From the sequence record NC_135731.1: a stretch of 64,000 nucleotides of DNA; one strand, given 5' to 3'. Numbering within the stretch: the first letter of the stretch is position 1; each line of letters begins with the position of its first letter. A model generated the notes under the pieces. That model was given only the letters and a program-made list of their open reading frames with translations. It searched no databases and had not been told where the DNA came from. The stretch comes from a phage. A program made the position numbers and the translations under genes. Below are positions 1 to 64,000 of this stretch, piece after piece.

Positions 1-92
1 TTCAAGGGGGACTTTAAGATATAGCAGCTTATCCCCATCTTTCATATCTCCTGATTCTCCTTGTGTGGCAATTTTCTTTAAAATAGCAGGGA

Positions 93-647
93 TTACTCCC
101 TGCTGTCAATATCAAAACTCATTGCAATACGGTATGCCTCTTCTAATGGTAAGAGTCTCCCCCACACATCCCAACCGACATCAAGCTGCCTGCCAAACAA
201 CTGTTGTGTGGTTCCGTGAGCATGACCGAACAGTTGGACTGATCCGTGAGGCTTTCTGTTCCACTTTGCAAACTGGTAATGGCTCATACAGATCAAATTC
301 TTGTTGTGGCGAAGCTCGTAATAATCTACAACCTCATGACCGAACTCTTTCATAATTCTGACAGTCGTTCTTGTGTCATGGTTGCCACGAACAAGAATAA
401 TATGTCCGTTCAACATATTTAGAATATCTGGAAGTAAGTTGTTGATATTCTTATCATTAGTGCACGCAATATCTCCCAGGTGGAACACAGTGTCTGCAGG
501 TGACACAACAGAGTTCCACTCGGCGATGATTCCAGCATTCATACTATCAAGATTGTGATCATACTGAGATCTGTGTTTTTGACATGACTCAAACTCCATG
601 ACCCGCTGGTGGAGAAAGTGTGTGTCGCTTGTTACAAAGTATTTCAT
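93..647 (-). CDS. Calcineurin-like metallophosphoesterase (putative polynucleotide 3'-phosphatase)
   Basis: ORF 93-749 trimmed to internal ATG at 647 (MKYFVTSDTHF); motifs SDTHF, GDIA, GNHD, GHAHG typical of metallophosphoesterases; starts 5 nt after the upstream kinase stop. Confidence 0.7.
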   Translation of the reverse strand: MKYFVTSDTHFLHQRVMEFESCQKHRSQYDHNLDSMNAGIIAEWNSVVSPADTVFHLGDIACTNDKNINNLLPDILNMLNGHIILVRGNHDTRTTVRIMKEFGHEVVDYYELRHNKNLICMSHYQFAKWNRKPHGSVQLFGHAHGTTQQLFGRQLDVGWDVWGRLLPLEEAYRIAMSFDIDSRE

Positions 648-654
648 ACATTCC

Positions 655-1062
655 TCATTTAAGTTTAATGCAGTTTTTAAGTTGGCGTTCCATACGATCC
701 ACAACCTCGTCTGAAGCATGAATGCTTTTATTACCGTGGCGGTTTTCAACCACGATCACGGTATAACTATACCCATAACTGATTGCCATGTCAACATATT
801 CCTGCACATGTTTTTCTTTTGTAAAAGTATTACTTACCACGATACGGTCGTATCCCATACGCATCATATCTTCTACGTTATCTTTGCACCATTTTGCTGC
901 GAGTGTTAATTTACTTGCATCCCAGTTGTAATTGCCGTCATCGTCATACCAGAACATGTCGTTCTCAAAATGTGGATACAGGCCTTCTAAAGATAGCGCA
1001 TTTGCCAGTGTTGATTTGCCAGACCCCGGCAGACCACGCACGATATATAGCATTTTAGACAT
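655..1062 (-). CDS. P-loop polynucleotide 5'-kinase-like protein
   Basis: Walker A GLPGSGKST near N-terminus, resembling T4 Pnk kinase domain; GGAGG RBS 6 nt upstream of ATG at 1062. Confidence 0.65.
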   Translation of the reverse strand: MSKMLYIVRGLPGSGKSTLANALSLEGLYPHFENDMFWYDDDGNYNWDASKLTLAAKWCKDNVEDMMRMGYDRIVVSNTFTKEKHVQEYVDMAISYGYSYTVIVVENRHGNKSIHASDEVVDRMERQLKNCIKLK

Positions 1063-1162
1063 AGCAATCCTCCGTTTTAATTTTAATGATAGTATACCTA
1101 ACTGTTTTGTTAATTTCAAGTGTTGACACTAGGTTATTTGTGTGGCAGGATAGACTGACAAA

Positions 1163-2098
1163 ATGACAAATGAGGAACGTATGATGAAGTATTTTAATGC
1201 AGATGACCTAGTAGACAAAGGTCTTGTAACCAGTCGGTATTATCCAGATCTTGGATTAAAGATCTATAAATATGCCAGAAAAGTATTCTACAACAATCTG
1301 TGGCATTTGTCTCCGCGTTTACTGGAGTGCCGAGGTATTGTTGTTGGCAATGAGGGGAATGTTGTGGCATGGCCTTTCACAAAAGTATTCAACTTAGGAG
1401 AAAACTCCACCAACCTACCGGACAGTAAACTTGTTACTGCGGTAGAGAAAAAGAACGGATTCCTCGGTGTGGTATCATCTCATAAAGGTGAACTGTTGTT
1501 CTCAACAACCGGGTCTCTTGATTCCCCATATTGTAACCTCGCAAAAGAAACCATCATGGAGCAATGTGGTAATTTAGATCTTATCAAGAAGGTTATGGGC
1601 AATGAAAACATGACATTCATGTTTGAAATTTGCCACCCTTCAGATCCGCATATTGTTCAGGAAGATCATGGCGCATATTTGATAGGTTGCAGATATAATG
1701 ATTCTGGAATAATGCTACCAGAAGCAGCTTTAGACGGGATTGCCAAATACCTTGGTGCAAAACGTCCTCACACTGTGCGTGAAATTCCGTTCAGCTATGC
1801 AAAAGAATTAGCTGCAGAAACAAGAGGTGAAGGGTATATGATTCGTAAGCCTTACTACCCTTATGATCTGCAGCTGAAGATCAAGTCTCCATACTATCTG
1901 GCACGGAAGGCTGTAATGAGGGGTAAAGCTTGGAAGATTTGGGATGATGATATCTTTAAACGTGTTGACGAAGAGTTTTACGGTATGGTAAAATTTATTC
2001 GTAGCAACTATACAGAAGATGTGTGGAATTGCTTATTAGAGCAGGAGCGTCGTGAGATACTGGACTACTATTTCCACAACGAGGACTATATGCAATGA
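1163..2098 (+). CDS. RNA ligase, T4 Rnl1 family
   Basis: Strong motif similarity to T4 RnlA: LLECRGIVV, KVFNLGEN, motif I KKNG (KxNG as in Trl1), LFSTTGSLDS. Confidence 0.85.
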   Translation: MTNEERMMKYFNADDLVDKGLVTSRYYPDLGLKIYKYARKVFYNNLWHLSPRLLECRGIVVGNEGNVVAWPFTKVFNLGENSTNLPDSKLVTAVEKKNGFLGVVSSHKGELLFSTTGSLDSPYCNLAKETIMEQCGNLDLIKKVMGNENMTFMFEICHPSDPHIVQEDHGAYLIGCRYNDSGIMLPEAALDGIAKYLGAKRPHTVREIPFSYAKELAAETRGEGYMIRKPYYPYDLQLKIKSPYYLARKAVMRGKAWKIWDDDIFKRVDEEFYGMVKFIRSNYTEDVWNCLLEQERREILDYYFHNEDYMQ

Positions 2099-2445
2099 AG
2101 AAGTGGATTGTGTGGCTTGATGATTTTAGAGATCCGTCAGATTATGGACTCCCAGACGCTCTGTGGCTAAAGAATTCTTCTGAGTTTATGGATTTTCTTA
2201 ATGATAAGAGAAAGCTCTACAGACGCGTATCTGAGTGGTATTTTGACAATGATCTAGGTGAAGTTCTTGAAGGGTACGACTGCTTCTCTGCGCTAGAGGA
2301 GAAACTTGTATTCGGAAAGCCACCACTTATTGACAACGTGATTATTTTCGTGCATACTTCTAATCCATCGGCAGCTCGTAAATTTATGCTTGCTGCTGAC
2401 TCATTCAAGAAGTTTGGAATAGAGATTAAACAAAACATCTACTGA
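2095..2445 (+). CDS. hypothetical protein (116 aa)
   Basis: ORF with ATGA overlap to ligase stop; no recognisable motif. Confidence 0.5.
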   Translation: MKKWIVWLDDFRDPSDYGLPDALWLKNSSEFMDFLNDKRKLYRRVSEWYFDNDLGEVLEGYDCFSALEEKLVFGKPPLIDNVIIFVHTSNPSAARKFMLAADSFKKFGIEIKQNIY

Positions 2446-2453
2446 GGACACTT

Positions 2454-3215
2454 ATGCGACGACTGATTATTATCTCCGGTGCTGGTTTGAGCGCTGAATC
2501 TGGTATCCCCACCTTCCGATCTGGTAGTACAGCAATGTGGGAGAATTTTAGCATCGATGAGGTATGCAACATCCACACCTTTGCCAAGAACTACGACAAG
2601 GTGCACGCATTCTATAATGCACGCCGTGCAGCTTTAGGGGGTGTTGAACCAAATATTGCCCATCTCCGCATCGCAGAATGGTATTCTCGTTGGTCTGGGC
2701 GTGTGATTAATCTTACAACCAACGTAGATGATCTCTTGGAGCGTGCTGGTGTTAAACATGAAGATATCTTACATGTCCATGGGTATTTGCCTGAAATCAC
2801 CTACGAAGATGCTGAAGGTAACGATGTAATTAAAAATATCGGATACACTGAGGTAGATACAGGCAAGTATATCTGGGTTAAGCCTAATGTGGTGTTCTTC
2901 GGAGAAGTAGCTCCGAAGTATACAGACATGTATGACCTGTTGACTTCTCTCACGAGCAATGATATGGTAATCCTGGTAGGTTGTTCTAACACAGTTATTA
3001 ATTTTAACTGGGAATTGTTTCCTGCTACTTGTAAAGGCACAAAACTGCTGATTGTAAACAAGTATGATTCGCAGAGTGCAGATGGAAGTGGCATTTCACG
3101 TAGCGACCTTTATCAATATGAGGATCGCGGGATCCCTGTATGGTTTAACGGTGCTGTTGACGCTTTCTCTGATAAAGCATTTATTGAAACTGTAGAAAAC
3201 TTTATGGAACTGTAA
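2454..3215 (+). CDS. Sir2-family NAD-dependent deacylase / ADP-ribosyltransferase (sirtuin)
   Basis: GAGLSAESGIPTFR NAD-binding motif, catalytic His in HVHG, CobB-like spacing; no zinc-binding Cys pairs. Confidence 0.8.
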   Translation: MRRLIIISGAGLSAESGIPTFRSGSTAMWENFSIDEVCNIHTFAKNYDKVHAFYNARRAALGGVEPNIAHLRIAEWYSRWSGRVINLTTNVDDLLERAGVKHEDILHVHGYLPEITYEDAEGNDVIKNIGYTEVDTGKYIWVKPNVVFFGEVAPKYTDMYDLLTSLTSNDMVILVGCSNTVINFNWELFPATCKGTKLLIVNKYDSQSADGSGISRSDLYQYEDRGIPVWFNGAVDAFSDKAFIETVENFMEL

Positions 3216-3229
3216 GAGGTGACCTTTTA

Positions 3230-3943
3230 ATGCTAAATACTAAACTGATCGACAACCTGGAAAAACTGTCTCAGCCTGAAAACTACCTTTGGTCTGCCAA
3301 CTGGGTGGAAAACTGGAACCGTGTGGCAGCTAAAGTGAAAAAATCATACACACCATTCGAATTACAGCTTAGCTTCATTGAGGAAGAGTTCAATGAGGTT
3401 TTGGAAGAGCTGGAGAAAGGTGATGGTGGAGATCACCTGCTAAAAGAGGCCTGCGATCTTCACGTTGTCACAAGTTATGCAGCCTATCTCGTTAATGACA
3501 ATCACGAAAAGTGGTCAAACCTGTTTGATAATCCACGAGGTCTTAAGTTCAAGATCGGTGAGTTCTATGATACACTGATCGCTGCGAAAAACACATCCAA
3601 GCAAAGATCGTCAGCTTACCGCTTAGCGGAGTTGTCAACAGCTTTGCTGTTCCAGCTTCGCGGCGATGTGTGCGGGATGATGCGTAAGGTTCTCAAATCG
3701 AATGACAGCAAGTTTGCACGGGTAAACCATCTACGGCATTCACACGGTGCCAGTGCAGATATGCCTGCTGAACAACTCATCGAGTTGGAGATTAAAGATC
3801 TTGAGCGTCGTTTTGGTGGTCGCTACGAAGGTTTCGTTGCTAAAGAGGAGTTCTACAACGGCAATAAAGTTATTATATTCCTTGACAGTAAAGGTAAGAT
3901 TATGAAGCCTTCGAGCTTCAAGGATGTAACAGAGTATATTTAA
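3230..3943 (+). CDS. MazG-like nucleotide pyrophosphohydrolase (putative)
   Basis: EEEFNEVLEELEKGD acidic helix resembling MazG EExxE motif; terminator hairpin follows. Confidence 0.45.
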   Translation: MLNTKLIDNLEKLSQPENYLWSANWVENWNRVAAKVKKSYTPFELQLSFIEEEFNEVLEELEKGDGGDHLLKEACDLHVVTSYAAYLVNDNHEKWSNLFDNPRGLKFKIGEFYDTLIAAKNTSKQRSSAYRLAELSTALLFQLRGDVCGMMRKVLKSNDSKFARVNHLRHSHGASADMPAEQLIELEIKDLERRFGGRYEGFVAKEEFYNGNKVIIFLDSKGKIMKPSSFKDVTEYI

Positions 3944-3949
3944 CAACAT

Positions 3950-3975
3950 AGCCGGGATTACCCGGCTTTACTTAT
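3950..3975 (+). terminator. Rho-independent terminator
   Basis: Hairpin AGCCGGG-ATTA-CCCGGCT followed by TTTACTTATT. Confidence 0.55.
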
Positions 3976-4005
3976 TATGGAAAGTATGCAGTGGGGTAGT
4001 TAGTT

Positions 4006-4314
4006 ATGTACAAGCATTCCAGAGATCTTGAAAAAGATGCTGTGTTTGGCGACCAGATGAAGGAGCTGATCAAACTTATTGGTAGAATGGAAGATAAGTT
4101 TGACACTAAAATCTACATCGATAGCAAGATCTTCAACCACAAAATATGGACAAATGTGTGTGTTGGGCTACATGGTGATAAAGATATTGTAAATTTGGTT
4201 GTAATAAAGTTCATAGTGTGGCAGAATAAGACTATACGTTATTCCGATCCACACTTACTTGTTTATCCTATAAAAGACCTACTACAGAAGGAGGACTGCA
4301 ATGCCGTTATTTAA
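4006..4314 (+). CDS. hypothetical protein (102 aa)
   Basis: ORF in gene array; no motif recognised. Confidence 0.45.
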   Translation: MYKHSRDLEKDAVFGDQMKELIKLIGRMEDKFDTKIYIDSKIFNHKIWTNVCVGLHGDKDIVNLVVIKFIVWQNKTIRYSDPHLLVYPIKDLLQKEDCNAVI

Positions 4315-4570
4315 TCTTGCTAAACCTGTAGAAGCCCACCAGTTTGACGGAAGCTCTTCATCAGTATCTGATCTGCAACGGTGGATTGATACAGGTGTGT
4401 TTACATCGTCACCTGTTCGGACCAGAGATCTTCGTCGCATGTGTGAGCTTGTCGAGCCTTTTGGTAACCTTGTCTTGTACCAGGGAGATTGGCTAGTTGA
4501 CTTTATGGGAGACTGGTTGGTAATGAGTAAAGAAGAGATGTTTAAAATTTTTAAGGAAGAGGACGAGTAA
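4301..4570 (+). CDS. hypothetical protein (89 aa)
   Basis: ORF; stop overlaps next start (ATGA). Confidence 0.45.
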   Translation: MPLFNLAKPVEAHQFDGSSSSVSDLQRWIDTGVFTSSPVRTRDLRRMCELVEPFGNLVLYQGDWLVDFMGDWLVMSKEEMFKIFKEEDE

Positions 4571-5853
4571 TGCATCAGATCAAAACAACACTGTACGCAC
4601 TGAATAAAGATGGCAGCTACCAACAGTGGAAAGTATTCACGGATGGTGATAAGGTTATCGTAGAGTTTGGCAAGCTTGATGGTAAACTGCAATACAAAGA
4701 GACGATCTGCACACCTAAGAACGTGGGTCGTGCCAATGAAACTACAGCTGAGCAACAGGCCGAGCTGGAAGCGATCAGTAAGTGGGAAAAACAAGTCCGT
4801 CTGGGGTATGTTGAAAACATGGAAGATTGCGAGCAGGGTGTTGATCTTTTACCCATGCTGGTGCATGACTACCTGAAGCGTGGCAAGGCACTTAAATTAC
4901 CTTGCTGGATCTTGCGTAAGTTAGATGGCCTTCGTCTGCTTGTTGTTTTCCAAAATGGTGAGCCTAAATTTATTTCCCGTGGTAATAAGTCCTACCCTAT
5001 TCAAGGAAAGCTTTTAGAGCAACTTCGTTCTTTCCATTCTACCACTGGGATTAAACAACTTGATGGGGAACTATACATTCATGGTCTTCCTTTGCAGAAA
5101 ATAGTGTCTCTTGCTAAACGGTGGCGCACACAGGAAGAGATTCAGGCCGAGATCGATAAAGACTATGAGGCAGATAAAAAACGCCGTCATGCCGCAATTA
5201 AGGCAGGCTTATCAACATACAAAAACTTCAACAAGGTAGATATTCCTGTCGATGTTGAGCCTGTTCGTGATGATTTGCGTTACGGTGGGTACTGTAGCTA
5301 CGATCTGGAGTATCACATTTTTGATATTCCTAGCGACAAGGTGTGGTGGGATCCAGAAACAGAGTCTGGACGCTGCAAGGATCTTATGGATGCAGGGGAT
5401 ACCGTTACCACTCTGATGCTTGACCATATCAAGGTTGTTGACGCAGAGCTTGCGTACACAGTTGATCATTGTGAAGAATCTGTTGGTATATTCATGTCCG
5501 AAGGATATGAAGGTACTATCATGCGTAATTTCTGCGGTAAATACGAGTACGGTCAGCGAACATCTGAAGCATTGAAATGGAAAAAGTTCAACGACGCAGA
5601 GGTGAAAGTTATTGACGTTGAGAAAGATAAGAATGACGAAGGTGTTCTTATCTGTGTTGACAAGGAAGGTGTTATTGTTAAAATGAAGATGAAAGGCACG
5701 CACGAGGAGCGTAGCTATGACAGGATGCAGGAAATGATCGGCAAGTTTGTCACCTTCAAATATCAATCAAGGACAGAAGACAACAACTACCAATTCCCTG
5801 TCGGTATCTGCGTCCGAAATGTTAACCCAGATACTTGGGAGGTGCTTGAATGA
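4570..5853 (+). CDS. ATP-dependent DNA ligase (nucleotidyltransferase superfamily)
   Basis: Motif I KLDGLR (KxDG), motif III DGELYIHG, motif IV EGYEGTIMR, motif V KWKKF. Confidence 0.65.
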   Translation: MHQIKTTLYALNKDGSYQQWKVFTDGDKVIVEFGKLDGKLQYKETICTPKNVGRANETTAEQQAELEAISKWEKQVRLGYVENMEDCEQGVDLLPMLVHDYLKRGKALKLPCWILRKLDGLRLLVVFQNGEPKFISRGNKSYPIQGKLLEQLRSFHSTTGIKQLDGELYIHGLPLQKIVSLAKRWRTQEEIQAEIDKDYEADKKRRHAAIKAGLSTYKNFNKVDIPVDVEPVRDDLRYGGYCSYDLEYHIFDIPSDKVWWDPETESGRCKDLMDAGDTVTTLMLDHIKVVDAELAYTVDHCEESVGIFMSEGYEGTIMRNFCGKYEYGQRTSEALKWKKFNDAEVKVIDVEKDKNDEGVLICVDKEGVIVKMKMKGTHEERSYDRMQEMIGKFVTFKYQSRTEDNNYQFPVGICVRNVNPDTWEVLE

Positions 5854-5977
5854 TGTAGGAAGGTTCAGTAGGTAACGGTAGCCAATCGAATGATGGTTTT
5901 TCAATTGGCACCTACATAACCACACTGTGTAGTGTTGTTGATCTGGTTAGTTATGAGTAAACTGGAGAGTATGAAAA

Positions 5978-6475
5978 ATGAAACTTGATAAAAATGTTCA
6001 ACGAAAAGCTTTCTTGGATCTTATTGGCTGGGCAGAGGGAACAACAACCCACCCTGCCACCAAATGTGGAGGATACGATGTTGTAGCATACGGGATGGAC
6101 GGAAAACCTGAAATCTTTACAGATTTTTCTACGCACCCTTTTGCAAACGGTCGCCCTGGTAAAGTGTTTAACTCAAAAGGGCAAAGAACTACAGCCTGCG
6201 GTAAATATCAATTTCTTGTCAAATACTGGGAACACTACAAAAAACAGCTTAAGTTGCCGGATTTTGGACCAGACAGTCAGGATAAGTGGGCGATCCAGTT
6301 GATCAGGGAACGTAAAGCACTTGAAGATATAGATAACGGTCATATTAAATCTGCTATACGTAAGACCTCAAATATTTGGGCTTCGTTCCCCTACAACCAG
6401 TACGACCAAAATCCAAAAACCATTGACAAGTTGCTTAAGAAATTTGTAGAGTTTGGAGGTGTTGTTCTGGATTAA
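5978..6475 (+). CDS. Endolysin, lambda R-type lytic transglycosylase
   Basis: Near-colinear similarity to lambda R: QRKAFLDLIGWAEGT, GYDV, CGKYQFLVKYWEHYKKQLKLPDFGPDSQD, SNIWASFP. Confidence 0.85.
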   Translation: MKLDKNVQRKAFLDLIGWAEGTTTHPATKCGGYDVVAYGMDGKPEIFTDFSTHPFANGRPGKVFNSKGQRTTACGKYQFLVKYWEHYKKQLKLPDFGPDSQDKWAIQLIRERKALEDIDNGHIKSAIRKTSNIWASFPYNQYDQNPKTIDKLLKKFVEFGGVVLD

Positions 6476-6483
6476 TGATTAAA

Positions 6484-6504
6484 AGGTAGGCCACTCGCCT
6501 ACCT
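6484..6504 (+). terminator. possible terminator hairpin
   Basis: AGGTAGGC-CACTC-GCCTACCT hairpin after lysozyme; weak T tract. Confidence 0.35.
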
Positions 6505-6529
6505 TGCTACACCAGAGGTGTGTTGAGAT

Positions 6530-7291
6530 ATGACGATACATTTCTTTTTTAATGATCACTACCCTTATTGGTACAAGGATGGTGATCTAATCTTTTGGAA
6601 ACCTGGCTGCAGTAGGAATGGAAATAGGGCTGGACACTACAACAAAAAGACTGGATATTTCCAAGTGTACAATAAGCTGACAAATGTTAAACGTGGCAGA
6701 CATAGGGAAATTTTTGACATGTTTTACGGATGTGTCACAGATACTTGGCATATTGATCATATTATCTCTAAGAAAAATTCTACTAACGGAGTGCCTGTAG
6801 ACAAGATAGAAAACCTTCAAATGTTGAAGCCTTGGGATAACTACTGTAAGAGAGCCTTGGAAAATGTGCAAAGCAATAACACCTCTACAGTGACTGGTGT
6901 GGTATGGCTGAAAAGAGAGGGTAAGTGGAGGGCAAGTAGAAGGATAAATAGGGTAAATGTTAGGTTGGGAGATTTTGACACTTTCGAAGAGGCTAAGTCT
7001 AGGGTTGAATGGTCAATAGCCAACCCGGAAGAGGCTTTAAAGATAGTTCCAAACCCGCACAAGAATAATATCCTGCCAGGTATTGATTGGTCTAAGAAAG
7101 ATACCTGTTGGAGGGCACGAGATAACAAAGGAAGAAACTTAAGGTGCTTCAACGACAGGAAGTGGCTAAACCCCTGGTGGGAGGCAGTTTGTGCAAGAAA
7201 GTCTTGGGAAGTAAACTGTCTCTACGGAGGAATGTCACTAACTGAGTGGAAGTTATCCAGAGGCTATCCAAGACCTTGTGTTGAGGATTGA
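6530..7291 (+). CDS. HNH homing endonuclease with AP2 DNA-binding domain
   Basis: HNH motif region HIDHIISKKNSTNG and AP2-like GVVWLKREGKWRASRRINRVNVRLGDFDTFEEA. Confidence 0.75.
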   Translation: MTIHFFFNDHYPYWYKDGDLIFWKPGCSRNGNRAGHYNKKTGYFQVYNKLTNVKRGRHREIFDMFYGCVTDTWHIDHIISKKNSTNGVPVDKIENLQMLKPWDNYCKRALENVQSNNTSTVTGVVWLKREGKWRASRRINRVNVRLGDFDTFEEAKSRVEWSIANPEEALKIVPNPHKNNILPGIDWSKKDTCWRARDNKGRNLRCFNDRKWLNPWWEAVCARKSWEVNCLYGGMSLTEWKLSRGYPRPCVED

Positions 7292-7354
7292 TCATTGACA
7301 TAACCACACGGACGTGGTATTGTTGCCTCATAGAATGTTCGAGAGGGTTTAACC

Positions 7355-7561
7355 ATGAAAGATTTTCTGTTGGCAATTTTGTTCATGGCAGCATGTCTGG
7401 CCTGTGGTGTCGTGTTTGCAGGTGAAACAGCGTATCTTGTCGATGTATATCGGGACAATGGTAAACGTATTTGCCTTTATGAGACAAGCCAAGGTGAGCT
7501 CTACGAGCTTGTGAAACAAGGCGAGGCTGGATCTTGTCCTCGCACCCATTTCTTTGAATGA
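7355..7561 (+). CDS. small secreted/membrane protein (68 aa)
   Basis: N-terminal hydrophobic signal-like segment LLAILFMAACLACGVVFA. Confidence 0.4.
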   Translation: MKDFLLAILFMAACLACGVVFAGETAYLVDVYRDNGKRICLYETSQGELYELVKQGEAGSCPRTHFFE

Positions 7562-7570
7562 GGAGAATAC

Positions 7571-8035
7571 GTGGAAGACGGACGTTTAATGAAGTCTGAA
7601 CGCAGGCTTATTGTGCAACTGATCCCAGAAACAGCTTGGTATAATAACCTCCGAAACGCTGTGAAGAAGAGTGAGTGGGATAAGATCCGTAAGAAGTGCT
7701 ACAGAGAAGCCAACTACACTTGTGAGGTGTGCGGAGGTAAAGGCAGCAAACATCCAGTGGAGTGTCATGAACTTTACACTTTCGAAGAGGGAGTGATCCG
7801 GCTTGTCGGACTGATAGCGTTGTGCCCAGATTGTCACACATCTGTGCATCCTGGGTTAGCAAATATCCGTGGAAAGTATGCTCAGGCAGTTAATCAGTTG
7901 GCTAAGGTGAATAAGATCACCAAGGGTATGGCAGAGGCCTATTACCGAGACTGCTTTGCAGAGTGGCGTGAGCTTAGTAAAGTTCCAGAATGGAAGACTG
8001 ACTTTTCGTGGATAGAGGGTTACCTTGATGGCTAA
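7571..8035 (+). CDS. zinc-binding HNH-like nuclease family protein (putative)
   Basis: CEVCG ... HPVECHELY ... CPDCH pattern; GTG start after GAGGAG RBS, or ATG at 7589. Confidence 0.45.
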   Translation: MEDGRLMKSERRLIVQLIPETAWYNNLRNAVKKSEWDKIRKKCYREANYTCEVCGGKGSKHPVECHELYTFEEGVIRLVGLIALCPDCHTSVHPGLANIRGKYAQAVNQLAKVNKITKGMAEAYYRDCFAEWRELSKVPEWKTDFSWIEGYLDG

Positions 8036-8324
8036 GAAACCTGCAAAAGAGAAATTTGATAAGACAGCTTTTGTATTCGATACACCTCTGGACGATATCA
8101 TCAGAGGTATGCAAGCCTTGTATAGGAAGTCTGAATCTGAGCAGTTGTCGGAATCAGAGCTTTACTGGTTGGGTTGGTGGGAGCTTAATCTACCTAAAGC
8201 TGAAAGCTCTAATCTAAAAACCGTTAAAACTTGTGCCCAAGAAAATGCTGCACTTGGAATTTACCACAAAAGAAAAAGATCAACAAAAAGCTCTCCAAGA
8301 AAGACTAAAAGTCTTGACAAATGA
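8025..8324 (+). CDS. hypothetical protein (99 aa)
   Basis: ORF overlapping previous stop; lysine-rich C-terminus. Confidence 0.4.
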   Translation: MMAKKPAKEKFDKTAFVFDTPLDDIIRGMQALYRKSESEQLSESELYWLGWWELNLPKAESSNLKTVKTCAQENAALGIYHKRKRSTKSSPRKTKSLDK

Positions 8325-8376
8325 GTCTATGATCTGATATTATCAGTTAACTATTTATTAACTAGGAGAACTAGGT

Positions 8377-8685
8377 ATGCTTAAAATTTTTATTGTTGAA
8401 GATAAAGATATCGTCCAGTTGTATGCAAATGAGAATCACAAAGGTATGATTCTGAAGAAGGCAAGCAACCTTCATGAAAACACAATTCAACCTGGCGATG
8501 TAATTAAGATCTGTGGCTATCTGATACCAGACTCCTTGATGAAAATAACCCACCACTGGGGGTCTAATCTGTTCCTTTTTGAAAAGTATTGGGATGTTGA
8601 GTCACTTATTGCAGAAAGTGATGATGCATTTCATTACAGCATCCAACCATCTTGCAGAATAACTAACAGGAGGGGCTTTGAGTAA
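8377..8685 (+). CDS. hypothetical protein (102 aa)
   Basis: ORF with AGGAG RBS. Confidence 0.45.
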   Translation: MLKIFIVEDKDIVQLYANENHKGMILKKASNLHENTIQPGDVIKICGYLIPDSLMKITHHWGSNLFLFEKYWDVESLIAESDDAFHYSIQPSCRITNRRGFE

Positions 8686-9817
8686 AGAATATCCACTTAT
8701 TGAATCTGTAGATTGTCTTGCTGATCTTCTCGAACCTGACGCTATAGTTTATTATGACTTCGACCAGGTTGCATATCAAGCTGCGGCAAGTTGTGAAAAA
8801 AGGACAATTGAGGTAACACACAAAGCCTCCGGACGCAAGAAGATGTTTAAAACACGAACAGAGTTCTGGGGGCGGCAGAAAAACACCGTTGGTGGTTGGT
8901 TAAAAGCTGAGAATACCAACCGTGAAGCCGCATGTAAAAAGGCTGGAAAGGAGTTTATTCCGTGGACACGCGAAGATTTCGATGTCTTGGATATCCAAAC
9001 CCCTGATCCTGTAGAGAACTGCTTACACACAATTAAGTGTAAAGCTAATGCAGTTCTTAACTATCTTGGTATTCCGGAAGAGCGATGTGTCGGGGTGTTG
9101 GGAGGCACAGGTAACTTCAGACTAGATCTTCCAATGCCGGAAAGATACAAAGCCAACCGTAACAATACTCTTCGACCACTGCTGCTTGGAGATGCAAGAC
9201 AGTATCTCCAAAAGCAGTATAATGCTCAAGTGATCAACGGTATCGAGGCTGACGACTGGTTAGCTATCCAGCAATTTGAAGGTTGGAACCACTACCAAAA
9301 AACAGGTAAGTTCAACAAGTTTATTATCTCTATTGATAAGGACCAAAGAACACTACCTGGACTTGTGTTCGATCCCATGCGAAACGATAAGGGAGATTTT
9401 GTAAGGGAAACCCCTATGCTGATCGATAACGGCATGGGAAACATCTTCATGAAGCCTAATGGAGAGGTTGGTGGTTACGGAATGCTGTTCTTCGGATACC
9501 AAATGCTGTGTGGTGACTCTGCTGACAACATCAAGCCGTATCAAGGACTTATCGGTAAGGGTAAGTTCGGGGATGCCTCAGCATTCTACCTGCTGTCTCA
9601 GTGCAGCACTCCAAAGGAGATGTGGGTGGCTATTATTGATCAGTACAAGAAGTGGTTCCCGAAAGGTGTTGTTAAGTATACTGACTTCAATGGCATTGAT
9701 CGTAGAATTTCCGTAGGTCAATGGATGAGTATAATTTTTGACTGTTTGTATATGAAGCGAACATTCAATGATCAAACAAAACTTGTTAACGTTCTTAGAA
9801 ATGTTGGAGCAATTTGA
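8678..9817 (+). CDS. 5'-3' exonuclease / flap endonuclease (T5 D15 / T4 RNase H-like)
   Basis: Matches to T5 D15 motifs: ERYKANR, INGIEADDWLA, ISIDKDQ, GDSADNIKPYQGLIGKGKFG. Confidence 0.65.
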   Translation: MSKEYPLIESVDCLADLLEPDAIVYYDFDQVAYQAAASCEKRTIEVTHKASGRKKMFKTRTEFWGRQKNTVGGWLKAENTNREAACKKAGKEFIPWTREDFDVLDIQTPDPVENCLHTIKCKANAVLNYLGIPEERCVGVLGGTGNFRLDLPMPERYKANRNNTLRPLLLGDARQYLQKQYNAQVINGIEADDWLAIQQFEGWNHYQKTGKFNKFIISIDKDQRTLPGLVFDPMRNDKGDFVRETPMLIDNGMGNIFMKPNGEVGGYGMLFFGYQMLCGDSADNIKPYQGLIGKGKFGDASAFYLLSQCSTPKEMWVAIIDQYKKWFPKGVVKYTDFNGIDRRISVGQWMSIIFDCLYMKRTFNDQTKLVNVLRNVGAI

Positions 9818-10149
9818 TGACTAAAAATGCTGTAGATAATGCAATTATGGAAGCTGTTTTTGAGGATGATCATACAACAGGGACACTTAAAACAAAAAAC
9901 ACATTTATTGTTGCCACAGGTATGTGGCGGTTGTACGAAGATGACACTATTGCATACATCTTGTATACTGATGATTACGCAGATGACCGTGTATGGTCTG
10001 CTGTTTTAAAAGAGGATTGTGAGCTGATTGAGGGCGAGCGGTTATGCATGTTCACCAGTGTGGAAACAGATGTTAAGCTTTGCTCTCTCGTCTTGTTCAA
10101 AGATAAGGCTTATGCTCCTGATGAAGGAGAGGAGGATGAGAGAGCATGA
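9814..10149 (+). CDS. hypothetical acidic protein (111 aa)
   Basis: ORF overlapping neighbours by 4 nt. Confidence 0.45.
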   Translation: MMTKNAVDNAIMEAVFEDDHTTGTLKTKNTFIVATGMWRLYEDDTIAYILYTDDYADDRVWSAVLKEDCELIEGERLCMFTSVETDVKLCSLVLFKDKAYAPDEGEEDERA

Positions 10150-10775
10150 GAGAGCGTCTATTATCCATAGACCAGTCGTTGACACACACAGCTTGCGTTG
10201 TATGGGACGATGGAAAGCCTGTTCATAAGGTTGTGTTACGAACTCAAAGCTCATCTGCAAAAGAGAAGAAACCAGGGACGGTTTCTTTTGCAACAGCTGC
10301 TGAGCGCATTGACTGGATCTGCAAACAGGTCAGATATTATATCCACACGCACGGAGTTGACACCGTGGTTATGGAAGGGCTTTCCTTTGGATCACGCGGT
10401 GATGCCACACGTGAGCTGGCTGGGCTGTTTTACGGTCTTGAAATTATGCTTTGGGATGCCTTAGCTGATTGTGAAAATGACGGCCTGTTTAAGGTCCACA
10501 CAGTGACACCAACAACTGCCAAAAAGTTTGCTCGTAGTCATCTTCCTGAAGAACTTGCTTTTGAGGAGAAGAAAAAGCTTGACAAAAAGACAGGTAAAGA
10601 GCATACTGTGAAGAAACCTGTTACAATGGATAAAAAGTTGATGGTTAAGGCCTGCGAAGTATCTGAACCTGGGTTCCTAGATGGGATCAATTTGGTACAA
10701 GGTAAGGCCGATCTCGCAGATGCTTATTGGATAGGCAGGGCTCATCTGGAGGGATTATCGCAAAGCGTAAAATAA
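10146..10775 (+). CDS. RuvC-like Holliday junction resolvase (putative)
   Basis: SIDQSLTHTACVVWDD and VVMEGLSFGSRGD resemble RuvC catalytic motifs. Confidence 0.5.
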   Translation: MRERLLSIDQSLTHTACVVWDDGKPVHKVVLRTQSSSAKEKKPGTVSFATAAERIDWICKQVRYYIHTHGVDTVVMEGLSFGSRGDATRELAGLFYGLEIMLWDALADCENDGLFKVHTVTPTTAKKFARSHLPEELAFEEKKKLDKKTGKEHTVKKPVTMDKKLMVKACEVSEPGFLDGINLVQGKADLADAYWIGRAHLEGLSQSVK

Positions 10776-11332
10776 GAAAGAAAGCTGTCAAAGCCCCAGT
10801 TCATAACGGGTGGTTAAAAGATTCTAAGGACATAGCCAACTTTCGAAAAGAATTGTCAGAGGAGCAGGATGGTCTTGATCCGATCTTGTGCGAGCCACTT
10901 CGTAAGCCTTGTTTAGATCATGATCATCTGACTGGTCGTTGCAGGGGTGTTTTGTCTCAATGCACTAATACCTTTGAGGGATATGTGCTTAAATACTGGA
11001 TGAAATACTGTAACGAGTATACAGATTGCAGTTTATCAGAGGCGTTGCGCCGGATGGCTGACTATTTGGAGAAAGATTACAGCGACTTCCCGCTCCACAA
11101 AAACTACAGAGATGATATGACAAAGTTCTTGAGGAGATGCTCTAAAGCTACGATTATTGCACGAGCAGAATCAGATCTAAATCTTGTCATTAATCCGGAG
11201 TGCACCAAGCATGAGGCTATTGAGTTCTACATGCAGGAGTTTATAAAGAAAACTGAGGAGAGAGATTTCTATGGGGATGAAAAAGGTATTCAATCCTTGC
11301 GACTCAGTCCTGATCAGGATGAAATACCGTAA
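10727..11332 (+). CDS. Recombination endonuclease VII-like (T4 gp49 family)
   Basis: CEPLRKPCLDHDHLTGRCRGVLSQCTN zinc/HN motif typical of EndoVII; start uncertain (49 nt overlap with upstream ORF). Confidence 0.65.
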   Translation: MDRQGSSGGIIAKRKIRKKAVKAPVHNGWLKDSKDIANFRKELSEEQDGLDPILCEPLRKPCLDHDHLTGRCRGVLSQCTNTFEGYVLKYWMKYCNEYTDCSLSEALRRMADYLEKDYSDFPLHKNYRDDMTKFLRRCSKATIIARAESDLNLVINPECTKHEAIEFYMQEFIKKTEERDFYGDEKGIQSLRLSPDQDEIP

Positions 11333-11492
11333 CTGGAAAGGTGTTGTTGCAGATCGCTGCGTTACTGAGCCTAATTTATGGTTTGGCTCTACAGAGTATC
11401 ATAAAGAAGAGCAGTGGTTGATGCGTGCCTTCGATGTAGACAAGGGCGAATATCGTGACTTCGCTTTAAAAGACATTCTTCAGTTTTACTAA
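11319..11492 (+). CDS. hypothetical protein (57 aa)
   Basis: Internal ATG of ORF 11271-11492, overlapping EndoVII tail. Confidence 0.35.
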   Translation: MKYRNWKGVVADRCVTEPNLWFGSTEYHKEEQWLMRAFDVDKGEYRDFALKDILQFY

Positions 11493-11504
11493 GGAATCTT
11501 AACG

Positions 11505-12488
11505 ATGATGACAAAGTTAACTCTTGAGCAAATTTTAACACTAAAGCAACAGGGATACACTAATAGACAAATTGCTCGTGAATTTTTAGGCCGTGAGTCA
11601 CGTGAGAGCTGGATCCGACTACAGCTTAAACGTGCACAAGAGAATATGTCAGAGATTGTAGGAGAAGCAACGGAGCGCTTCCTTGAAGAACACAAAGGTG
11701 CTAAAGTTTGGGTGTATGATACAGAGACATCCCCAACAAACGGCTGGTTCTTTGGGCACTATAAGACCAACATTCAAACCTGTGGTATTGAAGTTATGCC
11801 CTATATGCTAACTTTCGCAGGTAAGTGGTTAGACAGCCCTAGTGTAGTTGACTGCGCTCTTCCCGATTACAAAATGTGGGATGAGGATATTCACAATGAT
11901 CTCGAATTGATTCAGGATTTGTGGTATTATCTGGATAAATGCGATGTCGCAGTAGCCCACAATTCAGGTTTTGACTGCGGGTGGGCCAACCAACGATTTG
12001 CATTTCACGGGTTGCCTCCAACAAGCCCCTACAAAGAGGTTGATACCCTTAAAATGATCAAGAAGGCATTCCGTTTGAATGCAAACACTTTGGAGTATGC
12101 ATGCAAATACTTCCAACTGGCCCGACAGAAACTGATTGATCACACATTTGAAATGTGGATCAAGTGTGTCCATGGCGATCTTGAGGCATTTAAACAGATG
12201 CGGGAGTATAATGTTGGTGATATCCTGTCTCTGGAAGGACTGTATTTGCTGGCTCGCCCGTTTGCTAAGCAGCACCCAAACATGTCATTGTACTACCAGG
12301 ACGAGGAGCCAAAGGTTCGTTGCCCACGCTGTGGTGGAGAACACTTTCACGAGGAAGAAGCTTTGGCATATACTCAGCTGAGTGCATTTAAAACATACCG
12401 CTGCGAAGGTTGTGGATCTGTTGTTCGTGACCGTAACAACATCCGTACCAGAGAAGAAATGAAAAACACCCTGATTCAGATAATCTAA
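11505..12488 (+). CDS. DEDD-family 3'-5' exonuclease with N-terminal HTH and C-terminal zinc ribbon
   Basis: Exo motifs VWVYDTETS, AVAHNSGFD; CPRCGG...CEGCGS at C-terminus. Confidence 0.55.
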   Translation: MMTKLTLEQILTLKQQGYTNRQIAREFLGRESRESWIRLQLKRAQENMSEIVGEATERFLEEHKGAKVWVYDTETSPTNGWFFGHYKTNIQTCGIEVMPYMLTFAGKWLDSPSVVDCALPDYKMWDEDIHNDLELIQDLWYYLDKCDVAVAHNSGFDCGWANQRFAFHGLPPTSPYKEVDTLKMIKKAFRLNANTLEYACKYFQLARQKLIDHTFEMWIKCVHGDLEAFKQMREYNVGDILSLEGLYLLARPFAKQHPNMSLYYQDEEPKVRCPRCGGEHFHEEEALAYTQLSAFKTYRCEGCGSVVRDRNNIRTREEMKNTLIQII

Positions 12489-12492
12489 CAAT

Positions 12493-12525
12493 TATAGGGA
12501 GGCTTGCGCCTCCCTTTTCCTTTTG
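12493..12525 (+). terminator. Rho-independent terminator
   Basis: GGGAGGC-TTGC-GCCTCCC followed by TTTTCCTTTT. Confidence 0.6.
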
Positions 12526-12533
12526 GAGGCACT

Positions 12534-13352
12534 TTGAGCAAGAAAGAGTCCAACGACAAATATTACACAAACCCTGAGTATGCAGAATATCTTGTTGGTA
12601 AAGTAAAAGACAAGTATGGGAATTGTGCATACGTTGAGCCTTCTGCTGGAAGGGGTTCTTTTTCAAAACTATTTTCAGAAATACTGTCGTACGATTTAGT
12701 ACCAGATCCTGAATTTGAAGGGCCAACACCGTGCATTCAGGCAAACTTCTTGGAGGTGCACCCCAAGGCAGATGTCTTCATAGGTAACCCACCATTTGGA
12801 AAGAATTCATCTTTGGCTTGCAAATTCTTCAACCATTGTGCATCATTGCTAGAGCTTGGAGGGGCCATAGCCTTCATCTTGCCACGGACATTTGAAAAAA
12901 TATTTTTTGCAAACAAATTGGACATGTCGATGCACCTTGTCTACAGCGAAAGGTGCCCTAAGAATTCGTTTTTACTTAATGGCAAACCTTATGACGTGCC
13001 GTGTGTTTTCCAAATTTGGGAGAAAAAGGCGTGTAATAGGGATCCTGTAGAGATTGGAGAGAATAAGTTATTTTCTTTTAGCACTCCAGATGACTACGAC
13101 TTCTGTGTAAGACGTGTTGGGTATAATGCTGGAAAAGTATTGGTGGATGATGACCCAAAATCTGAAGAATCTACATATTTCATAAAATCTTTAGTTGACG
13201 GTGTTGACAGAGTGTTTGCTGAATGCTATTCTTCTTTTCAAGAAGAAGCAGGTAAGACTGCTGGAATGAAGAGTATAGGCAAGAAAGAACTACAATACAT
13301 TTTGGAGACCCGGTATGATCAAAAGCATAGACTTGACCAAAGAACTTACTGA
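12534..13352 (+). CDS. DNA N6-adenine methyltransferase (NPPF motif)
   Basis: VEPSAGRGSF (AdoMet motif I) and FIGNPPFG (motif IV); ORF track start 12504 lies inside terminator hairpin, TTG at 12534 after GGAGG preferred. Confidence 0.6.
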   Translation: MSKKESNDKYYTNPEYAEYLVGKVKDKYGNCAYVEPSAGRGSFSKLFSEILSYDLVPDPEFEGPTPCIQANFLEVHPKADVFIGNPPFGKNSSLACKFFNHCASLLELGGAIAFILPRTFEKIFFANKLDMSMHLVYSERCPKNSFLLNGKPYDVPCVFQIWEKKACNRDPVEIGENKLFSFSTPDDYDFCVRRVGYNAGKVLVDDDPKSEESTYFIKSLVDGVDRVFAECYSSFQEEAGKTAGMKSIGKKELQYILETRYDQKHRLDQRTY

Positions 13353-13773
13353 TGCAAAAGCTTTTGGTGAGACAGCGGTACAAAGAGGCCAGGCGATGGG
13401 ACTGGCACTACCTTTCGTCTTAAAAGAGCACTTTACAGATTTTCAACTTATCAAAGGTGATAAGGGAATGCTTATCCTGGAGCATAGGTTGAGTAAGAAA
13501 CGCTACAAAGTTGTTTTTAATTCTAAAGCCCCAACAAAACTTGGATTCAGAACTTACAATCTCAACCCATCCTATACTAAGGGTGTTGGAAGGGTAGAAC
13601 AACAGCATTTCAGTGCTAGAGCTTCTTTAGCCCCTTTGATGCTAAATTTCTCAGGTGTGGCTTTAGGATACCTTGATAAGAAAAGAGTTCTTCATGTCCG
13701 TTTCACAGACTTTGTAACGCTTTTAGCTAACAACGAAGTTGATGAAAAGGGACGTGTAAAAACAAACTTCTAA
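13315..13773 (+). CDS. hypothetical protein (152 aa)
   Basis: ORF in array. Confidence 0.45.
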   Translation: MIKSIDLTKELTDAKAFGETAVQRGQAMGLALPFVLKEHFTDFQLIKGDKGMLILEHRLSKKRYKVVFNSKAPTKLGFRTYNLNPSYTKGVGRVEQQHFSARASLAPLMLNFSGVALGYLDKKRVLHVRFTDFVTLLANNEVDEKGRVKTNF

Positions 13774-13788
13774 TAACGCATAGTATGA

Positions 13789-13992
13789 TTGGAGACCGCA
13801 ATGGCACTAAAGTTAACAATTCCAGACAGCTTTTCAGAAAACTTTATCCCAGAAATGATGGGTAAGATGCGATCATTGCTTGATCAGATTGAGGAAGCTG
13901 TTTGGGAAGACGATGCTGTAGTGGCTAACGAACTGGTAGATAAGTGTAAAAGTATTATTGATGCAGTTGAAGAATACCACGGAGGTTTTTGA
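13789..13992 (+). CDS. hypothetical acidic protein (67 aa)
   Basis: ORF with GGAG RBS; ATGA overlap with next gene. Confidence 0.45.
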   Translation: METAMALKLTIPDSFSENFIPEMMGKMRSLLDQIEEAVWEDDAVVANELVDKCKSIIDAVEEYHGGF

Positions 13993-14606
13993 TGGATATT
14001 ATTGTTCTTAACGCCCCACCCAGCAGTGGTAAGGATCACATTGCAGATCTCTTGTTGGAAGCTATTCCTAACTCACACCACCGTGAGGTTAAGGAGATGC
14101 TCTTCAGCGTGGCAATTAAGGCAGCTGGTGTAACTCCTCAACTCTGGAATGCACTTTATGACCGCCACTACAAAGAAGAGCCTTGCCCTTTCTTAATGAT
14201 AGACGGCAAGCATGTTTCTCCGCGAGAATGGATGATCCATTGTAGTGAAAATCTGATTAAACCTATCTTTGGTGAAGATGCTTTCGGTAAAGCCGCAGTC
14301 GCATCTTTGAAGAAAGATTTCCCTAAAGGTAAAGGGGTTGTTGTTTACTCTGATGGTGGATTCAAAGAGGAGCTGGCATGCCTTAGCGAGTACGCATACA
14401 GCACAGGTGGAGATCTGTTGTTGTTCCGTATTCACCGTGTCGGATATGACTGGGGAAATGATTCCAGAACCTATCTAAGTCTGGAAAAGAACGGAATAAA
14501 AGGGATTGAGTTCGATGTTGTAAATCCTGAAGGTGCACCTTGGGAATGTGCATCGGAGATTGTGTGCAAGTATATTGATGCTAAAGAGGCCCAAGAAGAA
14601 TGTTAA
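13989..14606 (+). CDS. Deoxynucleoside monophosphate kinase (T4 gp1-like)
   Basis: Variant P-loop SSGKD as in T4 Dnk (SGxxRSGKD); nucleotide-metabolism gene neighbourhood. Confidence 0.6.
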   Translation: MMDIIVLNAPPSSGKDHIADLLLEAIPNSHHREVKEMLFSVAIKAAGVTPQLWNALYDRHYKEEPCPFLMIDGKHVSPREWMIHCSENLIKPIFGEDAFGKAAVASLKKDFPKGKGVVVYSDGGFKEELACLSEYAYSTGGDLLLFRIHRVGYDWGNDSRTYLSLEKNGIKGIEFDVVNPEGAPWECASEIVCKYIDAKEAQEEC

Positions 14607-15193
14607 TTGGAATTGATGTAGATTTGACACTGGTAGATTCAGGAACAGCATGGTGGGAGTGGCTGGAGCGTTTGTATGGTCCAGCCAGTAAGACAGTCGT
14701 TAAACCTTCTAATGGGCTGATGTATTACGATCTGTCAAAGTATTGGCCTGATCGCCCCAAAGAAAACATCATAGGACCTTTTGATTTCTGGAGTGATCCG
14801 TTCCTCTACGACTTTCTTAAGCCTGAAGAGGGGGCTATTGAGGTTATGAAAGATTTGGTGGCTCGCGGTCACAAGCTCGCATTTATCTCGGTATGCAAGA
14901 AAGGTCACCTTGCATCTAAATCAAGGTTCTTAAAGCGTTGGACCAGTGATTTTATGGATCTGGATGATCACACCCAGGGCCACGGCTTCTACGCCACACA
15001 TTTCAAAGGAAATGTGGCTGTAGATGTTATAATTGACGACAGGCATGAATACCTAAACCAATTCGCTTCACGACCTGAAGTTATTAAAATCCTAAAAGAT
15101 ACGCCTTATGAGCAATTCGAGGAGTTAAAGGTCAGTGTTGACTATACCGCTAATAGCTGGTATAAAATAGGAAAGTTTTTAGAAGGTATTTGA
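14600..15193 (+). CDS. HAD-superfamily phosphatase / 5'-deoxynucleotidase-like
   Basis: N-terminal DVDLT (DxDxT) HAD motif I. Confidence 0.5.
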   Translation: MLIGIDVDLTLVDSGTAWWEWLERLYGPASKTVVKPSNGLMYYDLSKYWPDRPKENIIGPFDFWSDPFLYDFLKPEEGAIEVMKDLVARGHKLAFISVCKKGHLASKSRFLKRWTSDFMDLDDHTQGHGFYATHFKGNVAVDVIIDDRHEYLNQFASRPEVIKILKDTPYEQFEELKVSVDYTANSWYKIGKFLEGI

Positions 15194-15194
15194 A

Positions 15195-15395
15195 ATGGGT
15201 AGATGTTCTAAAGGTGGCGATCCTGTAGTCAGATACGGTGACTGGCTAGAGGTATATGATCTGGGAGGTAAGCTAGTGTATGCCTCCAGGATCACCCAAG
15301 ACATGTGCTCTGATATGCTTAACAGATACCTTGCATTTAAGGCTAACATAAACCCAGACGAAATTTCCAAAATTAAAACAAGGAGAGCTAAATAA
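15195..15395 (+). CDS. hypothetical protein (66 aa)
   Basis: ORF tightly packed between neighbours. Confidence 0.4.
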   Translation: MGRCSKGGDPVVRYGDWLEVYDLGGKLVYASRITQDMCSDMLNRYLAFKANINPDEISKIKTRRAK

Positions 15396-16378
15396 TGCTA
15401 AAACTGTGCACTGCAAAGATCATTGCTGACAGTATTTCCGAGAAAGGTAAGCGTATCACCACTTTTGAGCTAGAGTATCCTCGAATTATTCACTCAGAGC
15501 TTATGACACATCGAGTGTTCAGCCGAAACGCCATGTCTTCCCGTGCAGTGCCTGTCGGCAAGATGCTACAACAGATTGTGGAGAATCCGGCAATGCCAGT
15601 TCGCTTCGGTGTAAATAAGCGTGGGATGGAAGATGGTGGGGAACACGATCAAAAGATCCGTGTAGAGTACACTGACATGGAGTTAACTCCTGAAGAGTTT
15701 TGGAAAGAAGCTGCAAAAAACGCCGCTTGGCATGCAGAGAAGTTCGCCCTTGCTGGTTACCATAAGCAAGTATGTAACCGCTTGGTGGAGCCGTTTCAGC
15801 GCATGAAAACAGTTGTAACAAGCACAGAGTGGAATAATTTCTTCCATCTCCGTTGCTGGCACGATGCTGACCCTACTATTCAGATGTTGGCTAATTGCAT
15901 GTGGGAGGCTCTTATGAATAGCACTCCTGAAATCCTTAAACCTGGTCAATGGCACACACCATATGTAGAGCACGTTTATTTGGACGGCGAGTTTAACTAT
16001 GCTGTACGTGACACAGAAGGAAAGCTTTGCATTCTCGATACTGGAGAAGCTCTGTCTATTAGTGCTAGTTGCTGTGCACAAGTATCTTATCGAAATATTG
16101 ACAGCACGTTTGAAAAGGCAGACAGTGTGGCTAAAAAATTGATTGGTGGGGATCGTATTCATGCAAGCCCTTACGAGCACCAGGCAACACCTATGGATCA
16201 CGATAACGCAATGGAACGTTTAAACTACTATCTATCTTCATGTGAAATCACACAAGACAGCTGTGTTTGGCAGGAAGGTGTAACCCATCAAGACCGTGAT
16301 GGTAAATTCTGGTCTGCCAACTTTTGTGGGTGGGTTCAGCACAGACAACTGCTTAATAACCACTTCGTGAAAGGTTAA
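15395..16378 (+). CDS. thyX: Flavin-dependent thymidylate synthase
   Basis: ThyX signature region SELMTHRVFSRNAMSSRA; AGGAG RBS. Confidence 0.8.
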   Translation: MLKLCTAKIIADSISEKGKRITTFELEYPRIIHSELMTHRVFSRNAMSSRAVPVGKMLQQIVENPAMPVRFGVNKRGMEDGGEHDQKIRVEYTDMELTPEEFWKEAAKNAAWHAEKFALAGYHKQVCNRLVEPFQRMKTVVTSTEWNNFFHLRCWHDADPTIQMLANCMWEALMNSTPEILKPGQWHTPYVEHVYLDGEFNYAVRDTEGKLCILDTGEALSISASCCAQVSYRNIDSTFEKADSVAKKLIGGDRIHASPYEHQATPMDHDNAMERLNYYLSSCEITQDSCVWQEGVTHQDRDGKFWSANFCGWVQHRQLLNNHFVKG

Positions 16379-16407
16379 TCCTATCACAGCGATAGGTAAC
16401 TTCTGTG

Positions 16408-16436
16408 TTGACTAATAGTATTAGATAGTCTATAAT
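16408..16436 (+). promoter_or_regulatory. sigma70-type promoter
   Basis: TTGACT-17 nt-TATAAT, upstream of ORF 16469. Confidence 0.6.
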
Positions 16437-16468
16437 AATGGCTCACTTTCTTTGTTGGTGAGCCAGAA

Positions 16469-16942
16469 ATGGAGACAGATATGAGTAATGTTATGATTCC
16501 TAAAAAGACATTTATTTCAGTTACTTTAGATTTCCTAGCTACCGTCCCTGGGTTTAACGTTCGCACACGAAACGGTCTCCGAGCTGCACTTTTCGCCGTA
16601 GGGTTTGATTTAAAAAATATTGACGTTCTTCGTGGAAAAAACGTTAGATGCAAAAATAAGCCAACCCATTATCGAAAGGCAGATGTATTTGCTGGTGTCA
16701 TGCGTGCAGACTTTAGATACCCACAAATGTATAACGGTGTGGATATTTTAGATGTAGATAAAGCACCCGGTGAGGCAATGCTTGTTCAAGATCTTCCGTA
16801 TGATATCCCTGTAGAGGATCGTGTTAATGTAAGAAAGTATACAAAACAATCTGAAAAGGCTGAAGATATTCATATTGTTGATGAACCTTTCAATTTTGAA
16901 GATCTGCATCGCCTGGAAAAATTATTCGGTATTGAAAGCTAA
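16469..16942 (+). CDS. hypothetical protein (157 aa)
   Basis: ORF downstream of consensus promoter. Confidence 0.5.
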   Translation: METDMSNVMIPKKTFISVTLDFLATVPGFNVRTRNGLRAALFAVGFDLKNIDVLRGKNVRCKNKPTHYRKADVFAGVMRADFRYPQMYNGVDILDVDKAPGEAMLVQDLPYDIPVEDRVNVRKYTKQSEKAEDIHIVDEPFNFEDLHRLEKLFGIES

Positions 16943-16952
16943 GGTGGTGAAG

Positions 16953-17183
16953 ATGAGTCATAACTCCAAGTGGAAGGATCTTGGTTTTGCAAGTCGGGCA
17001 GAGTATGTTGGTTGGCTTTGGTTCAACGGCCTGACAAACGATATTAAAATGTATGATGATGTTTATTATGACGAGTATACAGGTAAAATTATAAATATCT
17101 CTGTAGAAGAGGATACCTTTATCCAGCAAGATACTGATACCTGCCTTGATAAATACGTTAATGAAGTGGAGGAAGCAAATTGA
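16953..17183 (+). CDS. hypothetical protein (76 aa)
   Basis: Internal ATG of ORF 16875-17183 (MSHNSKW). Confidence 0.4.
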   Translation: MSHNSKWKDLGFASRAEYVGWLWFNGLTNDIKMYDDVYYDEYTGKIINISVEEDTFIQQDTDTCLDKYVNEVEEAN

Positions 17184-19495
17184 TCACTAAGGTAATTAAA
17201 AGCAACGGATGTGAAGTGGCATTCGATCCAGAACGTTTAAATAAGGCAGCTATTTTCGGTGACGACGGTAACGGCAATTGGTCACACATTGCACTGGATG
17301 CATACAAACGACTGTATGATGGATGTACGACCAAAGAAGTTAACCAAGCTATCATAGACTCCTGTGTTAGCCGTAAAGACGAAGCACATTCCCGTATGGC
17401 TGGTCGTGTTCTTATTGGTCAGATTTATAAAGAGGCTTTTGGAGGGTTTACAAAGATCCCTTCCTTACCATCATTTTACAATACCATGGTTGAGAAAGGG
17501 TATTGGGAGGATATGGGTTATAGCTTTACCGAGCTAAATACTTTAGGCGCTGTTATTGACCACAGTAAAGATCTCGGTTACGGCTATGCAGTCCTTAAAC
17601 AGTTTCGCGACAAATACGGGATCAAGGATACTCTTAAAGACACCCTGTTTGAATCTCCCCAGATGATGTTTATGGGGATAGCAATGGCTGTCATGAAGAA
17701 TATGCCGAAAGAACGTCGTATCGACGATGTTGTAAAACTATACAATTATCTGTCCGACTTAAAGATCAATGCTCCGACACCGTACTTAAACGGGCTGCGC
17801 ACAGGTAAGACAGGGTATGCATCTTGTTGTGTAATAAAAGCTGACGATACAGCAAAATCTATTGGTGTGGCACGTGAAGTTGCGTACACGATGACGGTTA
17901 ACCAAGCAGGCATCGGCTACTACTTATCCTCAAGATCTGCAGGCGATGGTGTTCGTGGTAACACTATTAAACATATGGGTAAGATTCCGTATTATCGAGG
18001 TATTGATGCTGGTGTTAAGGAGAACAGACAACAATCACGTGGCGGTTCTGCAACAGTATCATTCCTTGCACTGGACCCGCAGATTGATGAGCTAATCCGT
18101 TTGAGAAACCCTATGACTGTTGCTTCAAAAAGAATCAACACCATGGACTATTCCATCGGTATTAATAGGTCGTTTATCAACCGTGTGGCTAAGAATTTAG
18201 ATTGGATGCTTGTTTCTTATAAGCACGCTCCTCAACTGCATGAGGGTATCTTCACCATGTCTATGGAGGAGTTTGATGCAGAGGTTGATCGTATTGCTAA
18301 AGATGACAGTATTCCTAAAACATGGATCCGAGCCAGAGATCTTGCTGTTGAACTGATCACGCAGCGTACTGAGGTGGGTAGGCTGTATGTATACTGGACA
18401 GATGAGATGAATAGACATACACCTTTTAAAGATGTGATCTATTCAAGTAACCTGTGTGCAGAAATAGCCCTCCCGACAAAAGGCTATTCAGATATGCGTA
18501 ATATCTTCAAGTACGATGCTGATGATGGAGAGGTTGCATTGTGCTTCCTGTCATCCCTTGTAGCTGGAAGGGTTACTCCAGAGGAGTATGAGGATGTTGC
18601 ATACTACACGGTGCTTATGATTGACAATGTTATGGAAATCATGACATATCCGTATGAAAATATGGAAAGCACAGTTAAAAAACGCAGATCCATCGGGGTT
18701 GGCCTTACCAATGTTGCACATTTTATTGCCAGCCACAAGATTACTTACGGATCTCCTGAAAGTAAACAGCTCGTTCACGATCTTGCAGAACTTCACAGCT
18801 ACAGCTTGCATAAGGCAAGTTTACGGTTGGCAAAAGAGCGTGGTGTCTGCGAGTGGATGCATAAAACAAAATATCCAGAAGGTTGGTTACCAATAGACAC
18901 CTATAACAAAGAGGTCGATAGCGTGGTGAAAGATCCTTCTCTTAAACAGGATTGGGAAGGGTTACGTAAAGAAATCATTGAAAATGGTGGGATACGTAAT
19001 AGCGTTCTTGAAGCATATATGCCTAATGAAAGCTCTTCGCTGGCAACAAACACCACTAACGGGGTTTATCCTGTCCGTGAGCACATTATCTTTAAAAAGT
19101 CGCCACAAGGGCAGGTGCTGTTTATCGTTCCTGACTATGATGAGTTGAAAGAGTATTACACTTCGGCTTGGGACGTTGATACTAACGACATGATCGATAT
19201 GTATGCTGTGATTCAAAAATTCACAGGTCAGGCAATCAGCGCGGATTTATACATCGACTACACCAAGTTGAAAGATGGTAAAATTTCAATGAAGGAGCAG
19301 CTAGGGTACCTTATCCGTGCCACTAAATTCGGGATGAAGACATGGTATTATTTAAACTCCAGGGTTGGTGCTGGTGACTCCTTGGCAGAGGAACTTCATG
19401 CCAAGAAACAAGCTGAAGATGAAACCAGAAAGAAATATCCTTTGATTGCAGATAGTTCAGTTGAAGATCCATATTGCGAAAGTTGTGCACTATAA
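17180..19495 (+). CDS. nrdA: Ribonucleotide reductase class Ia large subunit
   Basis: 771 aa, ATP-cone N-terminus (VIKSNGCEVAFDPERLNKA), catalytic Cys/Glu region NLCAEIALP, C-terminal CESCAL; TTG start after GGAGGA. Confidence 0.9.
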   Translation: MITKVIKSNGCEVAFDPERLNKAAIFGDDGNGNWSHIALDAYKRLYDGCTTKEVNQAIIDSCVSRKDEAHSRMAGRVLIGQIYKEAFGGFTKIPSLPSFYNTMVEKGYWEDMGYSFTELNTLGAVIDHSKDLGYGYAVLKQFRDKYGIKDTLKDTLFESPQMMFMGIAMAVMKNMPKERRIDDVVKLYNYLSDLKINAPTPYLNGLRTGKTGYASCCVIKADDTAKSIGVAREVAYTMTVNQAGIGYYLSSRSAGDGVRGNTIKHMGKIPYYRGIDAGVKENRQQSRGGSATVSFLALDPQIDELIRLRNPMTVASKRINTMDYSIGINRSFINRVAKNLDWMLVSYKHAPQLHEGIFTMSMEEFDAEVDRIAKDDSIPKTWIRARDLAVELITQRTEVGRLYVYWTDEMNRHTPFKDVIYSSNLCAEIALPTKGYSDMRNIFKYDADDGEVALCFLSSLVAGRVTPEEYEDVAYYTVLMIDNVMEIMTYPYENMESTVKKRRSIGVGLTNVAHFIASHKITYGSPESKQLVHDLAELHSYSLHKASLRLAKERGVCEWMHKTKYPEGWLPIDTYNKEVDSVVKDPSLKQDWEGLRKEIIENGGIRNSVLEAYMPNESSSLATNTTNGVYPVREHIIFKKSPQGQVLFIVPDYDELKEYYTSAWDVDTNDMIDMYAVIQKFTGQAISADLYIDYTKLKDGKISMKEQLGYLIRATKFGMKTWYYLNSRVGAGDSLAEELHAKKQAEDETRKKYPLIADSSVEDPYCESCAL

Positions 19496-19501
19496 TTTTA
19501 A

Positions 19502-19524
19502 AGGGGCTTCGGCCCCTGTCTTAG
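19502..19524 (+). terminator. hairpin, possible terminator
   Basis: AGGGGC-TTCG-GCCCCT after nrdA; poor T tract. Confidence 0.35.
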
Positions 19525-19534
19525 AGGTAGAATA

Positions 19535-20623
19535 ATGGCTGTATTTAATGCTGAGAACACCGCTCATAAAACTGGTGACTATCCGCTGTTTCTAGGACAG
19601 CAAATGGGTATGTACGACTCTATTAACAAAAAATATCCACAACTGTTCGAACTGTACAAAAAACAAAAAGAACAAGACTGGGCAGAGGATGAAGTGGATT
19701 TGTCGCAATCTATTTCAGATTTTGTAACATGCTCCAAGTCAACTTATGACGTGATGGTGCAAACCTTGATGTGGCAATGGGAGGCTGATAGCGTTGCGGC
19801 AAGATCGATCATCTGCCTCTTTTCACCATTCATCACTAATAGTGAGCTTTTCACTCTATTGATGAAACAGTCGGAGATTGAAGTTCTTCACGCACTAACT
19901 TACTCAGAGATTGTTAGACAATGCCTCCCCAATGCCCGTGAGATTATAGAAGAGATTCAGGAAAACCAAAACGTTCTGAGCAGATCCGGCGTTATTGTCA
20001 AATACATGCAAGAGCTTGAGGTTATTGGTGCAAAATATCGATTGGATCCTTCTAGTGTTGAAGAAGATACTGTGCGGAAATGCATTCTTAGAGCGCTTTT
20101 TGCACTTTTAGCTCTAGAAAGTATTGAGTTTATTGCAAGTTTTGCATGCACTTTCGCAGTAGCTGAGCAAGGTATTTTTGTTCAAGTGGCACAACTTGTT
20201 CAAAAAATTATGCTTGATGAAATGCTGCATTCGAAAGGTGATTTTGCTATCATCGATATCCTGCTTGATGATCCTGCATGGGAGCAAAGCTTCCTTGAGA
20301 TTAAGGGTGAGTTAAAAGAAATTCTTGACGAAGTGCGGACCAAGGAGTACGGTTGGAGTGACTATATTTTCAGCGAAGGAAGAGCGATTATAGGTCTTAA
20401 TTCACCGTTGCTTAAAGAATGGGTTGACTATAACTGCTCACCGATTTATGATTATTACGACATCGACAAAGACTTTGTGCCGCCAACAAAAGACCCGCTA
20501 CCGTTTATGCAGGTGTGGATGAAACCCTCACTGCAACAGACGGCTAACCAGGAAATGTCTAACACAGACTACCGCGTCAACACAACCGTTAACGACGCTG
20601 AAGAAGAAATTTGGGAGTTTTAA
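19535..20623 (+). CDS. nrdB: Ribonucleotide reductase class Ia small subunit
   Basis: 362 aa, di-iron ligand regions (EVLHALTYSEI, ESIEFIASFA) characteristic of NrdB. Confidence 0.85.
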   Translation: MAVFNAENTAHKTGDYPLFLGQQMGMYDSINKKYPQLFELYKKQKEQDWAEDEVDLSQSISDFVTCSKSTYDVMVQTLMWQWEADSVAARSIICLFSPFITNSELFTLLMKQSEIEVLHALTYSEIVRQCLPNAREIIEEIQENQNVLSRSGVIVKYMQELEVIGAKYRLDPSSVEEDTVRKCILRALFALLALESIEFIASFACTFAVAEQGIFVQVAQLVQKIMLDEMLHSKGDFAIIDILLDDPAWEQSFLEIKGELKEILDEVRTKEYGWSDYIFSEGRAIIGLNSPLLKEWVDYNCSPIYDYYDIDKDFVPPTKDPLPFMQVWMKPSLQQTANQEMSNTDYRVNTTVNDAEEEIWEF

Positions 20624-20626
20624 TAT

Positions 20627-20905
20627 ATGAGCTGCGAAAAATCTTTTTTCATCATCATTTACGGTAAGGATAACTGCCCACATTGTGTAAGAGCAAAAGA
20701 ATTTGCAGTCAGCAAAGGCATACCTTTCGTATACAAGACGCTAGGTGAAGGATATACAAAAGAAGAGCTTATCGAGAAGTGTAGCCCATTTGTTCCCAGA
20801 ACGTTGCCTCAGATTTTCTTAGAAAGCGACCTTGACAGTGTCCATATCGGAGGTGCTGACGATTTCATCTCTTTTGTTAAGAATGGTTTTGGAGAGAAAA
20901 AGTGA
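20627..20905 (+). CDS. Glutaredoxin-like protein
   Basis: CPHC active-site motif, thioredoxin-fold size; adjacent to nrd genes. Confidence 0.7.
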   Translation: MSCEKSFFIIIYGKDNCPHCVRAKEFAVSKGIPFVYKTLGEGYTKEELIEKCSPFVPRTLPQIFLESDLDSVHIGGADDFISFVKNGFGEKK

Positions 20906-21762
20906 AAGTTGTAAAACGGGACGGTAGAGAAGAGTTTTATAACGGAATTAAGGTGATCAAGGCGGCAGAGTCCGCCTTACTTGAGTCTGGACATACTGAA
21001 GAAGAAGCTTACCGGATTGCCTGCGCGGTTAATGAAGTTGTTGCCAATAATCTGCCAACCGACCAGTGCACGATTTCTGTAAAAAATATCCATATCCTTG
21101 TTGAAGATGCTCTTATGGATATGGGTTTAAAATGTGCAGCCCGAGAATACATCCAGTATAGACAGACAAGAGATAATAACAGAGAGGCAGGTGGAAAGCT
21201 GCTTGCAGATATTAGTGGCTTCTTGGATCGTACTTGTGATGAATTTACAAAAGAAAACGCAAATAAGCCTACTAATCATGTACACACTCATCGTGACCTG
21301 CTTGCAGGCATCCTTAGCAAACACCTTGCGTCAACACAGATCCTGCCAGATCGTGTCTCAGAAGAGCACAACAAGGGCTTCATCCATGTGCATGATCTTG
21401 ACTACTTGATCAGTCCGTTAACAAACTGTTGTTTGGTAAATTATCCGGATATGCTGGAAAACGGATTCAACATTGGCAACGCCCATGTCAGTAAGCCGAA
21501 GTCAATAGGGGTTGCAACAACAATCCTTAGCCAAATCTCTAGTGCAGTAGCTAGTGCTCAATATGGCGGTCAGACCATGAGCCATATTGATCATTATCTG
21601 GCACAGTATGCTGAAGCAACCTATGAGAAGAACCTTAAATTTTGTCAGGAACATTGGTTGCCAGATGCTGAGACTGTTGCAATGCAAATGACAGATAAAG
21701 ACGTGTTTGATAGTATGCAAACTTTGCTCTACCAAATCAATACGTTAACTTCTGTCAACGGT
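20902..21762 (+). CDS. nrdD: Anaerobic ribonucleotide reductase NrdD, exon 1
   Basis: N-terminus MKVVKRDGREEF matches NrdD; frame runs into a stop 3 nt after a group I 5' splice site (exon ends AACGGT). Confidence 0.8.
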
Positions 21763-21916
21763 TAACAAACTGGCCGTTGTAAAACTCTCCTAACCTCATA
21801 AGAGGGGTCGGTAAATCCGGCTAACGGGGAACGCTAAGGCGAAAGCTATGCCAATCCCGTGACTAGTTCTTACAGGAGTTGGAACGGTTGTAACGACTAA
21901 CGAAAGGCAGAGATGC

Positions 21917-21945
21917 TTGACAAACATTTCTGAACCAAGTAGTGT
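21917..21945 (+). promoter_or_regulatory. candidate promoter for intron-encoded HNH gene
   Basis: TTGACA-17 nt-TAGTGT inside intron. Confidence 0.35.
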
Positions 21946-21986
21946 AGGGGTTAGTTGAAATACTAACTTCGAAATGGAGAGGCTCT

Positions 21987-22520
21987 ATGAAAAAGATCAT
22001 TCTTAATGGTGAAGAATCAAACTATGTGATTGATGAGGTTGGAAACGTATACGGAAAACGTGGAATGCTACACCCAATATTGTGGGGAGGTTATGGAAAA
22101 GGTAACAAGCATGTTAAACGCCGTTATATGTACTCTTTCAACCACAAAGGTAAAAAGATTCGAATCCAAACCTCAAGGATTGTTGCCTTGTATTGTTTGC
22201 CAGATGTCCCAGAAGACCCTGAAAACTGGGAAGTGAATCATAAAGACGGCAATACATTGAATGATCATCCGTCTAACCTAGAGTGGGTTTTGCCGGAAGA
22301 TAATAAGAGACATGCTTTCCGAACAGGGCTTTGCCCAGGTAAGTGCTATAGGAAAGTGCAGGCATACAAAGGGAAAACCTTGGTTGGTGAATATCCTTCA
22401 CTCTATGCCTGTGCAAAAGCCTTAAATTTGAACGTAGGTAACGTTCATAGGGCTATCGAAGGAAATGCCGAAGGTAAGCATCTCACAATAAAGGGTTATT
22501 ATCTTATTGAAGTAGAGTAA
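21987..22520 (+). CDS. HNH homing endonuclease (intron-encoded)
   Basis: VNHKDGNTLNDHPSNLEWV HNH_3-type motif; GGAGAGG RBS. Confidence 0.8.
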   Translation: MKKIILNGEESNYVIDEVGNVYGKRGMLHPILWGGYGKGNKHVKRRYMYSFNHKGKKIRIQTSRIVALYCLPDVPEDPENWEVNHKDGNTLNDHPSNLEWVLPEDNKRHAFRTGLCPGKCYRKVQAYKGKTLVGEYPSLYACAKALNLNVGNVHRAIEGNAEGKHLTIKGYYLIEVE

Positions 22521-22559
22521 GAGATAGTCTGGCCCTGTGGAAACACAGGGAGGAGACAG

Positions 22560-23822
22560 CAGACTCCATTCATCACATTAAGTTTAGGTCTGGACACCTC
22601 AGTATTTGGTAGAATGATTACCAAAAACTACTTGAAAGTCCACAAAATGGGTCTTGGTGAAGAACGTATCACACCTGTGTTCCCTAAAGTGCTGTTCTTC
22701 CTAGAAGAGGGTGTCAACATGAACCCTGGAGATCCTAACTATGATTTGAAACGATTAGCTCTGGAATGCTCTGCAGAGCGGATTTATCCTGACTTTGTTT
22801 CTGTTCCACTAAATCGTAAAGTGACAGGCTCGACAGATGGCAAAGTAACGAGCATGGGTTGCCGGAGTTTTCTTAGCAAATACAATGACTTGGAAACAGG
22901 TGAGGAGAAATACCTCGGCAGATTCAACTTGGGTGTTGTTAGTCTTAACCTACCAATGATTGCGGCAAAAGCTAAGACGGAAGGTGTTGATTTCTTTGCC
23001 GTTCTTGACGAATACCTGGATCTTGCATACGAGGCTCACCTTGTAAGGGTTAACCGTCTAAAAGGAACAAAGGCAGGGCAGAACCCTATCATGTGGTGTG
23101 AAGGCGCTCTTGCTCGCCTGGATCCTGAAGAGAGTATTGATAAACTCTTCTATGACGGGTACGCTTCCATCAGTATTGGGTATATTGGTGTGTATGAAAC
23201 CTGTCAGATTTTGGGCAGGGAGGGTGACAAGGCTTTAGCTCTTGGAATACTCCAGCACATGAGAGATGCTTGTGAGCGATACAAGAAGGAAAGTGGACTA
23301 GCATTTAGCTTGTACGGAACCCCTTCTGAGAGTCTATGCTATAAAGCTGCAACCTGTCTGGATCGTGAATATCCTGAAGTGTTGAAGCACGAGCATGAAT
23401 ATCTCACCAACAGTTTCCATCAGCCAGTATGGATCAATAGCTCTCCTTTTGATAAGTGGAAGTATGAGGAAGGTTTTGCTATGATCTCCTCTGGTGGCAA
23501 CATCGGATATGTAGAGACACCAAATCTGAAAAACAACTTAGATGCTTTAGAGGCTCTTGTTGACTTCGGGTATAAACACATTATGTATTTTGGTATTAAC
23601 CAACCTGTGGATAAATGTCTCAAGTGTGGTTTCTCTGGTGAGTTTAGTGCAACAGCTAAAGGCTTTGTATGCCCAGAGTGTGGAAACCATGAAGAGGGAA
23701 CGATCAGTGTAATTCGACGTGTGTCTGGATACCTTTCCAGTCCTAACTCCCGTCCTTATAATAAAGGTAAGCAAGCGGAAGTTATCGAGAGAGTTAAGCA
23801 CTATGGAAGTTGTAGTTGCTGA
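22560..23822 (+). CDS. nrdD: Anaerobic ribonucleotide reductase NrdD, exon 2
   Basis: Frame encodes QTPFITLSLGLDTS continuing NrdD homology; C-terminal glycyl-radical motif RVSGYL and Cys cluster. Confidence 0.8.
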   Translation, partial: QTPFITLSLGLDTSVFGRMITKNYLKVHKMGLGEERITPVFPKVLFFLEEGVNMNPGDPNYDLKRLALECSAERIYPDFVSVPLNRKVTGSTDGKVTSMGCRSFLSKYNDLETGEEKYLGRFNLGVVSLNLPMIAAKAKTEGVDFFAVLDEYLDLAYEAHLVRVNRLKGTKAGQNPIMWCEGALARLDPEESIDKLFYDGYASISIGYIGVYETCQILGREGDKALALGILQHMRDACERYKKESGLAFSLYGTPSESLCYKAATCLDREYPEVLKHEHEYLTNSFHQPVWINSSPFDKWKYEEGFAMISSGGNIGYVETPNLKNNLDALEALVDFGYKHIMYFGINQPVDKCLKCGFSGEFSATAKGFVCPECGNHEEGTISVIRRVSGYLSSPNSRPYNKGKQAEVIERVKHYGSCSC

Positions 23823-23826
23823 TACT

Positions 23827-23858
23827 TGACAAAAGCCACAAGGATGTGGCATATTATT
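23827..23858 (+). promoter_or_regulatory. sigma70-type promoter with embedded palindrome
   Basis: TTGACA ... CATATT/TATTAT; inverted repeat GCCACA-AGGA-TGTGGC in spacer. Confidence 0.45.
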
Positions 23859-23885
23859 GACACACAGCGAGCTAGGAGGTACAGT

Positions 23886-24002
23886 ATGTCTAAAGGTATT
23901 TATAAAATTTGCAAGTGTGGTTGTCGTTGCAATCTTCGTTGGTGCAAGGCACTGGACGATTTTATTTGGCATTGTCCTGAATGCGACGCGGAGTACTTAT
24001 AA
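23886..24002 (+). CDS. small Cys-rich zinc-ribbon protein (38 aa)
   Basis: AGGAGG RBS 6 nt before ATG; CKCGCRC...CPEC pattern; below ORF-track length cutoff. Confidence 0.45.
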   Translation: MSKGIYKICKCGCRCNLRWCKALDDFIWHCPECDAEYL

Positions 24003-24153
24003 GCATAAGGGGTCGAAATGCGGAAATCTATCAAGAAAATCAAGATAAAATTGTTAGCACTGAAGCGTAAGTATAAAAAGTTATACGGCTTCATCAAATG
24101 GACTTTTATAGGTCTATCTTGAATAGAAGCGCACCACAGAAGAGAGGTTCCTT

Positions 24154-24399
24154 ATGATAGGTGTCTGTGTAAAAGCTAACAGATGGTTTACACTCGGTAA
24201 GGATTACGAAATTATCTTTCATTCGGACAGAGCCACAACAGTAGAAAGCGATGATGGGTGCTACTGGTTCGTTAGTTACCATGGTGATGGGTATTATAGA
24301 TCTACCGATTCCAGAGGGGAAGAAGCTGTTTTCTTAGATCGAGCTTATTGTGGCCTGAATATCCCTACCTCAAAGAGGATAAGGAATGAATGTTGTTAA
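24154..24399 (+). CDS. hypothetical protein (81 aa)
   Basis: ORF with RBS-like GAGGTTCC upstream. Confidence 0.45.
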   Translation: MIGVCVKANRWFTLGKDYEIIFHSDRATTVESDDGCYWFVSYHGDGYYRSTDSRGEEAVFLDRAYCGLNIPTSKRIRNECC

Positions 24400-24859
24400 T
24401 ATTATAGAGTGTAGTATGGTTGACGGCCCAGGCATTAGGACAACGGTGTTCTGTTCTGGTTGCCCACATCACTGCGTCGGTTGCCAAAACAAAAGTGTTT
24501 GGTCACCAGCTAAAGGGGAACCGTTAACAAATGACACTATTGAGAGTATACTTCACTCTGTAGAGCCGAAACATATTACTGGCGTTACATTATGCGGTGG
24601 CGAACCTTTAGCGCCTTATAATATTGATGGTATGTACTCGATTATTCGCGCTATCCGTGAACGCTTCGGCAACACAAAAACTATCTGGGTGTACACAGGG
24701 TATTTGTTTGAAGAGGTTCCCGATCACATTAAAGATAGTGTCGATTACATTATGGATGGTAAGTACGAGAAAGATAACCCAACCAAAAAACCCTTCAGAG
24801 GTAGTGATAACCAAAGAATGTTTAAAAAGACAGCAGGCGGTTGGGTTCAGGTTGACTAA
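24386..24859 (+). CDS. nrdG: Anaerobic ribonucleotide reductase activating protein (radical SAM)
   Basis: Radical SAM-type Cys cluster CSGCPHHCVGC; downstream of nrdD. Confidence 0.8.
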   Translation: MNVVNIIECSMVDGPGIRTTVFCSGCPHHCVGCQNKSVWSPAKGEPLTNDTIESILHSVEPKHITGVTLCGGEPLAPYNIDGMYSIIRAIRERFGNTKTIWVYTGYLFEEVPDHIKDSVDYIMDGKYEKDNPTKKPFRGSDNQRMFKKTAGGWVQVD

Positions 24860-24862
24860 TTG

Positions 24863-24892
24863 TTGACAAAGCTTTGTTAAGTTGGTTATAAT
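24863..24892 (+). promoter_or_regulatory. sigma70-type promoter
   Basis: TTGACA-18 nt-TATAAT. Confidence 0.55.
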
Positions 24893-25031
24893 TAGCGTAA
24901 TGAAAGCAGAGGAGGTGCCAAATGGCTAAAAAAGCCTTGAAGAAGGCGTACAAAAAAGAGATTGCGCTTGAGCTTAAGAAAAAACACAAGCGTGAAAAGA
25001 AACATTATGAGGATGAAGAGGGGGTGCAACA

Positions 25032-25382
25032 GTGACACAAGAACGTATCGATTTAGCTAATAAGTTTGTAGATCTCATTTTGCCACGGTTAGTTACTCAA
25101 CATGCAGACGCTATTTCCACTAATCTTGATGGTTTACGCCTAATGCTGAATCGCACAGATGACCCTCGTATTCGGGCTGATTTAGAAGCCTCTGCCAACA
25201 AACTGGAAAAGTTCTTGCAAGTAGACACGCAAGAAGCCTTGCACAAGATTATGGTGGAGGGTTTCTCTAAAGAATTTACCATTAAAGAGCTTAAGGAGCT
25301 GATCCACCAAGAAGAGATGAATATCCGAGTTCAGGCTGTTGCAAGCAGCATGGAAGCGGCTATTGAAAAACTGTTGCAGTAA
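25032..25382 (+). CDS. hypothetical protein (116 aa)
   Basis: ORF; helical, charged. Confidence 0.45.
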   Translation: MTQERIDLANKFVDLILPRLVTQHADAISTNLDGLRLMLNRTDDPRIRADLEASANKLEKFLQVDTQEALHKIMVEGFSKEFTIKELKELIHQEEMNIRVQAVASSMEAAIEKLLQ

Positions 25383-25420
25383 AAGTTCCAGACACATCTC
25401 AATCTGAAAGGAGTCCCAAC

Positions 25421-26209
25421 ATGGGTCGAGCTAAAGAAACAAAACGCATGCGTGATGAAGCTAAAGAGGCTCGCAAATCTGATCGCCTGCGTAAAGCTGC
25501 TGAGAAATTTGCTGACGAACGAGAGCACACCGCTCCAGCTCTCCGACCGATGAATAAAAAGCAGCAAAAGTATCTTGATTATCTAGGGTCACGTAAGATT
25601 ATTATTGTAAACGGTGTGTTTGGATCCGGTAAGACATTCATGGCATCTGCATATGCAGGTGATCTTCTGCGTAAGAATGAGATTGATAAGATCATTGTTG
25701 CACGTCCTTATGTACAGACCGGAAAATCAAGCGGATACAAACCGGGAACGTCAATGCAGAAGCTTTGGCCTTACCTTCGTAGCATGATGGACACGATTTG
25801 TCGTCGTGTTGGCAAAGGTGCTTTTGCCGCAATGCTGGGAGACGGTCAGAACAGCCGTATCGAGATTTGTGAAGTTGAAAGCATTCGTGGTCGTAGTTTC
25901 GATGAGCGGTGCTTTGTCCTGATTGACGAGGCACAGCAAACTAACCCTGAAGAAATGTTGTCAATTATCACAAGGATCTCTGATCAGGCCACCCTTGTAA
26001 TTATGGGCGATAATAGCCAACGTGACATCCCTGGTAAATCTGGCCTTGCATGGGTGACGGATTTCTTTACTCGTCATCCAGATCCTGAGGTTGGAATGAT
26101 CAGCTTTGATAGTCCAGACGATGTCGTTCGTTCCGGGTTGGGCCGTCAGATCGCACTCAATCTTATTGAGGATCGTGCAAATCATATTTGGACCCCTGTT
26201 TCCGAGTAA
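25421..26209 (+). CDS. phoH: PhoH-like ATPase
   Basis: Walker A GVFGSGKTF and PhoH-type Walker B region FVLIDEAQ. Confidence 0.8.
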   Translation: MGRAKETKRMRDEAKEARKSDRLRKAAEKFADEREHTAPALRPMNKKQQKYLDYLGSRKIIIVNGVFGSGKTFMASAYAGDLLRKNEIDKIIVARPYVQTGKSSGYKPGTSMQKLWPYLRSMMDTICRRVGKGAFAAMLGDGQNSRIEICEVESIRGRSFDERCFVLIDEAQQTNPEEMLSIITRISDQATLVIMGDNSQRDIPGKSGLAWVTDFFTRHPDPEVGMISFDSPDDVVRSGLGRQIALNLIEDRANHIWTPVSE

Positions 26210-26253
26210 TGCAGAAGGGTGGTTATTCCACCCTTAAATATCGAAAACAGTTG

Positions 26254-26283
26254 TTGACAAACAGGTAAAGCTTTAGATATTAT
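26254..26283 (+). promoter_or_regulatory. sigma70-type promoter
   Basis: TTGACA-18 nt-TATTAT. Confidence 0.5.
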
Positions 26284-26307
26284 TATCGGACAAGAGAAGG
26301 AGATAGT

Positions 26308-26619
26308 ATGGCTACAATACAAGAGAGACTGAATAAAATATACTGCCTGTTTGTCTATAACGGCGAGACAATTTTGGCATATAAAGGATCCAAGAATGTA
26401 TGGATCAAGGACAGTGGTGGTAATATAATCAACTTAGCGTTGCTACGTGAGCGCCGACACAGATTCTTTATCGAGTCTCGGATTATTGAAAGCAGCACCT
26501 GCTACAGAACAGGCGATAAAGTAATTGTTGACAATGATACGTGGTATGTGGTAGACTGGCAATCATTGAGCTGTGATGCTTCTGACAATCGTAAGTACTC
26601 TATAGTGATTGCTAAATAA
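26308..26619 (+). CDS. hypothetical protein (103 aa)
   Basis: ORF with GGAGA RBS. Confidence 0.5.
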   Translation: MATIQERLNKIYCLFVYNGETILAYKGSKNVWIKDSGGNIINLALLRERRHRFFIESRIIESSTCYRTGDKVIVDNDTWYVVDWQSLSCDASDNRKYSIVIAK

Positions 26620-26679
26620 AGGTAAATGTGAATCAGGTTTAAATAAATAGCTTTCAACTTCCAATATTAAGGATTTCTC

Positions 26680-27729
26680 ATGAATTTAACACCTCGCAGC
26701 ACCATGGTACACGGCATGAAAGAAAAACAGAATGGTTTCGAACCTATGAGTAATAAAATGTTTGGTATGCCGGGTGGTATTATGGAAACATACAGCTACC
26801 CAACACCTGTTGTTGACCACGTTCTTTATATCGACGATTTGGAGGACCTGCAGGATCATATGTCTCGTCTGCAGACGATCCGTATGGCTCAGCCGGAAGA
26901 AAGCATTCGGGTGATCATCAATAGCCCTGGGGGTTGCGTGCACATTGCAATGGCTTATCTGCAGGCATTCCGAGAGTCTCAGGCAAGCGTTGTTGCACAT
27001 GCTGAAGGGATGTGCTGCTCTGCTGGAACAATCTTATGGCTTGGTTGTAAAGAACGTACTGTGGCTCCGGACACGGAGTTTATGTTCCACTACTATCAAG
27101 GTGGCACTTATGGTAACGGTGTGAACATGAATACTCAGGTCAGCTACTGGAAAAAACGTTTTGAACGCCTGATCGAAAAATACTACGGTGGGGTGCTGAC
27201 AGAAGATGAGATCGCATCCATCACAGCTGGTGGCGAAGTGTGGTTGGACGGAGAAGAGCTGGCAGCACGCACTGGAGCTATTATTCTGGATGAAGGCAAC
27301 ATACAACGCATCCAGAACGGACAAAAACCGAAAAAGCTTCTGGCAAAAGGTGATGAAGAAGGCGTGTTAGGTGAAGCAGGTCTTCCGGAGATTCATCAGT
27401 GCACATCTTTAGATGAGTTAGTTCATGCTGTTGAATCTGCAAAAGCGGGTGGTTCGAAAGGTGATGTTCACACTGTGTTCCTGAATCTGCAGATGGAAAG
27501 TGGCGAGACCGTCCGAATTGCCCTTGGTGAGATTACTTCAGAAGATCTGCAGAGATTCTCTGTCGTCGAACTTCAGGATATTCTGTCTCAATTGAAGACT
27601 ACTCTGAACGGCGGTGAAGAGGTTAAGGTGAAAGACAAGACCCGCAAGCGTCTGATGGACAATATCATTAAAACAGCAAAAGAGCTCAATGAAAAAATCC
27701 TGGGTGCAGGAATTGTCGAAGAAGCTTAA
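26680..27729 (+). CDS. ClpP-like serine protease with C-terminal extension
   Basis: ClpP motifs INSPGG, catalytic Ser in MCCSAGT, His in FMFHYYQGG; about 150 aa extra C-terminal region. Confidence 0.7.
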   Translation: MNLTPRSTMVHGMKEKQNGFEPMSNKMFGMPGGIMETYSYPTPVVDHVLYIDDLEDLQDHMSRLQTIRMAQPEESIRVIINSPGGCVHIAMAYLQAFRESQASVVAHAEGMCCSAGTILWLGCKERTVAPDTEFMFHYYQGGTYGNGVNMNTQVSYWKKRFERLIEKYYGGVLTEDEIASITAGGEVWLDGEELAARTGAIILDEGNIQRIQNGQKPKKLLAKGDEEGVLGEAGLPEIHQCTSLDELVHAVESAKAGGSKGDVHTVFLNLQMESGETVRIALGEITSEDLQRFSVVELQDILSQLKTTLNGGEEVKVKDKTRKRLMDNIIKTAKELNEKILGAGIVEEA

Positions 27730-27741
27730 ACATTAATTCTA

Positions 27742-27768
27742 AAGCCCTCTTCGGAGGGCTTTTATGAT
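27742..27768 (+). terminator. Rho-independent terminator
   Basis: AAGCCCTC-TTCG-GAGGGCTT followed by TTATGAT. Confidence 0.6.
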
Positions 27769-27780
27769 CTGGAGATTTGC

Positions 27781-28314
27781 ATGACTTGTGCTAGAAAACC
27801 TGATGAACAACGTAACGCCTACGATGAGTATGTGACACCGGAGTGGTGTGCAGAAGGGCTGTATGACCTTATTCCGTTCCCAGAAGACTGGACCTACTTA
27901 GAGCCTTGCAGGAATAGTGCCTCAGGTGTGTTCTACTCCCGTATGCCGTTAGGATCTGCATGGGGAGAAATACAAGAAGGTGTTGACTATCTGAATACAG
28001 AATACAACCATGTTGACTGTATTATCACCAACCCACCATACAGCCTGGCTCGTGAGTTTGTAGACAAGGCGTTGAAAGATGCTGACGTAGTTATTATGCT
28101 TTTGCGTCTTAATTTTCTGGAAAGCAAAGCCAGATTTGAATGGTGGCTTGATAATGCACCTACTACTGTGATCACAATATCTAAGCGTCCATCATTTCAA
28201 TCAAACGGCAGAACTGACGGGCAAGCATATGCATATTTTGTGTGGGATAAGAAAAACCGTTTAGACTTGCCGCCGTTTATGTGGTTGGCACCCCCAGAGG
28301 TAGACCTGAAATGA
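27781..28314 (+). CDS. DNA methyltransferase (NPPY motif, N6A/N4C class)
   Basis: DCIITNPPY catalytic motif. Confidence 0.6.
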   Translation: MTCARKPDEQRNAYDEYVTPEWCAEGLYDLIPFPEDWTYLEPCRNSASGVFYSRMPLGSAWGEIQEGVDYLNTEYNHVDCIITNPPYSLAREFVDKALKDADVVIMLLRLNFLESKARFEWWLDNAPTTVITISKRPSFQSNGRTDGQAYAYFVWDKKNRLDLPPFMWLAPPEVDLK

Positions 28315-28595
28315 AAATGAGTGCTAAGGACAAATTACACCAGCTAGCGCTAAAACGCCCTGTAACGCTCCCTGACGAGCTTAACTCCATTTATGATGCG
28401 ATTGTAGGGGAGATACAAAATAAAGCGTTAGCAGGCTTTCTGGGGTGCGGATTTTCGATAAATCTACCCTCGCATCTCTCAGATTACTTCCCGCACATTG
28501 TTGGAGATTTAAGGGCAGGAGGTCTGCAGGTAGATGTTGTTGGCATCTCCCCAGAGAAAAATAATACGGTTGCCTACTTGACAGTAACCTGGTAG
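28311..28595 (+). CDS. hypothetical protein (94 aa)
   Basis: ATG overlapping MTase stop (ATGA); internal start of ORF 28281. Confidence 0.45.
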   Translation: MKMSAKDKLHQLALKRPVTLPDELNSIYDAIVGEIQNKALAGFLGCGFSINLPSHLSDYFPHIVGDLRAGGLQVDVVGISPEKNNTVAYLTVTW

Positions 28596-28633
28596 TTGTG
28601 TATTGTTGTTTTCAACAAGAGGGGGGGTCATTT

Positions 28634-28873
28634 ATGTACAAGTCATTTTCAATCTACTCAAGACAGGCGAAACACTACACAGAGATCCTGATCACTCAGA
28701 AAAAATCTGTGGAAGGTGAGTGGGAATATCACCATAAAATGTTGCGTCCAGACTGGGTTTTTGATAGACTTATTGCTATGATCCCTCTCGGAGAAGTATA
28801 CCCTCTGACAGCCCATCGCGATGCTTGGGATTTAATTGATTACATAGATTCATTTAAGGAGCCTAGATTATGA
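28634..28873 (+). CDS. hypothetical protein (79 aa)
   Basis: Internal ATG preceded by GAGGGGGGG RBS. Confidence 0.45.
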   Translation: MYKSFSIYSRQAKHYTEILITQKKSVEGEWEYHHKMLRPDWVFDRLIAMIPLGEVYPLTAHRDAWDLIDYIDSFKEPRL

Positions 28874-29268
28874 AGATTGAGATTACTAAAGAAGGTAAGA
28901 AAGTGTCCGGCAACTATGCAACAGTAATTCGGGATTTAATGTTTGAAGCCACCAAGATCGGTACATCTAAAGTTGGTCAAACTGTTAGTGTGAAAAGTAA
29001 TATCTCCACAGGAGAGAAGGTATTCATTGTGGTCAAAGGGCAGGATCCCGTGGAAGGAACAGTGGGCCGAGGTGGCTACCTGTGCATTTCTGAAGAGCCG
29101 CGTATGTTAGTGGCTGACGCTACTATGGGTGGGAAACGTGTGTGCGAGGCGGATGAGGTAATGATTATCCAACCTGTTGATCCAGATGACCCAGCAACTT
29201 GGGTGGTAGGAAATGAAATCTTCTCTTTAGAAGAGTTATCCTTCCCAGCACCGCGCTCTGTTCAGTAA
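28870..29268 (+). CDS. small acidic protein, MKIEI/MKVK paralog family
   Basis: Starts MKIEIT like other array members; ATGA overlap. Confidence 0.5.
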   Translation: MKIEITKEGKKVSGNYATVIRDLMFEATKIGTSKVGQTVSVKSNISTGEKVFIVVKGQDPVEGTVGRGGYLCISEEPRMLVADATMGGKRVCEADEVMIIQPVDPDDPATWVVGNEIFSLEELSFPAPRSVQ

Positions 29269-29305
29269 TAATTTATCTTACCAGGGACGGTAGGTAGGAG
29301 GTAGC

Positions 29306-29539
29306 ATGAAAGTTAAATTTCTTACAGATTTAGGGTACCCTTCCTTAGTTGACTGCGTTGGTAAAATTGTGGAAGCAAAACGACTATCTGCAAACGATAA
29401 TGTTGTCATGGTTAAGGGAAAAGATTTACTATCTGCAGGTGCAGAGTCTGGCAGGATCTCTCCTGATTATATGTATTACCTATCTTTAAGTAATCTGCCA
29501 GAGCGAGGCGGTAAAGGCCTTGAAGTTGTGGAGGAGTGA
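29306..29539 (+). CDS. small acidic protein, MKVK paralog family
   Basis: MKVKFL...VKGKDLLSAGA...EVVEE shared with paralogs at 32966, 33183, 35057, 35325. Confidence 0.55.
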   Translation: MKVKFLTDLGYPSLVDCVGKIVEAKRLSANDNVVMVKGKDLLSAGAESGRISPDYMYYLSLSNLPERGGKGLEVVEE

Positions 29540-29544
29540 CAGGT

Positions 29545-30069
29545 ATGCTTCTGATTAACTGGGAAGACCTCTATGGGGACAAAGACCCTGTTGTGTTTGT
29601 TGATCGTAGGTGGAGATACACTGAAGAACAACTGGCGGCAAAAAATTTAACTGCAAAACGCAGAAAGATCATCCAGTGCAAATACAAATACGCACAGTTT
29701 GCTGCAAAAGTGTCTCCACAAATCGAGAGCTTTGTGCTTAAATTGTATGACGAATACCTCGAATTCAAATTGGATTTTGTACAGGTATACCGTGCACAGA
29801 TACGCCCAGATACCAACATATGTAGATGGAAGGTTGTTTGTGACGGTAAAGATTTGCCGCTCAGCTTGACAATTGAGCGGCGTTATGGATATCATGAGTG
29901 TGGTCTGTATGATATTTGGGATGTCATTGTAGATCCTGCTAAGTACCTGAACACAGAGGAGCTGGAATATATCAATAAGGTTATTCTAGATATGTTTTTC
30001 AACTACACCCGTGAAAACTCCGAGAAAGAACGAGATAATTTTCTTGACACCATCAGCAACCGTCTGTAG
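29545..30069 (+). CDS. hypothetical protein (174 aa)
   Basis: ATG after GGAGGA RBS. Confidence 0.5.
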   Translation: MLLINWEDLYGDKDPVVFVDRRWRYTEEQLAAKNLTAKRRKIIQCKYKYAQFAAKVSPQIESFVLKLYDEYLEFKLDFVQVYRAQIRPDTNICRWKVVCDGKDLPLSLTIERRYGYHECGLYDIWDVIVDPAKYLNTEELEYINKVILDMFFNYTRENSEKERDNFLDTISNRL

Positions 30070-30099
30070 TATATAATCTAACCTACAAAGGGAGGACTA

Positions 30100-30336
30100 A
30101 TGAGTATAAATGTTGTGCTAATAGGTTACCTGGTAATAGCCGTTATAACGGCGGTATTCTTGACAGGTGTATGCATCGTGTTCACACGAAGGGTGAAGTT
30201 TGATGATTTTATCATTATCATCACTGCTGCACCTTTTTGGCCTGTTGTTATCCCCATCGTGATAATGTGCCTGGTGGATTACTACAAGAATATCCGTAAG
30301 GAGAAAAAGGAGAGTAGGGATGGAGACCGCACCTAA
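30100..30336 (+). CDS. small membrane protein (78 aa)
   Basis: Two hydrophobic segments; GGAGG RBS. Confidence 0.5.
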   Translation: MSINVVLIGYLVIAVITAVFLTGVCIVFTRRVKFDDFIIIITAAPFWPVVIPIVIMCLVDYYKNIRKEKKESRDGDRT

Positions 30337-30555
30337 AACTGTTTATACTGTTCTTAAAGAGATTGCGTTCTACGCAGATCTTAGCCAGGCACCTTTATGG
30401 GAAAAGAGCATGTATTTAAAATGGTGCGTTAATTTAGGGAGACCTTCCAGTGTTTCAAGCCATGTTTATTGAGATGCTATCTGGGGTATTGTTACTGGTA
30501 GCCATCTTAGGTGGTGCAGTTCTGATGTATAACTATCTTGAAAAAGGAGACAGCA

Positions 30556-30741
30556 ATGGCAAAAAATAAATCTTTAGAGCAGGCTGAAAACCTTCTCCAC
30601 GAGCTGGTAAAGGAGTGGAAAGTTGAATACTCAGATTTTAATGCACGGGAGGGTGAAGATTATTGGCCTACGGAGCGATCAGAGGGCGAATGGTATCAAG
30701 ATTTTATAGAGTGGCTATATCAGACGTGTGATGAGGGGTGA
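30556..30741 (+). CDS. hypothetical acidic protein (61 aa)
   Basis: ATG after AGGAGA RBS. Confidence 0.4.
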   Translation: MAKNKSLEQAENLLHELVKEWKVEYSDFNAREGEDYWPTERSEGEWYQDFIEWLYQTCDEG

Positions 30742-31199
30742 CGATGTTTGTTAAATATGTAAAAACGTGCCTCAACAATCTTGGTAGAGAGCATTGGTAC
30801 ACCTTGCTTGAAAAAGGAGAAATTCTAACAAAATCCGGAAAGATAACTTTGATACCTTTGGACGATAAAGACCCGTCACTCCTTGTCATAGATGATTACG
30901 TTACAGGTGTGTCGTACGAGGTCTCTGTGGAGAGGTTAATACGCAGATCTGGAGGTCCTTATGACCGAAGAGAGTATGTTTTCGATTCTGTTACAGAGAA
31001 GGAAGATCCGTCTCTAATGTTCAGGATGGTAATCAGAGATATGAGGTCATCTATAGACAGGATCGTAAAGGACATTAAGGAGCCTTTTAGGGTAAAAGTT
31101 AAGAAGTTTTTTGATTCTAAGATTAACATACTTGCCGTTGTGCTAGGCGTAATTCAACTTCTGTTAATTTTGCACTATCTTGAACTGTTGTTTAAGTAG
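30738..31199 (+). CDS. hypothetical protein with C-terminal transmembrane anchor
   Basis: C-terminal hydrophobic LAVVLGVIQLLLILHYL. Confidence 0.45.
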   Translation: MTMFVKYVKTCLNNLGREHWYTLLEKGEILTKSGKITLIPLDDKDPSLLVIDDYVTGVSYEVSVERLIRRSGGPYDRREYVFDSVTEKEDPSLMFRMVIRDMRSSIDRIVKDIKEPFRVKVKKFFDSKINILAVVLGVIQLLLILHYLELLFK

Positions 31200-31259
31200 T
31201 GTGCAATAAGGCACAAAGGATGTGCCATAACTAAATAAACTAAGAAAGAGGTAGAGAGA

Positions 31260-31607
31260 ATGCCAAAGATTAAATCGATATTAATGTGGGTAGCTGTTGT
31301 AGCTTTTGTAGGATACTGGACTTGGGAAACTGAATTAAAAGATATTGGATATACCAGTCTTGAGAACAAGGCGTGCATTGGCATAACCGATGCATTCAGG
31401 CAAAATGCTATGGATCACGAATGTGTCGATGCAGACATAGATGAGAAACTGTCTAAGGACAAAGACTTCTACCACGGGTATGCTTTGCTTGATAGTGGGG
31501 ACACTGTAGAGTTCTGGTCGTGGTTCCGTAAAGATGGAACAATAAAAACAGCAGTAAAGATCTCTAACAAAGAGTTAATGCTGTTGCAGCAGAAGGAGGC
31601 TCAATGA
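31260..31607 (+). CDS. hypothetical protein with N-terminal transmembrane segment
   Basis: N-terminal ILMWVAVVAFVGYW; GAGG RBS. Confidence 0.45.
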   Translation: MPKIKSILMWVAVVAFVGYWTWETELKDIGYTSLENKACIGITDAFRQNAMDHECVDADIDEKLSKDKDFYHGYALLDSGDTVEFWSWFRKDGTIKTAVKISNKELMLLQQKEAQ

Positions 31608-31891
31608 TCTGGATATCCTATGCTGATGGCACCATGCTGTATACTGCAGGTACCAGATATGAAGTTCAGGAGAACGATAAAAAATTTATCGTAAGAACAT
31701 TTGACAAGGACGACAACCTTTTGCTAGAATTAACTTACAAGGTTGGGGATGTATCTAGCATCCAATTGGATTGTGGTCATAAAGATAACCCCCTCAAAAA
31801 ACCTGGAATAGGCAAGGCTTCAGAAGAACGTTTGTCTCGTATTGCAGAAAGCGTTTCTAACCAAAAACCCAAAAAGAGGACCAGAAAATGA
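31604..31891 (+). CDS. hypothetical protein (95 aa)
   Basis: ATGA-coupled ORF. Confidence 0.45.
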   Translation: MIWISYADGTMLYTAGTRYEVQENDKKFIVRTFDKDDNLLLELTYKVGDVSSIQLDCGHKDNPLKKPGIGKASEERLSRIAESVSNQKPKKRTRK

Positions 31892-32088
31892 GTGACAAAA
31901 TTCTTAAATTTAATACCTACTACGAGAATGATTTGAACGATCTGTATTATATAGTGCGTAGCGAAAACCCGAATGTAGTGCTGTTTTGCAGAGAACCTTT
32001 CAAAAGAGAGGAGATTGAATCTACCATGGATGTGGATCAGATTTCACACCTGCTGCTCCTTGGATCATTAAAAGAGGCAGTATTCTAA
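31888..32088 (+). CDS. hypothetical protein (66 aa)
   Basis: ATGA-coupled ORF. Confidence 0.4.
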   Translation: MSDKILKFNTYYENDLNDLYYIVRSENPNVVLFCREPFKREEIESTMDVDQISHLLLLGSLKEAVF

Positions 32089-32107
32089 ACCAGGGTGGAG
32101 GGTTTTT

Positions 32108-32293
32108 ATGAAGCACTATTGTCTATCTGGTAGAATGGGTGCAGATTGTGATTGGGTTTTCTTAAAACTTGTCAGCATTCGAGAGTTCATCCCGGAGGAA
32201 GAGCAAGAAAGCGAGCTGATGTCATGGATCAACCATTACGGTAACACTTTTCGGCATGTTAAGGTGGAAGAGTTGCCAAGCGAGGCTGATTGA
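32108..32293 (+). CDS. hypothetical protein (61 aa)
   Basis: ORF with GGAGGG RBS. Confidence 0.4.
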   Translation: MKHYCLSGRMGADCDWVFLKLVSIREFIPEEEQESELMSWINHYGNTFRHVKVEELPSEAD

Positions 32294-32388
32294 CTATGAT
32301 TGCATCAATATTAACGTTTATGGGCGGCGTGGCATTCGGATTCATTGTTTGCCTGTTTATAGTGATTATGTCTATGCGAGGCTGAATT

Positions 32389-32685
32389 ATGAAACTTTTT
32401 GAGTGGTTTAAAAAGTTTAAATATAAAGCTGTAGCCATCGTGCCATGGTCCATTCAATGGGTGGACGATGAGGGATTACCAATTCCAGGTGATAAAGACA
32501 CGGGATACTGGATCATGCTTGAAAACGGGTTTGGAAAGCGAAAATATACGTGCACAAACTCTACTCGATCTGCACTTAATAGAGTGCCTGGTTACAAACT
32601 TATGGTTGTGTGGAAAATGTCAGGCGTGCCTCCAGCTAACGCTCAATTTCTTACTGACAATCCAACCACGGTGGAGGGAGATTGA
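32389..32685 (+). CDS. hypothetical protein (98 aa)
   Basis: ORF with RBS. Confidence 0.45.
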   Translation: MKLFEWFKKFKYKAVAIVPWSIQWVDDEGLPIPGDKDTGYWIMLENGFGKRKYTCTNSTRSALNRVPGYKLMVVWKMSGVPPANAQFLTDNPTTVEGD

Positions 32686-32969
32686 CAATGAAAAAGATTA
32701 ACAGTGGTGAAGTTGAGTTTAAACTTGTCGGGAAAGGCACTTACTGGGAAGTTCGTCAAAAGGTATATTTGTTCGGTCTTATTCCCTATTGGTCTAAATT
32801 CTACTGGGGAGCTAACGAGTGGGGAAGATACGCCACCAAATCAATGGCACTTATTGGTATAGCAGAGTACATTGCAGCCAGAGATAGGGTTGGAGACACT
32901 TATTACTATACTGCGGACGATATTCGTAACAGTGTTTACGTCCCACAACCACCTGATGGAGACCGTTGA
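32682..32969 (+). CDS. hypothetical protein (95 aa)
   Basis: ATGA-coupled ORF. Confidence 0.45.
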   Translation: MTMKKINSGEVEFKLVGKGTYWEVRQKVYLFGLIPYWSKFYWGANEWGRYATKSMALIGIAEYIAARDRVGDTYYYTADDIRNSVYVPQPPDGDR

Positions 32970-33193
32970 TGAAAGTTAAAGTTTTAGATTCAAGCTTCTA
33001 TATTGGTCAGGAGCCTTTAGTAGGAAAAGTGTTTACTGCTATCCCTAACGAAGATTACCCTGACCTTTTAAAAATAAAAGGAGCAGATCTTATTGCCGCT
33101 GGTGCATCTCAGGACTGCTTTGACAGTCAGTGGACCTACAACTTTGCCCTAGGCGAGGATGTAGAGGTAGTGGAGGACGATCATGAAGGTTAA
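32966..33193 (+). CDS. small acidic protein, MKVK paralog family
   Basis: MKVKVLDS...KIKGADLIAAGA...EVVEDD. Confidence 0.55.
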   Translation: MMKVKVLDSSFYIGQEPLVGKVFTAIPNEDYPDLLKIKGADLIAAGASQDCFDSQWTYNFALGEDVEVVEDDHEG

Positions 33194-33437
33194 AATTCTT
33201 GATTCTAACGTCTACTTGGGACAATCCTTCCTGAAGGGAAAGGTCGTTCCTGCGGTATACTTTGAAGGGTTGCCGTGGGATGATCCTGTGCGGCAACATC
33301 ACAGTTATGTAGGCCACAACGTGGTGTTTATCTTGGGATCAGACCTGATCACCGTTGGTGCACCTGAATATTATTTCGGGGAAGAGTCCTATTATGCCTT
33401 TGGGGTAGGGTCAGATGCGGATATTGTAGAGCTGTGA
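33183..33437 (+). CDS. small acidic protein, MKVK paralog family
   Basis: MKVKILDS...LGSDLITVGA...IVEL. Confidence 0.55.
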   Translation: MKVKILDSNVYLGQSFLKGKVVPAVYFEGLPWDDPVRQHHSYVGHNVVFILGSDLITVGAPEYYFGEESYYAFGVGSDADIVEL

Positions 33438-33449
33438 TGGGTAACTGTT

Positions 33450-33848
33450 GTGAAAAATAAACTGTTTAAAGTTACAATGAAAATTCGCGGAGCTTGGAGC
33501 GTAAAGCAAGGGCGTATTCCGGAATTTGAGAAAGACTTCTACGTAGTCTCCACCTCGGAGGAGGCTGCATGCTGGCAGGCTGGCTATGCCTATGCAAGAA
33601 CCTGGTACGAAGGATACCAGACTGGGGGCTATGACGGAGAAATTATCAGCAAGGGTGTAGAAGAAATTAATGTGTTGACAAGTGAAAAAGTTTTTGTTAT
33701 AGTGCATCCAGATTCCAGAGTGAAGCATTACTGGAATGCCAGAACAAAAACTTGGACACCGTTTGCAGATTCTGCTACACCACTTTTAAACCAAAAAGCT
33801 CTTGACTCTGCCCCAAGCTATGGGGTTGTTGAAGAAAAGCTAAACTGA
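33450..33848 (+). CDS. hypothetical protein, paralog of 35657-36052
   Basis: Shares HYWNARTKTWTP / YYWDVLNNEWTP region with paralog; GTG start supported by paralog alignment. Confidence 0.5.
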   Translation: MKNKLFKVTMKIRGAWSVKQGRIPEFEKDFYVVSTSEEAACWQAGYAYARTWYEGYQTGGYDGEIISKGVEEINVLTSEKVFVIVHPDSRVKHYWNARTKTWTPFADSATPLLNQKALDSAPSYGVVEEKLN

Positions 33849-33865
33849 AACAGTGAGGTGTCACT

Positions 33866-34156
33866 ATGATGGATTTAGTTCTGAATATTGATAACGCAGG
33901 AGAGGTTAAAGACGATGGTGTAACAAGCATGGACCAACCATGCCCTGCCAAGATTGACTCAAAATGGACATATAAGTTTGACGGAGAGATCTTTGCAAAT
34001 GATGAAAAGGTTGTAGATGCTGCAGCCATTTTGAACGCTCTAGGGTACGACCCTGTGAATTCTTTGATCAAGGATCCTGTTGAGTTTGCAGAGTATGTTC
34101 GAAAAATGGCAGATCTTGCTGTAGATATTTTAAGAACTATCGACAACAAGCTGTAA
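33866..34156 (+). CDS. hypothetical acidic protein (96 aa)
   Basis: ORF with GAGGTG RBS. Confidence 0.45.
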   Translation: MMDLVLNIDNAGEVKDDGVTSMDQPCPAKIDSKWTYKFDGEIFANDEKVVDAAAILNALGYDPVNSLIKDPVEFAEYVRKMADLAVDILRTIDNKL

Positions 34157-34161
34157 AACTG

Positions 34162-34190
34162 TTGACACAACGCTTCAGATTTAGTATCAT
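34162..34190 (+). promoter_or_regulatory. sigma70-type promoter
   Basis: TTGACA-17 nt-TATCAT, followed by hairpin AAGAGGG...CCCTCTT. Confidence 0.5.
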
Positions 34191-34237
34191 TGTTTTCAAA
34201 GAGGGTTTGGTTCCCTCTTCTTTAAAAGGAACACGTT

Positions 34238-34555
34238 ATGCAAATTGAAATCACTGGCAACGTAGAAATCACTGAAGGTATGGTGTCTTTCATTTCCCAC
34301 AAAATGTCTAAGCTGGAGCGTTTGCACCCATCTGCCAACTATGCACGTGTGAGTGTAAAAGTTGAAAATGATCACCAGGAAGTTATGGCGTTCATTTTTG
34401 ACAATTCTGGAAAAGAAGTTATTGCCAAGGCTAAAGGCAGTGATGCTTACGAGGCAACTGACCGTATGGTAGATGTTGCAGCACGTCAGCTGGCTAAATG
34501 CGGTGGAAAGAAAGGTAAGGGGAAAGGCAAAGTAAAGATTGACTTTGGAGAATGA
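34238..34555 (+). CDS. Ribosome hibernation promoting factor homolog (HPF/RaiA/YfiA family)
   Basis: MQIEITGNVEITEGM...KLERL...VKVEN...AKGSDAYEATDRMVDVAARQLAK aligns with E. coli HPF MQLNITGNNVEITEAL...KLEQY...LKVEK...AEGQDMYAAIDGLIDKLARQLTK; lysine-rich tail. Confidence 0.7.
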   Translation: MQIEITGNVEITEGMVSFISHKMSKLERLHPSANYARVSVKVENDHQEVMAFIFDNSGKEVIAKAKGSDAYEATDRMVDVAARQLAKCGGKKGKGKGKVKIDFGE

Positions 34556-34692
34556 GGTGCTACAATGGGTGTGATTAAGAAATTAGTCCCAAATGTAGAG
34601 ATTGCATGCTTTGAAATTATGTTTGCAATCGCAGTTGTAGTTAATGTGTTAGGTTACGGCTATTAATATCAAATAATTGAGGAGACCTCTAA

Positions 34693-34962
34693 ATGAAAAT
34701 TAAATTATTCAAAACCGAGCTGGCAGACAAAAACTGTGGACTGGTTGAAGGCATGATCGTTGAAGCACAACCAGTAGACTACATGAAGGTAGTTCGTGAT
34801 GCCTTGGGTGAAGGTTTTGATCTGATGGAACCAGCTCTGCGAGAAGATGTTATCGAGATGGCTAAAAAGCACACACCTGAAGGCATGGTGGTGTTTGTTG
34901 CACCGGGTAACGGAGAAGAGTTGATTGTAACCCCTGATGTGTATAAGATTGTAGAAGAGTAA
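34693..34962 (+). CDS. small acidic protein, MKIK paralog family
   Basis: MKIKLFK start, ends KIVEE; GAGGAG RBS. Confidence 0.5.
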   Translation: MKIKLFKTELADKNCGLVEGMIVEAQPVDYMKVVRDALGEGFDLMEPALREDVIEMAKKHTPEGMVVFVAPGNGEELIVTPDVYKIVEE

Positions 34963-35056
34963 TCCTGCTTGGATTAGCATGCTTCCTCAATAAAAAGAGA
35001 AGTTTGTAATTATTTGTGGGAAAGGAATCCCAATCTCTTACCAGAGGTGATACTAT

Positions 35057-35320
35057 ATGATTGTTTATTTTAAAACTTCAGGTGGATACCCTGATTCTCA
35101 AAGCTTGATTGGAAAAACGTGCACAGCATACTCGCCTCTAGATGATGAGGTAAGTGATACCCTACGAAATATGTACCGGATTGATCCACAAGAAGCTTTT
35201 GATCAAAACCTTGTATTTGTTAAAGGCTCAGACATGAAGGCTTTGGGGGCATTTCCTGAAGCAGATGATGATGCTGTTTATTCGTTTATGACTCCTTTTG
35301 AAGCTATGGTTGTTGGGTGA
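35057..35320 (+). CDS. small acidic protein, MKVK paralog family
   Basis: GYPDSQSLIGK...VKGSDMKALGA motif shared with paralogs. Confidence 0.5.
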   Translation: MIVYFKTSGGYPDSQSLIGKTCTAYSPLDDEVSDTLRNMYRIDPQEAFDQNLVFVKGSDMKALGAFPEADDDAVYSFMTPFEAMVVG

Positions 35321-35324
35321 TAAT

Positions 35325-35657
35325 ATGAAAGTACGCTTTATTGGTGAAACAATTCCTGTGCATCTTCGGTCGCCTGAGGATTCTGCAGATCTTGCATCTC
35401 AAAAGGCCAGAGGGTATGATAAGAAAGTAACCTCAACCGATGTAGTGCTTGAGGCTACTAGTCTGCCCGACCCTGCTGCATTCTTTAATCATTATGGATA
35501 CTATTTCAGCAATCTGATGAATATCGGTGAGCTTGTGTTTATTAGCGGTGGAGAAATTGTTAGCAAGCTTGGCGGCGATCCGGATGTCTTTCATGAAACC
35601 TGTCCTTTTGCATTTGTGGTTGGTTCAGATGTGGAAGTTATTGAGGAGGTGCGGTAA
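35325..35657 (+). CDS. small acidic protein, MKVK paralog family
   Basis: Internal ATG (MKVRFIGE) of ORF 35298; ends EVIEEVR. Confidence 0.5.
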   Translation: MKVRFIGETIPVHLRSPEDSADLASQKARGYDKKVTSTDVVLEATSLPDPAAFFNHYGYYFSNLMNIGELVFISGGEIVSKLGGDPDVFHETCPFAFVVGSDVEVIEEVR

Positions 35658-36052
35658 TGGTAAGCCTATACCGTGTTGAGTATAGCTCAGATACTGTGTA
35701 CAACGTAAGAAGCAAAGATCGCAGCGACAGAGTGCAAGAAATGTATGTTCTTGCCGACAGTCCGTTATCTGCAGCGTTCAAGGCAGGGGCTCTTGCATCT
35801 CGTTGGAAATTTGAAGGCGGATCTTTCTATGAAGAAACCCTTGAAGATTCTGTTGTTATTTCTTCTGTAGAGGTTTCAGATGACTACGAAGGGAAAAAGT
35901 TCGTAATGCGGCACCCGCACAGCAACATTGCGTACTACTGGGATGTTCTTAACAACGAGTGGACCCCAGATCTTCAGAAGGCTACTGTGCTAACACCGTT
36001 TTTGGCAGATAAGTTCCCACCAGAAGGTAATTTATCCGCACTGTTTCAGTAA
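35657..36052 (+). CDS. hypothetical protein, paralog of 33450-33848
   Basis: ATGA-coupled; paralog similarity. Confidence 0.5.
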   Translation: MVSLYRVEYSSDTVYNVRSKDRSDRVQEMYVLADSPLSAAFKAGALASRWKFEGGSFYEETLEDSVVISSVEVSDDYEGKKFVMRHPHSNIAYYWDVLNNEWTPDLQKATVLTPFLADKFPPEGNLSALFQ

Positions 36053-36070
36053 TTTTCTTGCACACAGGTG

Positions 36071-36099
36071 TTGACAACGCCAACCCTGTGTGAAATAAT
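36071..36099 (+). promoter_or_regulatory. candidate promoter flanked by inverted repeat
   Basis: TTGACA-17 nt-AATAAT; CACACAGG ... CCTGTGTG inverted repeat brackets the -35. Confidence 0.4.
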
Positions 36100-36128
36100 A
36101 CCTTCATCTTAACAAGACAGGAGACCGA

Positions 36129-36389
36129 TTGATGAAGATTAAATTGAAAAACCTTGAAACGGCAGAGATTCAGGACGGTGTTGATTTCCGTTCTAAAGAT
36201 GGTGACATCTTAGAGGTAAATATTCCAACCTACGAGCTGATCAAAGGTTTTGGCAACGTCCCAGAGGAAGGTATCGCAGACGTTCTTCTAATGTTAATCG
36301 TTAGTGGGACAGTGTTCTTGGGTGAAGGTGAGAACGCTATTGCAATCCCAAGCCATTTTTATGAAGTAGTTGACGAAGAGGTGCTGTAA
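36129..36389 (+). CDS. small acidic protein, MKIK paralog family
   Basis: MMKIKLKN start, ends EVVDEEVL; AGGAGA RBS. Confidence 0.5.
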   Translation: MMKIKLKNLETAEIQDGVDFRSKDGDILEVNIPTYELIKGFGNVPEEGIADVLLMLIVSGTVFLGEGENAIAIPSHFYEVVDEEVL

Positions 36390-36740
36390 ATGAAAGTAGA
36401 AATTACTGGTTTTGATGTTAGTGTGGTTCCGGAAGATATTTTAGCTAACTTGCCGGAAGGTTTTGGTAATGGTGTTGTGGTGGATGCTGTTCCTCCTACC
36501 AAAGACATTCTGCTGCAGTATGGTGTAGCAGAGGAGGATGTCGATAAAGTTCTTACAATGATGGCAATCGATCGTGTTGTCGTTGTTAAAGGTCTCGATA
36601 ATTTTGAGAGTGATCCTCTGATTATTCGCGGGGATGACTACCGAATCATTGATAATGAAGGCCAGGAGTTCTATGAGCCTTGTGCAGAAGATATTCTTAA
36701 CTTGTTACTGGAAGCAGGCACCGCAGAGGAGAACGAATAA
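36390..36740 (+). CDS. small acidic protein, MKVEI paralog family
   Basis: MKVEITG start; tightly coupled. Confidence 0.5.
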   Translation: MKVEITGFDVSVVPEDILANLPEGFGNGVVVDAVPPTKDILLQYGVAEEDVDKVLTMMAIDRVVVVKGLDNFESDPLIIRGDDYRIIDNEGQEFYEPCAEDILNLLLEAGTAEENE

Positions 36741-37069
36741 TGAAGATTGACCAGTTACTGAAGGCTCGTGCAGAAAAAGCGTACACCATTAAGCTGACCA
36801 ACCTGGTTCCTACTTGTCATCCAGATGTAGGTTGGCCCGAAGGTTTGGTGGAGGGAACTGTAACAGCTGCATATCTTCCTAACATCAAATACCTTATGGA
36901 AATCTTGGAGCTGGATGAGGAAACGGCAGAAGAGTTCCAGTTGGACATGAAACAAAGTGGGACTCTGGTTATTCATGGGTGGTACAATACTAAAGATGCA
37001 GAAGATCCTCTGGTAACTTCTAATCTGGCATATGAAATCTTAGGGCCTTTGAACCTGGAGGAAGACTAA
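36740..37069 (+). CDS. small acidic protein (109 aa)
   Basis: ATGA-coupled ORF. Confidence 0.5.
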   Translation: MKIDQLLKARAEKAYTIKLTNLVPTCHPDVGWPEGLVEGTVTAAYLPNIKYLMEILELDEETAEEFQLDMKQSGTLVIHGWYNTKDAEDPLVTSNLAYEILGPLNLEED

Positions 37070-37356
37070 TGAAAGATCTGGTTAAGATTAAGATTAAAGA
37101 TACCAATGGAGAACTCAGCCATTTTGGAATTAATGATGGTGACGAGCTGATCGCACACCTGCCTACCAAGGAGGTTGTAAGCAAAGCAGTTGCCGGAGAA
37201 GAAGCTGCAATGCAGGCTGCAGGTGTGGATGAAAACTATGTAGCTATGTGCATGTGCCGAGATCAGGTTGTTCTGTACAAAGCGTATCGACCAAACGGAG
37301 CCACGGAGTGGCTTGTATTCCGACCCGAAGGATATGAAATCTTAGAGGCACTATGA
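37069..37356 (+). CDS. small acidic protein (95 aa)
   Basis: ATGA-coupled ORF. Confidence 0.5.
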   Translation: MKDLVKIKIKDTNGELSHFGINDGDELIAHLPTKEVVSKAVAGEEAAMQAAGVDENYVAMCMCRDQVVLYKAYRPNGATEWLVFRPEGYEILEAL

Positions 37357-37445
37357 TAAATCTTGCCAAGGTTGCAACGGCACTGTTAATTATTTGCTGG
37401 TCAGTAACCTTAACACTGTGTCTTGTATTTCAGTAAGGTGCTTGT

Positions 37446-37709
37446 ATGAACATCCTGATGTGGGTTATAGCAGTGGCGTTTGTTGCATGTTTTTGCTGCT
37501 GGGTTGCGGTGAGGATTTCTGTAGCTACCCTTCGGAAGTTGGGGTTCTCAGAATGGGATATTAATATCCTTTCTTTTCGCAATGAAACAATCTCAGCCGC
37601 CCTGCTTTGTAAGAAATTCAAGTGGGAACCTTGTGAGGTCATGAACTATCTAAGAACAGGTGATATTCCTGAAAGATTTAAAAAAGTTCTTGACGGCAAG
37701 GATAAATGA
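37446..37709 (+). CDS. hypothetical protein with N-terminal transmembrane segment
   Basis: N-terminal ILMWVIAVAFVACFCCWV. Confidence 0.45.
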   Translation: MNILMWVIAVAFVACFCCWVAVRISVATLRKLGFSEWDINILSFRNETISAALLCKKFKWEPCEVMNYLRTGDIPERFKKVLDGKDK

Positions 37710-37864
37710 CAGTATAGTGACTAACAAGAGGTGAGGAGTGACTGATTTTACTGAAGCTTTAATGATGGCCTTGTCTGTTTTAGCGCTATCGGTGTGTTTT
37801 GGGGCGTTATTCACATCTCTGGTTAAAGTTTTACATACAGTATTATTACCCAAGGAGCGCAGTA

Positions 37865-38116
37865 ATGACGAAGATTGACTTGAATGCTGGCGACCATGTT
37901 GTTGTCAAATGCATCGGAGATTATCTTGGATTCACAATCGGCAATACTTACGAGGCGGTAGTGGCGAAGGTTTATCATGATAAAGTCCTCAGTCTTGTAT
38001 TTGACTGCGATGATGATGGGGATGACCGATACGTCTGTGAGGTGCTGGCACGAGACGATAGTGAAGACCAGAAATTCCTGGTTATTGAACTGAACGGTAT
38101 TTTTGTAGAACGTTAA
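37865..38116 (+). CDS. hypothetical protein (83 aa)
   Basis: Internal ATG (MTKIDL) after AAGGAG RBS. Confidence 0.45.
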   Translation: MTKIDLNAGDHVVVKCIGDYLGFTIGNTYEAVVAKVYHDKVLSLVFDCDDDGDDRYVCEVLARDDSEDQKFLVIELNGIFVER

Positions 38117-38144
38117 TTTAAAACAACATAAGGAGACTCTTACT

Positions 38145-38450
38145 ATGGCTAAATCTAAAGTTGAACTGTTCACCTCTCTTCCTTCTGACACTGCAGAACG
38201 TGATCGCCTTCGCAAAACAATCGAAGAACTGGTGGAACTCCAGCTTCAGATTAAAGATCTGAAAGATGCCATCAAGGATATCATTCTTGTTGAGAAGCAG
38301 GATCATCTGTATTCTCCTAAATTCATCAAATCTTTGGTGGCTACAGAGTTTGATATCCGCTACGAAGCTGAAAAACGTCGCGCTAAGATTGAAGAAGAGG
38401 TTGAGCACATGTCTGAGGCAGACATTCTGTTCAAACGCTCTGTAGAATAA
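38145..38450 (+). CDS. hypothetical coiled-coil protein (101 aa)
   Basis: AAGGAGA RBS; followed by terminator hairpin. Confidence 0.5.
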   Translation: MAKSKVELFTSLPSDTAERDRLRKTIEELVELQLQIKDLKDAIKDIILVEKQDHLYSPKFIKSLVATEFDIRYEAEKRRAKIEEEVEHMSEADILFKRSVE

Positions 38451-38456
38451 TATGGC

Positions 38457-38480
38457 AGAGGGGCTACGGCCCCTCTTTCA
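38457..38480 (+). terminator. Rho-independent terminator
   Basis: AGAGGGGC-TACG-GCCCCTCT then TTTCACTATTT; lies inside the 5' end of ORF-track ORF 38452, arguing for a later start. Confidence 0.55.
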
Positions 38481-38505
38481 CTATTTGCAAAAGGAACCAG
38501 CTATG

Positions 38506-38829
38506 AGAATGCCAATCACTGTGAAAGAGCTAAATGAACGTGATGCAGGTGGTCTATGGCCTGCACGAAAAATCCGCTGCGTCTATATGAAAGAGAATCT
38601 TGAACATCTTGATCAACAGATCAAGGTCGGTGATATTTTCGAGGTCTTCTATTCCAATCGTCGCAACTGGGAAACCATTCAGCCTTCTGGTTTTGTTCTT
38701 GCCAAACTTGACACTGGAGAAGTGATTATCCCTGGGTTGGATATTGTCTTCGAAATTATCCAGGAGTGGGATCCGGATAAGATTAGATACGAAGAATTAT
38801 TCGGTAAAGGTATTATCAAACCTGTGTGA
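38506..38829 (+). CDS. hypothetical protein (107 aa)
   Basis: ATG (MRMPITV) after AAGGAA RBS, downstream of terminator. Confidence 0.45.
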   Translation, partial: RMPITVKELNERDAGGLWPARKIRCVYMKENLEHLDQQIKVGDIFEVFYSNRRNWETIQPSGFVLAKLDTGEVIIPGLDIVFEIIQEWDPDKIRYEELFGKGIIKPV

Positions 38830-39137
38830 GGTGGATTATGTCTACAAAGGCGGCTAAATACTCATATATGCCATCAACCTCTGCAGAGGTAGACTTTAGT
38901 TTCGATGTATTTCCACTGTTTGAGGTGGTTCTGGCATACCCTGCAATACTATCTACTCCTGAATCACTTGTGCCTGTTAAGTTGCAGAACGCTATGCATT
39001 CCATGCACTACAACAATAAATGTAGGCACAGATGGTGTCAGGACGAGGGAAAAGATTTGGATAGTTTGAGGGATTTTGACAGTCACCTTTTGACACCTTT
39101 CAGCTACTCCAACCTTGATAAGCCCTCATGGGTATAG
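38826..39137 (+). CDS. hypothetical protein (103 aa)
   Basis: Coupled ORF. Confidence 0.4.
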   Translation: MRWIMSTKAAKYSYMPSTSAEVDFSFDVFPLFEVVLAYPAILSTPESLVPVKLQNAMHSMHYNNKCRHRWCQDEGKDLDSLRDFDSHLLTPFSYSNLDKPSWV

Positions 39138-39160
39138 AAAATATCAAATTTAAGACACCT

Positions 39161-39190
39161 AGGACGCTCTGTGGCGTCCTTTTCTTTATC
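39161..39190 (+). terminator. Rho-independent terminator
   Basis: AGGACGC-TCTGTG-GCGTCCT followed by TTTCTTTATC. Confidence 0.65.
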
Positions 39191-39496
39191 TGGTGCACGA
39201 TTGCATACCTTGGACAGATAATCTCATTACAGAGCGTTTAAGAGCTTCCTACAAACAACTCCATATTTCGAGCGTAGCGAGAACGCACGTCCGTTTTGAC
39301 CCAAATCACCATACGCTCGGATTTTAACCAAACCCTCGCGGCGTTTCTGTTGACACATTGCCACTCTCGTGATAGTATCCACACATAGTTTGGAGAATAT
39401 GAGGTACACAATGAGAACATTGTCCGAAGTTTTGGTGGTGATCCTGATGATCATTATGTCCATAGCGGCTGTTGCCGGAATACTCACGGGTGGAAC

Positions 39497-39709
39497 ATGA
39501 TAAACACACATGCATCTGAAGATACATCCAAAGGAGTGACTATATGTCCCTTGGCTGAGCCAGTGAAAGAGGAAAACTTCGATTCTGAAGATTCTCCATC
39601 TTCGCTCCAGGTAGATCCTGAGGCTGACGACCTAACGTGGGAAGACATCGTAGATATCTGGTTCTCTATTATGCCTGAGCACGAAGAGTTCAGGGGTGGT
39701 AGACTATGA
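39497..39709 (+). CDS. hypothetical acidic protein (70 aa)
   Basis: ATGA overlap with preceding 29-aa membrane peptide ORF (39411-39500). Confidence 0.35.
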   Translation: MINTHASEDTSKGVTICPLAEPVKEENFDSEDSPSSLQVDPEADDLTWEDIVDIWFSIMPEHEEFRGGRL

Positions 39710-39830
39710 AGCACCGAGCCCACACAGGTTCCTCATGCTAAAGCATGGCCTGAAGAGGCAAACGTGTATAATTCTAGCGTATTGGAACGTATAAAACCCT
39801 GTTCACACTCTCATTCCCAGAGGAGATTTC

Positions 39831-40046
39831 ATGAAGATAGAAATATTTGGTGGAGCTGACAACACTCGTGGCCTGATTTACCTTGAATTCGATGAATCAT
39901 ACCTGCCAGAGGTGTTAAATATAGACTCTGTTGCTGAGGCTTTGGGAGTAAACCCTAAAGAACTTCACTCTTGTGCTGAGATTGATGGTTGGGAGGAGAC
40001 CATGAACATCGATTTTAGTGAAGTAGGGGATGAACCACTGGACTGA
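39831..40046 (+). CDS. small acidic protein, MKIEI paralog family
   Basis: MKIEIFGG start; last + strand gene before non-coding hub. Confidence 0.5.
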   Translation: MKIEIFGGADNTRGLIYLEFDESYLPEVLNIDSVAEALGVNPKELHSCAEIDGWEETMNIDFSEVGDEPLD

Positions 40047-40395
40047 CACACAATTAGCTGCCTGGCTAAAGTGCTGGAGCACCTATAGCACATCTTTCAA
40101 CTAAATTTCCTACCACCACAATCACTTACCTCCCACACATGACTGTTTGCTTGTTTAGTGAGCAGTCATGCCTTGACATTCTTGTCTATCCTGATAAAAT
40201 TAAGTTCTTCTCTTTTCTTTTACCGAGTAATTCGGGTTTTCTGTTCTCTTCGGTTTGAAGGGGTATGGAGATACACCTGAGTGAACAGGGTGAACAACCG
40301 AACCATTGGCTATGGCATTAGCATGGCGAAGCGGACGGGTGACGAAAGAGGGGCCGGAGGACACTAGTCACTGCCATATGATATATGGGTGATAA

Positions 40396-40958
40396 CCTGA
40401 AGAGTCTGAATAAGTGTTTAAGTACCAGTCAGAGGAAAAGGTGAATGGTAGCCGAAGGGGGAGGGGGGTTTCTTGTATCTTTAATTTGTATATTATGCAT
40501 ACACTTGTAAACCAATCTCATCTGAATCTGTTTACCACACAAAGTGGATTGAGACAAATATTACCTATTAAACCTGAATTATTTATAGAAAATACCACAA
40601 CACCACTTAAGTCTTTGATTTTACACATAAATCCTACAGATATTCACCCTCCATATTTAACATACTTGTAACATATCCCATACTCTACCTGTCTGATCAA
40701 TTTCCCCAACCACATCCCCATATTTTCCCTTCCTGTACTACCCCTGCCCCGCCGGGAGTCCCGTCATATCTGGCTTTCCAGCAAATATCACACCCACAAA
40801 TATCATTGCCTGAAGAGGGTTTCATCCCATAATACATGCCTTACCTGAAGAGCGCTTCATATACCCCGTAAATTTTTTAATTGACCCCCCTCCCCGCCGC
40901 CGGAGAGGTTGGCTTTTCCCACACAGACCTGAAGAGTCAGCCAGAAATATCTGAAGAG
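40396..40958. repeat. five dispersed YCTGAAGAG direct repeats
   Basis: Copies at 40396, 40809, 40844, 40928, 40950 in non-coding DNA. Confidence 0.6.
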
Positions 40959-41240
40959 GGTCCAGTTCTACCCTGTCAGGAGCCGGTAGCGACTGGAGTG
41001 CTGCCAGGCGGACGAAATGGGAATACTTCTCATTCTTATAACAATTCTCAAATATCGAGGCAGTGAGGCAAATTAATAGGTTAGGCCGTTCACACAGTGG
41101 CACAACATTTGCAACCTATCTTGTGGGAGTGAATGAGAATACCTATCATTGTGAGAATAGTTATCATTACGGGCAATTTAACATAATACCCATTATGCGC
41201 ACCACTGGCGATACATACAGGGATTGATAACATGAGTTAC

Positions 41241-42102
41241 TGTTTACACACATAACAATTATATTTCTTACTATTTGTGTGGGATATAGTTAGCAGCCGA
41301 TAGATTAGATATTGACCTGCGGACTTCTGACCATCTAGACGTCTAAACGCCCACACAACAAGGCTTATACATACATCGCTGAATGTAAACAGGGCCGCAA
41401 AAATGCTACCATACAAGCTTGTAAATTTTTCATGCAGCACTTGACAAAGAGGAGAAAAACTTGTCTGACACAATATGACTTAATTGCCACAACATGACAC
41501 TTTTGCACACCTGATTGTTTGCATATCTAATAGTTTACATGGATAACTGTTCACATACTTATCATTTACATGATTGACTGTTTACACAGAGATGATAAGC
41601 CATGCCATTCGTTTGCATGATAACAATTAACCAGTTTACAATTAACAAGTTAATAATCTTTCGCTGGCTATGCCAGGTGACTAGGTCACCCCTTCAGGTG
41701 TTTCTATGACATAATATAAAAGCAGGGCAACTATTAGCAGATCTATAGTTGCCTTGCTTGTCATGTCATGATTAACTAAATACAAGGCAACTATGATCTG
41801 ATTAATAGTTTGCAGACAAACTATCACGGGGGTGATGGTTACTGCTTTTATATTATGTCGCGACTCCGTCGCGCCATGCCATTCGTTTGCATAGTTGCCT
41901 TATTGTTACGAATAAAACAATTGCATTGTTAATGATTTCTTATCTTTCTCTTAGTCATCTAATGATTCCAGTCAGTATAGTAATGTACAGTAAACATTAG
42001 ACGACTAAAGATTTCTCTGTTTATTATAACTTACCGTTACAATTTCGGACTGTTTACCAAGAATGTTGACACATAAGCTGATTTATGTTATGCAGTTTAC
42101 AC
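41241..42102. repeat. iteron cluster, at least 8 copies of GTTTACA-type motif
   Basis: Copies at 41241, 41534, 41548, 41565, 41580, 41633, 42051, 42095; plus duplicated CCATGCCATTCGTTTGCAT at 41590 and 41864. Confidence 0.6.
41656..41839. repeat. nested palindrome / cruciform-capable region
   Basis: 18-bp perfect inverted repeat GACATAATATAAAAGCAG (41688-41705 and 41822-41839) enclosing palindrome GGCAACTAT...ATAGTTGCC (41706-41733); GGTGAC-TAG-GTCACC at 41656. Confidence 0.65.
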
Positions 42103-42517
42103 GAATAATTATTTTATGCAGGTATTGACTATTCCGTTATTCCATGGTTGGAATAAATACTTAGCAGACTATAGAATGGTGAGCGTACGTAAATTCTGAG
42201 ATCTGGCGGCTATAGTTATACTCGATTTTTCACGTAGAACACGCTTTTGTGAGTGTGTAAGTGTATGACTTATAAAGATTTTTAGTTGTTGACAAGATAT
42301 TGAAGATGTGCATCAGGTTAAATTTTGTGCAATAGCGGCATTACGTGCAATCTTGAGAGAGAAAACGGGTAAAAATGGCCCTGCTACCACACAATGAAAA
42401 ATTATGCAATAGTTATTTTACATGTATGTTTGTACAGTGTGTGGGATTGATGGCTAGTCAATTATTCCACTTGCCAGGCTGGGCCGTTTGTGGTAGGAGA
42501 AATACAGACAAAAAGAA

Positions 42518-42537
42518 AGGGGCCTTTTAAAGCCCCT
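42518..42537 (-). terminator. Rho-independent terminator for minus-strand block
   Basis: AGGGGC...GCCCCT hairpin followed on minus strand by TTCTTTTTGTC. Confidence 0.55.
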
Positions 42538-42555
42538 GATAGTTTAGTTAAGAAA

Positions 42556-42975
42556 TTATAATGATTCGTATATTTCATAGATTCGATTTGCCAGGTCGTT
42601 ACGGTAGCGGAATTTTTCCTCACGTTTGATCATCAGATCTTTAAAGCCATATTCTTTAAGCACTTCATTAACTTTATGGCGGCATACCTTCATATTATCC
42701 TGTGCGTCACCAATAAACCTGTTGCTATGGTGCATGGCTTTAATTTCTTCTTCCAGGACCAGGGCAACTATGCGGACCGGATCAAGCTGATAGGCGGTAA
42801 CATCAATGCGGCATTGTAAACGGCTTTTTACGTCTGCCACCGGATATACTGCAACCTCTTCCCCGTCAACATTGACAATAATTAGTTTACCATCGATTTC
42901 GAATCCTTTCGCCGCCGGACCGTGACAAAAAGCGTTATCAAAGCTATATGCCGGATTATTAGATTTAATGTTCAT
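42556..42975 (-). CDS. hypothetical protein (139 aa)
   Basis: ORF with GAGG RBS; sigma70-type promoter upstream. Confidence 0.55.
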   Translation of the reverse strand: MNIKSNNPAYSFDNAFCHGPAAKGFEIDGKLIIVNVDGEEVAVYPVADVKSRLQCRIDVTAYQLDPVRIVALVLEEEIKAMHHSNRFIGDAQDNMKVCRHKVNEVLKEYGFKDLMIKREEKFRYRNDLANRIYEIYESL

Positions 42976-43024
42976 GGTGTTTTTACCTCTTAGTTAATTT
43001 TCTTACAACTTCCCTTCAAAAAAG

Positions 43025-43053
43025 AATATAGCAAAACTGCCGATCCTTGTCAA
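43025..43053 (-). promoter_or_regulatory. sigma70-type promoter (minus strand)
   Basis: TTGACA-17 nt-TATATT on minus strand. Confidence 0.5.
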
Positions 43054-43120
43054 CCAAGGATAGCATAATTTTTATGTGATCAAGGGGCTTTATTGCCCCC
43101 TGATCGTGCAACTTGTTGTA

Positions 43121-43384
43121 TTATTTGTTGCTCATCCAGTTTTCCCAGGCTGCCTGATAATCTGCCTCACTGCGGCGGATCTCTTCTTGCTCTTCAAGTC
43201 GGATCTCTTCTTCCAGGTACCCCAAGATATCGGCTTTTTTGGTCTGGCGTAACATCCAATCATCTTTTTTACGGGTAAAGATCTTGTACGCTTTCTCGCA
43301 AACCTCTTTTTTGCTACCTTTTTGGACTTCAAGAACTTTGTAGGCCATGTACTGAACTAGTTTAAGCTGATCAAGACGTTTCAT
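43121..43384 (-). CDS. hypothetical charged protein (87 aa)
   Basis: ORF with AAGAGG RBS. Confidence 0.5.
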   Translation of the reverse strand: MKRLDQLKLVQYMAYKVLEVQKGSKKEVCEKAYKIFTRKKDDWMLRQTKKADILGYLEEEIRLEEQEEIRRSEADYQAAWENWMSNK

Positions 43385-43444
43385 GATGTTTACCTCTTTG
43401 TGTGGTTCTGATTAGTGGGCCTCCCGGCCCGTGTCATTATCTTA

Positions 43445-43717
43445 TTACTTACGGCGGCAGAATTCAAGCGTTTTTAATTGATAATCTTCCTCAGCCTGGA
43501 GTACAACCGCCTCGATCATTTCGTTGGCATTGTTGAAGCCATACCCTTTAGCGAACTCGTCCGCACCACCTTCGTGATCATGTTCTGCGTTCATCGCTTC
43601 CACAAAATGGAATTCCAAATTGTTGAGGTAGGGGCTTGATGTGCCGTCTTCTTTTTCGATGAGATCCCAAATAGCATTAAAACGTGATTCGACTTCTTGA
43701 TTAATCCAGCTTGACAT
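43445..43717 (-). CDS. hypothetical acidic protein (90 aa)
   Basis: ORF with GAGAGG RBS; promoter/hairpin element in 5' UTR. Confidence 0.5.
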   Translation of the reverse strand: MSSWINQEVESRFNAIWDLIEKEDGTSSPYLNNLEFHFVEAMNAEHDHEGGADEFAKGYGFNNANEMIEAVVLQAEEDYQLKTLEFCRRK

Positions 43718-43825
43718 AGTGTTTTCCTCTCTTCTGGTTGTTGTGTGGGCACCTTTGCCCCTTCAAGATAAATGTTACCCCACCCCCCTGGCAGATGTCA
43801 ACGGTTTTTATAGTTCTTATATGAC

Positions 43826-43906
43826 AGGCAGGCCCGGTGATTGTCTCCCCCTGTTCCCAAGTGCCGCCCGTTTAATAAGAATAGCAAAAGGGGCCGAACA
43901 AGTCAA
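43826..43906 (-). promoter_or_regulatory. promoter plus conserved GC-rich hairpin leader (copy A)
   Basis: TTGACT-17 nt-TATTCT (43878-43906) followed by GGGAGACAATCACCGGGCCTGCC core (43826-43852); homologous to copies at 52847 and 52983. Confidence 0.5.
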
Positions 43907-43935
43907 CCCCAAAATCAGTACCAAAACACTTTTAT

Positions 43936-44247
43936 TTATACGGTCCGATCATTGGCCTTTGTCCAGGACCTGGCGATCCGTTTCCCGGTCACCTGGAACG
44001 GAGGCTGCATTGTGTGTAATGAGTCCAGAGTAAGGGAGGACCGTTTACGGCGTATCTTCAGGATCGCCAATGTATTGTCCATCTCACGGCCAGGTCCTGG
44101 GCGGTATGGTGTGCCTCCAGCGTTAAGGTTGATGATCTCATGTATTGAGATCCGGCGTTGTTTTGCTTCCGCATCTTTGAAGATAGCCAGCGGAGGCGCT
44201 ATGCGTTGCCGATACCAATCTAAAACGGTTGGCGTAATAGCGATCAT
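43936..44247 (-). CDS. hypothetical protein (103 aa), doubtful
   Basis: ATGA-coupled to upstream gene but 3' half overlaps GC-rich repeat-like DNA. Confidence 0.3.
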   Translation of the reverse strand: MIAITPTVLDWYRQRIAPPLAIFKDAEAKQRRISIHEIINLNAGGTPYRPGPGREMDNTLAILKIRRKRSSLTLDSLHTMQPPFQVTGKRIARSWTKANDRTV

Positions 44248-44435
44248 ATTTTACCCCCTATGTAGTCCGGTCGGTTTTTCTCTGTCATACGCTTAAGCAA
44301 TTCTTGCATGTTGCTTATGGCTTGTAGTGTATCCTCTTCAAGGGATGAATCAAGATAATCAGGATCATTCTTCACCTTGCAATGATTATGATAACGCAGT
44401 ACCGCCAGTACTTTTTTAACTTCTTCCGCTGTCAT
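44244..44435 (-). CDS. hypothetical protein (63 aa)
   Basis: ORF. Confidence 0.4.
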   Translation of the reverse strand: MTAEEVKKVLAVLRYHNHCKVKNDPDYLDSSLEEDTLQAISNMQELLKRMTEKNRPDYIGGKI

Positions 44436-44580
44436 TATCGCGCCTAAAACAATGAGTTAATATATAACACCAGATCGCTGACTACCAGGACAACATTAAT
44501 CAGCACATACCTAACCATAAAGGGAAAGATCGCCAGCATTGCCGCCACGATCCCCATGGTAATAATTATCTTTCTTATGG

Positions 44581-44865
44581 TTAACGGTTCACGTAAGTTT
44601 TCCCGTTCACGGTTATGGGCAGATCCTCCAGGTCTGGATCTTCCTTAAGGTCGCGAGCAAGCTCACCGCACCGGATACCCTCGAATCCGTAGTACTCTGT
44701 TGTGCCGTCCTTAAAAGTTTTAGCGGCAAGGCATAAGCGATAAGTAACCCCGATTTGATTGACGGCATGAATATCCGTTAGATTAACCTCTTTTGCCAGC
44801 TCTTTAGCCATTACAGGCGCATTAAGTCCAACAACCAGGGTAACCACTGCGATCATCTTTTTCAT
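44581..44865 (-). CDS. small secreted protein with signal peptide (94 aa)
   Basis: N-terminal MKKMIAVVTLVVGLNAPVMA signal-like sequence; AAGAGG RBS. Confidence 0.55.
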   Translation of the reverse strand: MKKMIAVVTLVVGLNAPVMAKELAKEVNLTDIHAVNQIGVTYRLCLAAKTFKDGTTEYYGFEGIRCGELARDLKEDPDLEDLPITVNGKTYVNR

Positions 44866-44956
44866 TGTGTCTATCCTCTTTCTGCTACGTTTAAGGCGGC
44901 GGTAACCGCCTGTTTATGCTTTGTTGGTTAATTTTCAGGTATCTGTATAAATTAAA

Positions 44957-45277
44957 CTATGCTGTACGCTCAACTATAACAACGGTTTGGGGGATCTCCC
45001 CTTCCACCACTAGTAAGGCCTTTTTCTGCGTGATAGATATCTTTACCCGTTGCAGCGTGGCGGTGAAGTCTTTCATTTCGTCACGCGGTGTTTTAGTGCA
45101 GTACCAGATCTCAGGCTTGCCGATCTGTAAGTTGCGTAAAAATTCCGTTTTGCCTGTTTTGTTTTTGTAACCGTTATAACCTTTATTGCTTTTCATGGTG
45201 TTTACCTCTTCTTTGTTCCAGGTGGCGGACCATTCCACCGCCTTATGTATTATGCTTTGTAAGATGGCTGTTGTCAA
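44957..45277 (-). CDS. hypothetical lysine-rich protein
   Basis: ORF; start uncertain (internal MKSNKGY possible). Confidence 0.4.
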   Translation of the reverse strand: MTTAILQSIIHKAVEWSATWNKEEVNTMKSNKGYNGYKNKTGKTEFLRNLQIGKPEIWYCTKTPRDEMKDFTATLQRVKISITQKKALLVVEGEIPQTVVIVERTA

Positions 45278-45538
45278 ACTATTTTAACGATAATCATCGT
45301 ACGCTTTATTAACCTGGCGGATATAACATTCAAAAGCCAGATCAATAGATTTATATTCACGGCTATACTCACCATAGGAAACCACATACATTTCTATAGC
45401 TTCCTCATATGCGAGGAGAATAGAATCTAAGCCTACGATCTCGGTCTTTGCAATAATAGCCATGATTTTTATCCTCTTTGTGGTTGGTGGGGCTTGTTGC
45501 TCCCTTTGATTTATATATTACAGTTTTATATGGTCATG

Positions 45539-45772
45539 TCAACTATTTTCAAAAAATTTTTCTGCTGTGATATTCTTCCCGGTAGGGTTCGCTACTTTCA
45601 AAATTCTATCATGCACCGGACGCCCGAAAGAATAAGATCCGTATACAGTAAACCAATAATCACCGTCAGGCTGTACTATTACCGCCGCATATGGTACGCC
45701 TTTCTCGTTATTGCTAACAAAATAGATCACATTGCCATTAATAGCCTCGGTGCGTTTAATTTGTTCCATCAT
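45539..45772 (-). CDS. hypothetical protein (77 aa)
   Basis: ORF with AGAGAGG RBS. Confidence 0.45.
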   Translation of the reverse strand: MMEQIKRTEAINGNVIYFVSNNEKGVPYAAVIVQPDGDYWFTVYGSYSFGRPVHDRILKVANPTGKNITAEKFFENS

Positions 45773-45836
45773 GATGATTTACCTCTCTTTATTTTCATAA
45801 TTTTATGCTGTAGGGGCCTTTTCGGCCCCGCCAGGT

Positions 45837-46121
45837 TTATTTATTGATAGCGTGCAGCGGGAAAGCTACGCCAGGTTGATAAATAACCTTTACAACCTCA
45901 TCAGGACAAAAGAAGTTGCAGAACTCACCGCAGTAGGCCTCATCCTCTTTCAACTCTTCATTAACATACTCAAAAAAGTAGTCGATGCTTGGATAATCCT
46001 GGCCGGGATTATAGTCAACCATCGTTAATAATAACTCTTGATCATTCCGTAGGATATGCATACCCGCTTTTAAGTATTTTGCTTCCATTTCTACTACATC
46101 GCCAGCGGTAACAATAGCCAT
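45837..46121 (-). CDS. hypothetical acidic protein (94 aa)
   Basis: ORF with GGAG RBS. Confidence 0.45.
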   Translation of the reverse strand: MAIVTAGDVVEMEAKYLKAGMHILRNDQELLLTMVDYNPGQDYPSIDYFFEYVNEELKEDEAYCGEFCNFFCPDEVVKVIYQPGVAFPLHAINK

Positions 46122-46322
46122 GATTTTAACTCCTATCTATCTGGTCAATGATTGGGGGCCTCCCCCTCGACAACTCTTATTATCCATATTGTCGGGAATG
46201 ATGCAAGTACTTCTTTAAAAATTTTTTAAGCTCCTTAGGGCCGTTGTAACGTCAAAACAATAAAGGCTATGCGATTGCATAGCCTGCTAGTGTTTAGGTC
46301 GCTGTAGGCCCTGCCTGGGGCC

Positions 46323-46673
46323 TTATTTTGCATTCTTGCCTGTATTGCCGCCACGGTACCAGCGTTTGCGGTGAAAATGGTAATAATCACCCTCGGCATT
46401 AAACATCAGATGATTTTCAATAACCAGCTTACGAAGGTGGGCCGGATCTTGTTCCATTCTTGCCAGATTCCGGCGGCTGTTACGTAAACGGATAAATTCC
46501 ATATTCAGGCCGTTGATTGCAGCATGGATGTTAAAGTAACCACCTTTGAGACGTTCACGCATGGTGTTAAGCTCAACACAATATACAGATTTCTCACAAA
46601 TCAAGGTATTAGCTAGGGCGCGGACCTGGGCAAGGTGGTTAAGCTCATTAAGGTAATATAATTTAACTTTCAT
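46323..46673 (-). CDS. hypothetical basic protein (116 aa)
   Basis: ORF with RBS. Confidence 0.45.
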   Translation of the reverse strand: MKVKLYYLNELNHLAQVRALANTLICEKSVYCVELNTMRERLKGGYFNIHAAINGLNMEFIRLRNSRRNLARMEQDPAHLRKLVIENHLMFNAEGDYYHFHRKRWYRGGNTGKNAK

Positions 46674-46690
46674 AAAATCACCTGTTGAAA

Positions 46691-46999
46691 TTAGTTTGAG
46701 AAAACATCGTTCACAATAGCGATCACAATGCCGCCCACCTTGTCACGGTCAACAATGCACAAATCACCATAGATCATGTGGTAGTCTGGATGATCTTTCA
46801 CAGAATAGTCAATAAGTGTTTTCTTGTCATCCAGCTTCGTAACTTCCATTCTCATAACGATATGAGAATCATCAAAGGCATTATTCCGAAAAGTCATAGC
46901 CTGACCGCCAGGGCACCCAGTGATCTCCACTTCCACACCATCTACGATCTGACCATCAAAGAAATAAAGATTATTAGCCTGGATAAACATGTCTATCAC
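46691..46999 (-). CDS. hypothetical protein (102 aa)
   Basis: GGAGTGA RBS; preceded by repeated hairpin-promoter element. Confidence 0.5.
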   Translation of the reverse strand: MIDMFIQANNLYFFDGQIVDGVEVEITGCPGGQAMTFRNNAFDDSHIVMRMEVTKLDDKKTLIDYSVKDHPDYHMIYGDLCIVDRDKVGGIVIAIVNDVFSN

Positions 47000-47047
47000 T
47001 CCTTGTTAACTGCGTGGTATTTTAACAGGGTTTAAATTTACTTTATT

Positions 47048-47098
47048 GATGGCCCTGGAGTCAAGGCCATCTAAAAATAAATTTTACAGGCCTACAAT
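47048..47098 (-). promoter_or_regulatory. repeated hairpin-promoter element, copy 1
   Basis: Conserved about 50-bp element with palindrome GATGGCC...GGCCATC; on minus strand reads TTGACT-17 nt-GTAAAT. Confidence 0.45.
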
Positions 47099-47274
47099 CT
47101 CTTTGATTCGTTTAACCGCTGCTGGGGGTAAAAATTATGGTAACCAATCACGCGAGTGATACTAATCGCCGTTTGATGATCTTCATAGTCGCCCTTGAAG
47201 ATTTCTTGACCGTCAAGCAGCACGGCAATTTTTTCTTCTTTTTTGAAGTTAATAACGCGGATATTGTTGCTCAT
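47092..47274 (-). CDS. hypothetical protein (60 aa)
   Basis: ORF with GGAG RBS. Confidence 0.4.
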   Translation of the reverse strand: MSNNIRVINFKKEEKIAVLLDGQEIFKGDYEDHQTAISITRVIGYHNFYPQQRLNESKRL

Positions 47275-47520
47275 TTTGTTTCTCCTTTCTGGTTTTTGTG
47301 GTGGTGGGGATTAGCTCCACCGTTGATTGTTATTATCCACATTCCGGACCGGATTGCAACACCCCGGAAGAAAAAATTTTTTTTTAAAAGATAGGCCCCC
47401 ATGATCGGGGGCCGTTATCAGTTACTTACAGCGATAAAATACATCCCTACGCCTAACAATATTTCAAGGGCGATGATCTCAAGCCATACCATAGCACGGC
47501 GCGCCTTATCGGTGCGGGGC

Positions 47521-47706
47521 TTATCCTTGGTTGTCATCGTCTCCCTCTTCCCTCCTGTTAGCAGTTACGTGGTTTGCAATGGCCCCCAGGAGTATTATCA
47601 CCACGCACATTGCAAGAAAAATTATCTCTGTCGTTGTTCGATCCATTGTTATAAAATTCCTCAAGATCAGGCCTGAAAATAAAGCGTTCGTTATTGAATC
47701 CGTCAC
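47521..47706 (-). CDS. small membrane protein (61 aa), tentative
   Basis: Hydrophobic core LAMCVVIILLGAIA; overlaps alternative-frame ORF. Confidence 0.3.
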   Translation of the reverse strand: MTDSITNALFSGLILRNFITMDRTTTEIIFLAMCVVIILLGAIANHVTANRREEGDDDNQG

Positions 47707-47756
47707 GCCAGGCGGCTGGCTTCAAATCTTCACTAAAGGGATTAATTAACGTGGCA

Positions 47757-48161
47757 TTATTTAAACGGTTGGCCCACATATTTTCTATTCCTCTCAAATA
47801 GGCGATCCGCCTCAGTTAAACATATCTCATGGGCTTGATCTCTGGTTTTAGCCTCATCAAAAACCTGTTGTGCCAGGCTGCAGCGTAGGGAGACTGGAAG
47901 ATCACTATAATAGGCGTTGACAAACGTTTGAGCGTCGTACAGGTCTGAAAATACTTTACCCTTTCTATTATTCCCCTTGTCAACAATTGCAAGGATAACC
48001 AATACAGTAGTTGCGACTACCCCCAGGAAAATAGATATAATAAACCATAAAAAGGCGGATCTTCCCATCTTGCCAGCGATCCAGGCGTTAAACAAGGCAA
48101 CCAATACAGCCAAAATAATAAATTCCATTCTATGTACCTCTTTTACAGTTCTGATTAACAA
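47757..48161 (-). CDS. membrane protein (134 aa)
   Basis: Two hydrophobic helices near N-terminus. Confidence 0.5.
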   Translation of the reverse strand: MLIRTVKEVHRMEFIILAVLVALFNAWIAGKMGRSAFLWFIISIFLGVVATTVLVILAIVDKGNNRKGKVFSDLYDAQTFVNAYYSDLPVSLRCSLAQQVFDEAKTRDQAHEICLTEADRLFERNRKYVGQPFK

Positions 48162-48192
48162 TAAGGCGGCAAATATGCCGCCTGTTACCTGA

Positions 48193-48573
48193 TTAAAAAT
48201 TATCGCCGTAAATCTTTCCGCTTTCTACCCATACCACCACGCGAGGCATACTATCCCACACGTCTTGTTTTAGATTGAGCGCGTGCAATTCTTCGGTGGT
48301 GCTCATACCGGGCACGGGCTGATTGTATACTGCAAAACGACCGCCTGCATAATCATAGGCCAGGGTTAAATCACACTGGATCATCTTTTTGATCATGGCA
48401 TTAAGCATGGCGTTAGCCGCATATTGATCACGTTTTAAAGGCAACTCTTTGATTAGTTTGCGATAGTTTTCGATATGGTCGCACACTGTTTCACGTGGAA
48501 GATCTTTCATATCCTCGCGAAAGGTAACCAGGTTAAACATAACGGTGTCAATAGCTTTAGTAGTGTTTTTCAT
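48193..48573 (-). CDS. hypothetical protein (126 aa)
   Basis: ORF with AGAGG RBS. Confidence 0.5.
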   Translation of the reverse strand: MKNTTKAIDTVMFNLVTFREDMKDLPRETVCDHIENYRKLIKELPLKRDQYAANAMLNAMIKKMIQCDLTLAYDYAGGRFAVYNQPVPGMSTTEELHALNLKQDVWDSMPRVVVWVESGKIYGDNF

Positions 48574-48662
48574 AATGTTTACCTCTTTGTTTTGTGTGGG
48601 GGCAAACGTCTTGCCCCTTGAGTTTTAATATAGCAGGTTTTTAGATTATTGCAACACTTTAT

Positions 48663-49286
48663 TTATGAAAAACTCATCTCTCCATATTCATCCACATCAA
48701 ACCGCCAATCATTGGCCTCAATAAGGCCGATCAGGTTTTCGGTAGAGAACTGTTCTAGATAGGCCTCCTCCAGGTCTACGTAAACCTTGCGGGATAGCTC
48801 CCGTACCGTCTCGGTGATCAGCTCTTCCAGATCTTCCACTTTATTTTCTTGTTTGGCGGTCAGGTATAGCCATGTAGTATCGATGTACCCGCTTACAGTG
48901 TTTTCGTGACTATAGCGGCTATATGGATCACGCTCAACGCTTGCGGATAGTTCGCCATCGTGCATTGTGCCGAACAAGTGACGAATTGATCGGAACTTGG
49001 TCAGGGCCTTTACTTTACGCAAGAATTTTTCTAAATCCACGTTTTCCGCACTGATTGACGCGCCGTCACCCTGGCACCAAAAGCCTGACCAATGTACTTC
49101 GGTATCTTCAAGGCCATACTCTGGAAAAACATATTCTTTATAGTATTCAATTACACTTTCTGCAAAAAAGTTATCCCCGCTGTGTTCTTCTCTTTCGCGT
49201 ACCATTTCAATGGCTTTTTCTTTTTGTTCGTCGGTCAGCACGTCGAAAGATAAATTGTAACCTGTGGTAATGTTAACGGTGGTCAT
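48663..49286 (-). CDS. hypothetical acidic protein (207 aa)
   Basis: ORF with AGGAGAA RBS; consensus promoter upstream. Confidence 0.55.
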   Translation of the reverse strand: MTTVNITTGYNLSFDVLTDEQKEKAIEMVREREEHSGDNFFAESVIEYYKEYVFPEYGLEDTEVHWSGFWCQGDGASISAENVDLEKFLRKVKALTKFRSIRHLFGTMHDGELSASVERDPYSRYSHENTVSGYIDTTWLYLTAKQENKVEDLEELITETVRELSRKVYVDLEEAYLEQFSTENLIGLIEANDWRFDVDEYGEMSFS

Positions 49287-49343
49287 GATATTTTCTCCTG
49301 TTTTCTTTGTTAGTGGCGGGAAGTTTTCCCGCCTATGTTTTTA

Positions 49344-49371
49344 ATTATACTTATTGAGATTTACTTGTCAA
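49344..49371 (-). promoter_or_regulatory. sigma70-type promoter (minus strand)
   Basis: TTGACA-16 nt-TATAAT on minus strand. Confidence 0.55.
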
Positions 49372-49373
49372 CA

Positions 49374-49622
49374 CTATTTTTTTAAATTATTGTGGCGCAA
49401 AATGTTTAAAATCTCCTCAACGTCATCAACACGGCGGCAATTTTTAAACGCTACCAATTGCCCCATGATTTTAATCACTGGGCGGCCTTGCCAGTGCCCC
49501 TGAAGAAAGCGCGCCTTGACTTTATCGGTGGAACTATCGCGCCACCAAATAGCCTTGTTGTTGCAGCAGTAAAAATTATTCAGGATAACATCAACTTTAT
49601 CAAAATTTTTTAATTTACGCAT
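49374..49622 (-). CDS. hypothetical protein (82 aa)
   Basis: ORF with GGAG RBS. Confidence 0.45.
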   Translation of the reverse strand: MRKLKNFDKVDVILNNFYCCNNKAIWWRDSSTDKVKARFLQGHWQGRPVIKIMGQLVAFKNCRRVDDVEEILNILRHNNLKK

Positions 49623-49841
49623 GGCGTTTACTCCTTTCTCTCTTTGATGTGGTTAGTATAGCTAACCTGTTGACGATGTCAATGATATTTTTAACGCCAT
49701 AAAACGGCCCTGGGCGATGTTTTCAGGTTAAAGGGGGGCGATTGCATAGGTGGGGGCCTTTTTGGCACTTATAGGGCCAACCAGGGGCGCTATTCGTAGG
49801 ATAGAAATAAAAAGCCCCGCCATTGTGCGGGGCGTTGGTTG

Positions 49842-50039
49842 TTATTTGTCTTTATGGCGGTATCGTTCCGCCTGTCGTTCACGTTCCAAAAGCAGGCCCG
49901 GTAATTTGCGATCATAGTGATTCCTCCAGATCTTCCCGAACCTTTTCGGCTTATTCAGTTTATTGTTACGCTGGCGGCGTTCCGGCAGCTCTTCGGAATC
50001 GTGGGGGCGCTTTACAATTTTTTCGAAATTAATTTTCAT
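49842..50039 (-). CDS. hypothetical highly basic protein (65 aa)
   Basis: Arg/Lys-rich; ATGA-coupled to upstream gene. Confidence 0.4.
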   Translation of the reverse strand: MKINFEKIVKRPHDSEELPERRQRNNKLNKPKRFGKIWRNHYDRKLPGLLLERERQAERYRHKDK

Positions 50040-50383
50040 AAATTTCCCCCTTTACTGATTTCAATATTTGCCTGAATCGCCCGGATACGCCGTTTTATAA
50101 CCTCCTGATCCTTGCAATCATATCCCCAAAAGTCTACGATCTTTGCGCCTCCGGCCTTTAGGCGGTATAGTGTTTCTTGCATCTTGTAAGCTGGGATCGG
50201 TCGCGGTGTTACCTGGTCGCCTCTCTCATCTTTGTACTTGATTATGCAGTCTTCGTTGTCGTTGAATACCCAAAATGGGTATTCTGTGAGCGCGTTGCTA
50301 TCTTTTTCGTTTTTAGATTGGATCTTGTTTACAATTAAAGCCGTAGCAATAGCGCCAATAATAAAACTAGCCCCGCTGATCAT
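50036..50383 (-). CDS. hypothetical protein with N-terminal membrane anchor
   Basis: N-terminal ISGASFIIGAIATALIV. Confidence 0.5.
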   Translation of the reverse strand: MISGASFIIGAIATALIVNKIQSKNEKDSNALTEYPFWVFNDNEDCIIKYKDERGDQVTPRPIPAYKMQETLYRLKAGGAKIVDFWGYDCKDQEVIKRRIRAIQANIEISKGGNL

Positions 50384-50456
50384 GTACTTTCTCCTTTCAT
50401 GGTGTTAATAAATTATCTTTATAGACGGCCCTGCAGCCAGGACCACCGAAAAATAA

Positions 50457-50702
50457 CTATTTCACAATGCCTACAAAACAGATCCCGCCTTCACCTATAT
50501 AAGCAATGTCGGTAATTTTATAATTTGTTAAGATCCGCGTATTCAGCTCGTTAATAAAATCGGTCATCGCGTTGGTGTAGTTGTCTTCCATGTCCAGGGA
50601 ATAATCCCAGGTGTAAACCTTTTTACGTCCGAAGCCTTTTACCATGATCCGGGCGCTTTTGGTGTTGGTGGGCGCATAATATTTTGTGATTAGTGCTGCC
50701 AT
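50457..50702 (-). CDS. hypothetical protein (81 aa)
   Basis: GAGGAG RBS; preceded by repeated element copy 2. Confidence 0.5.
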   Translation of the reverse strand: MAALITKYYAPTNTKSARIMVKGFGRKKVYTWDYSLDMEDNYTNAMTDFINELNTRILTNYKITDIAYIGEGGICFVGIVK

Positions 50703-50743
50703 GGTTTTAACTCCTCATTAGTTCAGTGTTAACAGTGTAAAGT

Positions 50744-50794
50744 TTACTTTATTGATGGCCATGGAGTCAAGGCCATCTGAAAATAAATTTTACT
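50744..50794 (-). promoter_or_regulatory. repeated hairpin-promoter element, copy 2
   Basis: Same conserved element as 47048 and 51365. Confidence 0.45.
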
Positions 50795-51131
50795 CGTTTT
50801 CTTCCAGCTCTGAAAGCTCTTCTTTCACTTCTTCCAGCTCTGTCTGCAATTCCTGGTATTCTTCATCGTCCTCAATATCCAGGCTGTCGATGTAGTCGCT
50901 AAATCCGCAGCGGTAAGCGATAGGATCTAACTCCTTGAGGATACGCGACGGAAGAAAAGAAATGTTTCCGATCATAATTTCGCCGTAGATCTCGTCTAAC
51001 CATTCATCATAGTTTTCGTCGTACTTGTCCTCGTCGATTTCAAAGTTATCGATCTTGTTCTCAAGGTCTGCGATCTGTTTTTTCAGCGCGGCGATCTGCA
51101 TAGCTTTTTCTGCGGCGGTCATAGTAGTCAT
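50790..51131 (-). CDS. hypothetical highly acidic coiled-coil protein (113 aa)
   Basis: Asp/Glu-rich; GGAGAA RBS; promoter at 51183-51210. Confidence 0.5.
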   Translation of the reverse strand: MTTMTAAEKAMQIAALKKQIADLENKIDNFEIDEDKYDENYDEWLDEIYGEIMIGNISFLPSRILKELDPIAYRCGFSDYIDSLDIEDDEEYQELQTELEEVKEELSELEENE

Positions 51132-51182
51132 GGTGTTTTCTCCTTTTGTGTGTTCTGGGAAGTTTTCCCGTTTACGTGTTTA

Positions 51183-51210
51183 AGTATACCGATTTGGGTT
51201 AGCTTGTCAA
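51183..51210 (-). promoter_or_regulatory. sigma70-type promoter (minus strand)
   Basis: TTGACA-16 nt-TATACT on minus strand. Confidence 0.5.
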
Positions 51211-51364
51211 TTAAAAATTTAAGAAAAATTTTGCAAAACTGTTGGCGCTACTCATTAACATTTGCGCCAGGATGTAACCGACAATGCAAACGATAATAGT
51301 TACCTTTGTGTATTGGCGTGCAGTGCTCATCTTAAAGCCCCCTTTTTCGCTTAGTTGAGACTAG

Positions 51365-51410
51365 TTTACTTTATTGATGGCCCTGGAGTCAAGGCCATCT
51401 GAAAATAAAC
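51365..51410 (-). promoter_or_regulatory. repeated hairpin-promoter element, copy 3
   Basis: Same conserved element; precedes a 39-aa membrane peptide ORF. Confidence 0.45.
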
Positions 51411-51815
51411 TTAATAAGTTTTCAGTACTTTCCCGTCCAACCTGTCAAGCTGGATCTCGATAGCTGTAGAAAACCTATTGTACACCACGTCGCCCATAGA
51501 ATCCAACCAGTCTATGACATTATACACTTGCTCTTTGTTCTTGCAGGTCCGGATCCGTTTCATGATGTAAGCCGGATCAATATTGGTACTCTCGTTGGTG
51601 TTCCCCTGTACCTGGTTTGCCGTATTAGTTACATCTTTAATGGCCTTTACCACCACCTGGAATGGCTTTAAGGTGCCTTTTGCGTTCATCTCACGCGCTT
51701 TTGCGGCGCGGTTGTTATATGTTACACAACGGCGGCAAATGTTGATCAAATGCATGTCAATAATTTTTTCATCGTTTGCCAGTTCGTTCATGATGCGGCG
51801 TACGTTCTTATTCAT
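51411..51815 (-). CDS. hypothetical protein (134 aa)
   Basis: ORF with AAGGAAA RBS; promoter at 51864-51891. Confidence 0.5.
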   Translation of the reverse strand: MNKNVRRIMNELANDEKIIDMHLINICRRCVTYNNRAAKAREMNAKGTLKPFQVVVKAIKDVTNTANQVQGNTNESTNIDPAYIMKRIRTCKNKEQVYNVIDWLDSMGDVVYNRFSTAIEIQLDRLDGKVLKTY

Positions 51816-51863
51816 GATCTTTTTCCTTCGTGTTGGCGGGAAACATTCCCGCCTTTTGTGTAT

Positions 51864-51891
51864 AGTTTACTTAAATTTTGCAGCGTGTCAA
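51864..51891 (-). promoter_or_regulatory. sigma70-type promoter (minus strand)
   Basis: TTGACA-16 nt-TAAACT on minus strand. Confidence 0.45.
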
Positions 51892-51897
51892 CAATTT

Positions 51898-52296
51898 TTA
51901 TTCGTGGGCGCATGTTACAATGTGCTTTTTATAGCCCAGGCGGTCAGCAAGTGCCGACAAAAACTCTTCTTCATAGATCCAGCCGTTGGCAGTGATCCCC
52001 ATAGCATTTAATGCGCTCTCAAGTGCTGCGTTAGCTTTATCATAACCGTGACCGCTCGCCTTCCCGCCAGTATAGCCGTACTTATTGTTCTTGTTGTCGT
52101 GTATCCAAAAAACGCAGTAGTGAGTGTTCCCGCTGGCGGCGGCATAATACCGGATCTCAGCTACTTCGTGCAAATTATTGTCATCGTCCAGGCCCACCAG
52201 ATTATAAGCCTTATAAAATCCACGATCACGGCGGCAGTTCTTGACATCAGAAAAAGAAAAGTCCGCATTATCAAAATTAAAGGTGGTGGTTTTCAT
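51898..52296 (-). CDS. hypothetical protein (132 aa)
   Basis: ORF with AGAGGA RBS. Confidence 0.5.
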   Translation of the reverse strand: MKTTTFNFDNADFSFSDVKNCRRDRGFYKAYNLVGLDDDNNLHEVAEIRYYAAASGNTHYCVFWIHDNKNNKYGYTGGKASGHGYDKANAALESALNAMGITANGWIYEEEFLSALADRLGYKKHIVTCAHE

Positions 52297-52360
52297 GATT
52301 TTATCCTCTTGGTGTCTTTTGTGCTTTTAGTGTATTTGGTGTCGTACTATATGTCAATAC

Positions 52361-52558
52361 TTATTTTTTATTAAACCAGTGGTTGATCTGGCCTTTTGTC
52401 AGGGCGCAACGATTAAGCTGTTGCCGGGTATAGCTCTGACCACGACGGAATTTATAAAGGCCTTGCCCGTTGTTGATGGTTACATCCACCCGGCAAATCA
52501 CTTGATCCGTGACCACCTGGCGAGTGTTGCGACGTACTTTGATTCCGTAGGCGTTCAT
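52361..52558 (-). CDS. hypothetical basic protein (65 aa)
   Basis: ORF with AGAGGA RBS; minus-strand TTGACA-17 nt-TATTCT promoter upstream. Confidence 0.45.
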   Translation of the reverse strand: MNAYGIKVRRNTRQVVTDQVICRVDVTINNGQGLYKFRRGQSYTRQQLNRCALTKGQINHWFNKK

Positions 52559-52802
52559 GATTTTTTATCCTCTTTGTTAATTAGTGCGGTGTTGTTCACC
52601 TTGCGATAATAAGAATAACAAGAACTGCCCGAGCTGTCAACCATTATGTAAAATTATTTTTTGGGTAGAATTCTCCAGCCGCCACCCCCTGCCAGGTTTG
52701 CAAGCTTTCACTCTCCCACCTGGTCAGTTAGGTCCTGCTAGGGCTGGCCCCGCCAGGTTGCAGCGGTTGACGCACTATGTTAGAAAAATTTTTTGAAAAG
52801 TG

Positions 52803-52925
52803 TTGACAACGGCCCCACCAGGTGGCACAATATACATATCGAAAGGACGGCAGGCACCGGTGACGGGGGAGACAACCACCGGGGATGGGCGCTGCATAAA
52901 ATGAGAACGGTTATCATTATCATTT
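52803..52925 (+). promoter_or_regulatory. promoter plus conserved GC-rich hairpin element (copy C), possible small RNA
   Basis: TTGACA with CCACCAGGTGG palindrome, then GGCAGGCACCGGTGACGGGGGAGACAACCACCGGGG core; no + strand ORF follows. Confidence 0.4.
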
Positions 52926-52946
52926 AAAAATTTATGCAAAAAGTCC

Positions 52947-53040
52947 TTGCTTTCTTTGTCCTGTGTGATACTATAATAACAAGCCGGGGCAGTAGGGGCC
53001 GGGAGACAATCACCGGGCCTGCCCGTTATTCTGCAAACGA
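52947..53040 (+). promoter_or_regulatory. TATAAT box plus conserved GC-rich hairpin element (copy B), possible small RNA
   Basis: TATAAT at 52973; core GGGGCAGTAGGGGCCGGGAGACAATCACCGGGCCTGCCC then GTTATTCTGC. Confidence 0.4.
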
Positions 53041-53180
53041 GAATGATTATCATTCAAAATTCTAAATGAGAACTCCTCGCATTTAATAAATTTAATTAGC
53101 ATGCTAATTACCCTCCGTAACAATTTCCTATAAAACAGTATCCCATAAAATATTCCCATATAGAAATTTTAAAAATCCAT

Positions 53181-53557
53181 TTCTGAAAACGAAAAATCGA
53201 TTTCGTCCCCAAAAATTTTAGGTCGAGAGCCGGAACGATTTCCAGAAAATCCGATTCAGAAAACGAAAAACAAATCGAGTACTGAGAAATTTATCGAGAA
53301 AAATTTTCAGAAAATTCAATCTTTGAAACGAAAAACAGATCGAGTACCTGGAAAGCTGCACCGCAACTTCAAGATAGTGGTTAGATTGTTACCATAGAAG
53401 GTCAAGGGTAAGTGGAGGGAGTTATAGTAGAAGGATGTGAGTATGTGCAGGAAATCTGTAATGGTAGTCTGGAATATGGTGCAAACGATAGGATGAGTTG
53501 TTCAGCTCATCGTGTCTACCCTGAAAAATCCATTTTAGTTTTCGATCCGTTTTCTGA
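53181..53557. repeat. iteron array (3 direct and 1 inverted copy) in 1.1 kb non-coding region
   Basis: TTCnGAAAACGAAAAAnnnATCGA at 53181, 53255, 53322 and inverted at 53539. Confidence 0.6.
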
Positions 53558-53660
53558 TTTTCTAAGAATTTTAAAATATCTGTCCTGGTGAAATATCAAA
53601 AAGGAGGAAATCCATTTTAGAAATCCTCCTTATACTTGGTATGTCAGAAATTTTCAAGTA

Positions 53661-53990
53661 TCAGCTATCTTTATTTTTAGGTTTATACATGCGGAGAGGT
53701 ATAGTCTTTGTAACATTCCACTTCCTCAACCCTTCCCAGCTCCAATTGTGGGCGTGGTATCCGGTTATGCATGCACTGCTAGAGTGATCGTAAGCATAAG
53801 AGAAAGCTAAGCGCACCAGGTGAGGCCAGTCCTTCCACGGCTGTGGCCCGTAAGCCTTTCTCCAACACCGACACAAACTAAATGTCTCAAGAATAGGCAG
53901 AATAACAAATCCATACACTATCACCAGAATGGTCAGTGCAATGATCGTCAGGAATACATACCCTGCAGTTGAAATGATGATCTCCGTCAT
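53661..53990 (-). CDS. membrane protein (109 aa)
   Basis: N-terminal hydrophobic segments. Confidence 0.5.
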   Translation of the reverse strand: MTEIIISTAGYVFLTIIALTILVIVYGFVILPILETFSLCRCWRKAYGPQPWKDWPHLVRLAFSYAYDHSSSACITGYHAHNWSWEGLRKWNVTKTIPLRMYKPKNKDS

Positions 53991-54184
53991 TTGTCATCCC
54001 CTTTCTTATGAATATAGATGTGTGAGCCTGCCTGTATATAAATTTCTCGACCATCTTCTGCAAAGATGTGGAATACACGGTCACCTTCATACTCGATACG
54101 AGATATCTTCATAATAGTTTTTCCACCTGGAATACGGATCTCGTCACCTACAGCAATGTTCCATGCGGATTTAAGCTTAAACAT
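53987..54184 (-). CDS. hypothetical protein (65 aa)
   Basis: Internal ATG (MFKLKS) after AAGGAGGG RBS. Confidence 0.45.
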   Translation of the reverse strand: MFKLKSAWNIAVGDEIRIPGGKTIMKISRIEYEGDRVFHIFAEDGREIYIQAGSHIYIHKKGDDK

Positions 54185-54422
54185 CAGCACCCTCCTTTGG
54201 GAACTTAAACTCTGGCATAGCCATATACGCCACAACAGGGTTGTGATCAAAGTAGAACTGACCGTTAATTATCCCGGTTTTACTCACATAGTTACCAGAT
54301 CCTGCAAGAACAACCTCGCAAGCTCCGAAATCTACATTGCCATCCTCATCAGCCATGGCTACGATATACTTTCCAAGAGGCATGTTTTTAACGCCGTCTA
54401 CAAATGTCCACTCTGTGTTCAT
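54177..54422 (-). CDS. hypothetical protein (81 aa)
   Basis: ORF in coupled array. Confidence 0.45.
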   Translation of the reverse strand: MNTEWTFVDGVKNMPLGKYIVAMADEDGNVDFGACEVVLAGSGNYVSKTGIINGQFYFDHNPVVAYMAMPEFKFPKEGADV

Positions 54423-54431
54423 ACTTTACCC

Positions 54432-54764
54432 TTAAGGTAGCCAGTAAACAATCTCGCCTTTCAGCTTCATGTCGTTTCCAACATAAATTTGCCAGCCATC
54501 CATTTTAGCAACTGTAGGCCCAAAGTCATCCGCACCCCTTACCTCTTTCCAGGCTCCGTAGTCAGGTTGCCAGATATAGAATCCACCTTCTTTGTCCCAT
54601 GCTCCGTACACTACGTTCAACAGGTTTCCCATTGCAACAATGGTGGGCCGTGGGAATAATACATCTACAGATGCGCCACAATTTCGAGTATCTTTTAAGT
54701 TGCAATCCCAAAAGATGTCTGCCAGTGTGGCGGCGATAGCTTTACGTCTTTCTAGTGTTACCAT
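54432..54764 (-). CDS. hypothetical protein (110 aa)
   Basis: ORF in coupled array. Confidence 0.45.
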   Translation of the reverse strand: MVTLERRKAIAATLADIFWDCNLKDTRNCGASVDVLFPRPTIVAMGNLLNVVYGAWDKEGGFYIWQPDYGAWKEVRGADDFGPTVAKMDGWQIYVGNDMKLKGEIVYWLP

Positions 54765-54773
54765 ATATCATAC

Positions 54774-54965
54774 TCACTTGTTGTTAATAAGTTCTAAAAC
54801 TTTCTGTCTTACTTTGTCAAGGTCTGTTGATTCAAAAACTGTGCGATATCCCCAACTTTGCCCATAGGAGTGACTGCAATCACCGTAGCACCATTGCTCA
54901 ATTTGATAGTATTCAAGGAACGGGTGCTGTCTAACTATGATACCATCCCGGTTAAAAATTACCAT
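54774..54965 (-). CDS. hypothetical protein (63 aa)
   Basis: ORF. Confidence 0.4.
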   Translation of the reverse strand: MVIFNRDGIIVRQHPFLEYYQIEQWCYGDCSHSYGQSWGYRTVFESTDLDKVRQKVLELINNK

Positions 54966-55028
54966 AATACATCGCTCTCTTTTAGTTTATGCGTATACTA
55001 TACACTGCAGTTTTCAGATGTCAACCTC

Positions 55029-55223
55029 TTATAGATTGCTCCAGTACAATCGGCATTTACATTTTGGGCAATGAGGTTCTTTTATATAATAACCATCAGT
55101 CTTTGGAACACTTTTTGGTGCAGTTTTAAGATTGTACCGAGTAAAACACCGGAAGCAGGTTACCTCTCCGACTTGTTGATCGTTGATCCACTCGCCAGAG
55201 TAAAGCTCTTTCTTGTTTCTCAT
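55029..55223 (-). CDS. small zinc-ribbon protein (64 aa)
   Basis: CFRC...CPKCKC; ATG after GGGGAGAG RBS; ATGA overlap with upstream gene. Confidence 0.45.
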   Translation of the reverse strand: MRNKKELYSGEWINDQQVGEVTCFRCFTRYNLKTAPKSVPKTDGYYIKEPHCPKCKCRLYWSNL

Positions 55224-55420
55224 AATTCTCTCCCCAATCCTCTGCAATCTTCTACCAGAATCTCCAGCCAGAAAGCACAAGGGAACACTTTAAGGATTGA
55301 ATCTTTACTCGGTTCGGAAGTTCTTTTTCCGTATGGCAGGTAGAAATACCCTCCTGCAGATTCGAACACGGCCCCTTCGGTCGTATCTATCACAGCCAGA
55401 ATTAAGATTTTAGTCTCCAT
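55220..55420 (-). CDS. hypothetical protein (66 aa)
   Basis: ATGA-coupled ORF. Confidence 0.4.
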   Translation of the reverse strand: METKILILAVIDTTEGAVFESAGGYFYLPYGKRTSEPSKDSILKVFPCAFWLEILVEDCRGLGREL

Positions 55421-55473
55421 AGTGCTCCCTCTCTCAATCGTTGTGGTGACTATACCATCTCAAAAGTCAGCTG

Positions 55474-55932
55474 TCAACACTCTTTGTATTCCACCACGAT
55501 AATATCTATATCAAAAGTGGCAAGGTTAATAACGTCCTCTACGTGCTCCCACTTCAAACCGCCTATGCCGCACCCGATTTTGGGGACGTAGAATGGTAAA
55601 GTCGATCCACCGAATACCTTATTGACCAGCTCAAAGCCTTTCAGGATTGAGAAATATTCAGCATTAGGCCCTGGGTAGAACTGAGTATACAGATTGATTC
55701 CGTAGACAATACCTCCCGGAGATAAGTGCTCCCATCGGGAGAACGCACCTAGTTTACTTAGGCAACCGTGCCTCGTCTCTTTGTCGGCTGCCAATGCTTG
55801 AGGGAACTCACTGGCAATCTGTTTTGCTATACCCTTACCCATTGTGTGGAAGCAGTTACAACCGTGGATCAGGTGACCAGCACCGCTCTTAAAAAGGGAG
55901 ATTAAATCTCCCTCTACAGTATCAATAATCAC
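55474..55932 (-). CDS. Macro-domain-like protein (putative ADP-ribose binding/processing)
   Basis: HGCNCFHTMGKGIAKQIA and GCGIGG glycine-rich motifs resembling phage macro-domain family. Confidence 0.45.
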   Translation of the reverse strand: MIIDTVEGDLISLFKSGAGHLIHGCNCFHTMGKGIAKQIASEFPQALAADKETRHGCLSKLGAFSRWEHLSPGGIVYGINLYTQFYPGPNAEYFSILKGFELVNKVFGGSTLPFYVPKIGCGIGGLKWEHVEDVINLATFDIDIIVVEYKEC

Positions 55933-56347
55933 GGTGTGCTAGCTCCTCTTCCGCAATTTCAAAAAACTCATCCCAACCTTGTGGCATATTTGAGTTGCCG
56001 AAGTGGCTTTCATAGTAAAGGTTCTCACCACTTGGAAGATAGAAATCTGTTACCTCGTAGAATCCACAATCGTCGCACTCGCCTTCTTCAAACTTGGCCT
56101 CAACCTTAATACCGAGGAAGGTGAAAAGTTTATGTATATCTTCAGTTTCGAACTCCCAGTGAATGTTGTTTTCCGCATCGGTGTAGAACTGGATCAGCAG
56201 ACCATTGTCCAGTTTACCAAAATACTCTGTGAAGTAACTCCCTTCCCAGAAATCTTTATGACAAATAATATCCATGCGCTTACCCATAATAATGGTGTGA
56301 GCGTTTTGGGCATCGTCATGAATCAGTTTTGGCATTTCATAGATCAT
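55922..56347 (-). CDS. hypothetical acidic protein (141 aa)
   Basis: ORF with GGAGAA RBS. Confidence 0.5.
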   Translation of the reverse strand: MIYEMPKLIHDDAQNAHTIIMGKRMDIICHKDFWEGSYFTEYFGKLDNGLLIQFYTDAENNIHWEFETEDIHKLFTFLGIKVEAKFEEGECDDCGFYEVTDFYLPSGENLYYESHFGNSNMPQGWDEFFEIAEEELAHRDY

Positions 56348-56415
56348 CTTAGTTCTCCGGGTTCAACAGGTGGTGGTGCTACAGGAAGATCATAAAACAT
56401 AGCTATCACAGTCTC

Positions 56416-56613
56416 TTACACAGGAATTGCTTCAAACAGGCCGTTATCTATACCGTCCTTCAGATAGAGATTATATTCTATGTCGGTATCTGTATAAAGG
56501 GCAGCATCCAGCATTCTATCTGTGAGTCCATCCATTGGGTGGAGAAACCACCACCCACGCCAGTCAAAGTAACAACCTGGTGCATCTTCTCTTACACGGA
56601 TTCGATAAATCAT
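56416..56613 (-). CDS. hypothetical protein (65 aa)
   Basis: ORF with AGGAGG RBS. Confidence 0.45.
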   Translation of the reverse strand: MIYRIRVREDAPGCYFDWRGWWFLHPMDGLTDRMLDAALYTDTDIEYNLYLKDGIDNGLFEAIPV

Positions 56614-56708
56614 GGGTAGTGGCCTCCTGTTAGTTATACATCCCAGTTTTCTTCGTTCATCGCGTCCTCCAGCCTATGAAGTTATAATTGCACACCTTTC
56701 AACCTGTG

Positions 56709-57125
56709 TCAACAGAAAACTTCAACAAACTCTTCCACAGTTTTAATGTCGTGGGAAAAAGGTTTACGGCTATAACGGGCAATAGCACTATCAACCACCG
56801 CCCGGTACTCCAAATCTTCAGAATATTTCATGAAGCATTGCAGTGTTTCTGGACAGATAGCTAGATAGCTCCACCACCCTTCATCAGATTGATAGTCAAA
56901 GCCCATGCTCTCCAACCATGAAGCATATACTCCAGCACCCTCAAGCCAGTGGGTATTTTCATCCAGAAACTTGTTAACAGACATGTGAGCTTCTAAGCAC
57001 TTGTCCAGCTCTTTTCCGTTAACCAGCCACGCACTGACTGTGGCACATCCAAGGTCTACAGATTGAGTTGACAGGTTGTATTGGTCATAGTTCTCAGGTT
57101 TAACAATGATATCTTCTAATGTCAT
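56709..57125 (-). CDS. hypothetical protein (138 aa)
   Basis: ORF with AAGGAGA RBS. Confidence 0.5.
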   Translation of the reverse strand: MTLEDIIVKPENYDQYNLSTQSVDLGCATVSAWLVNGKELDKCLEAHMSVNKFLDENTHWLEGAGVYASWLESMGFDYQSDEGWWSYLAICPETLQCFMKYSEDLEYRAVVDSAIARYSRKPFSHDIKTVEEFVEVFC

Positions 57126-57187
57126 TTTTCAGATCTCCTTATACAAAAATGCCCCACCCTTTCGGGCAGGGCTATGTTAACTAGATG

Positions 57188-58414
57188 TTAGAAGGGGATG
57201 TCATCATCAAAGGCGTACTGTGCTGGATTCTGATCCATCGGGTCGTCTTCCCCATCATTTACAGGAGGAGCGTCTACAGTGTTTTGCTGTGGAGCTGCTT
57301 CCTGTTTGGCAGCCTGAGGTTCTTGATGGTCAGTTGACCCAGCACCGTTCTTGATCCAATCGTACAACGGCTCAGCCAGATTAGTCAACACATCTTTTGC
57401 TTCTGCAGTAATTGCCGCTGCAAAATCATCAACTTTCGTTTTCTTGTCAATACGGCGACAAGCGTTCAACACCGCATTACCGACACTGGCACCTACTTCA
57501 TCTTCAGTTCGGTTGGTGGCTTGAGCATACTCTTTCTTAAGCTCAATGGTGACTACGTGCAGTGCTTTAGCCACACCTAGTGGGTCGTCTACCTTAAAAC
57601 CGCGATCCAGGATGATTTGCAACGCATTGATGCTATGCCCCGTCTCCACACCAATAGGGTCGTAAGAGGATTTACGCTTGCCACCAGAGCCTTGAGTGCC
57701 GTTCTCTGCCTTAGGTGGGTAGGCTTTGAAACCACTGATAATGTTTCCGGTGTCTTTGTCAACAATGGCTGCAACACGACCACCTACCACCAGGTCTTTA
57801 AGCTGCTCATCAGTGACAACCATAGCACCTTCGCCAATCTTGTGGTCATTAACAGTAACCACGTTGCCAACAATCTGAGTCACATCGCCATAGATGCGTA
57901 AAACGTCCTGATTGGCATTCTGCTGAGGTTTCTGCTTCTGGCCTTGTGATTGTGCACCTTGTTGCTGTTTTTGCTGCTGAGTCGCTGCTGGAGCCTCTCC
58001 TGCACCCAGCTTAACCATCTTAGCCAGTGAGCCTTTGTAATAGGTCTTACCGTTATGCTCGTTTGCCTTCAAAGGGATATTTACGATCCATCCTGGCGTT
58101 ACGGTTTCCCACTTGTCATCAATCTTAACAGAGACAGAGTCTTGATGACCAGGTTTAAGCAGCTTATCACCCATACTGATCCAGACTTCTTCACCGCCTT
58201 GGAGCAGGTTATCAGAGGAGTCCAGTTCAGAAATCAGCAAAGAGATGGTGTGGCTGGATTCAATTTTCTTACCTTGCCACACGGTGGTTTTAATACCTGT
58301 TGCAGGATCAGCTCCTTTAATAGGTTTGATGCTAACACGCTTGATCATACCGTGAGCCAGTAAGACAGTTTCACGCGGATTCATCGGGTTAGCAAATTGT
58401 TGAATAACGCTCAT
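57188..58414 (-). CDS. ssb: Single-stranded DNA-binding protein-like (C-terminal DDDIPF tip)
   Basis: C-terminus ends DDDIPF exactly like bacterial SSB; Gln-rich low-complexity linker; 408 aa. Confidence 0.55.
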   Translation of the reverse strand: MSVIQQFANPMNPRETVLLAHGMIKRVSIKPIKGADPATGIKTTVWQGKKIESSHTISLLISELDSSDNLLQGGEEVWISMGDKLLKPGHQDSVSVKIDDKWETVTPGWIVNIPLKANEHNGKTYYKGSLAKMVKLGAGEAPAATQQQKQQQGAQSQGQKQKPQQNANQDVLRIYGDVTQIVGNVVTVNDHKIGEGAMVVTDEQLKDLVVGGRVAAIVDKDTGNIISGFKAYPPKAENGTQGSGGKRKSSYDPIGVETGHSINALQIILDRGFKVDDPLGVAKALHVVTIELKKEYAQATNRTEDEVGASVGNAVLNACRRIDKKTKVDDFAAAITAEAKDVLTNLAEPLYDWIKNGAGSTDHQEPQAAKQEAAPQQNTVDAPPVNDGEDDPMDQNPAQYAFDDDIPF

Positions 58415-58779
58415 TATTTATCTCCTTGTTCTTCGTTAGTGTTTGCCGTGTGTGCAAACCCTGCTTGAATTAATTTGTCCTGAACTTGAGCCAATAGGCC
58501 CATTGCAAAACTTGTGGTCCCAGAGAGGGCCATTAGCATATCTCGTTGTTGAGCTACCCAACCTAAGGCATAGTCCAAACGACGATATTTTTCTTCTTCG
58601 CGCAGAGCCTGAAATAATTGTTCAGCCTCCGGTTGTTGTGTGAGCTCCTGAAGTCTTCCCATGAAAGAAGAAAGCACTAGCAAAAGAGACACTTGATCTT
58701 TACTTAACCCTAAGAAAAATTCTTGAGGTTGTTCTTGCTCGTTCATCGCAACCGACTCTTGATCGTTCATTTGTTCCAT
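58414..58779 (-). CDS. hypothetical acidic protein (121 aa)
   Basis: ORF; overlaps ssb start. Confidence 0.45.
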   Translation of the reverse strand: MEQMNDQESVAMNEQEQPQEFFLGLSKDQVSLLLVLSSFMGRLQELTQQPEAEQLFQALREEEKYRRLDYALGWVAQQRDMLMALSGTTSFAMGLLAQVQDKLIQAGFAHTANTNEEQGDK

Positions 58780-58862
58780 TATGGAATCTCCGATTTTATT
58801 TGAACAACATAGAAGGAGACACTATTTTAGCATCCCCTTCTGTAAATTACAATAGGTATTTG

Positions 58863-59108
58863 TTAGCCAATCACTTCGAAAGTTCCCCAATTCCCGTCCA
58901 GCAGGCAGGTGATCGGGTCCCCATCGTCGTCAAAGATTTCAAAGTTCTCAGCATCCAGGATGTGGCCCTCAAACACAATACTTTCGTCGCCACCACCAGA
59001 AATAACAGCGTATTCCTTACCTTGAGTCAAGTTTTGACACCCTTTGCCACCAAAACCTACTTCAACACAACGTACTTTCTGTCCTGCGCGAGCAACTGCT
59101 TCAATCAT
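58863..59108 (-). CDS. hypothetical protein (81 aa)
   Basis: ORF with GGAGA RBS. Confidence 0.45.
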   Translation of the reverse strand: MIEAVARAGQKVRCVEVGFGGKGCQNLTQGKEYAVISGGGDESIVFEGHILDAENFEIFDDDGDPITCLLDGNWGTFEVIG

Positions 59109-59125
59109 CTTAAGGTCTCCTGATA

Positions 59126-59446
59126 TTAATCTTCAAGTTCAAAATAGATTTTAACAGCTTCATCGAAGATTGGAACCCCGATGTTGTTGATAAGCTGCCA
59201 AACTACCATATCTTTACCTGGATCTGGGAGAATGTCAACCTTTCTCCATGCGCTGTATACCCAGTTCGGACCGCCTTCTGCACTAACTGGCAGATTTTCA
59301 CCAGCTTCTTGTAGATACTTATACAGCAAAAGATATTCTGGATACTCTAGAACACTGTCCTCTGTAGTATATAGTAGTTCACGGTATACTTTTAAGAATC
59401 CTGCTGGGGTGATGTTTTCAGTCTTCATTTGCTGCTTCTCCTGCAT
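59126..59446 (-). CDS. hypothetical protein (106 aa)
   Basis: ORF with GGAGAAG RBS. Confidence 0.45.
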   Translation of the reverse strand: MQEKQQMKTENITPAGFLKVYRELLYTTEDSVLEYPEYLLLYKYLQEAGENLPVSAEGGPNWVYSAWRKVDILPDPGKDMVVWQLINNIGVPIFDEAVKIYFELED

Positions 59447-59810
59447 TCATCAGATCTGCCATAGCGTCGCCCGCGAAGAGAACAACCACATCGTTGACCG
59501 CGTCAGCATCATCTTTGTTGACGTTGCTGAATTTAGGACACACAGCAATAATCATATAGACACCGTTACCCACCTGAACTGTCCGTGTGGTGCACATCAT
59601 GGCTGTATTTGTACCTTCTTTGAAAGCGAATCCTTGAAGACGCTCCTCCAAAGTGTTACCAGTAGATTTCAGAAGTGCCAGCTCGTCCAATGCATAGATG
59701 ATATCTCCGGAAGTTAGTGTTGCCTTGCCATCAGACACCATAATCACTCCATCAGCACCATCAAGCTTAGAGGCTTTAAAGATATCAATATCCCAAATAT
59801 TTTTCATCAC
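59418..59810 (-). CDS. hypothetical protein (130 aa)
   Basis: ORF with GAGGAAG RBS. Confidence 0.45.
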   Translation of the reverse strand: MMKNIWDIDIFKASKLDGADGVIMVSDGKATLTSGDIIYALDELALLKSTGNTLEERLQGFAFKEGTNTAMMCTTRTVQVGNGVYMIIAVCPKFSNVNKDDADAVNDVVVLFAGDAMADLMNAGEAANED

Positions 59811-60139
59811 GCTTCCTCATCATCTAAGTAATCATCAAGAGAGGTGAAGATTTCACCGAAGTATTCTAAGATTTCTAGCTCACGTGTGGTGCAGCAAACA
59901 TAATCGCCTTGGTCGTCCTTAATAGTTGCCTCTTTACCCAGAATATCTACTTCAAGTTCATCGTTCAACAGGACGGCCCCTGTGTAAACTTTGTCAGCTG
60001 TGCAGTCCCGAAAAGCAGAGTCTTTCTCCAGATAGTCTGGCTTAACCTTGGCTTTAATTCGTTGATATTGTTTGGTCATTGCTGTGGTCCCCTTTCGTTT
60101 TGATAGGGCCATTATATTAGGCCCCATCACTGTTGTCAA
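59807..60139 (-). CDS. hypothetical acidic protein, paralog of 60143-60397
   Basis: Shares AFRDCT...DDQGDYVCCT pattern with neighbour (AFKDCT...DDEGDSVWCT). Confidence 0.5.
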   Translation of the reverse strand: MTTVMGPNIMALSKRKGTTAMTKQYQRIKAKVKPDYLEKDSAFRDCTADKVYTGAVLLNDELEVDILGKEATIKDDQGDYVCCTTRELEILEYFGEIFTSLDDYLDDEEA

Positions 60140-60142
60140 GTA

Positions 60143-60397
60143 TTAATGTTCAGGTTTTACAAAAACTACTTCATTAACAGTGCACCAGACAGAGTCTCCT
60201 TCATCATCTTTAAAGGTAAGGCACTGTGCTGAGTTTTCCAGCTCATCAATCTCTTCTTGTGATAAAGGGGCCCCTTCTTCCAAAAGGGCTTTTACCAAAG
60301 GGTTCTCACAAAACTCTGCTTCATAAATAGTGCCAAGTGTGCAATCTTTAAAAGCTCGGTCGTTTGCAACGCATTCTGGTTTCAACATGATTTTCAT
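60143..60397 (-). CDS. hypothetical acidic protein, paralog of 59807-60139
   Basis: Paralog similarity; GGAGACC RBS. Confidence 0.5.
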   Translation of the reverse strand: MKIMLKPECVANDRAFKDCTLGTIYEAEFCENPLVKALLEEGAPLSQEEIDELENSAQCLTFKDDEGDSVWCTVNEVVFVKPEH

Positions 60398-60473
60398 CTT
60401 GGAGGTCTCCTTAATTATTTAACAATCAATACTCTGTTTGTGGGGAGTATCTTACATCTAACCTTACTTCTTG

Positions 60474-60872
60474 TCAACGACTATTTTCAATCATCCACCA
60501 AGGATCAAGGTAGGTTTGTTGACTTTTTGCCCACTGGCAAACATCTTCGTACATCTGAATCTCTTTGTCCGTCAGTTCACGAATAGGCTCATCTATACCC
60601 TCATTTTTGTGGTAATCCCAGTCGGCATCGATCTCCCACAACCACGACTTGTTGTCACCACGCTTACGCACACAGAAGTCACCGGGACGGCCTGCCAATG
60701 CATTTAAGAACTCGTTCTCCGCTCGCTCCTGAAGAATACTAAGGAGCAAAACGTTGGAGCATGACCGTAAAATATGCTTCAGCTCACAATCATCAATCTC
60801 AACTTCAATACGTTGTTTGACTGTGTGGGTACCTTTTACTAACATCCTACCTCCTCTAAACGAACTCTGCAA
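60474..60872 (-). CDS. hypothetical protein (132 aa)
   Basis: ORF with GAGGAGG RBS. Confidence 0.45.
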   Translation of the reverse strand: MQSSFRGGRMLVKGTHTVKQRIEVEIDDCELKHILRSCSNVLLLSILQERAENEFLNALAGRPGDFCVRKRGDNKSWLWEIDADWDYHKNEGIDEPIRELTDKEIQMYEDVCQWAKSQQTYLDPWWMIENSR

Positions 60873-61050
60873 GAGTTGTGTTGTTCACTGCACCGCAGTA
60901 AATGGAGTATCCCAGCCCATTAGAGTGCAGAAACCACGGCGTGCCGAAATTATCTTTCACGTAGACATCGCCGTTGTTTGTAAAGGGCCAATATTCTTCA
61001 CCAAGGGTAAAATACCTATTCATACCTTCAGCAAGATACTTTACTTTCAT
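60856..61050 (-). CDS. hypothetical protein (64 aa)
   Basis: ORF with GAAGAGG RBS. Confidence 0.4.
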   Translation of the reverse strand: MKVKYLAEGMNRYFTLGEEYWPFTNNGDVYVKDNFGTPWFLHSNGLGYSIYCGAVNNTTLAEFV

Positions 61051-61274
61051 AGGTCCTCTTCAACAACTACAAACTTGGCAAGCAAAGTGGTTCCGTAGAT
61101 ATGATACTCACCGTTTGCCAGGTGAGAGATATACCAGTCAACCCCTTCCTCGTCTTTAATCATTTTGTTTGCACGAGCTTTATCGTAATAAACCTCGTAG
61201 GTCTTTCCTTCTTTAAAGAATGACAGGTCTGTCATCTTTTCTTCTACAAAAGTAGCTTTAACCAAAGTTGTCAT
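61047..61274 (-). CDS. hypothetical protein (75 aa)
   Basis: ORF with AGGAGA RBS. Confidence 0.45.
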   Translation of the reverse strand: MTTLVKATFVEEKMTDLSFFKEGKTYEVYYDKARANKMIKDEEGVDWYISHLANGEYHIYGTTLLAKFVVVEEDL

Positions 61275-61645
61275 TGATCGGTCTCCTTCTTGTTAAGTCT
61301 GAATACTGCAATAATAGCATTCCCAAGGTGCAGTGTCAAATCATTTCCAAGATACCACAACATTCCACGGTCATCTTTAATGAAAGGGTAACAATCCGGT
61401 GCCTTCCAGACATTGTACACTTTCCCAACCTGAAAGAAATCAGGCCCTGTTGGGATTTTGGTGCCAGGCCACACTTGAGATACCTGAACACACTCCACCT
61501 GCATAATAACAGGAATAGTCATGGATGTAAATGTTTTTGTTGGTTCTACTACCATAAAAGTCTCCTCTTTGCTTAACAGCACCTCCCTGTGCTGATAGTT
61601 TACATTAGTGACAATCACCCCAGTTACTACCACACAAGTATTCAC
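61271..61645 (-). CDS. hypothetical protein (124 aa)
   Basis: ORF with GGAGG RBS. Confidence 0.45.
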   Translation of the reverse strand: MNTCVVVTGVIVTNVNYQHREVLLSKEETFMVVEPTKTFTSMTIPVIMQVECVQVSQVWPGTKIPTGPDFFQVGKVYNVWKAPDCYPFIKDDRGMLWYLGNDLTLHLGNAIIAVFRLNKKETDQ

Positions 61646-61958
61646 CTGTGATCTGGAACGGGACTCCCATCATTTTAGAAGCTTGCCAGAAGCAATGTAC
61701 CACCATCTCGCCCACAGGGCTCCAGATAAGTTCAAGCTTTCCGTCATCGTTCAGGATAGGATCGTACACCGTGTTTCCGTCTCTGTCAACCACTTCGTTT
61801 CCGTTTTCATCCTTGCGTGCCTTTTTGTACTTATGACCGTCGAACACATGAAGTTTGGCCTCCTGCTCTGCCTTAAATGCTTCCAATTCTTCAATTGTGT
61901 CGAAGGTGTACACAGTCTTATACTTAGGCGTGTCAGGGACTTGAAGTTGGTACTCATC
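61605..61958 (-). CDS. DNA polymerase (family A, T7-like), 3' exon
   Basis: Begins DEYQLQV completing motif C (YYH|DEYQLQV vs T7 WVHDEIQV) and ends GSNWGDCH (T7 ends GPNWAICH); preceded by intron terminal G at 61959; no ATG needed. Confidence 0.7.
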   Translation of the reverse strand, partial: DEYQLQVPDTPKYKTVYTFDTIEELEAFKAEQEAKLHVFDGHKYKKARKDENGNEVVDRDGNTVYDPILNDDGKLELIWSPVGEMVVHCFWQASKMMGVPFQITGEYLCGSNWGDCH

Positions 61959-62800
61959 CAATAGTTCAGGTAGGTCGTTAAGCTACCCCGCACCATTACG
62001 TGCACAGCCATACAGTTTCCTGTATGGATCGGACTATCTCACTACCTTGTTACCAAGGCACCTCCCATTTCGACCGCACTTGCTGGCCTACTCTACTCGC
62101 TTCTTCGCACCAATTTATGTTGGCGCTATGCTTTCGATAGTCTCTGAACGTTACTACCAGGTGTAGTTTTTAGAGATATGTTTCCACTGTCTTCTTTGCT
62201 TTATGGCTCTGACCGTCTCATAAGGATATCCAAGATCCCTAATCTCGCATTGTCGTAGACCACTCTGTAACAGTTCGCAAATCTCCGTTACCTCATCCTC
62301 GGTCAGTACAGCGTTGGCATTATACTCACCGACTGGCCTTACTCTGAGGTCATTATCATAAGCGTGTTTGATATTTCCACCAGGGGTGGTCCATTCAAGG
62401 TTCCAGTATGCATTGTTGTATTTGTTTCCGTCCTTATGGTTCACCCATGTGAGCCTTTCAGGATCAGGGTTTGATACAAAGCATTCAGCAACCAAGTGGT
62501 GGACACCTTTTGTGCACTGCTTCCCCTCGATGAACATGGTTACGCAAAGGTAACCTCGACCATTATCAAAACAAAACATTGTTGTATGATCACGTTTCGA
62601 TAAAGGTATTGTTCCATCATCAAACACGGTATATCCGTGATAATCAACTGATCTAGCCATTTTAACTACACCCCTTTAGTCTTCGCTGCGGATTAGCATA
62701 TTGAGCTTTTACCATATTTAGGTGTAAAAGTCAACTTAGCCTTCCCGTCAATTAAAGAGGTTTTCGACGTGCATCACTGCACGAAGCCACAATGTTATTT
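61959..62800 (-). mobile_element. Group I intron in DNA polymerase gene carrying an HNH homing endonuclease gene
   Basis: 5' splice site after U of CAT (His); IGS GTGG 10 nt downstream; P10 GAT/ATT; terminal G; shares GAGATAGTC plus GAAA-tetraloop hairpin and GACTAAAGG elements with the nrdD intron. Confidence 0.7.
62154..62660 (-). CDS. HNH homing endonuclease (intron-encoded)
   Basis: VNHKDGNKYNNAYWNLEW HNH_3-type motif, paralogous to the nrdD intron endonuclease. Confidence 0.8.
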   Translation of the reverse strand: MARSVDYHGYTVFDDGTIPLSKRDHTTMFCFDNGRGYLCVTMFIEGKQCTKGVHHLVAECFVSNPDPERLTWVNHKDGNKYNNAYWNLEWTTPGGNIKHAYDNDLRVRPVGEYNANAVLTEDEVTEICELLQSGLRQCEIRDLGYPYETVRAIKQRRQWKHISKNYTW

Positions 62801-64000
62801 ATGGTAATAAATAATACGGCGAACACCTTCATCGTACCACCCACGCTTCACCATTTGATGGTGCATGAGTATCCCAACTAAGTCACACAACGATGCGCCG
62901 CCATTTTGTTGGTATGCATTAAGTAAAGAGTGTTTAGATCGGGTCCAGATAGCATGACCATCAAAAGAGTAGATAAACTTCTTACCCGTTGCTTCCCAGA
63001 ATTTCTCCAGATCTTCTTTACGCCCCTTAAGACCGGGGTTGGCATCCCAAAGTGCATCTATTACCCTTTGCCCCAACTCTGGAGAGATGTCCAGCATATC
63101 TGCAACTTTATCTTTTTGTGCCCCGTACATAACACCATACGTGATAGGTTTACCGTCGTTACGGGACACCTCTCTGCCTGCTACTTTTGTATATGCCTCA
63201 GCATTGTTTTGGTGTGCGTCTCCGTTACTTACAACATCATAATACAGGCCGTTGTCGAACTCAAAGGCACCCCAAGCCCCGATAAGCTGCTCTAAGTTGG
63301 ACCCGTCAATACCGATCTGAAAGTATCCAGGAGGAACACCCCATAGACTACGCATCTCTTTACCCATAACCACTTTAGGAGATGGTTTAGGCATGTTTGC
63401 ACAAATACTGTGTTTCTGTCTGGAAGTGTTTGTTAGCCCAGAACTTTTAGCAGGAAGCTTATGGTCAATCTTCAAACGTGGGTGATTAAGAAGACCAGTA
63501 TCAACCTTATCCTCCTTGATTGGGTCAAGGACCGATCTGCGGTTTCGCAATGATAACCACAAGACGATATCTTTAGCCATCTCTCCGTTCAATTTTTCAA
63601 GATTCGGACACAGGTGTCCAAACGTATCTTTCAGTTGCGGAGAAGTAATAAGTGCCCTGGCTTTTCTACGTATTTTCCCGAACACTTCCTTTTTAATCCT
63701 TTCGGAGTTAGGAAAGCTTCGGAACTTGTGCACGGTTGTCTGGAACTTAGCATCAGTTTTGTTCCAGAAGTTGATAATTAGGTCACAATACTCTGACTCT
63801 AAAAGCTCGTCCATATAAGCATATACTCGTGCATCAACATCTGCATCAGGTAGAGCTTTCTTCTTGCTGTCTTTAGTTACATCCTTAGTTCTCCACATTG
63901 TCGGGAGCCAGCCAGCGCTGATCAGATACCGCTTAATGTCGTCCTGATTGCTGATTTTCATAGGTATCTTGCAGTCCGGCATTCGCTTCTGCTGTAGATC
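62801..64000 (-). CDS. DNA polymerase (family A, T7-like), upstream exon, 5'-partial at window edge
   Basis: Motif A IGIDGSNLEQL, motif B RNDGKPITYGVMYGAQKDKVADML colinear with T7 gp5; frame hits stop 2 codons after the splice site, before motif C. Confidence 0.75.

Follow-up and report, generated by a model that had tools for sequence, protein, structure and literature searches.

The window analysed here, the whole 64,000-nt stretch of sequence record NC_135731.1, matches Escherichia phage phiWec196 at 100% identity; its source is an E. coli phage, an rV5-like Vequintavirus. We found six contiguous genes at positions 93-3943, all with domain or profile matches, arranged as two transcription units on opposite strands. 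The minus-strand unit, read from 1062 to 93, consists of a stand-alone P-loop kinase of 135 aa (655-1062) and a binuclear metallophosphoesterase of 184 aa (93-647). The plus-strand unit (1181 to 3943) encodes a predicted ATP-dependent RNA ligase (1181-2098), a cREC (cyclic-phosphate-processing receiver-like) protein (2095-2445), a zinc-less sirtuin (2454-3215) and, as its final gene, a MazG-like nucleotide pyrophosphohydrolase (3230-3943). An earlier interpretation made from the letters of the window (the sequence-only reading) had described a ligase divergent from the kinase and phosphoesterase, and all three open reading frames lie where it placed them. It had also ended the cassette at 2098, which was too early: the unit runs on through the cREC, sirtuin and MazG-like genes to a hairpin at 3950-3967.

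This plus-strand hairpin is GC-rich and terminator-like, with a 7-pair stem containing 6 G-C pairs and then a T-rich tail, and it lies 7 nt 3' of the MazG-like stop codon. The ligase stop and the cREC start overlap in the ATGA at 2095-2098. Translational coupling at this overlap and the putative terminator would delimit a plus-strand operon, which we count in favour of a repair cassette. The intergenic region between the divergent units (1063-1180) contains minus-strand sigma-70-like matches at 1119-1091 and 1113-1086 and a plus-strand TTGACA at 1123-1128 that lacks a good -10 element. A promoter scan upstream of the ligase found no convincing plus-strand promoter, and the 18 matches of the sigma-70 scan were not above the 13.3 ± 3.6 expected from shuffling. 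The kinase start, ATG 1062, is preceded by a GGAGGA Shine-Dalgarno sequence. The ligase frame is open from 1163 to 2098 (311 aa) as the sequence-only reading had it, but translation probably starts at ATG 1181, which has GAGGA (1172-1176) 4 nt before it and is the start codon of the GenBank CDS; the consensus of the homologs begins at M8. No Shine-Dalgarno sequence was found before ATG 1163.

The ligase reading frame matched the Pfam RNA ligase model RNA_lig_T4_1 (2e-14) and phrog_562 (1e-65), and its score against Pfam PF09511 was 54.5 bits (cut-off 28.3). Its adenylyltransferase motifs are complete and invariant among 42 homologs (K96-x-N98-G99, F154-E155, E223-G224 and K239-x-K241), and the KKNG noticed earlier as motif I reads as K96-K-N98-G99. 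The catalytic residues align with R54, K75, K99, E227, K240 and K242 of T4 Rnl1. In the N-terminal sub-domain LECRG (R57) and PFTK (K74) are invariant; their counterparts in T4 are LECRG and PMEK, and T4 Rnl1 R54 and K75 contact the ATP gamma-phosphate (PMC6379707). Motif I is KEDG in T4 and KxNG in the cassette ligase. A single-sequence PDB search with the ligase gave nothing useful and a family profile was needed.

RNA ligase families are defined by their appended domains (PMC6379707). We found that the C-terminal module of the cassette ligase is short, helical and unlike that of T4 Rnl1, and the Rnl1-specific C-terminal domain that confers tRNA specificity (T4 residues about 255-374) is absent from it. 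This suggests that tRNA may not be its preferred substrate. Against the NCBIfam 'T4 RnlA family' equivalog TIGR02308 the ligase scored 39.4 bits, far under the cut-off of 242.25. The core motifs and the N-terminal contacts fit the T4 Rnl1 family, the C-terminal module does not, and the curated score thresholds point both ways.

The kinase matched AAA_33 (1.3e-10), in line with the P-loop kinase first proposed at this position, as well as phrog_2071 (1.7e-53) and phrog_505 'polynucleotide kinase' (1.5e-9). It carries the P-loop G10-x-x-G13-x-G15-K16-S17 and, about 20 residues further on at the place of the general-base Asp, an invariant D35 that aligns with D35 of T4 Pnk. A single-sequence PDB search was again uninformative; with a family profile, positions 2-132 matched T4 Pnk residues 1-147 (1LY1, 5.7e-9) and positions 4-133 matched C. 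thermocellum Pnk residues 10-143 (4GP7, 5e-7). Further matches were Pnkp1 (4XRP), the tRNA kinase PSTK and a Rhizopus kinase (9D8A), and matches to adenylate kinases were confined to the P-loop. These profiles place the kinase in the polynucleotide 5'-OH kinase clade of T4 Pnk and CthPnk. Kinase and ligase are fused in a single protein at 11 loci (3 clusters), confirmed with Pfam, which lends indirect support to the predicted phosphorylation of 5'-OH RNA ends by the kinase. As had been proposed, kinase and phosphatase are separate genes here, the kinase being a single-domain protein, and a scan of seven genes for a HAD (DxDxT) 3'-phosphatase domain found none.

The phosphoesterase matched Metallophos_2 and Metallophos (1.4e-6 and 2.8e-6, beyond the Pfam cut-offs) and phrog_547 'phosphoesterase' (6e-52). 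Its binuclear-metal site is intact, with D8-x-H10, G58-D59, G88-N89-H90, H123 and G141-H142-x-H144 invariant. The calcineurin-like binuclear enzyme of the sequence-only reading is thus borne out by the Metallophos match and the metal site. The protein falls in the uncharacterised aq_1665 subfamily and not in the lambda-phosphatase/Pnkp subfamily, and many other metallophosphoesterases are as close to it as the Pnkp phosphatase is. Past aq_1665, its nearest structural relatives include LpxH, YfcE, GpdQ and Ap4A hydrolases, all enzymes with small-molecule substrates. Each of its 120 best relatives is a stand-alone protein of about 180 aa, with no fusion to kinase or ligase (repair) domains among them. 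We propose that it heals RNA 3' ends, with both 2',3'-cyclic phosphodiesterase and phosphomonoesterase activity; healing of RNA 2',3'-cyclic phosphates by binuclear metallophosphoesterases has precedents in C. thermocellum Pnkp and lambda phosphatase (PMC2190708). An identity as ADPR-1''-phosphate phosphatase (a 'phage phosphatase' extending the NARP1 NAD+ pathway) was rejected, that enzyme being a Macro-domain protein.

The cREC protein matched PF20274 cREC_REC (9e-14), with D9-D10, D51, D53, H87, S89 and K96 invariant in 8 homologs, and is predicted to open 2',3'-cyclic phosphates. In relatives, its gene is placed between ligase and kinase. The sirtuin matched PF02146 (1.4e-27) and phrog_2162; it stayed under every cut-off of the NCBIfam models. 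Its NAD+ site and catalytic His are intact and the zinc-binding cysteines are missing: the Cys positions of the closest solved structure, E. coli CobB 1S5P (1e-22), are occupied by other residues here. NAD+-dependent removal of RNA 2'-phosphates has been predicted for this sirtuin (PMC9503650). Since the PADLOC defence-system models gave no match for the sirtuin, ligase, cREC, MazG-like protein or phosphoesterase, we dropped the idea of a defence-type Sir2. The MazG-like protein matched phrog_671 (1e-21) and had no match in a Pfam search; MazG is included in the published rV5 neighbourhood (PMC9503650).

Linkage was surveyed in IMG/VR, in 58 dereplicated (non-redundant) loci centred on the ligase. 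In 48 of the 58 the phosphoesterase is no more than 1.5 kb from the ligase (a count by neighbour family gives 46), and the kinase lies within this distance or is fused to the ligase in 43. Kinase occurrence was scored from domain-level single-sequence matches, because the iterated profile drew in the kinase-ligase fusions and so matched every ligase. These are the two commonest neighbour families of the ligase (the next family occurs in 30 of 58 loci) and the grouping of the three genes is not due to chance. The cREC, sirtuin and MazG genes are each seldom near the ligase (7 to 10 of 58 loci). Phosphoesterase and kinase are thus the constant partners of the ligase; the sirtuin, cREC and MazG genes have been added in particular lineages. 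Distant phages, namely JG004, GAP31 and metagenomic contigs L090 and L091, carry the trio of ligase, kinase and phosphoesterase as well. The tail-fibre attachment label found in many database annotations is a name transferred from T4 gp63, on which nothing here bears. The source genome has a tRNA gene cluster 3 to 4.5 kb from the cassette. The phage-encoded set comprises tRNAs for Lys, Tyr, Arg, Met and others, and the cluster contains an unusual tRNA-like gene of 99 nt, whose anticodon is UUU and whose extra arm is long.

In phage T4, Pnkp (pseT) and RNA ligase 1 (rnlA) repair tRNA and so defeat the PrrC anticodon nuclease. The cassette differs from this pair in that its kinase is a separate protein without a HAD domain and its candidate phosphatase is a binuclear metalloenzyme. 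The three chemistries of the cassette are shared with the bacterial Pnkp/Hen1 system, where a binuclear metallophosphoesterase removes 2',3'-cyclic phosphates and phosphomonoesters (PMC2190708), and the kinase profile matches the CthPnk kinase over its full length. However, C. thermocellum Pnkp holds kinase, metallophosphoesterase and ligase in one protein, and a test for an Rnl4-type ligase domain and a Hen1 methyltransferase partner was negative.

The closest counterpart is the neighbourhood of phage rV5, which Iyer, Burroughs, Anantharaman and Aravind (2022, Viruses 14:1977, section 3.7.3; PMC9503650) predicted to function in RNA repair. By their definition the sirtuin is encoded alongside a T4-like ligase, cREC, a nucleotide kinase, MazG and, in some cases, a calcineurin-like phosphoesterase; they proposed that the sirtuin strips RNA 2'-phosphates as KptA does (PMC9503650). 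This is the same system, with all six genes in the window, and BASEL phage annotations already describe it as predicted RNA repair. The published view is centred on the sirtuin, whereas our ligase-centred survey puts the phosphoesterase and kinase (48 and 43 of 58 loci) as the constant partners; both views are predictions from sequence. Literature searches found no experimental study of the cassette.

The analysis establishes what the ligase, kinase and phosphoesterase are and that their active sites are intact, together with the layout of the operons, the fusions and the conservation of the linkage; all substrates and activities, the order of steps and a role in counter-defence are inferred. 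Our preferred reading, to which we give a probability of about 0.65, is that the cassette is a Vequintavirus set for heal-and-seal repair of RNA. The kinase would add a phosphate to the 5'-OH, and the metallophosphoesterase would strip the cyclic or mono-phosphate to leave a 3'-OH. The ligase would then adenylylate itself at Lys96, pass the AMP to the 5'-phosphate and seal the break. In the rV5-like lineage a second branch, co-transcribed with the ligase, may operate: cREC would turn the cyclic phosphate into a 2'-phosphate, the sirtuin would take this off using NAD+, and the MazG-like enzyme would clear by-product nucleotides. The published rV5 prediction agrees with this repair model, and we also count in its favour the tRNA genes close to the cassette and to the ligase in 23 of the 58 loci (within 8 kb). 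That one cassette should contain two distinct candidates for healing 3' ends, phosphoesterase and cREC, counts against it. Overall, the sequence-only reading is partly supported.

A more specific version of the chemistry draws on fungal and plant Trl1 (CPD-KIN-LIG) and Tpt1. The ligase may belong to a clade separate from Rnl1 and Rnl6 and accept, or even need, 3'-OH/2'-phosphate ends as Trl1 does, with cREC as cyclic phosphodiesterase and the zinc-less sirtuin as NAD+-dependent RNA 2'-phosphotransferase completing fungal-type tRNA-splicing chemistry from unrelated folds. The predicted ligase fold fits T4 Rnl1 and fungal Trl1 equally well, and the invariant K249 and R253, at a comparable spacing after motif V, are candidate counterparts of residues in the Trl1 pocket for the terminal 2'-phosphate (Trl1 H227, R334, R337). 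The cREC and sirtuin fill places in the cassette analogous to those in the fungal pathway. However, the ligase profile recovers T4 Rnl1 and not Trl1 by sequence, the Trl1 C-domain is missing, domain searches of the cassette genes found no 2H CPD domain and no Tpt1/KptA homolog, and most phages with a cassette-type ligase have no sirtuin nearby. We regard this version as rather improbable; if true, it would mean a new catalytic activity for sirtuins.

It is possible, though unlikely, that only kinase and ligase repair RNA, that the phosphoesterase acts on small phosphoesters (cyclic or 2'/3'-phosphorylated nucleotides, ADP-ribose-derived products or immune signals) and that cREC or host enzymes heal the 3' ends. 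The substrates of its structural relatives fit this, as does the greater breadth of its family, which outnumbers the ligase family in phage records (1361 vs 762) and protein clusters (at least 7595 vs 1680). Stand-alone members occur in Staphylococcus, Enterococcus and some Vibrio phages, and in Staphylococcus P108, Enterococcus EF24C, Vibrio D411 and contig L089, where the neighbour is a NUDIX gene, the surrounding 4 kb contain neither ligase nor kinase. Genes of NAD+/ADP-ribose metabolism also often surround the ligase (NAMPT-like 28/58, Prs-like 28/58, Macro 13/58), yet at least 24 of the 52 phosphoesterase-bearing loci have no NAMPT-like gene nearby. Where the phosphoesterase adjoins the ligase (48/58), the genes often overlap or lie tens of bases apart, and counts for the two families are near-equal within genera (Escherichia 208/198, Pseudomonas 181/177, Klebsiella 39/36 and Acinetobacter 26/24 phages). 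Moreover, the cREC that would have to take over 3'-end healing is absent from most trio-bearing phages.

A role in the phage's own RNA metabolism rather than in counter-defence, such as maturation or splicing of phage tRNAs or of other transcripts that a processing nuclease of phage or host has cut, is suggested by the nearby tRNA cluster with its odd UUU gene and by tRNA genes within 8 kb of the ligase in 23 of the 58 loci. We consider this quite improbable: no intron or endonuclease partner was found, T4 sets a precedent for counter-defence (T4 rnlA annotation), and the tRNA set is equally explained as substitutes for tRNAs targeted by host nucleases (PMC10264068). Finally, kinase and phosphoesterase might ready DNA ends (5'-OH, 3'-phosphate) for sealing by the ATP-dependent DNA ligase whose gene (4570-5853) lies 2.5 kb downstream, making the cassette mainly one of DNA-nick repair. 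This appears highly improbable, as the kinase fusions in the loci examined are always with an RNA ligase and never with a DNA ligase, kinase and phosphoesterase lie nearer to the RNA ligase and co-occur with it far more commonly, and the PdeM score was well under its cut-off.

Defences that cleave RNA form a major class of bacterial immunity; they include PrrC, RloC, PARIS, some retrons, Cas13 and HEPN toxins. To our knowledge, phage repair of the damage they cause has hardly been tested outside T4. The cassette itself is already known from sequence (BASEL annotations; Iyer et al. 2022), and our genomic observation adds little because the genes are annotated as RNA repair and the neighbourhood is published. 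It does provide a test bed for two published predictions, cREC as a cyclic phosphodiesterase and the sirtuin as a remover of RNA 2'-phosphates. The ligase family is present in 762 of 50,697 phage records, among them rV5-like phages and members of Phapecoctavirus and Pakpunavirus, which are considered for therapy, so that tRNA repair by the trio, if confirmed, would explain host range in many phages.

The window carries two divergent operons between 93 and 3967, kinase-phosphoesterase on the minus strand and ligase-cREC-sirtuin-MazG on the plus strand. The phosphoesterase (93-647, 184 aa) matches Pfam Metallophos and PHROG 547 'phosphoesterase', and its start lies 7 nt from the stop of the kinase (655-1062), a 135-aa P-loop protein with a match to AAA_33 and a weaker one to the PHROG 'polynucleotide kinase' family. 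On the plus strand the ligase (ORF 1163-2098; RNA_lig_T4_1, PHROG 562) is followed by cREC, whose start overlaps the ligase stop (ATGA, 2095-2098) and which matches PF20274 'cyclic-phosphate processing receiver' (9e-14), after a further 8 nt by a sirtuin (2454-3215), and 14 nt later by a MazG-like pyrophosphohydrolase (3230-3943). After the MazG-like gene comes a GC-rich hairpin (3950-3967) that carries a T-rich tail. The two operons are therefore defined by the ATGA overlap, the short gaps and the hairpin. A sequence-only reading had placed an RNA repair cassette at 93-2098. Its three ORFs exist at those coordinates, each with Pfam and PHROG matches, however the unit was ended too early and runs on through cREC, sirtuin and MazG to 3967. 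That reading had also started the ligase at 1163, whereas ATG 1181 is more likely because it is favored by a GAGGA Shine-Dalgarno 4 nt upstream, by the GenBank start and by the N-terminus of homologs.

Escherichia phage phiWec196 (LC739542.1, Vequintavirus) and the window share 100% identity over the window's first 6 kb, window 1-6000 corresponding to 28627-22628 of that record, reversed. The full 64 kb would overrun the start of this linear record, so the window must derive from a differently permuted copy or from a different but almost identical genome. More than 100 other rV5-like phages are 96 to 97% identical over the same 6 kb. The label 'Campylobacter phage' is attached to 18 of the 122 matching records despite 97% identity to E. 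coli rV5-like phages.

About 1680 relatives of the ligase were found in a large protein database, mostly of about 300 aa and on phage-sized contigs. T4 Rnl1 was the only solved structure matched by the family profile (1.7e-12), and hhalign placed residues 33-247 of the ligase against T4 Rnl1 33-248 with 97.5% probability, pairing K96 with the T4 nucleophile K99 and agreeing in motifs IV and V. R57, K74, K96, N98, G99, E155, E223, G224, K239 and K241 are invariant in 42 relatives. The alignments always covered the adenylyltransferase domain only, and the C-terminal 60-odd residues, which form short helices, had no match anywhere. Since appended domains define RNA ligase families, and tRNA specificity comes from the T4 C-domain (PMC6379707), the protein is best described from its sequence as an adenylyltransferase of Rnl1/Trl1 type that carries a C-module of its own, and not as a strict Rnl1. 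Consistent with this, it reached 39 bits in the NCBIfam T4 RnlA equivalog model, whose cut-off is 242. The earlier assignment to the Rnl1 family holds for the adenylyltransferase domain but not for the C-domain. Motif I (KxNG), motif IV (EG[FY]xxR) and the invariant K249 and R253, 8 and 12 residues past motif V, tilt the ligase towards Trl1, which we regard as a lead. Fungal Trl1 has an R334/R337 pair at a position comparable to K249/R253, and that pair is the proposed binder of the 2'-phosphate (PMC6379707).

A profile of 38 kinase homologs aligned end-to-end with several enzymes that work on RNA ends, namely T4 polynucleotide kinase (1LY1, 5.7e-9), C. thermocellum Pnk (5e-7), Capnocytophaga Pnkp1, seryl-tRNA(Sec) kinase and the kinase 9D8A of Rhizopus azygosporus. 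Asp35 is invariant and coincides with Asp35 of T4 Pnk, the residue that serves that enzyme as general base in activating the 5'-OH. Fusion to the ligase is the kinase's strongest functional link: in 11 IMG/VR loci (3 clusters) a single ORF of 421-432 aa encodes the kinase at the N-terminus and the ligase at the C-terminus, an architecture confirmed by Pfam (AAA_33 plus RNA_lig_T4_1). Fusion ORFs occur in the IMG/VR loci L041-L048, L052 and L054-L056, for example at 7530-8825 of L055. No phosphoesterase homolog was found within 8 kb in the fusion loci.

Linkage was assessed in 80 IMG/VR loci around ligase homologs (37-89% identity), and grouping at 90% ligase identity left 58 clusters. Of these, 48 had a phosphoesterase homolog no more than 1.5 kb from the ligase, 43 had a kinase homolog equally near or fused, and 44 had both kinase and phosphoesterase. 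In an unsupervised clustering of all ORFs from the ligase loci, no family neighbored the ligase more often than the phosphoesterase and the kinase; ATP-dependent DNA ligase (30 of 58 loci), NAMPT-like (28) and Prs-like (28) families came next. The commonest order is phosphoesterase-ligase-kinase on a single strand, relative to which the kinase-phosphoesterase pair of the window is inverted. Accessory genes are less frequent (cREC in 7 clusters, sirtuin in 9, MazG-like in 10), and relatives with extra genes have the order phosphoesterase-ligase-cREC-kinase-sirtuin, so that cREC and sirtuin are placed within the repair set. GenBank entries for Pseudomonas phage JG004 and Cronobacter phage GAP31 likewise contain the trio.

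The Prs-like and NAMPT-like genes often form a pair directly downstream of the ligase-kinase pair (for JG004, 3896-6867 of locus L083). They correspond to Adps and Namat, the enzyme pair of the NARP1 pathway published for NAD+ reconstitution, and a Macro-domain gene in 13 loci is probably the ADPR-1''-phosphate phosphatase Adpp. In many phages, RNA repair and NAD+ rescue genes therefore make up a shared island.

The phosphoesterase retains the binuclear-metal motifs DxH, GD, GNH, H and GHxH as invariant residues, and its sole close solved relative by sequence profile is Aquifex aq_1665 (1e-22), of uncharacterised function. Bacterial Pnkp provides an RNA-repair precedent for a binuclear-metal phosphatase (PMC2190708), however the window protein does not belong to the Pnkp phosphatase subfamily. 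It could thus act as the Pnkp phosphatase does, from outside that subfamily. Viewed from the phosphoesterase, the linkage is weaker: its family occurs in 1361 phage records versus 762 for the ligase. Genus counts for the two are close in Escherichia, Pseudomonas, Klebsiella and Acinetobacter phages, while in phages of Staphylococcus, Enterococcus and Listeria and in many of Vibrio the phosphoesterase occurs without a window-type ligase. At three ligase-less loci inspected, the 4 kb around the phosphoesterase held neither a ligase nor a kinase; among three metagenomic contigs picked from phosphoesterase matches, AAA_33 and RNA_lig_T4_1 genes adjoined it in two but not in the third. None of its 120 best relatives was fused to a repair domain. 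Because the family is wider than the ligase and ligase-free loci exist, the role of RNA 3'-end healer is one that we infer from linkage inside one phage group, and no other step of the model is as weak. That the enzyme acts on small molecules instead is unlikely.

Downstream of the RNA ligase, at a distance of 2.5 kb, the window encodes an ATP-dependent DNA ligase (4570-5853, 427 aa), of which Pfam recognises the OB domain and no more of the adenylation domain than its last quarter. Repair of DNA ends by the cassette together with this neighbor is very improbable. A housekeeping function in phage RNA processing is also improbable.

The tRNA cluster of phiWec196 includes a 99-nt tRNA-like gene (4589-4687 of locus L001, minus strand), which lies some 3.4 kb outside the window on the side of position 1. 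It scored 37.5 bits with Rfam tRNA, has a stable fold (z -4.0) and was given a 4-nt anticodon 'atcc' by ARAGORN; read by eye, a 7-nt loop UUUUUAA makes it tRNA-Lys(UUU), and its extra arm is unusually long. As PrrC-type nucleases classically target tRNA-Lys(UUU), the gene may be a nuclease-resistant substitute beside the repair cassette. Three contig groups have phage-encoded, permuted-type tmRNA genes (ARAGORN) within a few kb of the RNA ligase (L043 8665-9065, L055 13208-13610, L068 16341-16663), and in several metagenomic phage contigs tRNA genes near the cassette have the anticodon CTA or TTA (L065 15172-15247, L067 11165-11237, L068 12668-12740, L069 13588-13663). The latter, resembling amber and ochre suppressors, hint at stop-codon reassignment in these metagenomic phages.

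cREC retains a receiver-like acidic site, with D9-D10, D51, D53, H87, S89 and K96 invariant; the family was defined, and its operon ties to RNA ligases noted, by Iyer et al. 2021 (PMC7824862). The sirtuin is nearest to E. coli CobB (1e-22) and keeps the GAGxSxxxGIPxFR and HG motifs, with NAD+ pocket and catalytic histidine retained. In contrast to CobB and other class III sirtuins, it has none of the four zinc-binding cysteines. It fell under every cut-off of the NCBIfam models and matched none of the PADLOC defense-type Sir2 models. A KptA/Tpt1-like action on RNA 2'-phosphates has been proposed for it (Iyer et al., PMC9503650).

BASEL phage records label the trio polynucleotide kinase, putative phosphoesterase and RNA ligase, and the neighborhood has been published as a prediction; we found no experimental studies of the cassette in the literature searched. 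The sequence-only proposal of RNA repair was broadly right and left out the cREC, sirtuin and MazG operon genes. We favor RNA repair by kinase, phosphoesterase and ligase with an accessory branch, at a probability of about 0.65. The kinase would restore the 5'-phosphate and the phosphoesterase the 3'-OH, and the ligase would seal the break via a Lys96-AMP intermediate. In Vequintaviruses the co-transcribed cREC, sirtuin and MazG-like branch may provide a second route for clearing the 3'-end via 2'-phosphate and NAD+, or may dispose of by-products.

Follow-up and report, generated by a model that had tools for sequence, protein, structure and literature searches.

A sirtuin-centred phage RNA-repair neighbourhood, called 'type 2', was described by Iyer, Burroughs, Anantharaman and Aravind in 2022 (Viruses 14:1977; PMC9503650), with Escherichia phage V5 and Proteus phage Mydo as its prototypes. 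The gene set given in section 3.7.3 of that paper comprises a sirtuin, a tRNA ligase resembling that of T4, a protein with a cREC domain, a nucleotide kinase and MazG, with or without a calcineurin-like phosphoesterase, and the sirtuin was proposed to strip 2'-phosphates from RNA in the manner of Tpt1/KptA. The same paper discusses several counter-defence roles for phage NAD- and nucleotide-processing enzymes. The cREC domain is known from prediction and has been predicted to process cyclic phosphates (PMC7824862, PMC9503650). The mechanism of the fungal and plant Trl1-Tpt1/KptA tRNA ligation pathway is set out in PMC6097658 and PMC6333775. There, an Rnl1-like ligase, a P-loop kinase and a 2H cyclic phosphodiesterase are fused in Trl1, and the NAD+-dependent 2'-phosphotransferase Tpt1/KptA acts afterwards. 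Phage T4 uses Pnk and Rnl1 as a countermeasure to the anticodon nuclease PrrC, and a kinase, a metallophosphoesterase and a ligase together suffice for healing and sealing, as they do in Clostridium thermocellum Pnkp.

The stretch of DNA analysed here (the window, 64,000 nucleotides) is 100% identical to Escherichia phage phiWec196 (Vequintavirus, rV5-like), and a database search found the 8-kb segment containing the block in 124 phage records. This phage belongs to the same genus as the prototype V5 and has the same gene set, all five partners lying within 2.4 kb of the sirtuin with no Macro gene adjacent; there is no material difference from the published type 2 neighbourhood. The Vequintavirus cluster is therefore already known, having been described in 2022 as a predicted NAD-using tRNA-repair system; literature searches returned no experiments on its enzymes. 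We read the block, the MazG-like gene aside, as the Vequintavirus form of the computationally described phage RNA (tRNA) break-repair module, with a probability of roughly 0.55.

Gene map and transcription unit

The features that bear on this reading are as follows (window coordinates).

93..647, minus strand: calcineurin-like metallophosphoesterase (Metallophos_2, PHROG 547, PDB 1xm7)
655..1065, minus strand: P-loop (AAA_33) kinase, candidate polynucleotide 5'-OH kinase (AAA_33, PHROG 505, Walker A)
1163..2098, plus strand: Rnl1-type (T4 RnlA family) RNA ligase, first of the four-gene unit (RNA_lig_T4_1, PHROG 562)
2095..2445, plus strand: cREC protein, 116 aa (Pfam PF20274, AF2 fold)
2454..3215, plus strand: CobB-like (class III) sirtuin, 253 aa (Pfam SIR2, CobB 1s5p)
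3230..3943, plus strand: all-alpha NTP pyrophosphohydrolase ('MazG-like'), 237 aa (fold, motif)
3950..3967, plus strand: GC-rich hairpin AGCCGGG-ATTA-CCCGGCT with a T-rich tail (terminator-like site)
4570..5853, plus strand: ATP-dependent DNA ligase (Pfam DNA_ligase_A_M and OB_2)
55474..55932, minus strand: stand-alone macro domain protein, DarG-like (Pfam Macro, PADLOC DarG)

The RNA ligase, cREC, sirtuin and MazG-like genes of phiWec196 form one compact, co-oriented, hairpin-terminated unit. As the original prediction had it, the last three are real plus-strand genes packed tightly behind the ligase, and the first of them is coupled to it, its ATG overlapping the ligase TGA in an ATGA. The gaps that follow measure 8 nt (cREC to sirtuin) and 14 nt (sirtuin to MazG-like gene), and a ribosome-binding site of the GAGG type stands before every gene. 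The kinase and metallophosphoesterase genes, co-directional with each other, adjoin this unit and diverge from it. Every protein of the cluster retains the catalytic motifs of its own superfamily.

The hairpin at 3950-3967 is likely the terminator that closes the unit. It is unique in the window, where none is expected by chance, and a hairpin follows the MazG stop codon at the same position in two other vequintavirus genomes. Sigma-70 promoters and terminators as predicted across the window showed no excess over chance, and of the predicted sites only this hairpin was kept, its position and conservation speaking for it. The 64-kb window contains no tRNA genes; in one relative, the phage tRNA cluster begins about 3 kb past the phosphoesterase gene.

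Candidate healing and sealing enzymes and the cREC protein

The metallophosphoesterase (Pfam Metallophos_2, 28.8 bits; PHROG 547 phosphoesterase, 6e-53; PDB 1xm7, 1.6e-10) has an open reading frame that reaches 749, and relatives place its ATG at 647 (555 nt annotated). It is a candidate 2',3'-cyclic phosphodiesterase or 3'-phosphatase for RNA ends. In our locus surveys it was the most constant partner, found in 12 of the 15 cREC loci and 23 of the 30 MazG-like loci, so that the published picture, in which it is an 'occasional' member, needs qualifying: it is a frequent one. The kinase matches Pfam AAA_33 (E=2.3e-10) and PHROG 505 polynucleotide kinase (2.4e-9) and carries the Walker A motif GLPGSGKST, while the ligase matches Pfam RNA_lig_T4_1 (E=2e-14), PHROG 562 (1e-65) and, under the cut-off, the NCBIfam T4 RnlA family (3.8e-10). 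Kinase, phosphoesterase and Rnl1-type ligase are likewise encoded together in the T4 Pnk/Rnl1 and C. thermocellum Pnkp systems. Unlike T4 Pnk, however, the phage kinase lacks a HAD phosphatase domain, and a separate metallophosphoesterase is present instead; cREC and the sirtuin are additions that both comparison systems lack. Since kinase, phosphoesterase and ligase would suffice for healing and sealing, cREC and the sirtuin would be left without an obligatory role, which counts against the RNA-repair reading.

Searches against PDB chain sequences gave no match for four of the proteins (cREC, MazG-like, RNA ligase and kinase), and structure prediction with fold searching was therefore used. 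The 116-aa protein, which had been taken as uncharacterised and proposed for profile and structure analysis, proved to belong to a named family: residues 5-98 match Pfam PF20274 (cREC_REC) at 52.3 bits against a cut-off of 27 (E=9e-14), the same domain is found in all 54 full-length homologues, and the protein already carries the cREC_REC annotation in a relative's genome. The AF2 model (pLDDT 91.9) has a receiver fold, with strand beta1 at 4-8 and beta3 at 45-51, and its best Foldseek matches were Sln1-type and other receiver domains (probability 1.0, TM about 0.6). Strands 1 and 3 each end in acidic residues (D9/D10 and D51/D53), which are among the invariant or near-invariant positions, together with R12, H87, S89, N90 and K96. 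The lysine that follows beta5 in receiver domains is missing, and K96 sits in helix 4. No histidine kinases were noticed among the cREC neighbours checked. The cREC protein is a predicted metal-independent cyclic-phosphate phosphoesterase.

The locus survey identified the RNA ligase and the kinase as the tightest cREC neighbours across phages, each adjoining it in 9 of the 15 cREC-anchored loci with median gaps of 0 and 10 nt, respectively. At distant loci cREC is found with RlaP and a phosphoesterase (L017) and with Rnl2 and Rnl1 (L098), and in a Clostridia MAG it stands with a phosphoesterase. Relatives in bacterial genomes occur mostly in uninformative contexts, and one is a contaminating 354-bp contig. 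A 161-aa ORF occupies the cREC slot in three loci (L063, L065 and L068); it was rejected as a divergent cREC (hhalign probability 1.6%). It matches neither Pfam nor NCBIfam, and its PHROGs matches are of unknown function only; a guess that it encodes NADAR found no support.

These surveys also bear on whether there is a functional unit at all. The enzymes might act independently, their order being inherited synteny of a region of early or middle 'nucleic-acid enzymes' in related myoviruses of about 140-150 kb. Nearly all cluster loci do come from related phage lineages (large myoviruses), so the conserved order may partly be inherited; moreover, DNA ligase, RNase H, an exonuclease, ribonucleotide reductases and ThyX are encoded in the same region, and components of the cluster have been lost independently. 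However, the genes have been reshuffled between lineages and yet remain adjacent: the kinase, divergent and upstream in some, stands between cREC and Sir2 in others, and cREC can lie upstream of the phosphoesterase. The ATGA coupling and the company that cREC keeps with RNA-repair genes in distant, unrelated contexts likewise argue against synteny alone, which we consider improbable.

The zinc-less sirtuin

The identification of the 2454-3215 product as a CobB-like sirtuin held: it matches Pfam SIR2 (PF02146) at E=1.4e-27 (97.3 bits against a cut-off of 24), and its best solved relative is E. coli CobB (1s5p, 1e-22). G9-A10-G11, S16, F21/R22, Y54-x-x-R57, N90, D92, H109 and FFGE are invariant in its clade and, judged by these residues, the NAD/catalytic core is intact. 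The loss of the zinc-binding cysteines, also predicted originally, was equally clear, as the Cys columns of CobB and Sir2-Af1 align to non-Cys residues in the phage sirtuin and the zinc segment holds at most one Cys in all 20 clade members sampled. Canonical sirtuins conserve a peptide-staple motif, G-T-S-x-x-V-x-P. In the phage clade this substrate staple is altered throughout to G(C/A)SN(Q/T)VINF, N183 aligning to the Pro of both CobB and Sir2-Af1. The protein also scores under all NCBIfam CobB cut-offs (125 against 243 bits at best; 105 against 320 for prot_deacyl_CobB), and so departs from canonical CobB-type deacylases in its four-Cys zinc module, its family scores and its staple motif.

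What such a protein would do in RNA repair can be set out as a series of steps. A host metal-independent anticodon nuclease would leave 2',3'-cyclic-phosphate and 5'-OH ends; cREC and/or the metallophosphoesterase would open the cyclic phosphate, the kinase would phosphorylate the 5'-OH, and the Rnl1-type ligase would seal the break. With NAD+, the Cys-less CobB-like sirtuin would then remove the residual 2'-phosphate in a Tpt1/KptA-like reaction, in which a phosphate oxygen would attack C1'' of NAD+ and whose two steps would parallel the two-step deacylation by sirtuins. The sirtuin is thus a predicted NAD+-dependent step of RNA repair. Compared with the Trl1 pathway, a REC-fold cREC (predicted) would stand in for the 2H cyclic phosphodiesterase and a Rossmann-fold sirtuin (a predicted NAD+ enzyme) for the ART-fold Tpt1; moreover, Trl1 is fused, whereas the phage proteins are separate and their activities predicted from the genes. 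The resemblance of the sirtuin to Tpt1/KptA would be one of functional analogy only, and Pfam and NCBIfam scans gave no match of any cluster protein to the Tpt1/KptA ART-fold profile. That the zinc-less sirtuin is an RNA 2'-phosphotransferase which, with cREC, kinase and ligase, makes up a non-homologous replica of Trl1-Tpt1 in E. coli phages is an idea we think less likely than not; it is the published prediction of 2022 and is not original here.

A less likely alternative to the RNA-repair reading is that the sirtuin is a conventional CobB-like deacylase (deacetylase or desuccinylase) of host or phage proteins, its position in the cluster being unrelated to RNA chemistry. It might, speculatively, keep acyl groups off the lysines with which the adjacent RNA and DNA ligases carry out catalysis, or it might retune host metabolism. 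The closest solved relatives, E. coli CobB and human SIRT5, share GAGxS, FR, Y-x-x-R, TxNxD, the catalytic HG and FGE with the phage protein, and every catalytic residue of a deacylase is invariant, H109 and the class III Y54-x-x-R57 among them. The Y-x-x-R pair binds succinyl and malonyl groups in SIRT5 and CobB, and its retention by the clade fits an ordinary deacylase. The clade is also acidic (pI about 5; net charge -12 for the phiWec196 protein), as many metabolic enzymes are; such acidity would be unusual for an RNA-binding enzyme and counts against a role in RNA repair. Finally, the Sir2 stop codon overlaps the DNA ligase start in Mydo-like phages, and no other partner occurs near Sir2 as often as DNA ligase (15 of 55 loci). 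Nevertheless, the phage clade differs from CobB and SIRT5 in having lost all zinc cysteines, in carrying V-I-N for V-x-P and in scoring far below the CobB cut-offs, and its context is a phage-specific RNA-repair one that recurs in unrelated genomes: in T5-like phages, a clade member lies about 300 bp from a HAD_SAK_2 RNA-repair phosphatase.

Sir2 is facultative in the cluster, and among the published type 2 components it is the most facultative member. About 40 of the 55 Sir2-anchored loci have no partner gene at all, and clusters of cREC, ligase and kinase occur without a nearby Sir2 (L011 and L098) or with one about 30 kb away; both observations count against the RNA-repair reading.

The block had also been suggested to extend the repair cassette into an anti-defence island. 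The extension of RNA repair stands, and mending tRNA that host anticodon nucleases have cleaved is in its own right a form of counter-defence. We find it very unlikely, however, that the sirtuin and the pyrophosphatase form an island independent of RNA repair which counters NAD-depleting or nucleotide-signalling defences, for example by destroying signalling molecules. The enzymes with which phages process NAD and nucleotides often serve in counter-defence, several such roles being discussed in PMC9503650, and NAD salvage genes (NAMPT, PRPP-synthetase-like) adjoin the cluster or Sir2 in three loci (L011, L013 and L072). On the other hand, the sirtuin consumes NAD+ and would therefore deepen a loss of NAD instead of making it good, none of the known anti-defence families was recognised in the cluster, and the strongest linkages are those of cREC with RNA ligase and kinase and of the MazG-like gene with DNA ligase. 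Nor does the sirtuin resemble a defence protein: none of the PADLOC defence Sir2 models matched it at E<=0.01 and Pfam SIR2_2 reached 13.5 bits, below its cut-off of 24.5, which excludes a defence-type SIR2 NADase (ThsA, DSR, HerA-Sir2 and others). PADLOC likewise ruled out known defence families for the cluster.

The macro domain gene mentioned in the original prediction exists, on the minus strand, but no link to the cluster was found; it is the only macro gene in the window and lies about 52 kb from the sirtuin. Its product (Pfam Macro, 26.1 bits against a cut-off of 22; PADLOC DarG, 1.4e-12; NCBIfam antitoxin_DarG, 1.9e-11, over the macro part only and under the cut-off) is DarG-like, of the type that removes ADP-ribose from DNA, and probably stands outside the RNA-repair system. 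An Appr-1''-phosphatase that would complete a Tpt1-like pathway was set aside, as the best matches are DarG macro domains.

The MazG-like protein and the meaning of the cluster

The label 'MazG-like' was right for the superfamily and not for the family. The protein is a helical bundle with the EExxE...(E/D)xxD metal-binding signature of the all-alpha NTP pyrophosphohydrolases; however, its EExxE...D motif matches HisE/MazG weakly, Pfam PRA-PH (PF01503) gave 13.9 bits against a cut-off of 21.3 and MazG (PF03819) had no match. In fold searches, the nearest solved structures were dimeric dUTPases of the same superfamily (staphylococcal phage Dut 5myd, C. jejuni 1w2y and L. major 2yay), with no match at the sequence level; a small C-terminal beta-hairpin bearing an invariant GK-x-x-KP motif sets the phage protein apart from them. 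The full annotation of a close relative includes ThyX, ribonucleotide reductases and a dNMP kinase and lists no dUTPase or dCMP deaminase, an absence taken from annotation rather than from an exhaustive profile scan. By its modelled fold, the protein is probably a dimeric-dUTPase-like dNTP pyrophosphatase that would supply dUMP or clean the dNTP pool.

The gene's neighbours were surveyed with an 18-sequence subset of closer relatives, the 50-sequence alignment being too divergent to seed the scan. In 29 of 30 loci no more than 8 kb separates DNA ligase from the MazG-like gene (median gap 474 bp), Sir2 is present in 12 of the 30, and seven loci (L076-L079 and L092-L094) have the MazG-like and DNA ligase genes without RNA ligase, kinase, cREC or Sir2. 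The MazG-like gene thus tracks DNA ligase, a further qualification of the published type 2 picture, and most likely lies outside the RNA-repair pathway. The opposite view, that the enzyme is part of the NAD/RNA pathway, is implied by PMC9503650, where MazG is a named component of the cluster, and it fits the position of the gene directly after Sir2 within the same hairpin-terminated unit of vequintaviruses, as well as the classical MazG genes found beside a distant cREC (L016) and near Sir2 (L061 and L072). Outside vequintaviruses, however, 2-3 kb separate the MazG-like gene from Sir2, and it is DNA ligase that it directly follows; phages that lack Sir2, cREC and RNA ligase also have the gene, and its nearest folds are those of dUTPases. 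MazG-type genes are also common in phage nucleotide-metabolism regions, so proximity by chance is likely, and we regard membership in the NAD/RNA pathway as unlikely. In practice, 'MazG' is better treated as a dUTPase-like dNTP pyrophosphatase tied to DNA ligase than as a presumed member of an NAD pathway.

The cluster proteins are small, soluble-looking and encoded by easily grown coliphages, and are therefore directly testable. If the predicted repair activities are true, sirtuins would prove able to use a nucleic-acid phosphate as acceptor and receiver domains to serve as phosphodiesterases, two familiar folds would each acquire a new enzyme activity, and common E. coli phages (rV5-, Mydo- and T5-like) would carry an NAD-dependent answer to tRNA-cleaving defences.

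Gene organization and distribution of the cluster

The window matches Escherichia phage phiWec196 at 100% identity, and its first 8 kb are covered to at least 80% in 110 phage records, nearly all of them Vequintavirus. Three co-oriented ORFs had been placed immediately downstream of the RNA ligase gene, the first of them ATGA-coupled to it. Their positions were borne out, all three lie on the plus strand, and the ATG of the 116-aa ORF indeed overlaps the RNA ligase stop codon. The features considered here are the following.

Features of the cluster and the distant macro domain
93-647, divergent from the four-gene unit: metallophosphoesterase
655-1065, divergent from the four-gene unit: P-loop kinase
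2095-2445, plus strand: cREC (receiver-type protein), 116 aa
2454-3215, plus strand: sirtuin, 253 aa
3230-3943, plus strand: MazG-like protein, 237 aa
55474-55932, minus strand: stand-alone macro domain (Pfam Macro), 152 aa

A GAGGA motif lies 9 bases 5′ of the cREC ATG, and a second one, overlapped by the cREC stop codon, precedes the ATG of the sirtuin gene, which follows after a gap of 8 nt. The sequence AGAGGTGA is found 5′ of the MazG-like ATG, 14 nt separating this gene from the sirtuin gene. Seven bases past the MazG-like stop codon, AGCCGGG-ATTA-CCCGGCT forms a perfect GC-rich hairpin with a T-rich tail behind it; this hairpin occurs once in the window against a chance expectation of 0, and its position is kept in two other vequintavirus genomes. 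Because of the ATGA overlap, the short gaps, the GAGG-type sites and the closing hairpin, the genes for RNA ligase, cREC, sirtuin and MazG-like protein look like a single four-gene unit (1163-3967).

Several observations concern the related records. Nineteen GenBank records, most without annotation, are named "Campylobacter phage" (e.g., MG065644.1 and MG065690.1), most with C. jejuni as the host; the nine that were listed are 95-96% identical to the present E. coli vequintavirus over 8 kb, and the naming seems to reflect mislabelling or contamination and not a true host range. Similarly, a 354-bp contig of Dyella japonica DSM 16301 (NZ_JPLA01000145.1, locus L105) encodes residues 25-116 of the window's cREC with 100% amino acid identity and is probably a vequintavirus contamination of the bacterial assembly. 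In the relative OR062943.1 (L073), the annotation divides nrdD, which encodes the anaerobic ribonucleotide reductase, into three parts interrupted by an HNH homing endonuclease (17239-20168). Two further HNH endonuclease genes (33244-34749) have their counterparts in the window at ORFs 6530-7291 and 7571-8035, which closely follow the genes for DNA ligase and endolysin. In the same relative, tRNA genes for Arg, Ser, Thr and Met are clustered at 44126-44977, about 3 kb past the phosphoesterase gene. The window begins just short of this position, and no tRNA genes were found in its 64,000 nt.

The cREC protein, the sirtuin and the macro domain

The 116-aa product, previously regarded as uncharacterised, matched the Pfam family PF20274 (cREC_REC, "cyclic-phosphate processing receiver domain") with a score of 52 bits, the cut-off being 27, and its homologue is already labelled cREC_REC in the record of phage 241Ecol014PP. 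Across 30 homologues with identities down to 37%, residues R12, P14, W24, D51, D53, G55, H87, S89, N90, P91 and K96 are invariant, and D9 and D10 nearly so. The confident AlphaFold model (pLDDT 91.9) displays the beta-alpha pattern of a receiver fold with acidic residues where strands 1 and 3 end, and its top matches among solved structures are Sln1 and other receiver domains (probability 1.0, TM about 0.6). The name of the domain comes from Iyer et al. 2021 (PMC7824862), who predicted that it opens 2′,3′-cyclic phosphates of RNA or a cyclic phosphate on ADP-ribose derivatives.

The sirtuin was confirmed to be CobB-like (Pfam SIR2, E value of 1.4e-27), its best solved relatives being E. coli CobB (1e-22) and SIRT5. 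It was also confirmed to lack the zinc-binding cysteines, as each of 20 sampled clade members has 0-1 Cys where CobB and Sir2-Af1 hold four. Among the 20 members, which share 46-91% identity, the GAG motif, S16, F21/R22, Y54-N55-x-R57-R58, N90, D92, H109-G110 and the FFGE loop are invariant; where canonical sirtuins carry the Pro of V-x-P, the clade has a near-invariant Asn. Its members are acidic proteins with a median pI of 5.2. The window protein scored far under every NCBIfam CobB cut-off and did not match the PADLOC defence Sir2 models. Since the core residues are invariant, the Cys and V-x-P positions changed and the CobB cut-offs missed, the sequences indicate that this sirtuin is a distinct phage-specific offshoot of the class III sirtuins with its NAD-cleaving core intact and its substrate side remodelled.

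The macro-domain ORF at 55474-55932 does pass the Pfam Macro threshold. Its best family matches are to the macro domain of DarG (PADLOC DarG, 1.4e-12; NCBIfam antitoxin_DarG, 1.9e-11), a DNA ADP-ribosyl glycohydrolase antitoxin, and it is located 52 kb from the cluster. The protein more likely counters DarT-type DNA ADP-ribosylation than acts as a partner of the sirtuin.

Gene linkage and the third gene

Loci in viral contigs were searched separately with cREC, Sir2 and the MazG-like protein as anchors, and their neighbours were identified by the proteins of the window and by family profiles. Around cREC (15 loci), we found RNA ligase in 9 (median gap 0), kinase in 9 (gap 10), phosphoesterase in 12 and Sir2 in 7. 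About 40 of the 55 Sir2-anchored loci, mostly T5-like, had no partner gene in their flanks. In the T5-length contig, some 300 bp separate Sir2 from a phosphatase of the HAD_SAK_2 ("Swiss-army-knife RNA-repair") type; this T5-type context is the "type 3" of PMC9503650. Around the MazG-like gene (30 loci), DNA ligase was present in 29 (median gap 474 bp), phosphoesterase in 23, kinase in 16, RNA ligase in 15, cREC in 13 and Sir2 in 12, and the gene directly adjoins Sir2 in vequintaviruses only. Distant cREC proteins occur near RlaP, AAA and phosphoesterase genes (L017), near Rnl2, Rnl1 and kinase genes (L098) and, in a Clostridia MAG, near a phosphoesterase gene. The order in Mydo-like phages is phosphoesterase, ligase, cREC, kinase, Sir2 and DNA ligase, and in phi92-size contigs the cREC cluster is about 30 kb from Sir2. 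The closest non-vequintavirus relatives (L076-L079) retain DNA ligase, MazG-like and phosphoesterase genes; they have no RNA ligase, kinase, cREC or Sir2 within ±8 kb, and their contigs were not among the matches of the cREC or Sir2 collection scans.

The surveys also revealed other arrangements. In one metagenomic phage lineage (L098:1892-8684; also L091, L100 and L103), cREC, an N-terminally extended phosphoesterase, Rnl2-type and Rnl1-type ligases, kinase, DNA ligase and the MazG-like gene form a row, and no Sir2 of the phage clade was detected in these contigs. A 161-aa PHROG 652 protein between kinase and Sir2 (L063:7079-7564; also L065 and L068) fills the slot held by cREC in Mydo-like phages; it is not a cREC (hhalign probability 1.6%), has no Pfam or NCBIfam match and is a candidate non-homologous replacement. 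A conserved protein of about 134 aa (PHROG 839, no Pfam match) lies between cREC and phosphoesterase in phi92-size contigs (L009:6450-6851, L011:6444-6848). Nicotinamide/nicotinate phosphoribosyltransferase and PRPP-synthetase-like genes directly adjoin the cREC cluster in L011 (1247-3945; Pfam-confirmed) and, by N-terminal similarity, in L013 (1353-4289), and by the same measure lie beside Sir2 in L072 (3031-6335), a layout that places NAD salvage next to NAD-using genes.

The third gene product matched PRA-PH with 13.9 bits, below the threshold, and PHROG 671 at 1e-21. An exhaustive search gathered 82 representative clusters into a coherent family; nearly all align over the full length, and N30, E53, E56, D76, N158, K161, Y199, K223 and K226 are invariant. 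The EExxE...D segment of the family profile lines up with the HisE and MazG metal site, and the AlphaFold model (pLDDT 94.8) is a helical bundle with a C-terminal beta-hairpin; the label MazG-like is therefore right at the superfamily level, but in fold its nearest branch appears to be the dimeric dUTPase. The fully annotated relative OR062943.1 includes ThyX, aerobic and anaerobic ribonucleotide reductases and a dNMP kinase, and its annotation, on which the missing dUTPase is based, lists neither a dUTPase nor a dCMP deaminase. An alternative role as a pyrophosphatase of ADP-ribose derivatives is improbable, because the fold, the near-universal pairing with DNA ligase and the persistence of the gene without any RNA-repair partner argue away from the NAD pathway. 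Together with the gene content of the relative, these features favour a predicted dUTPase-like dNTP pyrophosphatase, to which we assign a probability of about 0.5.

Predicted RNA-repair chemistry

Gene layout, superfamily assignments, conserved catalytic residues, folds and linkage counts are observed, whereas the repair pathway itself is inferred. The cluster may act on the 2′,3′-cyclic-phosphate and 5′-OH ends that host metal-independent anticodon nucleases would leave. The 3′ block would be opened or removed by cREC and/or the metallophosphoesterase, the 5′ end phosphorylated by the kinase and the break sealed by the Rnl1-type ligase. As for the sirtuin, in deacylation the substrate oxygen attacks C1″ while nicotinamide departs, and the His-activated ribose 2″-OH then attacks the electrophilic centre, forming a 1″,2″-cyclic species. 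According to PMC6097658 and PMC6333775, Tpt1 runs parallel chemistry with a phosphate oxygen as the nucleophile and phosphorus as the centre. Given this parallel, Tpt1-like removal of 2′-phosphates by the sirtuin would be chemically plausible, and the invariant H109 is compatible with either activity. Nevertheless, we regard such a step as doubtful: kinase, phosphoesterase and ligase would already suffice, Sir2 is facultative in the surveyed loci, the clade is acidic and the CobB/SIRT5 Y-x-x-R motif is retained. That the sirtuin is a conventional deacylase is likewise a tentative reading.

The gene neighbourhood is explicitly described by Iyer, Burroughs, Anantharaman and Aravind 2022 (PMC9503650, section 3.7.3), who proposed that sirtuin ADP-ribosyltransferase activity removes 2′-phosphates in a KptA/Tpt1-like manner, with the associated phosphoesterases either opening the cyclic phosphate or handling the resulting ADP-ribose cyclic phosphate. 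Literature searches turned up no experiments on the sirtuin or the cluster, and the authors themselves described cREC in 2022 as experimentally uncharacterised. The original prediction, a repair cassette extended into an anti-defence island, holds in part. The block is the published predicted RNA-repair neighbourhood, and its third gene points away from the NAD pathway. Since that neighbourhood has been described, the cluster is already known as a computational prediction and is ordinary for this phage genus, the window adding a further member to the genus of the published prototype.

Follow-up and report, generated by a model that had tools for sequence, protein, structure and literature searches.

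The 64,000-nt window, meaning the whole stretch of DNA that was analysed, belongs to an rV5-like coliphage of the genus Vequintavirus, and at this locus its sequence shows 100% identity to phage phiWec196. The nrdD gene lies on the plus strand between 20902–23822 and is split by an insert of 797 nt at 21763–22559. Exon 1 (20902–21762) begins with a GTG codon that overlaps the stop codon of a glutaredoxin gene, and encodes an ATP-cone (Pfam, E 4.4e-14) and the N-terminal part of NrdD (positions 1–154 of the NRDD profile, E 2e-41). Its open reading frame (20902–21765, 287 aa) ends with a TAA at 21763–21765 right after the residues SVNG, as had been predicted. The frame reopens at 22560 (QTPFITLSLGLDTS...), where there is no start codon. 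Exon 2 (22560–23822) runs from QTPF through zinc-ribbon cysteines to the glycyl-radical motif RVSGYL and a stop, again in agreement with the earlier reading, and matches positions 156–562 of the NRDD profile (E 2e-112) as well as Gly_radical (E 3e-23). Once joined, the two parts give one polypeptide with the ATP-cone, NRDD barrel and C-terminal glycyl-radical domain of a class III ribonucleotide reductase (RNR), 45–46% identical to the T4 NrdD protein on either side of the junction. The nrdG gene is found downstream of nrdD, at 24386–24859.

At least six sister phages, ca. 96% identical, have an uninterrupted nrdD of 2124 nt that corresponds exactly, base for base, to exon 1 plus exon 2. Comparison with orthologs had been proposed as a check of the junction, and these alleles confirm it: SVNG|QTPF is exact. 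An artificial spliced query of 1000 nt gave a single ungapped alignment, at 94–96% identity, to JES2013, CarlMeissner, naam, Gotham, rV5_ev158 and others. Exon 1 is colinear with positions 940–1800 of the intronless nrdD (JES2013, naam, Gotham, rV5_ev158) and exon 2 with positions 1801–3063 of the intronless alleles. The annotations of JES2013, Gotham and rV5_ev158 likewise start nrdD at the GTG of exon 1 and give it as a single CDS of 2124 nt (861 + 1263); the annotated CDS is 2139 nt in naam, and in CarlMeissner it begins at an internal ATG. The intronless alleles read AACGGG|CAAACT, so that the boundaries of the insert are unambiguous, and the flanks of empty and occupied sites differ only at −1 (G when empty, U when occupied) and at +3. 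The insert begins with the in-frame stop UAA and ends, as predicted, with G22559 (the omega-G), and a G also closes the intron in all relatives. Its removal restores the conserved frame at the length of the intronless gene, and given the uninterrupted alleles the presence of an insert within nrdD is not a matter of chance. Records of sister phages in the BASEL collection in GenBank already annotate a joined nrdD CDS, marked as containing an intron.

The fold of the insert is that of a group I intron of the T4-like IA2 type, with P1, a P3/P7 pseudoknot, P4–P6, P7.1/P7.2, P8, P9.0, P9 and a terminal G. The conserved group I core is complete – P3–P8, P4–P6, the P7/P3 pseudoknot and P9. Across divergent copies, 96.1% of the cells in a model of 82 pairs were paired, against 38–47% when the partners were slid, and there were 12 compensatory pairs (both sides changed) against 0–4 in the slid controls, in a covariation sample of only 5–7 distinct sequences. 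None of 500 shuffles reached the observed pairing values. An unconstrained minimum free energy (MFE) fold recovered P1, P3, P4–P6, P7.1, P7.2, P8 and P9 (z = −5.18). A variant of the intron that has no ORF retains all of the helices with differing sequences, including a compensated P3.

P1 (21757–21778) is formed by the exon sequence AACGGU (21757–21762) and the internal guide GCCGUU (21773–21778), with a U21762•G21773 pair at the 5’ splice site, exactly the pairing originally proposed. It is kept in all five aligned rows that contain the endonuclease gene and in both ORF-less copies. The accompanying prediction of a P10 helix fared less well: in the window CUG (21770–21772, the 5’ strand) can pair with CAG (22560–22562), but among relatives the pairing is not kept, with 80% of cells paired and two of the three pairs broken in some sequences. 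There is no P2; GUAAAA leads directly into the 5’ strand of P3, CUCUCC (21785–21790), which pairs with GGAGAG (21976–21981). In ORF-less relatives P3 is CUCUGC/GCAG(G/A)G, a compensatory change from C-G to G-C.

The junction J3/4, between P3 (21785–90) and P4 (21824–29), is unusual. In group I introns this junction is canonically about 3 nt long and, as a rule, forms triple contacts within the catalytic core; it is UAAA in T4 td and UAAAA in T4 sunY. Here it is 34 nt and contains two covarying hairpins between 21794–21820: CCUC/GAGG (21794–97/21802–05) and UCGG/CCGG (21808–11/21817–20). In the copies with the endonuclease gene each hairpin shows a single compensatory pair, further compensated variants occur in the ORF-less copies, and both hairpins are in the MFE fold. 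The short J3/4 of 3–5 nt that is one of the marks of IA2 introns is therefore absent, and the intron is filed as IA2-like with a variant J3/4 junction. An insertion of this size could impair folding.

P4–P5–P6 (21824–21887) consists of P4 (21824–29/21855–60), P5 (21833–34/21850–51 and 21838–40/21845–47, with a GAAA loop) and P6 (21863–73/21878–87), which carries compensatory changes; the motifs UAACGGGGAAC and CAAUCCCGUG match T4 td. The 5’ strand of P7, GACUA (21895–21899, within AACGACUA), is invariant in all copies and pairs with UAGUC (22525–22529), both strands being identical to those of T4 td, sunY and nrdB. The flanks of P7 and J8/7 are nearly as in the T4 introns (AAGAGA here, compared to AAGAUA, GAGAUA and GUGAUA). 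The two extra helices of the IA2 type, P7.1 and P7.2, are both present and both covary. P7.1 (21908–21932) is a hairpin of 8 bp (21908–15/21925–32), while in the ORF-less intron it has just 3 bp. P7.2 (21947–21970) is a hairpin of 9 bp (21947–55/21962–70) with one compensatory pair, followed by CGAAAU; the motif GUAGGG-hairpin-CGAAA(C/U)-P3’ is common to this intron and T4 td, sunY and nrdB. P8 pairs GCUCUAU (21982–21988) with GUAGAGU (22512–22518), with three of its seven pairs changed on both sides and 100% of cells paired, and in the ORF-less intron it is of unrelated sequence and fully paired. The 3’ core (22519–22559) is where the Rfam alignment matches best, and includes J8/7, the 3’ strand of P7 (22525–29), P9.0 (22530–31/22557–58), P9 (CCCUGUG-GAAA-CACAGGG, 22533–50, with three compensatory pairs) and the omega-G.

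A covariance-model search for the group I core had been named as a second check on the original prediction. The Rfam model RF00028 scored the window intron at 27.7 bits, with E values of 8e-5 when the region was searched and 0.005 when the whole window was, and the ORF-less relative at 29.8 bits, both below the gathering score of 50. Among the controls, T4 sunY scored 105 bits and T4 td 40.3 bits, and T4 nrdB was not detected. The T4 td intron, which has its ORF in P6a, is proven to self-splice. Because td is also below 50 and nrdB was missed, a sub-threshold score is a weakened objection to the intron in the window.

Of the ca. 120 Vequintavirus records, 27 have the intron with the endonuclease gene and 14 an ORF-less intron of 257 nt, placed at the same codon boundary; in the remainder the site is empty. 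Divergent copies of the intron are found at the same site in metagenomic phages. The intron is thus polymorphic for presence and absence, as mobile introns are, and it is more uniform than its surroundings – 97.1–99.5% identical between genomes in which the nrdD exons are 91–98% identical. Near-identical introns amid diverged exons fit a recent spread driven by the endonuclease.

The endonuclease gene (21987–22520, plus strand) encodes 177 aa and lies in the P8 loop. The predicted HNH ORF was borne out by Pfam HNH_3, at 29.3 bits against a cut-off of 24.8. The ORF also matches PHROG 59 (E 1.5e-26), and phmmer aligns residues 8–160 with I-HmuI (PDB 1U3E, E 2.7e-4); the I-HmuI NUMOD-like domain of Pfam scored 18.4 bits on the ORF, below its cut-off of 27. 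An AlphaFold model of the protein (pLDDT 87.9) has the overall fold and domain order of I-HmuI, namely an N-terminal sheet, the HNH motif, helices and a C-terminal helix-turn-helix. In a Foldseek search with this model, 1U3E was the sole significant PDB match (E 3.9e-10, probability 1.00), the next having E 0.08. The candidate target is ...TCTGTCAACGGG|CAAACTCCATTC... in intronless nrdD.

It is unlikely that the intron is real and its endonuclease no longer homes, being either inactive or kept for some other purpose, for instance to interfere with co-infecting relatives or to assist folding in the manner of a maturase. Asn84 aligns with the position equivalent to Asp74 of I-HmuI, the ORF-less introns are evidence that endonuclease loss occurs, and with only 2 nt separating intronless from occupied sites, self-cleavage is conceivable. 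Against this, H85, N97 and N106 of the HNH motif are invariant in all ten of the homologues, the ORF is intact at 177 aa in every endonuclease-carrying copy examined, and the uniformity of the intron between genomes with diverged exons is what homing would give.

Whether the ribozyme has decayed is a separate question. The insert could be the descendant of a group I intron that splices inefficiently, for example as a result of the J3/4 insertion, leaving nrdD effectively a pseudogene. The nrdD gene is dispensable in aerobic culture, so that propagation in the laboratory would not purge a splicing defect; the ORF-less form, too, has a low Rfam score; and 34 nt between P3 and P4 is unusual. This reading is nevertheless quite improbable. 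Both exons are intact and full-length in 27 of 27 genomes with the endonuclease gene and in 14 of 14 ORF-less genomes sampled, and lineages with endonucleases just 62–65% identical keep every helix by compensatory changes, which indicates that the fold is still under selection. Covariation extends to the J3/4 hairpins, which are thus being maintained rather than decaying.

The weakest alternative, a split gene without splicing in which an HNH cassette has divided nrdD so that two polypeptides are translated separately and then reassemble (as for nrdA-a/nrdA-b and mobE of Aeromonas phage Aeh1), takes its support from the many GenBank records with two NrdD CDSs flanking an HNH gene (FFH2 ORF105a/105b, FV3, slur16) and from documented cases of functional, non-splicing split RNR genes (PMC3653736; PMC7344957), but it is scarcely credible here: the downstream half has no independent start at 22560, the first ATG (22614, 18 codons inside) would lose 18 conserved residues including QTPF, annotators pick three different starts for exon 2, the complete covarying core includes helices that would be purposeless in a plain gene cassette, and a free-standing endonuclease cassette could not explain the ORF-less insert at the same codon boundary.

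The region 21763–22559 is therefore very probably a mobile, T4-like IA2-type group I intron in the nrdD gene of a Vequintavirus coliphage. Its exact boundaries, the covarying RNA structure, the family of the endonuclease and the polymorphism among phages are shown by the sequences, and its splicing, cleavage specificity, homing and promoter use are inferred. The original prediction, that nrdD is interrupted by a group I intron encoding an HNH homing endonuclease, gains support from the exact junction, the complete and covarying core, the I-HmuI-like ORF in the peripheral P8 loop and the patchy presence within the genus. In the pre-mRNA, the ribosome would halt at the UAA that opens the intron. 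The RNA would fold through P1–P9, and an external guanosine would attack after U21762, which P1 holds in its U•G pair; exon 1, once released, would in turn attack after G22559, joining ...AACGGU to CAGACU.... The spliced product would be a 707-aa NrdD, the length found in the intronless sisters, with protein identity compared around the junction. In mixed infections the I-HmuI-like protein most probably acts on intronless nrdD (...AACGGG|CAAACT...), nicking or cutting it, and recombinational repair would transfer to the recipient a copy of the intron with the exon bases beside it (GGT, CAG), which is homing. The element is real but is an ordinary selfish element.

The endonuclease gene was also predicted to have its own TTGACA promoter. 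The candidate (21917–21945, plus strand) consists of TTGACA (21917–21922) in the loop of P7.1, a spacer of 17 nt and TAGTGT (21940–21945). The −35 element is perfect, and L018 and L019 conserve both hexamers and the distance between them. In three divergent introns with the endonuclease gene TTGACAA does not vary, while the P7.1 stems around it covary. The −10 element is the weaker part of the prediction: it matches TATAAT at just 3 of 6 positions, and for this reason the site was not called in a consensus promoter scan. It is plausible that TTGACA-N17-TAGTGT acts as the promoter of the endonuclease gene. A sigma-70-type −35 box in the P7.1 loop is conserved only in the endonuclease-carrying copies; the ORF-less intron has no TTGACA.

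The start of the endonuclease gene overlaps the ribozyme core. The 3’ strand of P3 (GGAGAG, 21976–21981) doubles as the Shine-Dalgarno sequence, 5 nt upstream of the ATG at 21987, the 5’ strand of P8 includes the AU of the start codon, and the 3’ strand of P8 is made of the last codons of the ORF and the U of its stop codon. Translation from the folded pre-mRNA should therefore be blocked. A shorter transcript from TTGACA-N17-TAGTGT, in P7.1 and J7.1/7.2, would lack the 5’ strand of P3 and would leave the ribosome site exposed. T4 offers a precedent, in which an intron-internal promoter goes together with a sequestered ribosome-binding site (PMC2988022). A tentative extension, somewhat doubtful, is that this family of introns is a distinct structural and regulatory variant of IA2, with no P2, a covarying two-hairpin module in J3/4 and a built-in expression switch, the endonuclease being made solely from the short internal transcript and never from the splicing pre-mRNA. 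The nuclease may also serve as a weapon between co-infecting Vequintaviruses.

The closest parallel by gene is the T4 nrdD (sunY) intron with I-TevII, which interrupts the same host gene, for the large subunit of class III RNR. The parallel originally drawn with it stands as one of kind, with an HNH rather than a GIY-YIG enzyme, but not of place: the T4 insertion site is 32 nt upstream of this one, within ...AYE|YEVNTL..., and the I-TevII ORF is downstream of P9 while the ORF here is in P8. Both introns start U|UAA, with an in-frame stop at the 5’ splice site, and both go from GUAAAA straight into P3 with no P2 and have P7.1/P7.2 and the same P7 strands, with one base different in J8/7. They differ in J3/4 (5 nt in sunY) and in the score of RF00028 (105 compared to 27.7 bits), and there is no significant similarity in primary sequence between the two beyond short core motifs.

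The closest parallel by endonuclease is I-HmuI of the DNA polymerase intron of Bacillus phage SPO1, which is of the same family and similar in size (174 aa compared to 177 aa), and whose ORF likewise occupies the P8 loop of its group I intron. The SPO1 system differs in host gene and in host phylum, and the proteins are ca. 22% identical. Asn stands here in place of the residue aligned with Asp74 of I-HmuI, and nicking is a candidate activity of the 177-aa protein.

The T4 td (I-TevI) and RB3/T4 nrdB (I-TevIII) introns are likewise IA2 introns in nucleotide-metabolism genes of coliphages, and share the core motifs ACGGGGAAC, CAAUCCCGUG, AACGACUA and AUAGUCUG with this intron. The td and nrdB ORFs are in P6a rather than P8, and td has a P2. 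I-TevIII, encoded within an RNR gene, is also an HNH enzyme (PMC1865063, PMC2988022), but of a different, larger type that cuts both strands as a dimer. As here, one intron helix is built in part from the 3’ end of the endonuclease ORF (PMC2988022).

In the same subfamily, Vequintavirinae, the related Certrevirus phage CB7 has HNH-encoding introns in terL, the DNA polymerase gene, nrdA and nrdB, with splicing shown by RT-PCR (PMC7344957). An interruption of the CB7 nrdD gene is not reported. The nrdA/mobE arrangement of Aeromonas phage Aeh1 similarly has an HNH endonuclease gene separating the halves of an RNR gene. The Aeh1 locus lacks a ribozyme, and each half is translated as its own polypeptide, while the nrdD insert in the window has a full group I core and is followed by an exon 2 without a start codon.

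The nrdD gene of the window (20902–23822), which encodes the class III (anaerobic) ribonucleotide reductase, follows nrdB (19535–20623) and a glutaredoxin gene (20627–20905) and precedes nrdG (24386–24859). As originally predicted, its first ORF (20902–21765) ends in ...SVNG and then TAA, and the homologous frame opens at 22560 (QTPFITLSLG...) without a start codon. The first piece, 287 amino acids from a GTG start, contains an ATP-cone and positions 1–154 of the Pfam NRDD profile, and the second contains positions 156–562 and the glycyl-radical domain. The HNH ORF expected within the insert (21987–22520) is also present and scores above the Pfam HNH_3 cut-off. The GTG at 20902 overlaps the glutaredoxin stop codon (GTGA), has GGAGAG 5–6 nt upstream, and begins a frame encoding the full ATP-cone (Pfam E 4.4e-14).

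The 2921-nt nrdD region is 100% identical to that of Escherichia phage phiWec196, and ca. 120 Vequintavirus (rV5-like) records match it at 91–98% identity. An artificial spliced query joined 500 nt from either side of the intron (the end of exon 1 and the start of exon 2), and all 1000 nt of it align without a break to JES2013, CarlMeissner, naam, Gotham, rV5_ev158, and other sister phages at 94–96% identity. A single 2124-nt nrdD coding sequence with the same GTG start is annotated in JES2013, Gotham and rV5_ev158, equal to the 861 + 1263 nt of the window exons; that of naam is 2139 nt, and that of CarlMeissner starts at an internal ATG. Empty sites read ...AACGGG/CAAACT... and occupied sites ...AACGGT/intron/CAGACT.... 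Alignment of the orthologs at the junction showed that intronless alleles encode SVNG/QTPF, the same protein sequence as occupied sites; the junction peptide of the joined NrdD would be ...TSVNGQTPFITL.... Neither boundary can be slid, and the intron is therefore 21763–22559, 797 nt. The synonymous G-to-U difference at position −1 provides the U needed at a group I 5’ splice site. Inteins and frameshifting were dropped as explanations – the insert has a ribozyme fold and does not code in the nrdD frame, where it meets UAA at once.

The helices of this fold were assigned by comparison with three T4 introns (td, sunY, and nrdB) and with relatives. P1 (21757–62/21773–78) has a U•G pair at the splice site. 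The core consists of P3 (21785–90/21976–81), P4 (21824–29/21855–60), P5 (21833–34, 21838–40/21845–47, 21850–51, with a GAAA loop), P6 (21863–73/21878–87), P7 (21895–99/22525–29), P7.1 (21908–15/21925–32), P7.2 (21947–55/21962–70), P8 (21982–88/22512–18), which encloses the ORF, P9.0 (22530–31/22557–58), and P9 (22533–39/22544–50, with a GAAA loop), followed by the omega-G at 22559. The P10 pairing of the original prediction exists (21770–72/22560–62), but in the window only.

Two further, divergent copies of the intron, at the same codon boundary, were located on metagenomic contigs (L018 and L019) through endonuclease homologues with 62–65% identity. Five introns of the endonuclease-bearing type were aligned with their ORFs deleted, and standard pairs occupied 96.1% of pair cells, compared to 38–47% when partners were slid by 1–3 columns. 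Both sides had changed in 12 pairs (three in P8, three in P9, two in P7.1, and one each in P6, P7.2, and the two hairpins between P3 and P4), compared to 0–4 in the slid controls. None of 500 shuffles reached the observed pairing values. The unconstrained minimum free energy fold of the ORF-deleted window intron (z = −5.18) contains all helices except P7, which is pseudoknotted, P9.0, and P10. A 257-nt relative without an endonuclease gene at the same nrdD site (in AlexBoehm and 241Ecol014PP) retains every helix although the sequences differ – its P3 is CUCUGC/GCAG(G/A)G in place of CUCUCC/GGAGAG. This compensatory change and homology to T4 td, sunY, and nrdB are the basis for the P3 assignment. 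The Rfam placement of P3, with the 5’ strand beside P4 and P3’ at GGCAGAG (21906–21912), was rejected, as that 5’ strand has no complement. Also rejected was a P2 formed from CUCUCC and GAGGGG, which is mismatched in all variants and would make a P3 impossible.

Between P3 and P4 is an insert of 34 nt with two hairpins (21794–97/21802–05 and 21808–11/21817–20; 21794–21820 overall), flanked by a UAAC...UAAC direct repeat. Because both hairpins covary, they appear to be maintained. To our knowledge, a two-hairpin, 34-nt insertion at this position has no precedent.

A search of the whole window with Rfam at the gathering threshold had no matches. The group I model RF00028 matched the intron only when an E-value threshold was used (E 8e-5, 27.7 bits, below the curated 50), and the 534-nt ORF caused the model to misalign the 5’ half. 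Among control introns, T4 td, which self-splices and has its ORF in P6a, scored 40.3 bits, sunY, with its ORF outside the core, scored 105 bits, and T4 nrdB was undetected; a score below threshold is therefore weak evidence against a group I intron. Since the ORF-less intron also reaches only 29.8 bits, this intron family departs from the Rfam consensus.

Features shared with the T4 introns include P7.1/P7.2, a GUAGGG-hairpin-CGAAA(C/U)-P3’ motif, and the core strings ACGGGGAAC, CAAUCCCGUG, AACGACUA, and A(G/U)AUAGUCUG. By these features the intron belongs to the T4-type IA2 group. A P2 is missing, as in sunY, and GUAAAA leads directly to P3. In contrast to all the T4 introns, it has 34 nt and two small covarying hairpins between P3 and P4; td and sunY have 4–5 nt there. 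A profile of the intron family had no nhmmer matches to T4 td, nrdB, or nrdD, even with --max, and Smith-Waterman alignments with the T4 introns found short core motifs only (z 1.4 to 5.2). Similarity in primary sequence is restricted to the core motifs, and close sequence homology is not claimed. A distant BLAST search with the first 224 nt of the intron matched, outside Vequintavirus nrdD, only 42 nt of core in a Bacillus phage.

Of the ca. 120 Vequintavirus records, 27 have the intron with its ORF and 14 have it in ORF-less form; those sampled from the rest are empty at this site. Between genomes with the endonuclease gene, the intron is 97.1–99.5% identical, exon 1 95.5–98.0%, and exon 2 91.0–98.0%, a pattern consistent with recent lateral spread. 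In the ORF-less intron, identity is only ca. 86% over the first 139 nt, the part from P7.1 to P8 is unalignable, and the flanking exon codons (GTAAACGGT...CAAACCCCTTTT) have eight or nine further synonymous differences. For these reasons it appears to represent an older lineage of its own rather than one derived recently by deletion.

The 177-amino-acid endonuclease matches PHROG 59 (E 1.5e-26) and aligns over nearly its full length with I-HmuI (PDB 1U3E, E 2.7e-4). Its AlphaFold model (mean pLDDT 87.9) has 1U3E as the sole significant PDB fold match (Foldseek E 3.9e-10; next E 0.08). H85, N97, and N106 are invariant across ten homologues, and Asn84 is aligned with I-HmuI Asp74. The SPO1 DNA polymerase intron encodes I-HmuI in its P8 loop, and I-HmuI nicks DNA in a strand-specific way; the 177-amino-acid enzyme may also be a nicking enzyme.

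The first intron codon in the nrdD frame is UAA, a feature shared with T4 td and sunY, and ribosomes would stop at the splice site. The 3’ strand of P3 doubles as the Shine-Dalgarno sequence of the endonuclease ORF (GGAGAG, 21976–81). The AUG of that ORF lies within the 5’ strand of P8, whose 3’ strand consists of the last two codons and the U of the stop codon. With these signals in P3 and P8, folded pre-mRNA should not be translated. The P7.1 loop contains TTGACA (21917–22), which TAGTGT follows after a spacer of 17 nt, and a transcript from near 21952 would be without the P3 5’ strand, leaving the ribosome site exposed. The predicted promoter is plausible – TTGACAA and the spacing do not vary among the window, L018, and L019, though the surrounding stem covaries, but the −10 element matches at only 3/6 positions, and for that reason a consensus scan made no call. 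The ORF-less intron does not have TTGACA.

The window has a second group I intron on the minus strand (61959–62800; RF00028 38.6 bits, E 2.6e-6), with an HNH ORF of 168 amino acids (62154–62660; PHROG 59 E 1.8e-37). It interrupts the family-A DNA polymerase gene at ...IIYYH/DEYQLQV..., apparently the catalytic HDE motif C; its putative boundaries, CCAU/AAAUAAC...CUAUUG/GAUGAG, were read from the window alone. Some relatives have a second nrdD intron at a site unoccupied in the window (between 22859 and 22860). It is a group I intron, td-like and 762 nt long, whose HNH ORF (169 amino acids) is not that of the nrdD intron in the window, and it was seen in L003 (3459–4220), L004, and L017, sequences of relatives, and its carriers include phita32, JEP1, 241Ecol014PP, phiWec191, and navn. 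Like T4 td, it starts GGGU/AAACUAUAACUGCUCAUGUAAAAUCUAUCUA and ends CUGAACAUAAUG. Its insertion point separates the Gly codon from the Cys codon in ...SMG/CRSF..., probably at the active-site cysteine of NrdD. In L018 and L019, nrdD is in three or four pieces. L018 (2058–2390 and 3850–4090) has two further group I matches, a weak one upstream (23.6 bits) and a strong ORF-less one downstream (77.3 bits), and L019 (1477–2470) has a gene for a 206-amino-acid HNH protein between the first two NrdD fragments. The nrdD gene appears to be an intron hotspot, with at least four sites in these phages.

The practical use of the result lies in annotation. Most public Vequintavirus records cut nrdD into two or three “NrdD” fragments or hypotheticals, and the record identical to the window labels all the pieces hypothetical; a correctly joined coding sequence gives a normal 707-amino-acid enzyme. 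The GTG start is used in the JES2013, naam, and Gotham records, while many others (BASEL, phita32, and 241Ecol014PP among them) begin at an ATG 213 nt later (21115) and so lose the ATP-cone. Nineteen “Campylobacter phage” records (MG0656xx, host Campylobacter jejuni) have this Vequintavirus nrdD region at 94–96% identity, and their host labels look doubtful. Right after the nrdD stop are two tandem TTGACA-type promoter-like sites (23826–23855 and 23857–23885, 10/12 matches each). A GC-rich 6-bp hairpin (23835–23850) lies upstream of a small Cys-rich ORF (23826–24002) that reads MSKGIYK... from ATG 23886. The nrdD-nrdG interval differs among sister phages – WalterGehring has a 993-nt “putative homing endonuclease” there.

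The nrdD intron is already known through public annotation. BASEL records MZ501111 and MZ501048 have nrdD as a two-part joined coding sequence with a “putative homing endonuclease” within, the boundaries having been set by comparative genomics (PMC8594841), and in FV3 (JQ031132) and FFH2 (KJ190158) the ORF that separates the two NrdD fragments is labelled as an HNH homing endonuclease. Full-text literature searches identified no paper describing it. Minor points that are new are the insertion between P3 and P4 and the way in which translation signals overlap P3 and P8; both are of small interest to ribozyme specialists. Vequintavirus also provides a useful natural series – empty site, ORF-less intron, intron with endonuclease gene, and second intron site – and cultured BASEL phages with these states would allow direct measurement of homing, co-conversion, and intron-mediated competition. 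Among them, Bas51 WalterGehring has an intron 99.4% identical to that of the window, and Bas48 CarlMeissner is intronless.

The intron adds one example to a known pattern, in which conserved codons of phage ribonucleotide reductase genes are targeted by group I introns that carry homing endonucleases. The papers on rV5 and LL12 report introns in terL and DNA polymerase and none in nrdD. Certrevirus CB7, of the same subfamily, has HNH introns in terL, DNA polymerase, nrdA, and nrdB, with splicing demonstrated by RT-PCR (PMC7344957). The proposed parallel with the T4 nrdD intron is one of kind but not of identity – the T4 intron is 32 nt upstream of the window site, at ...AYE/YEVNTL..., and encodes a GIY-YIG enzyme downstream of P9.
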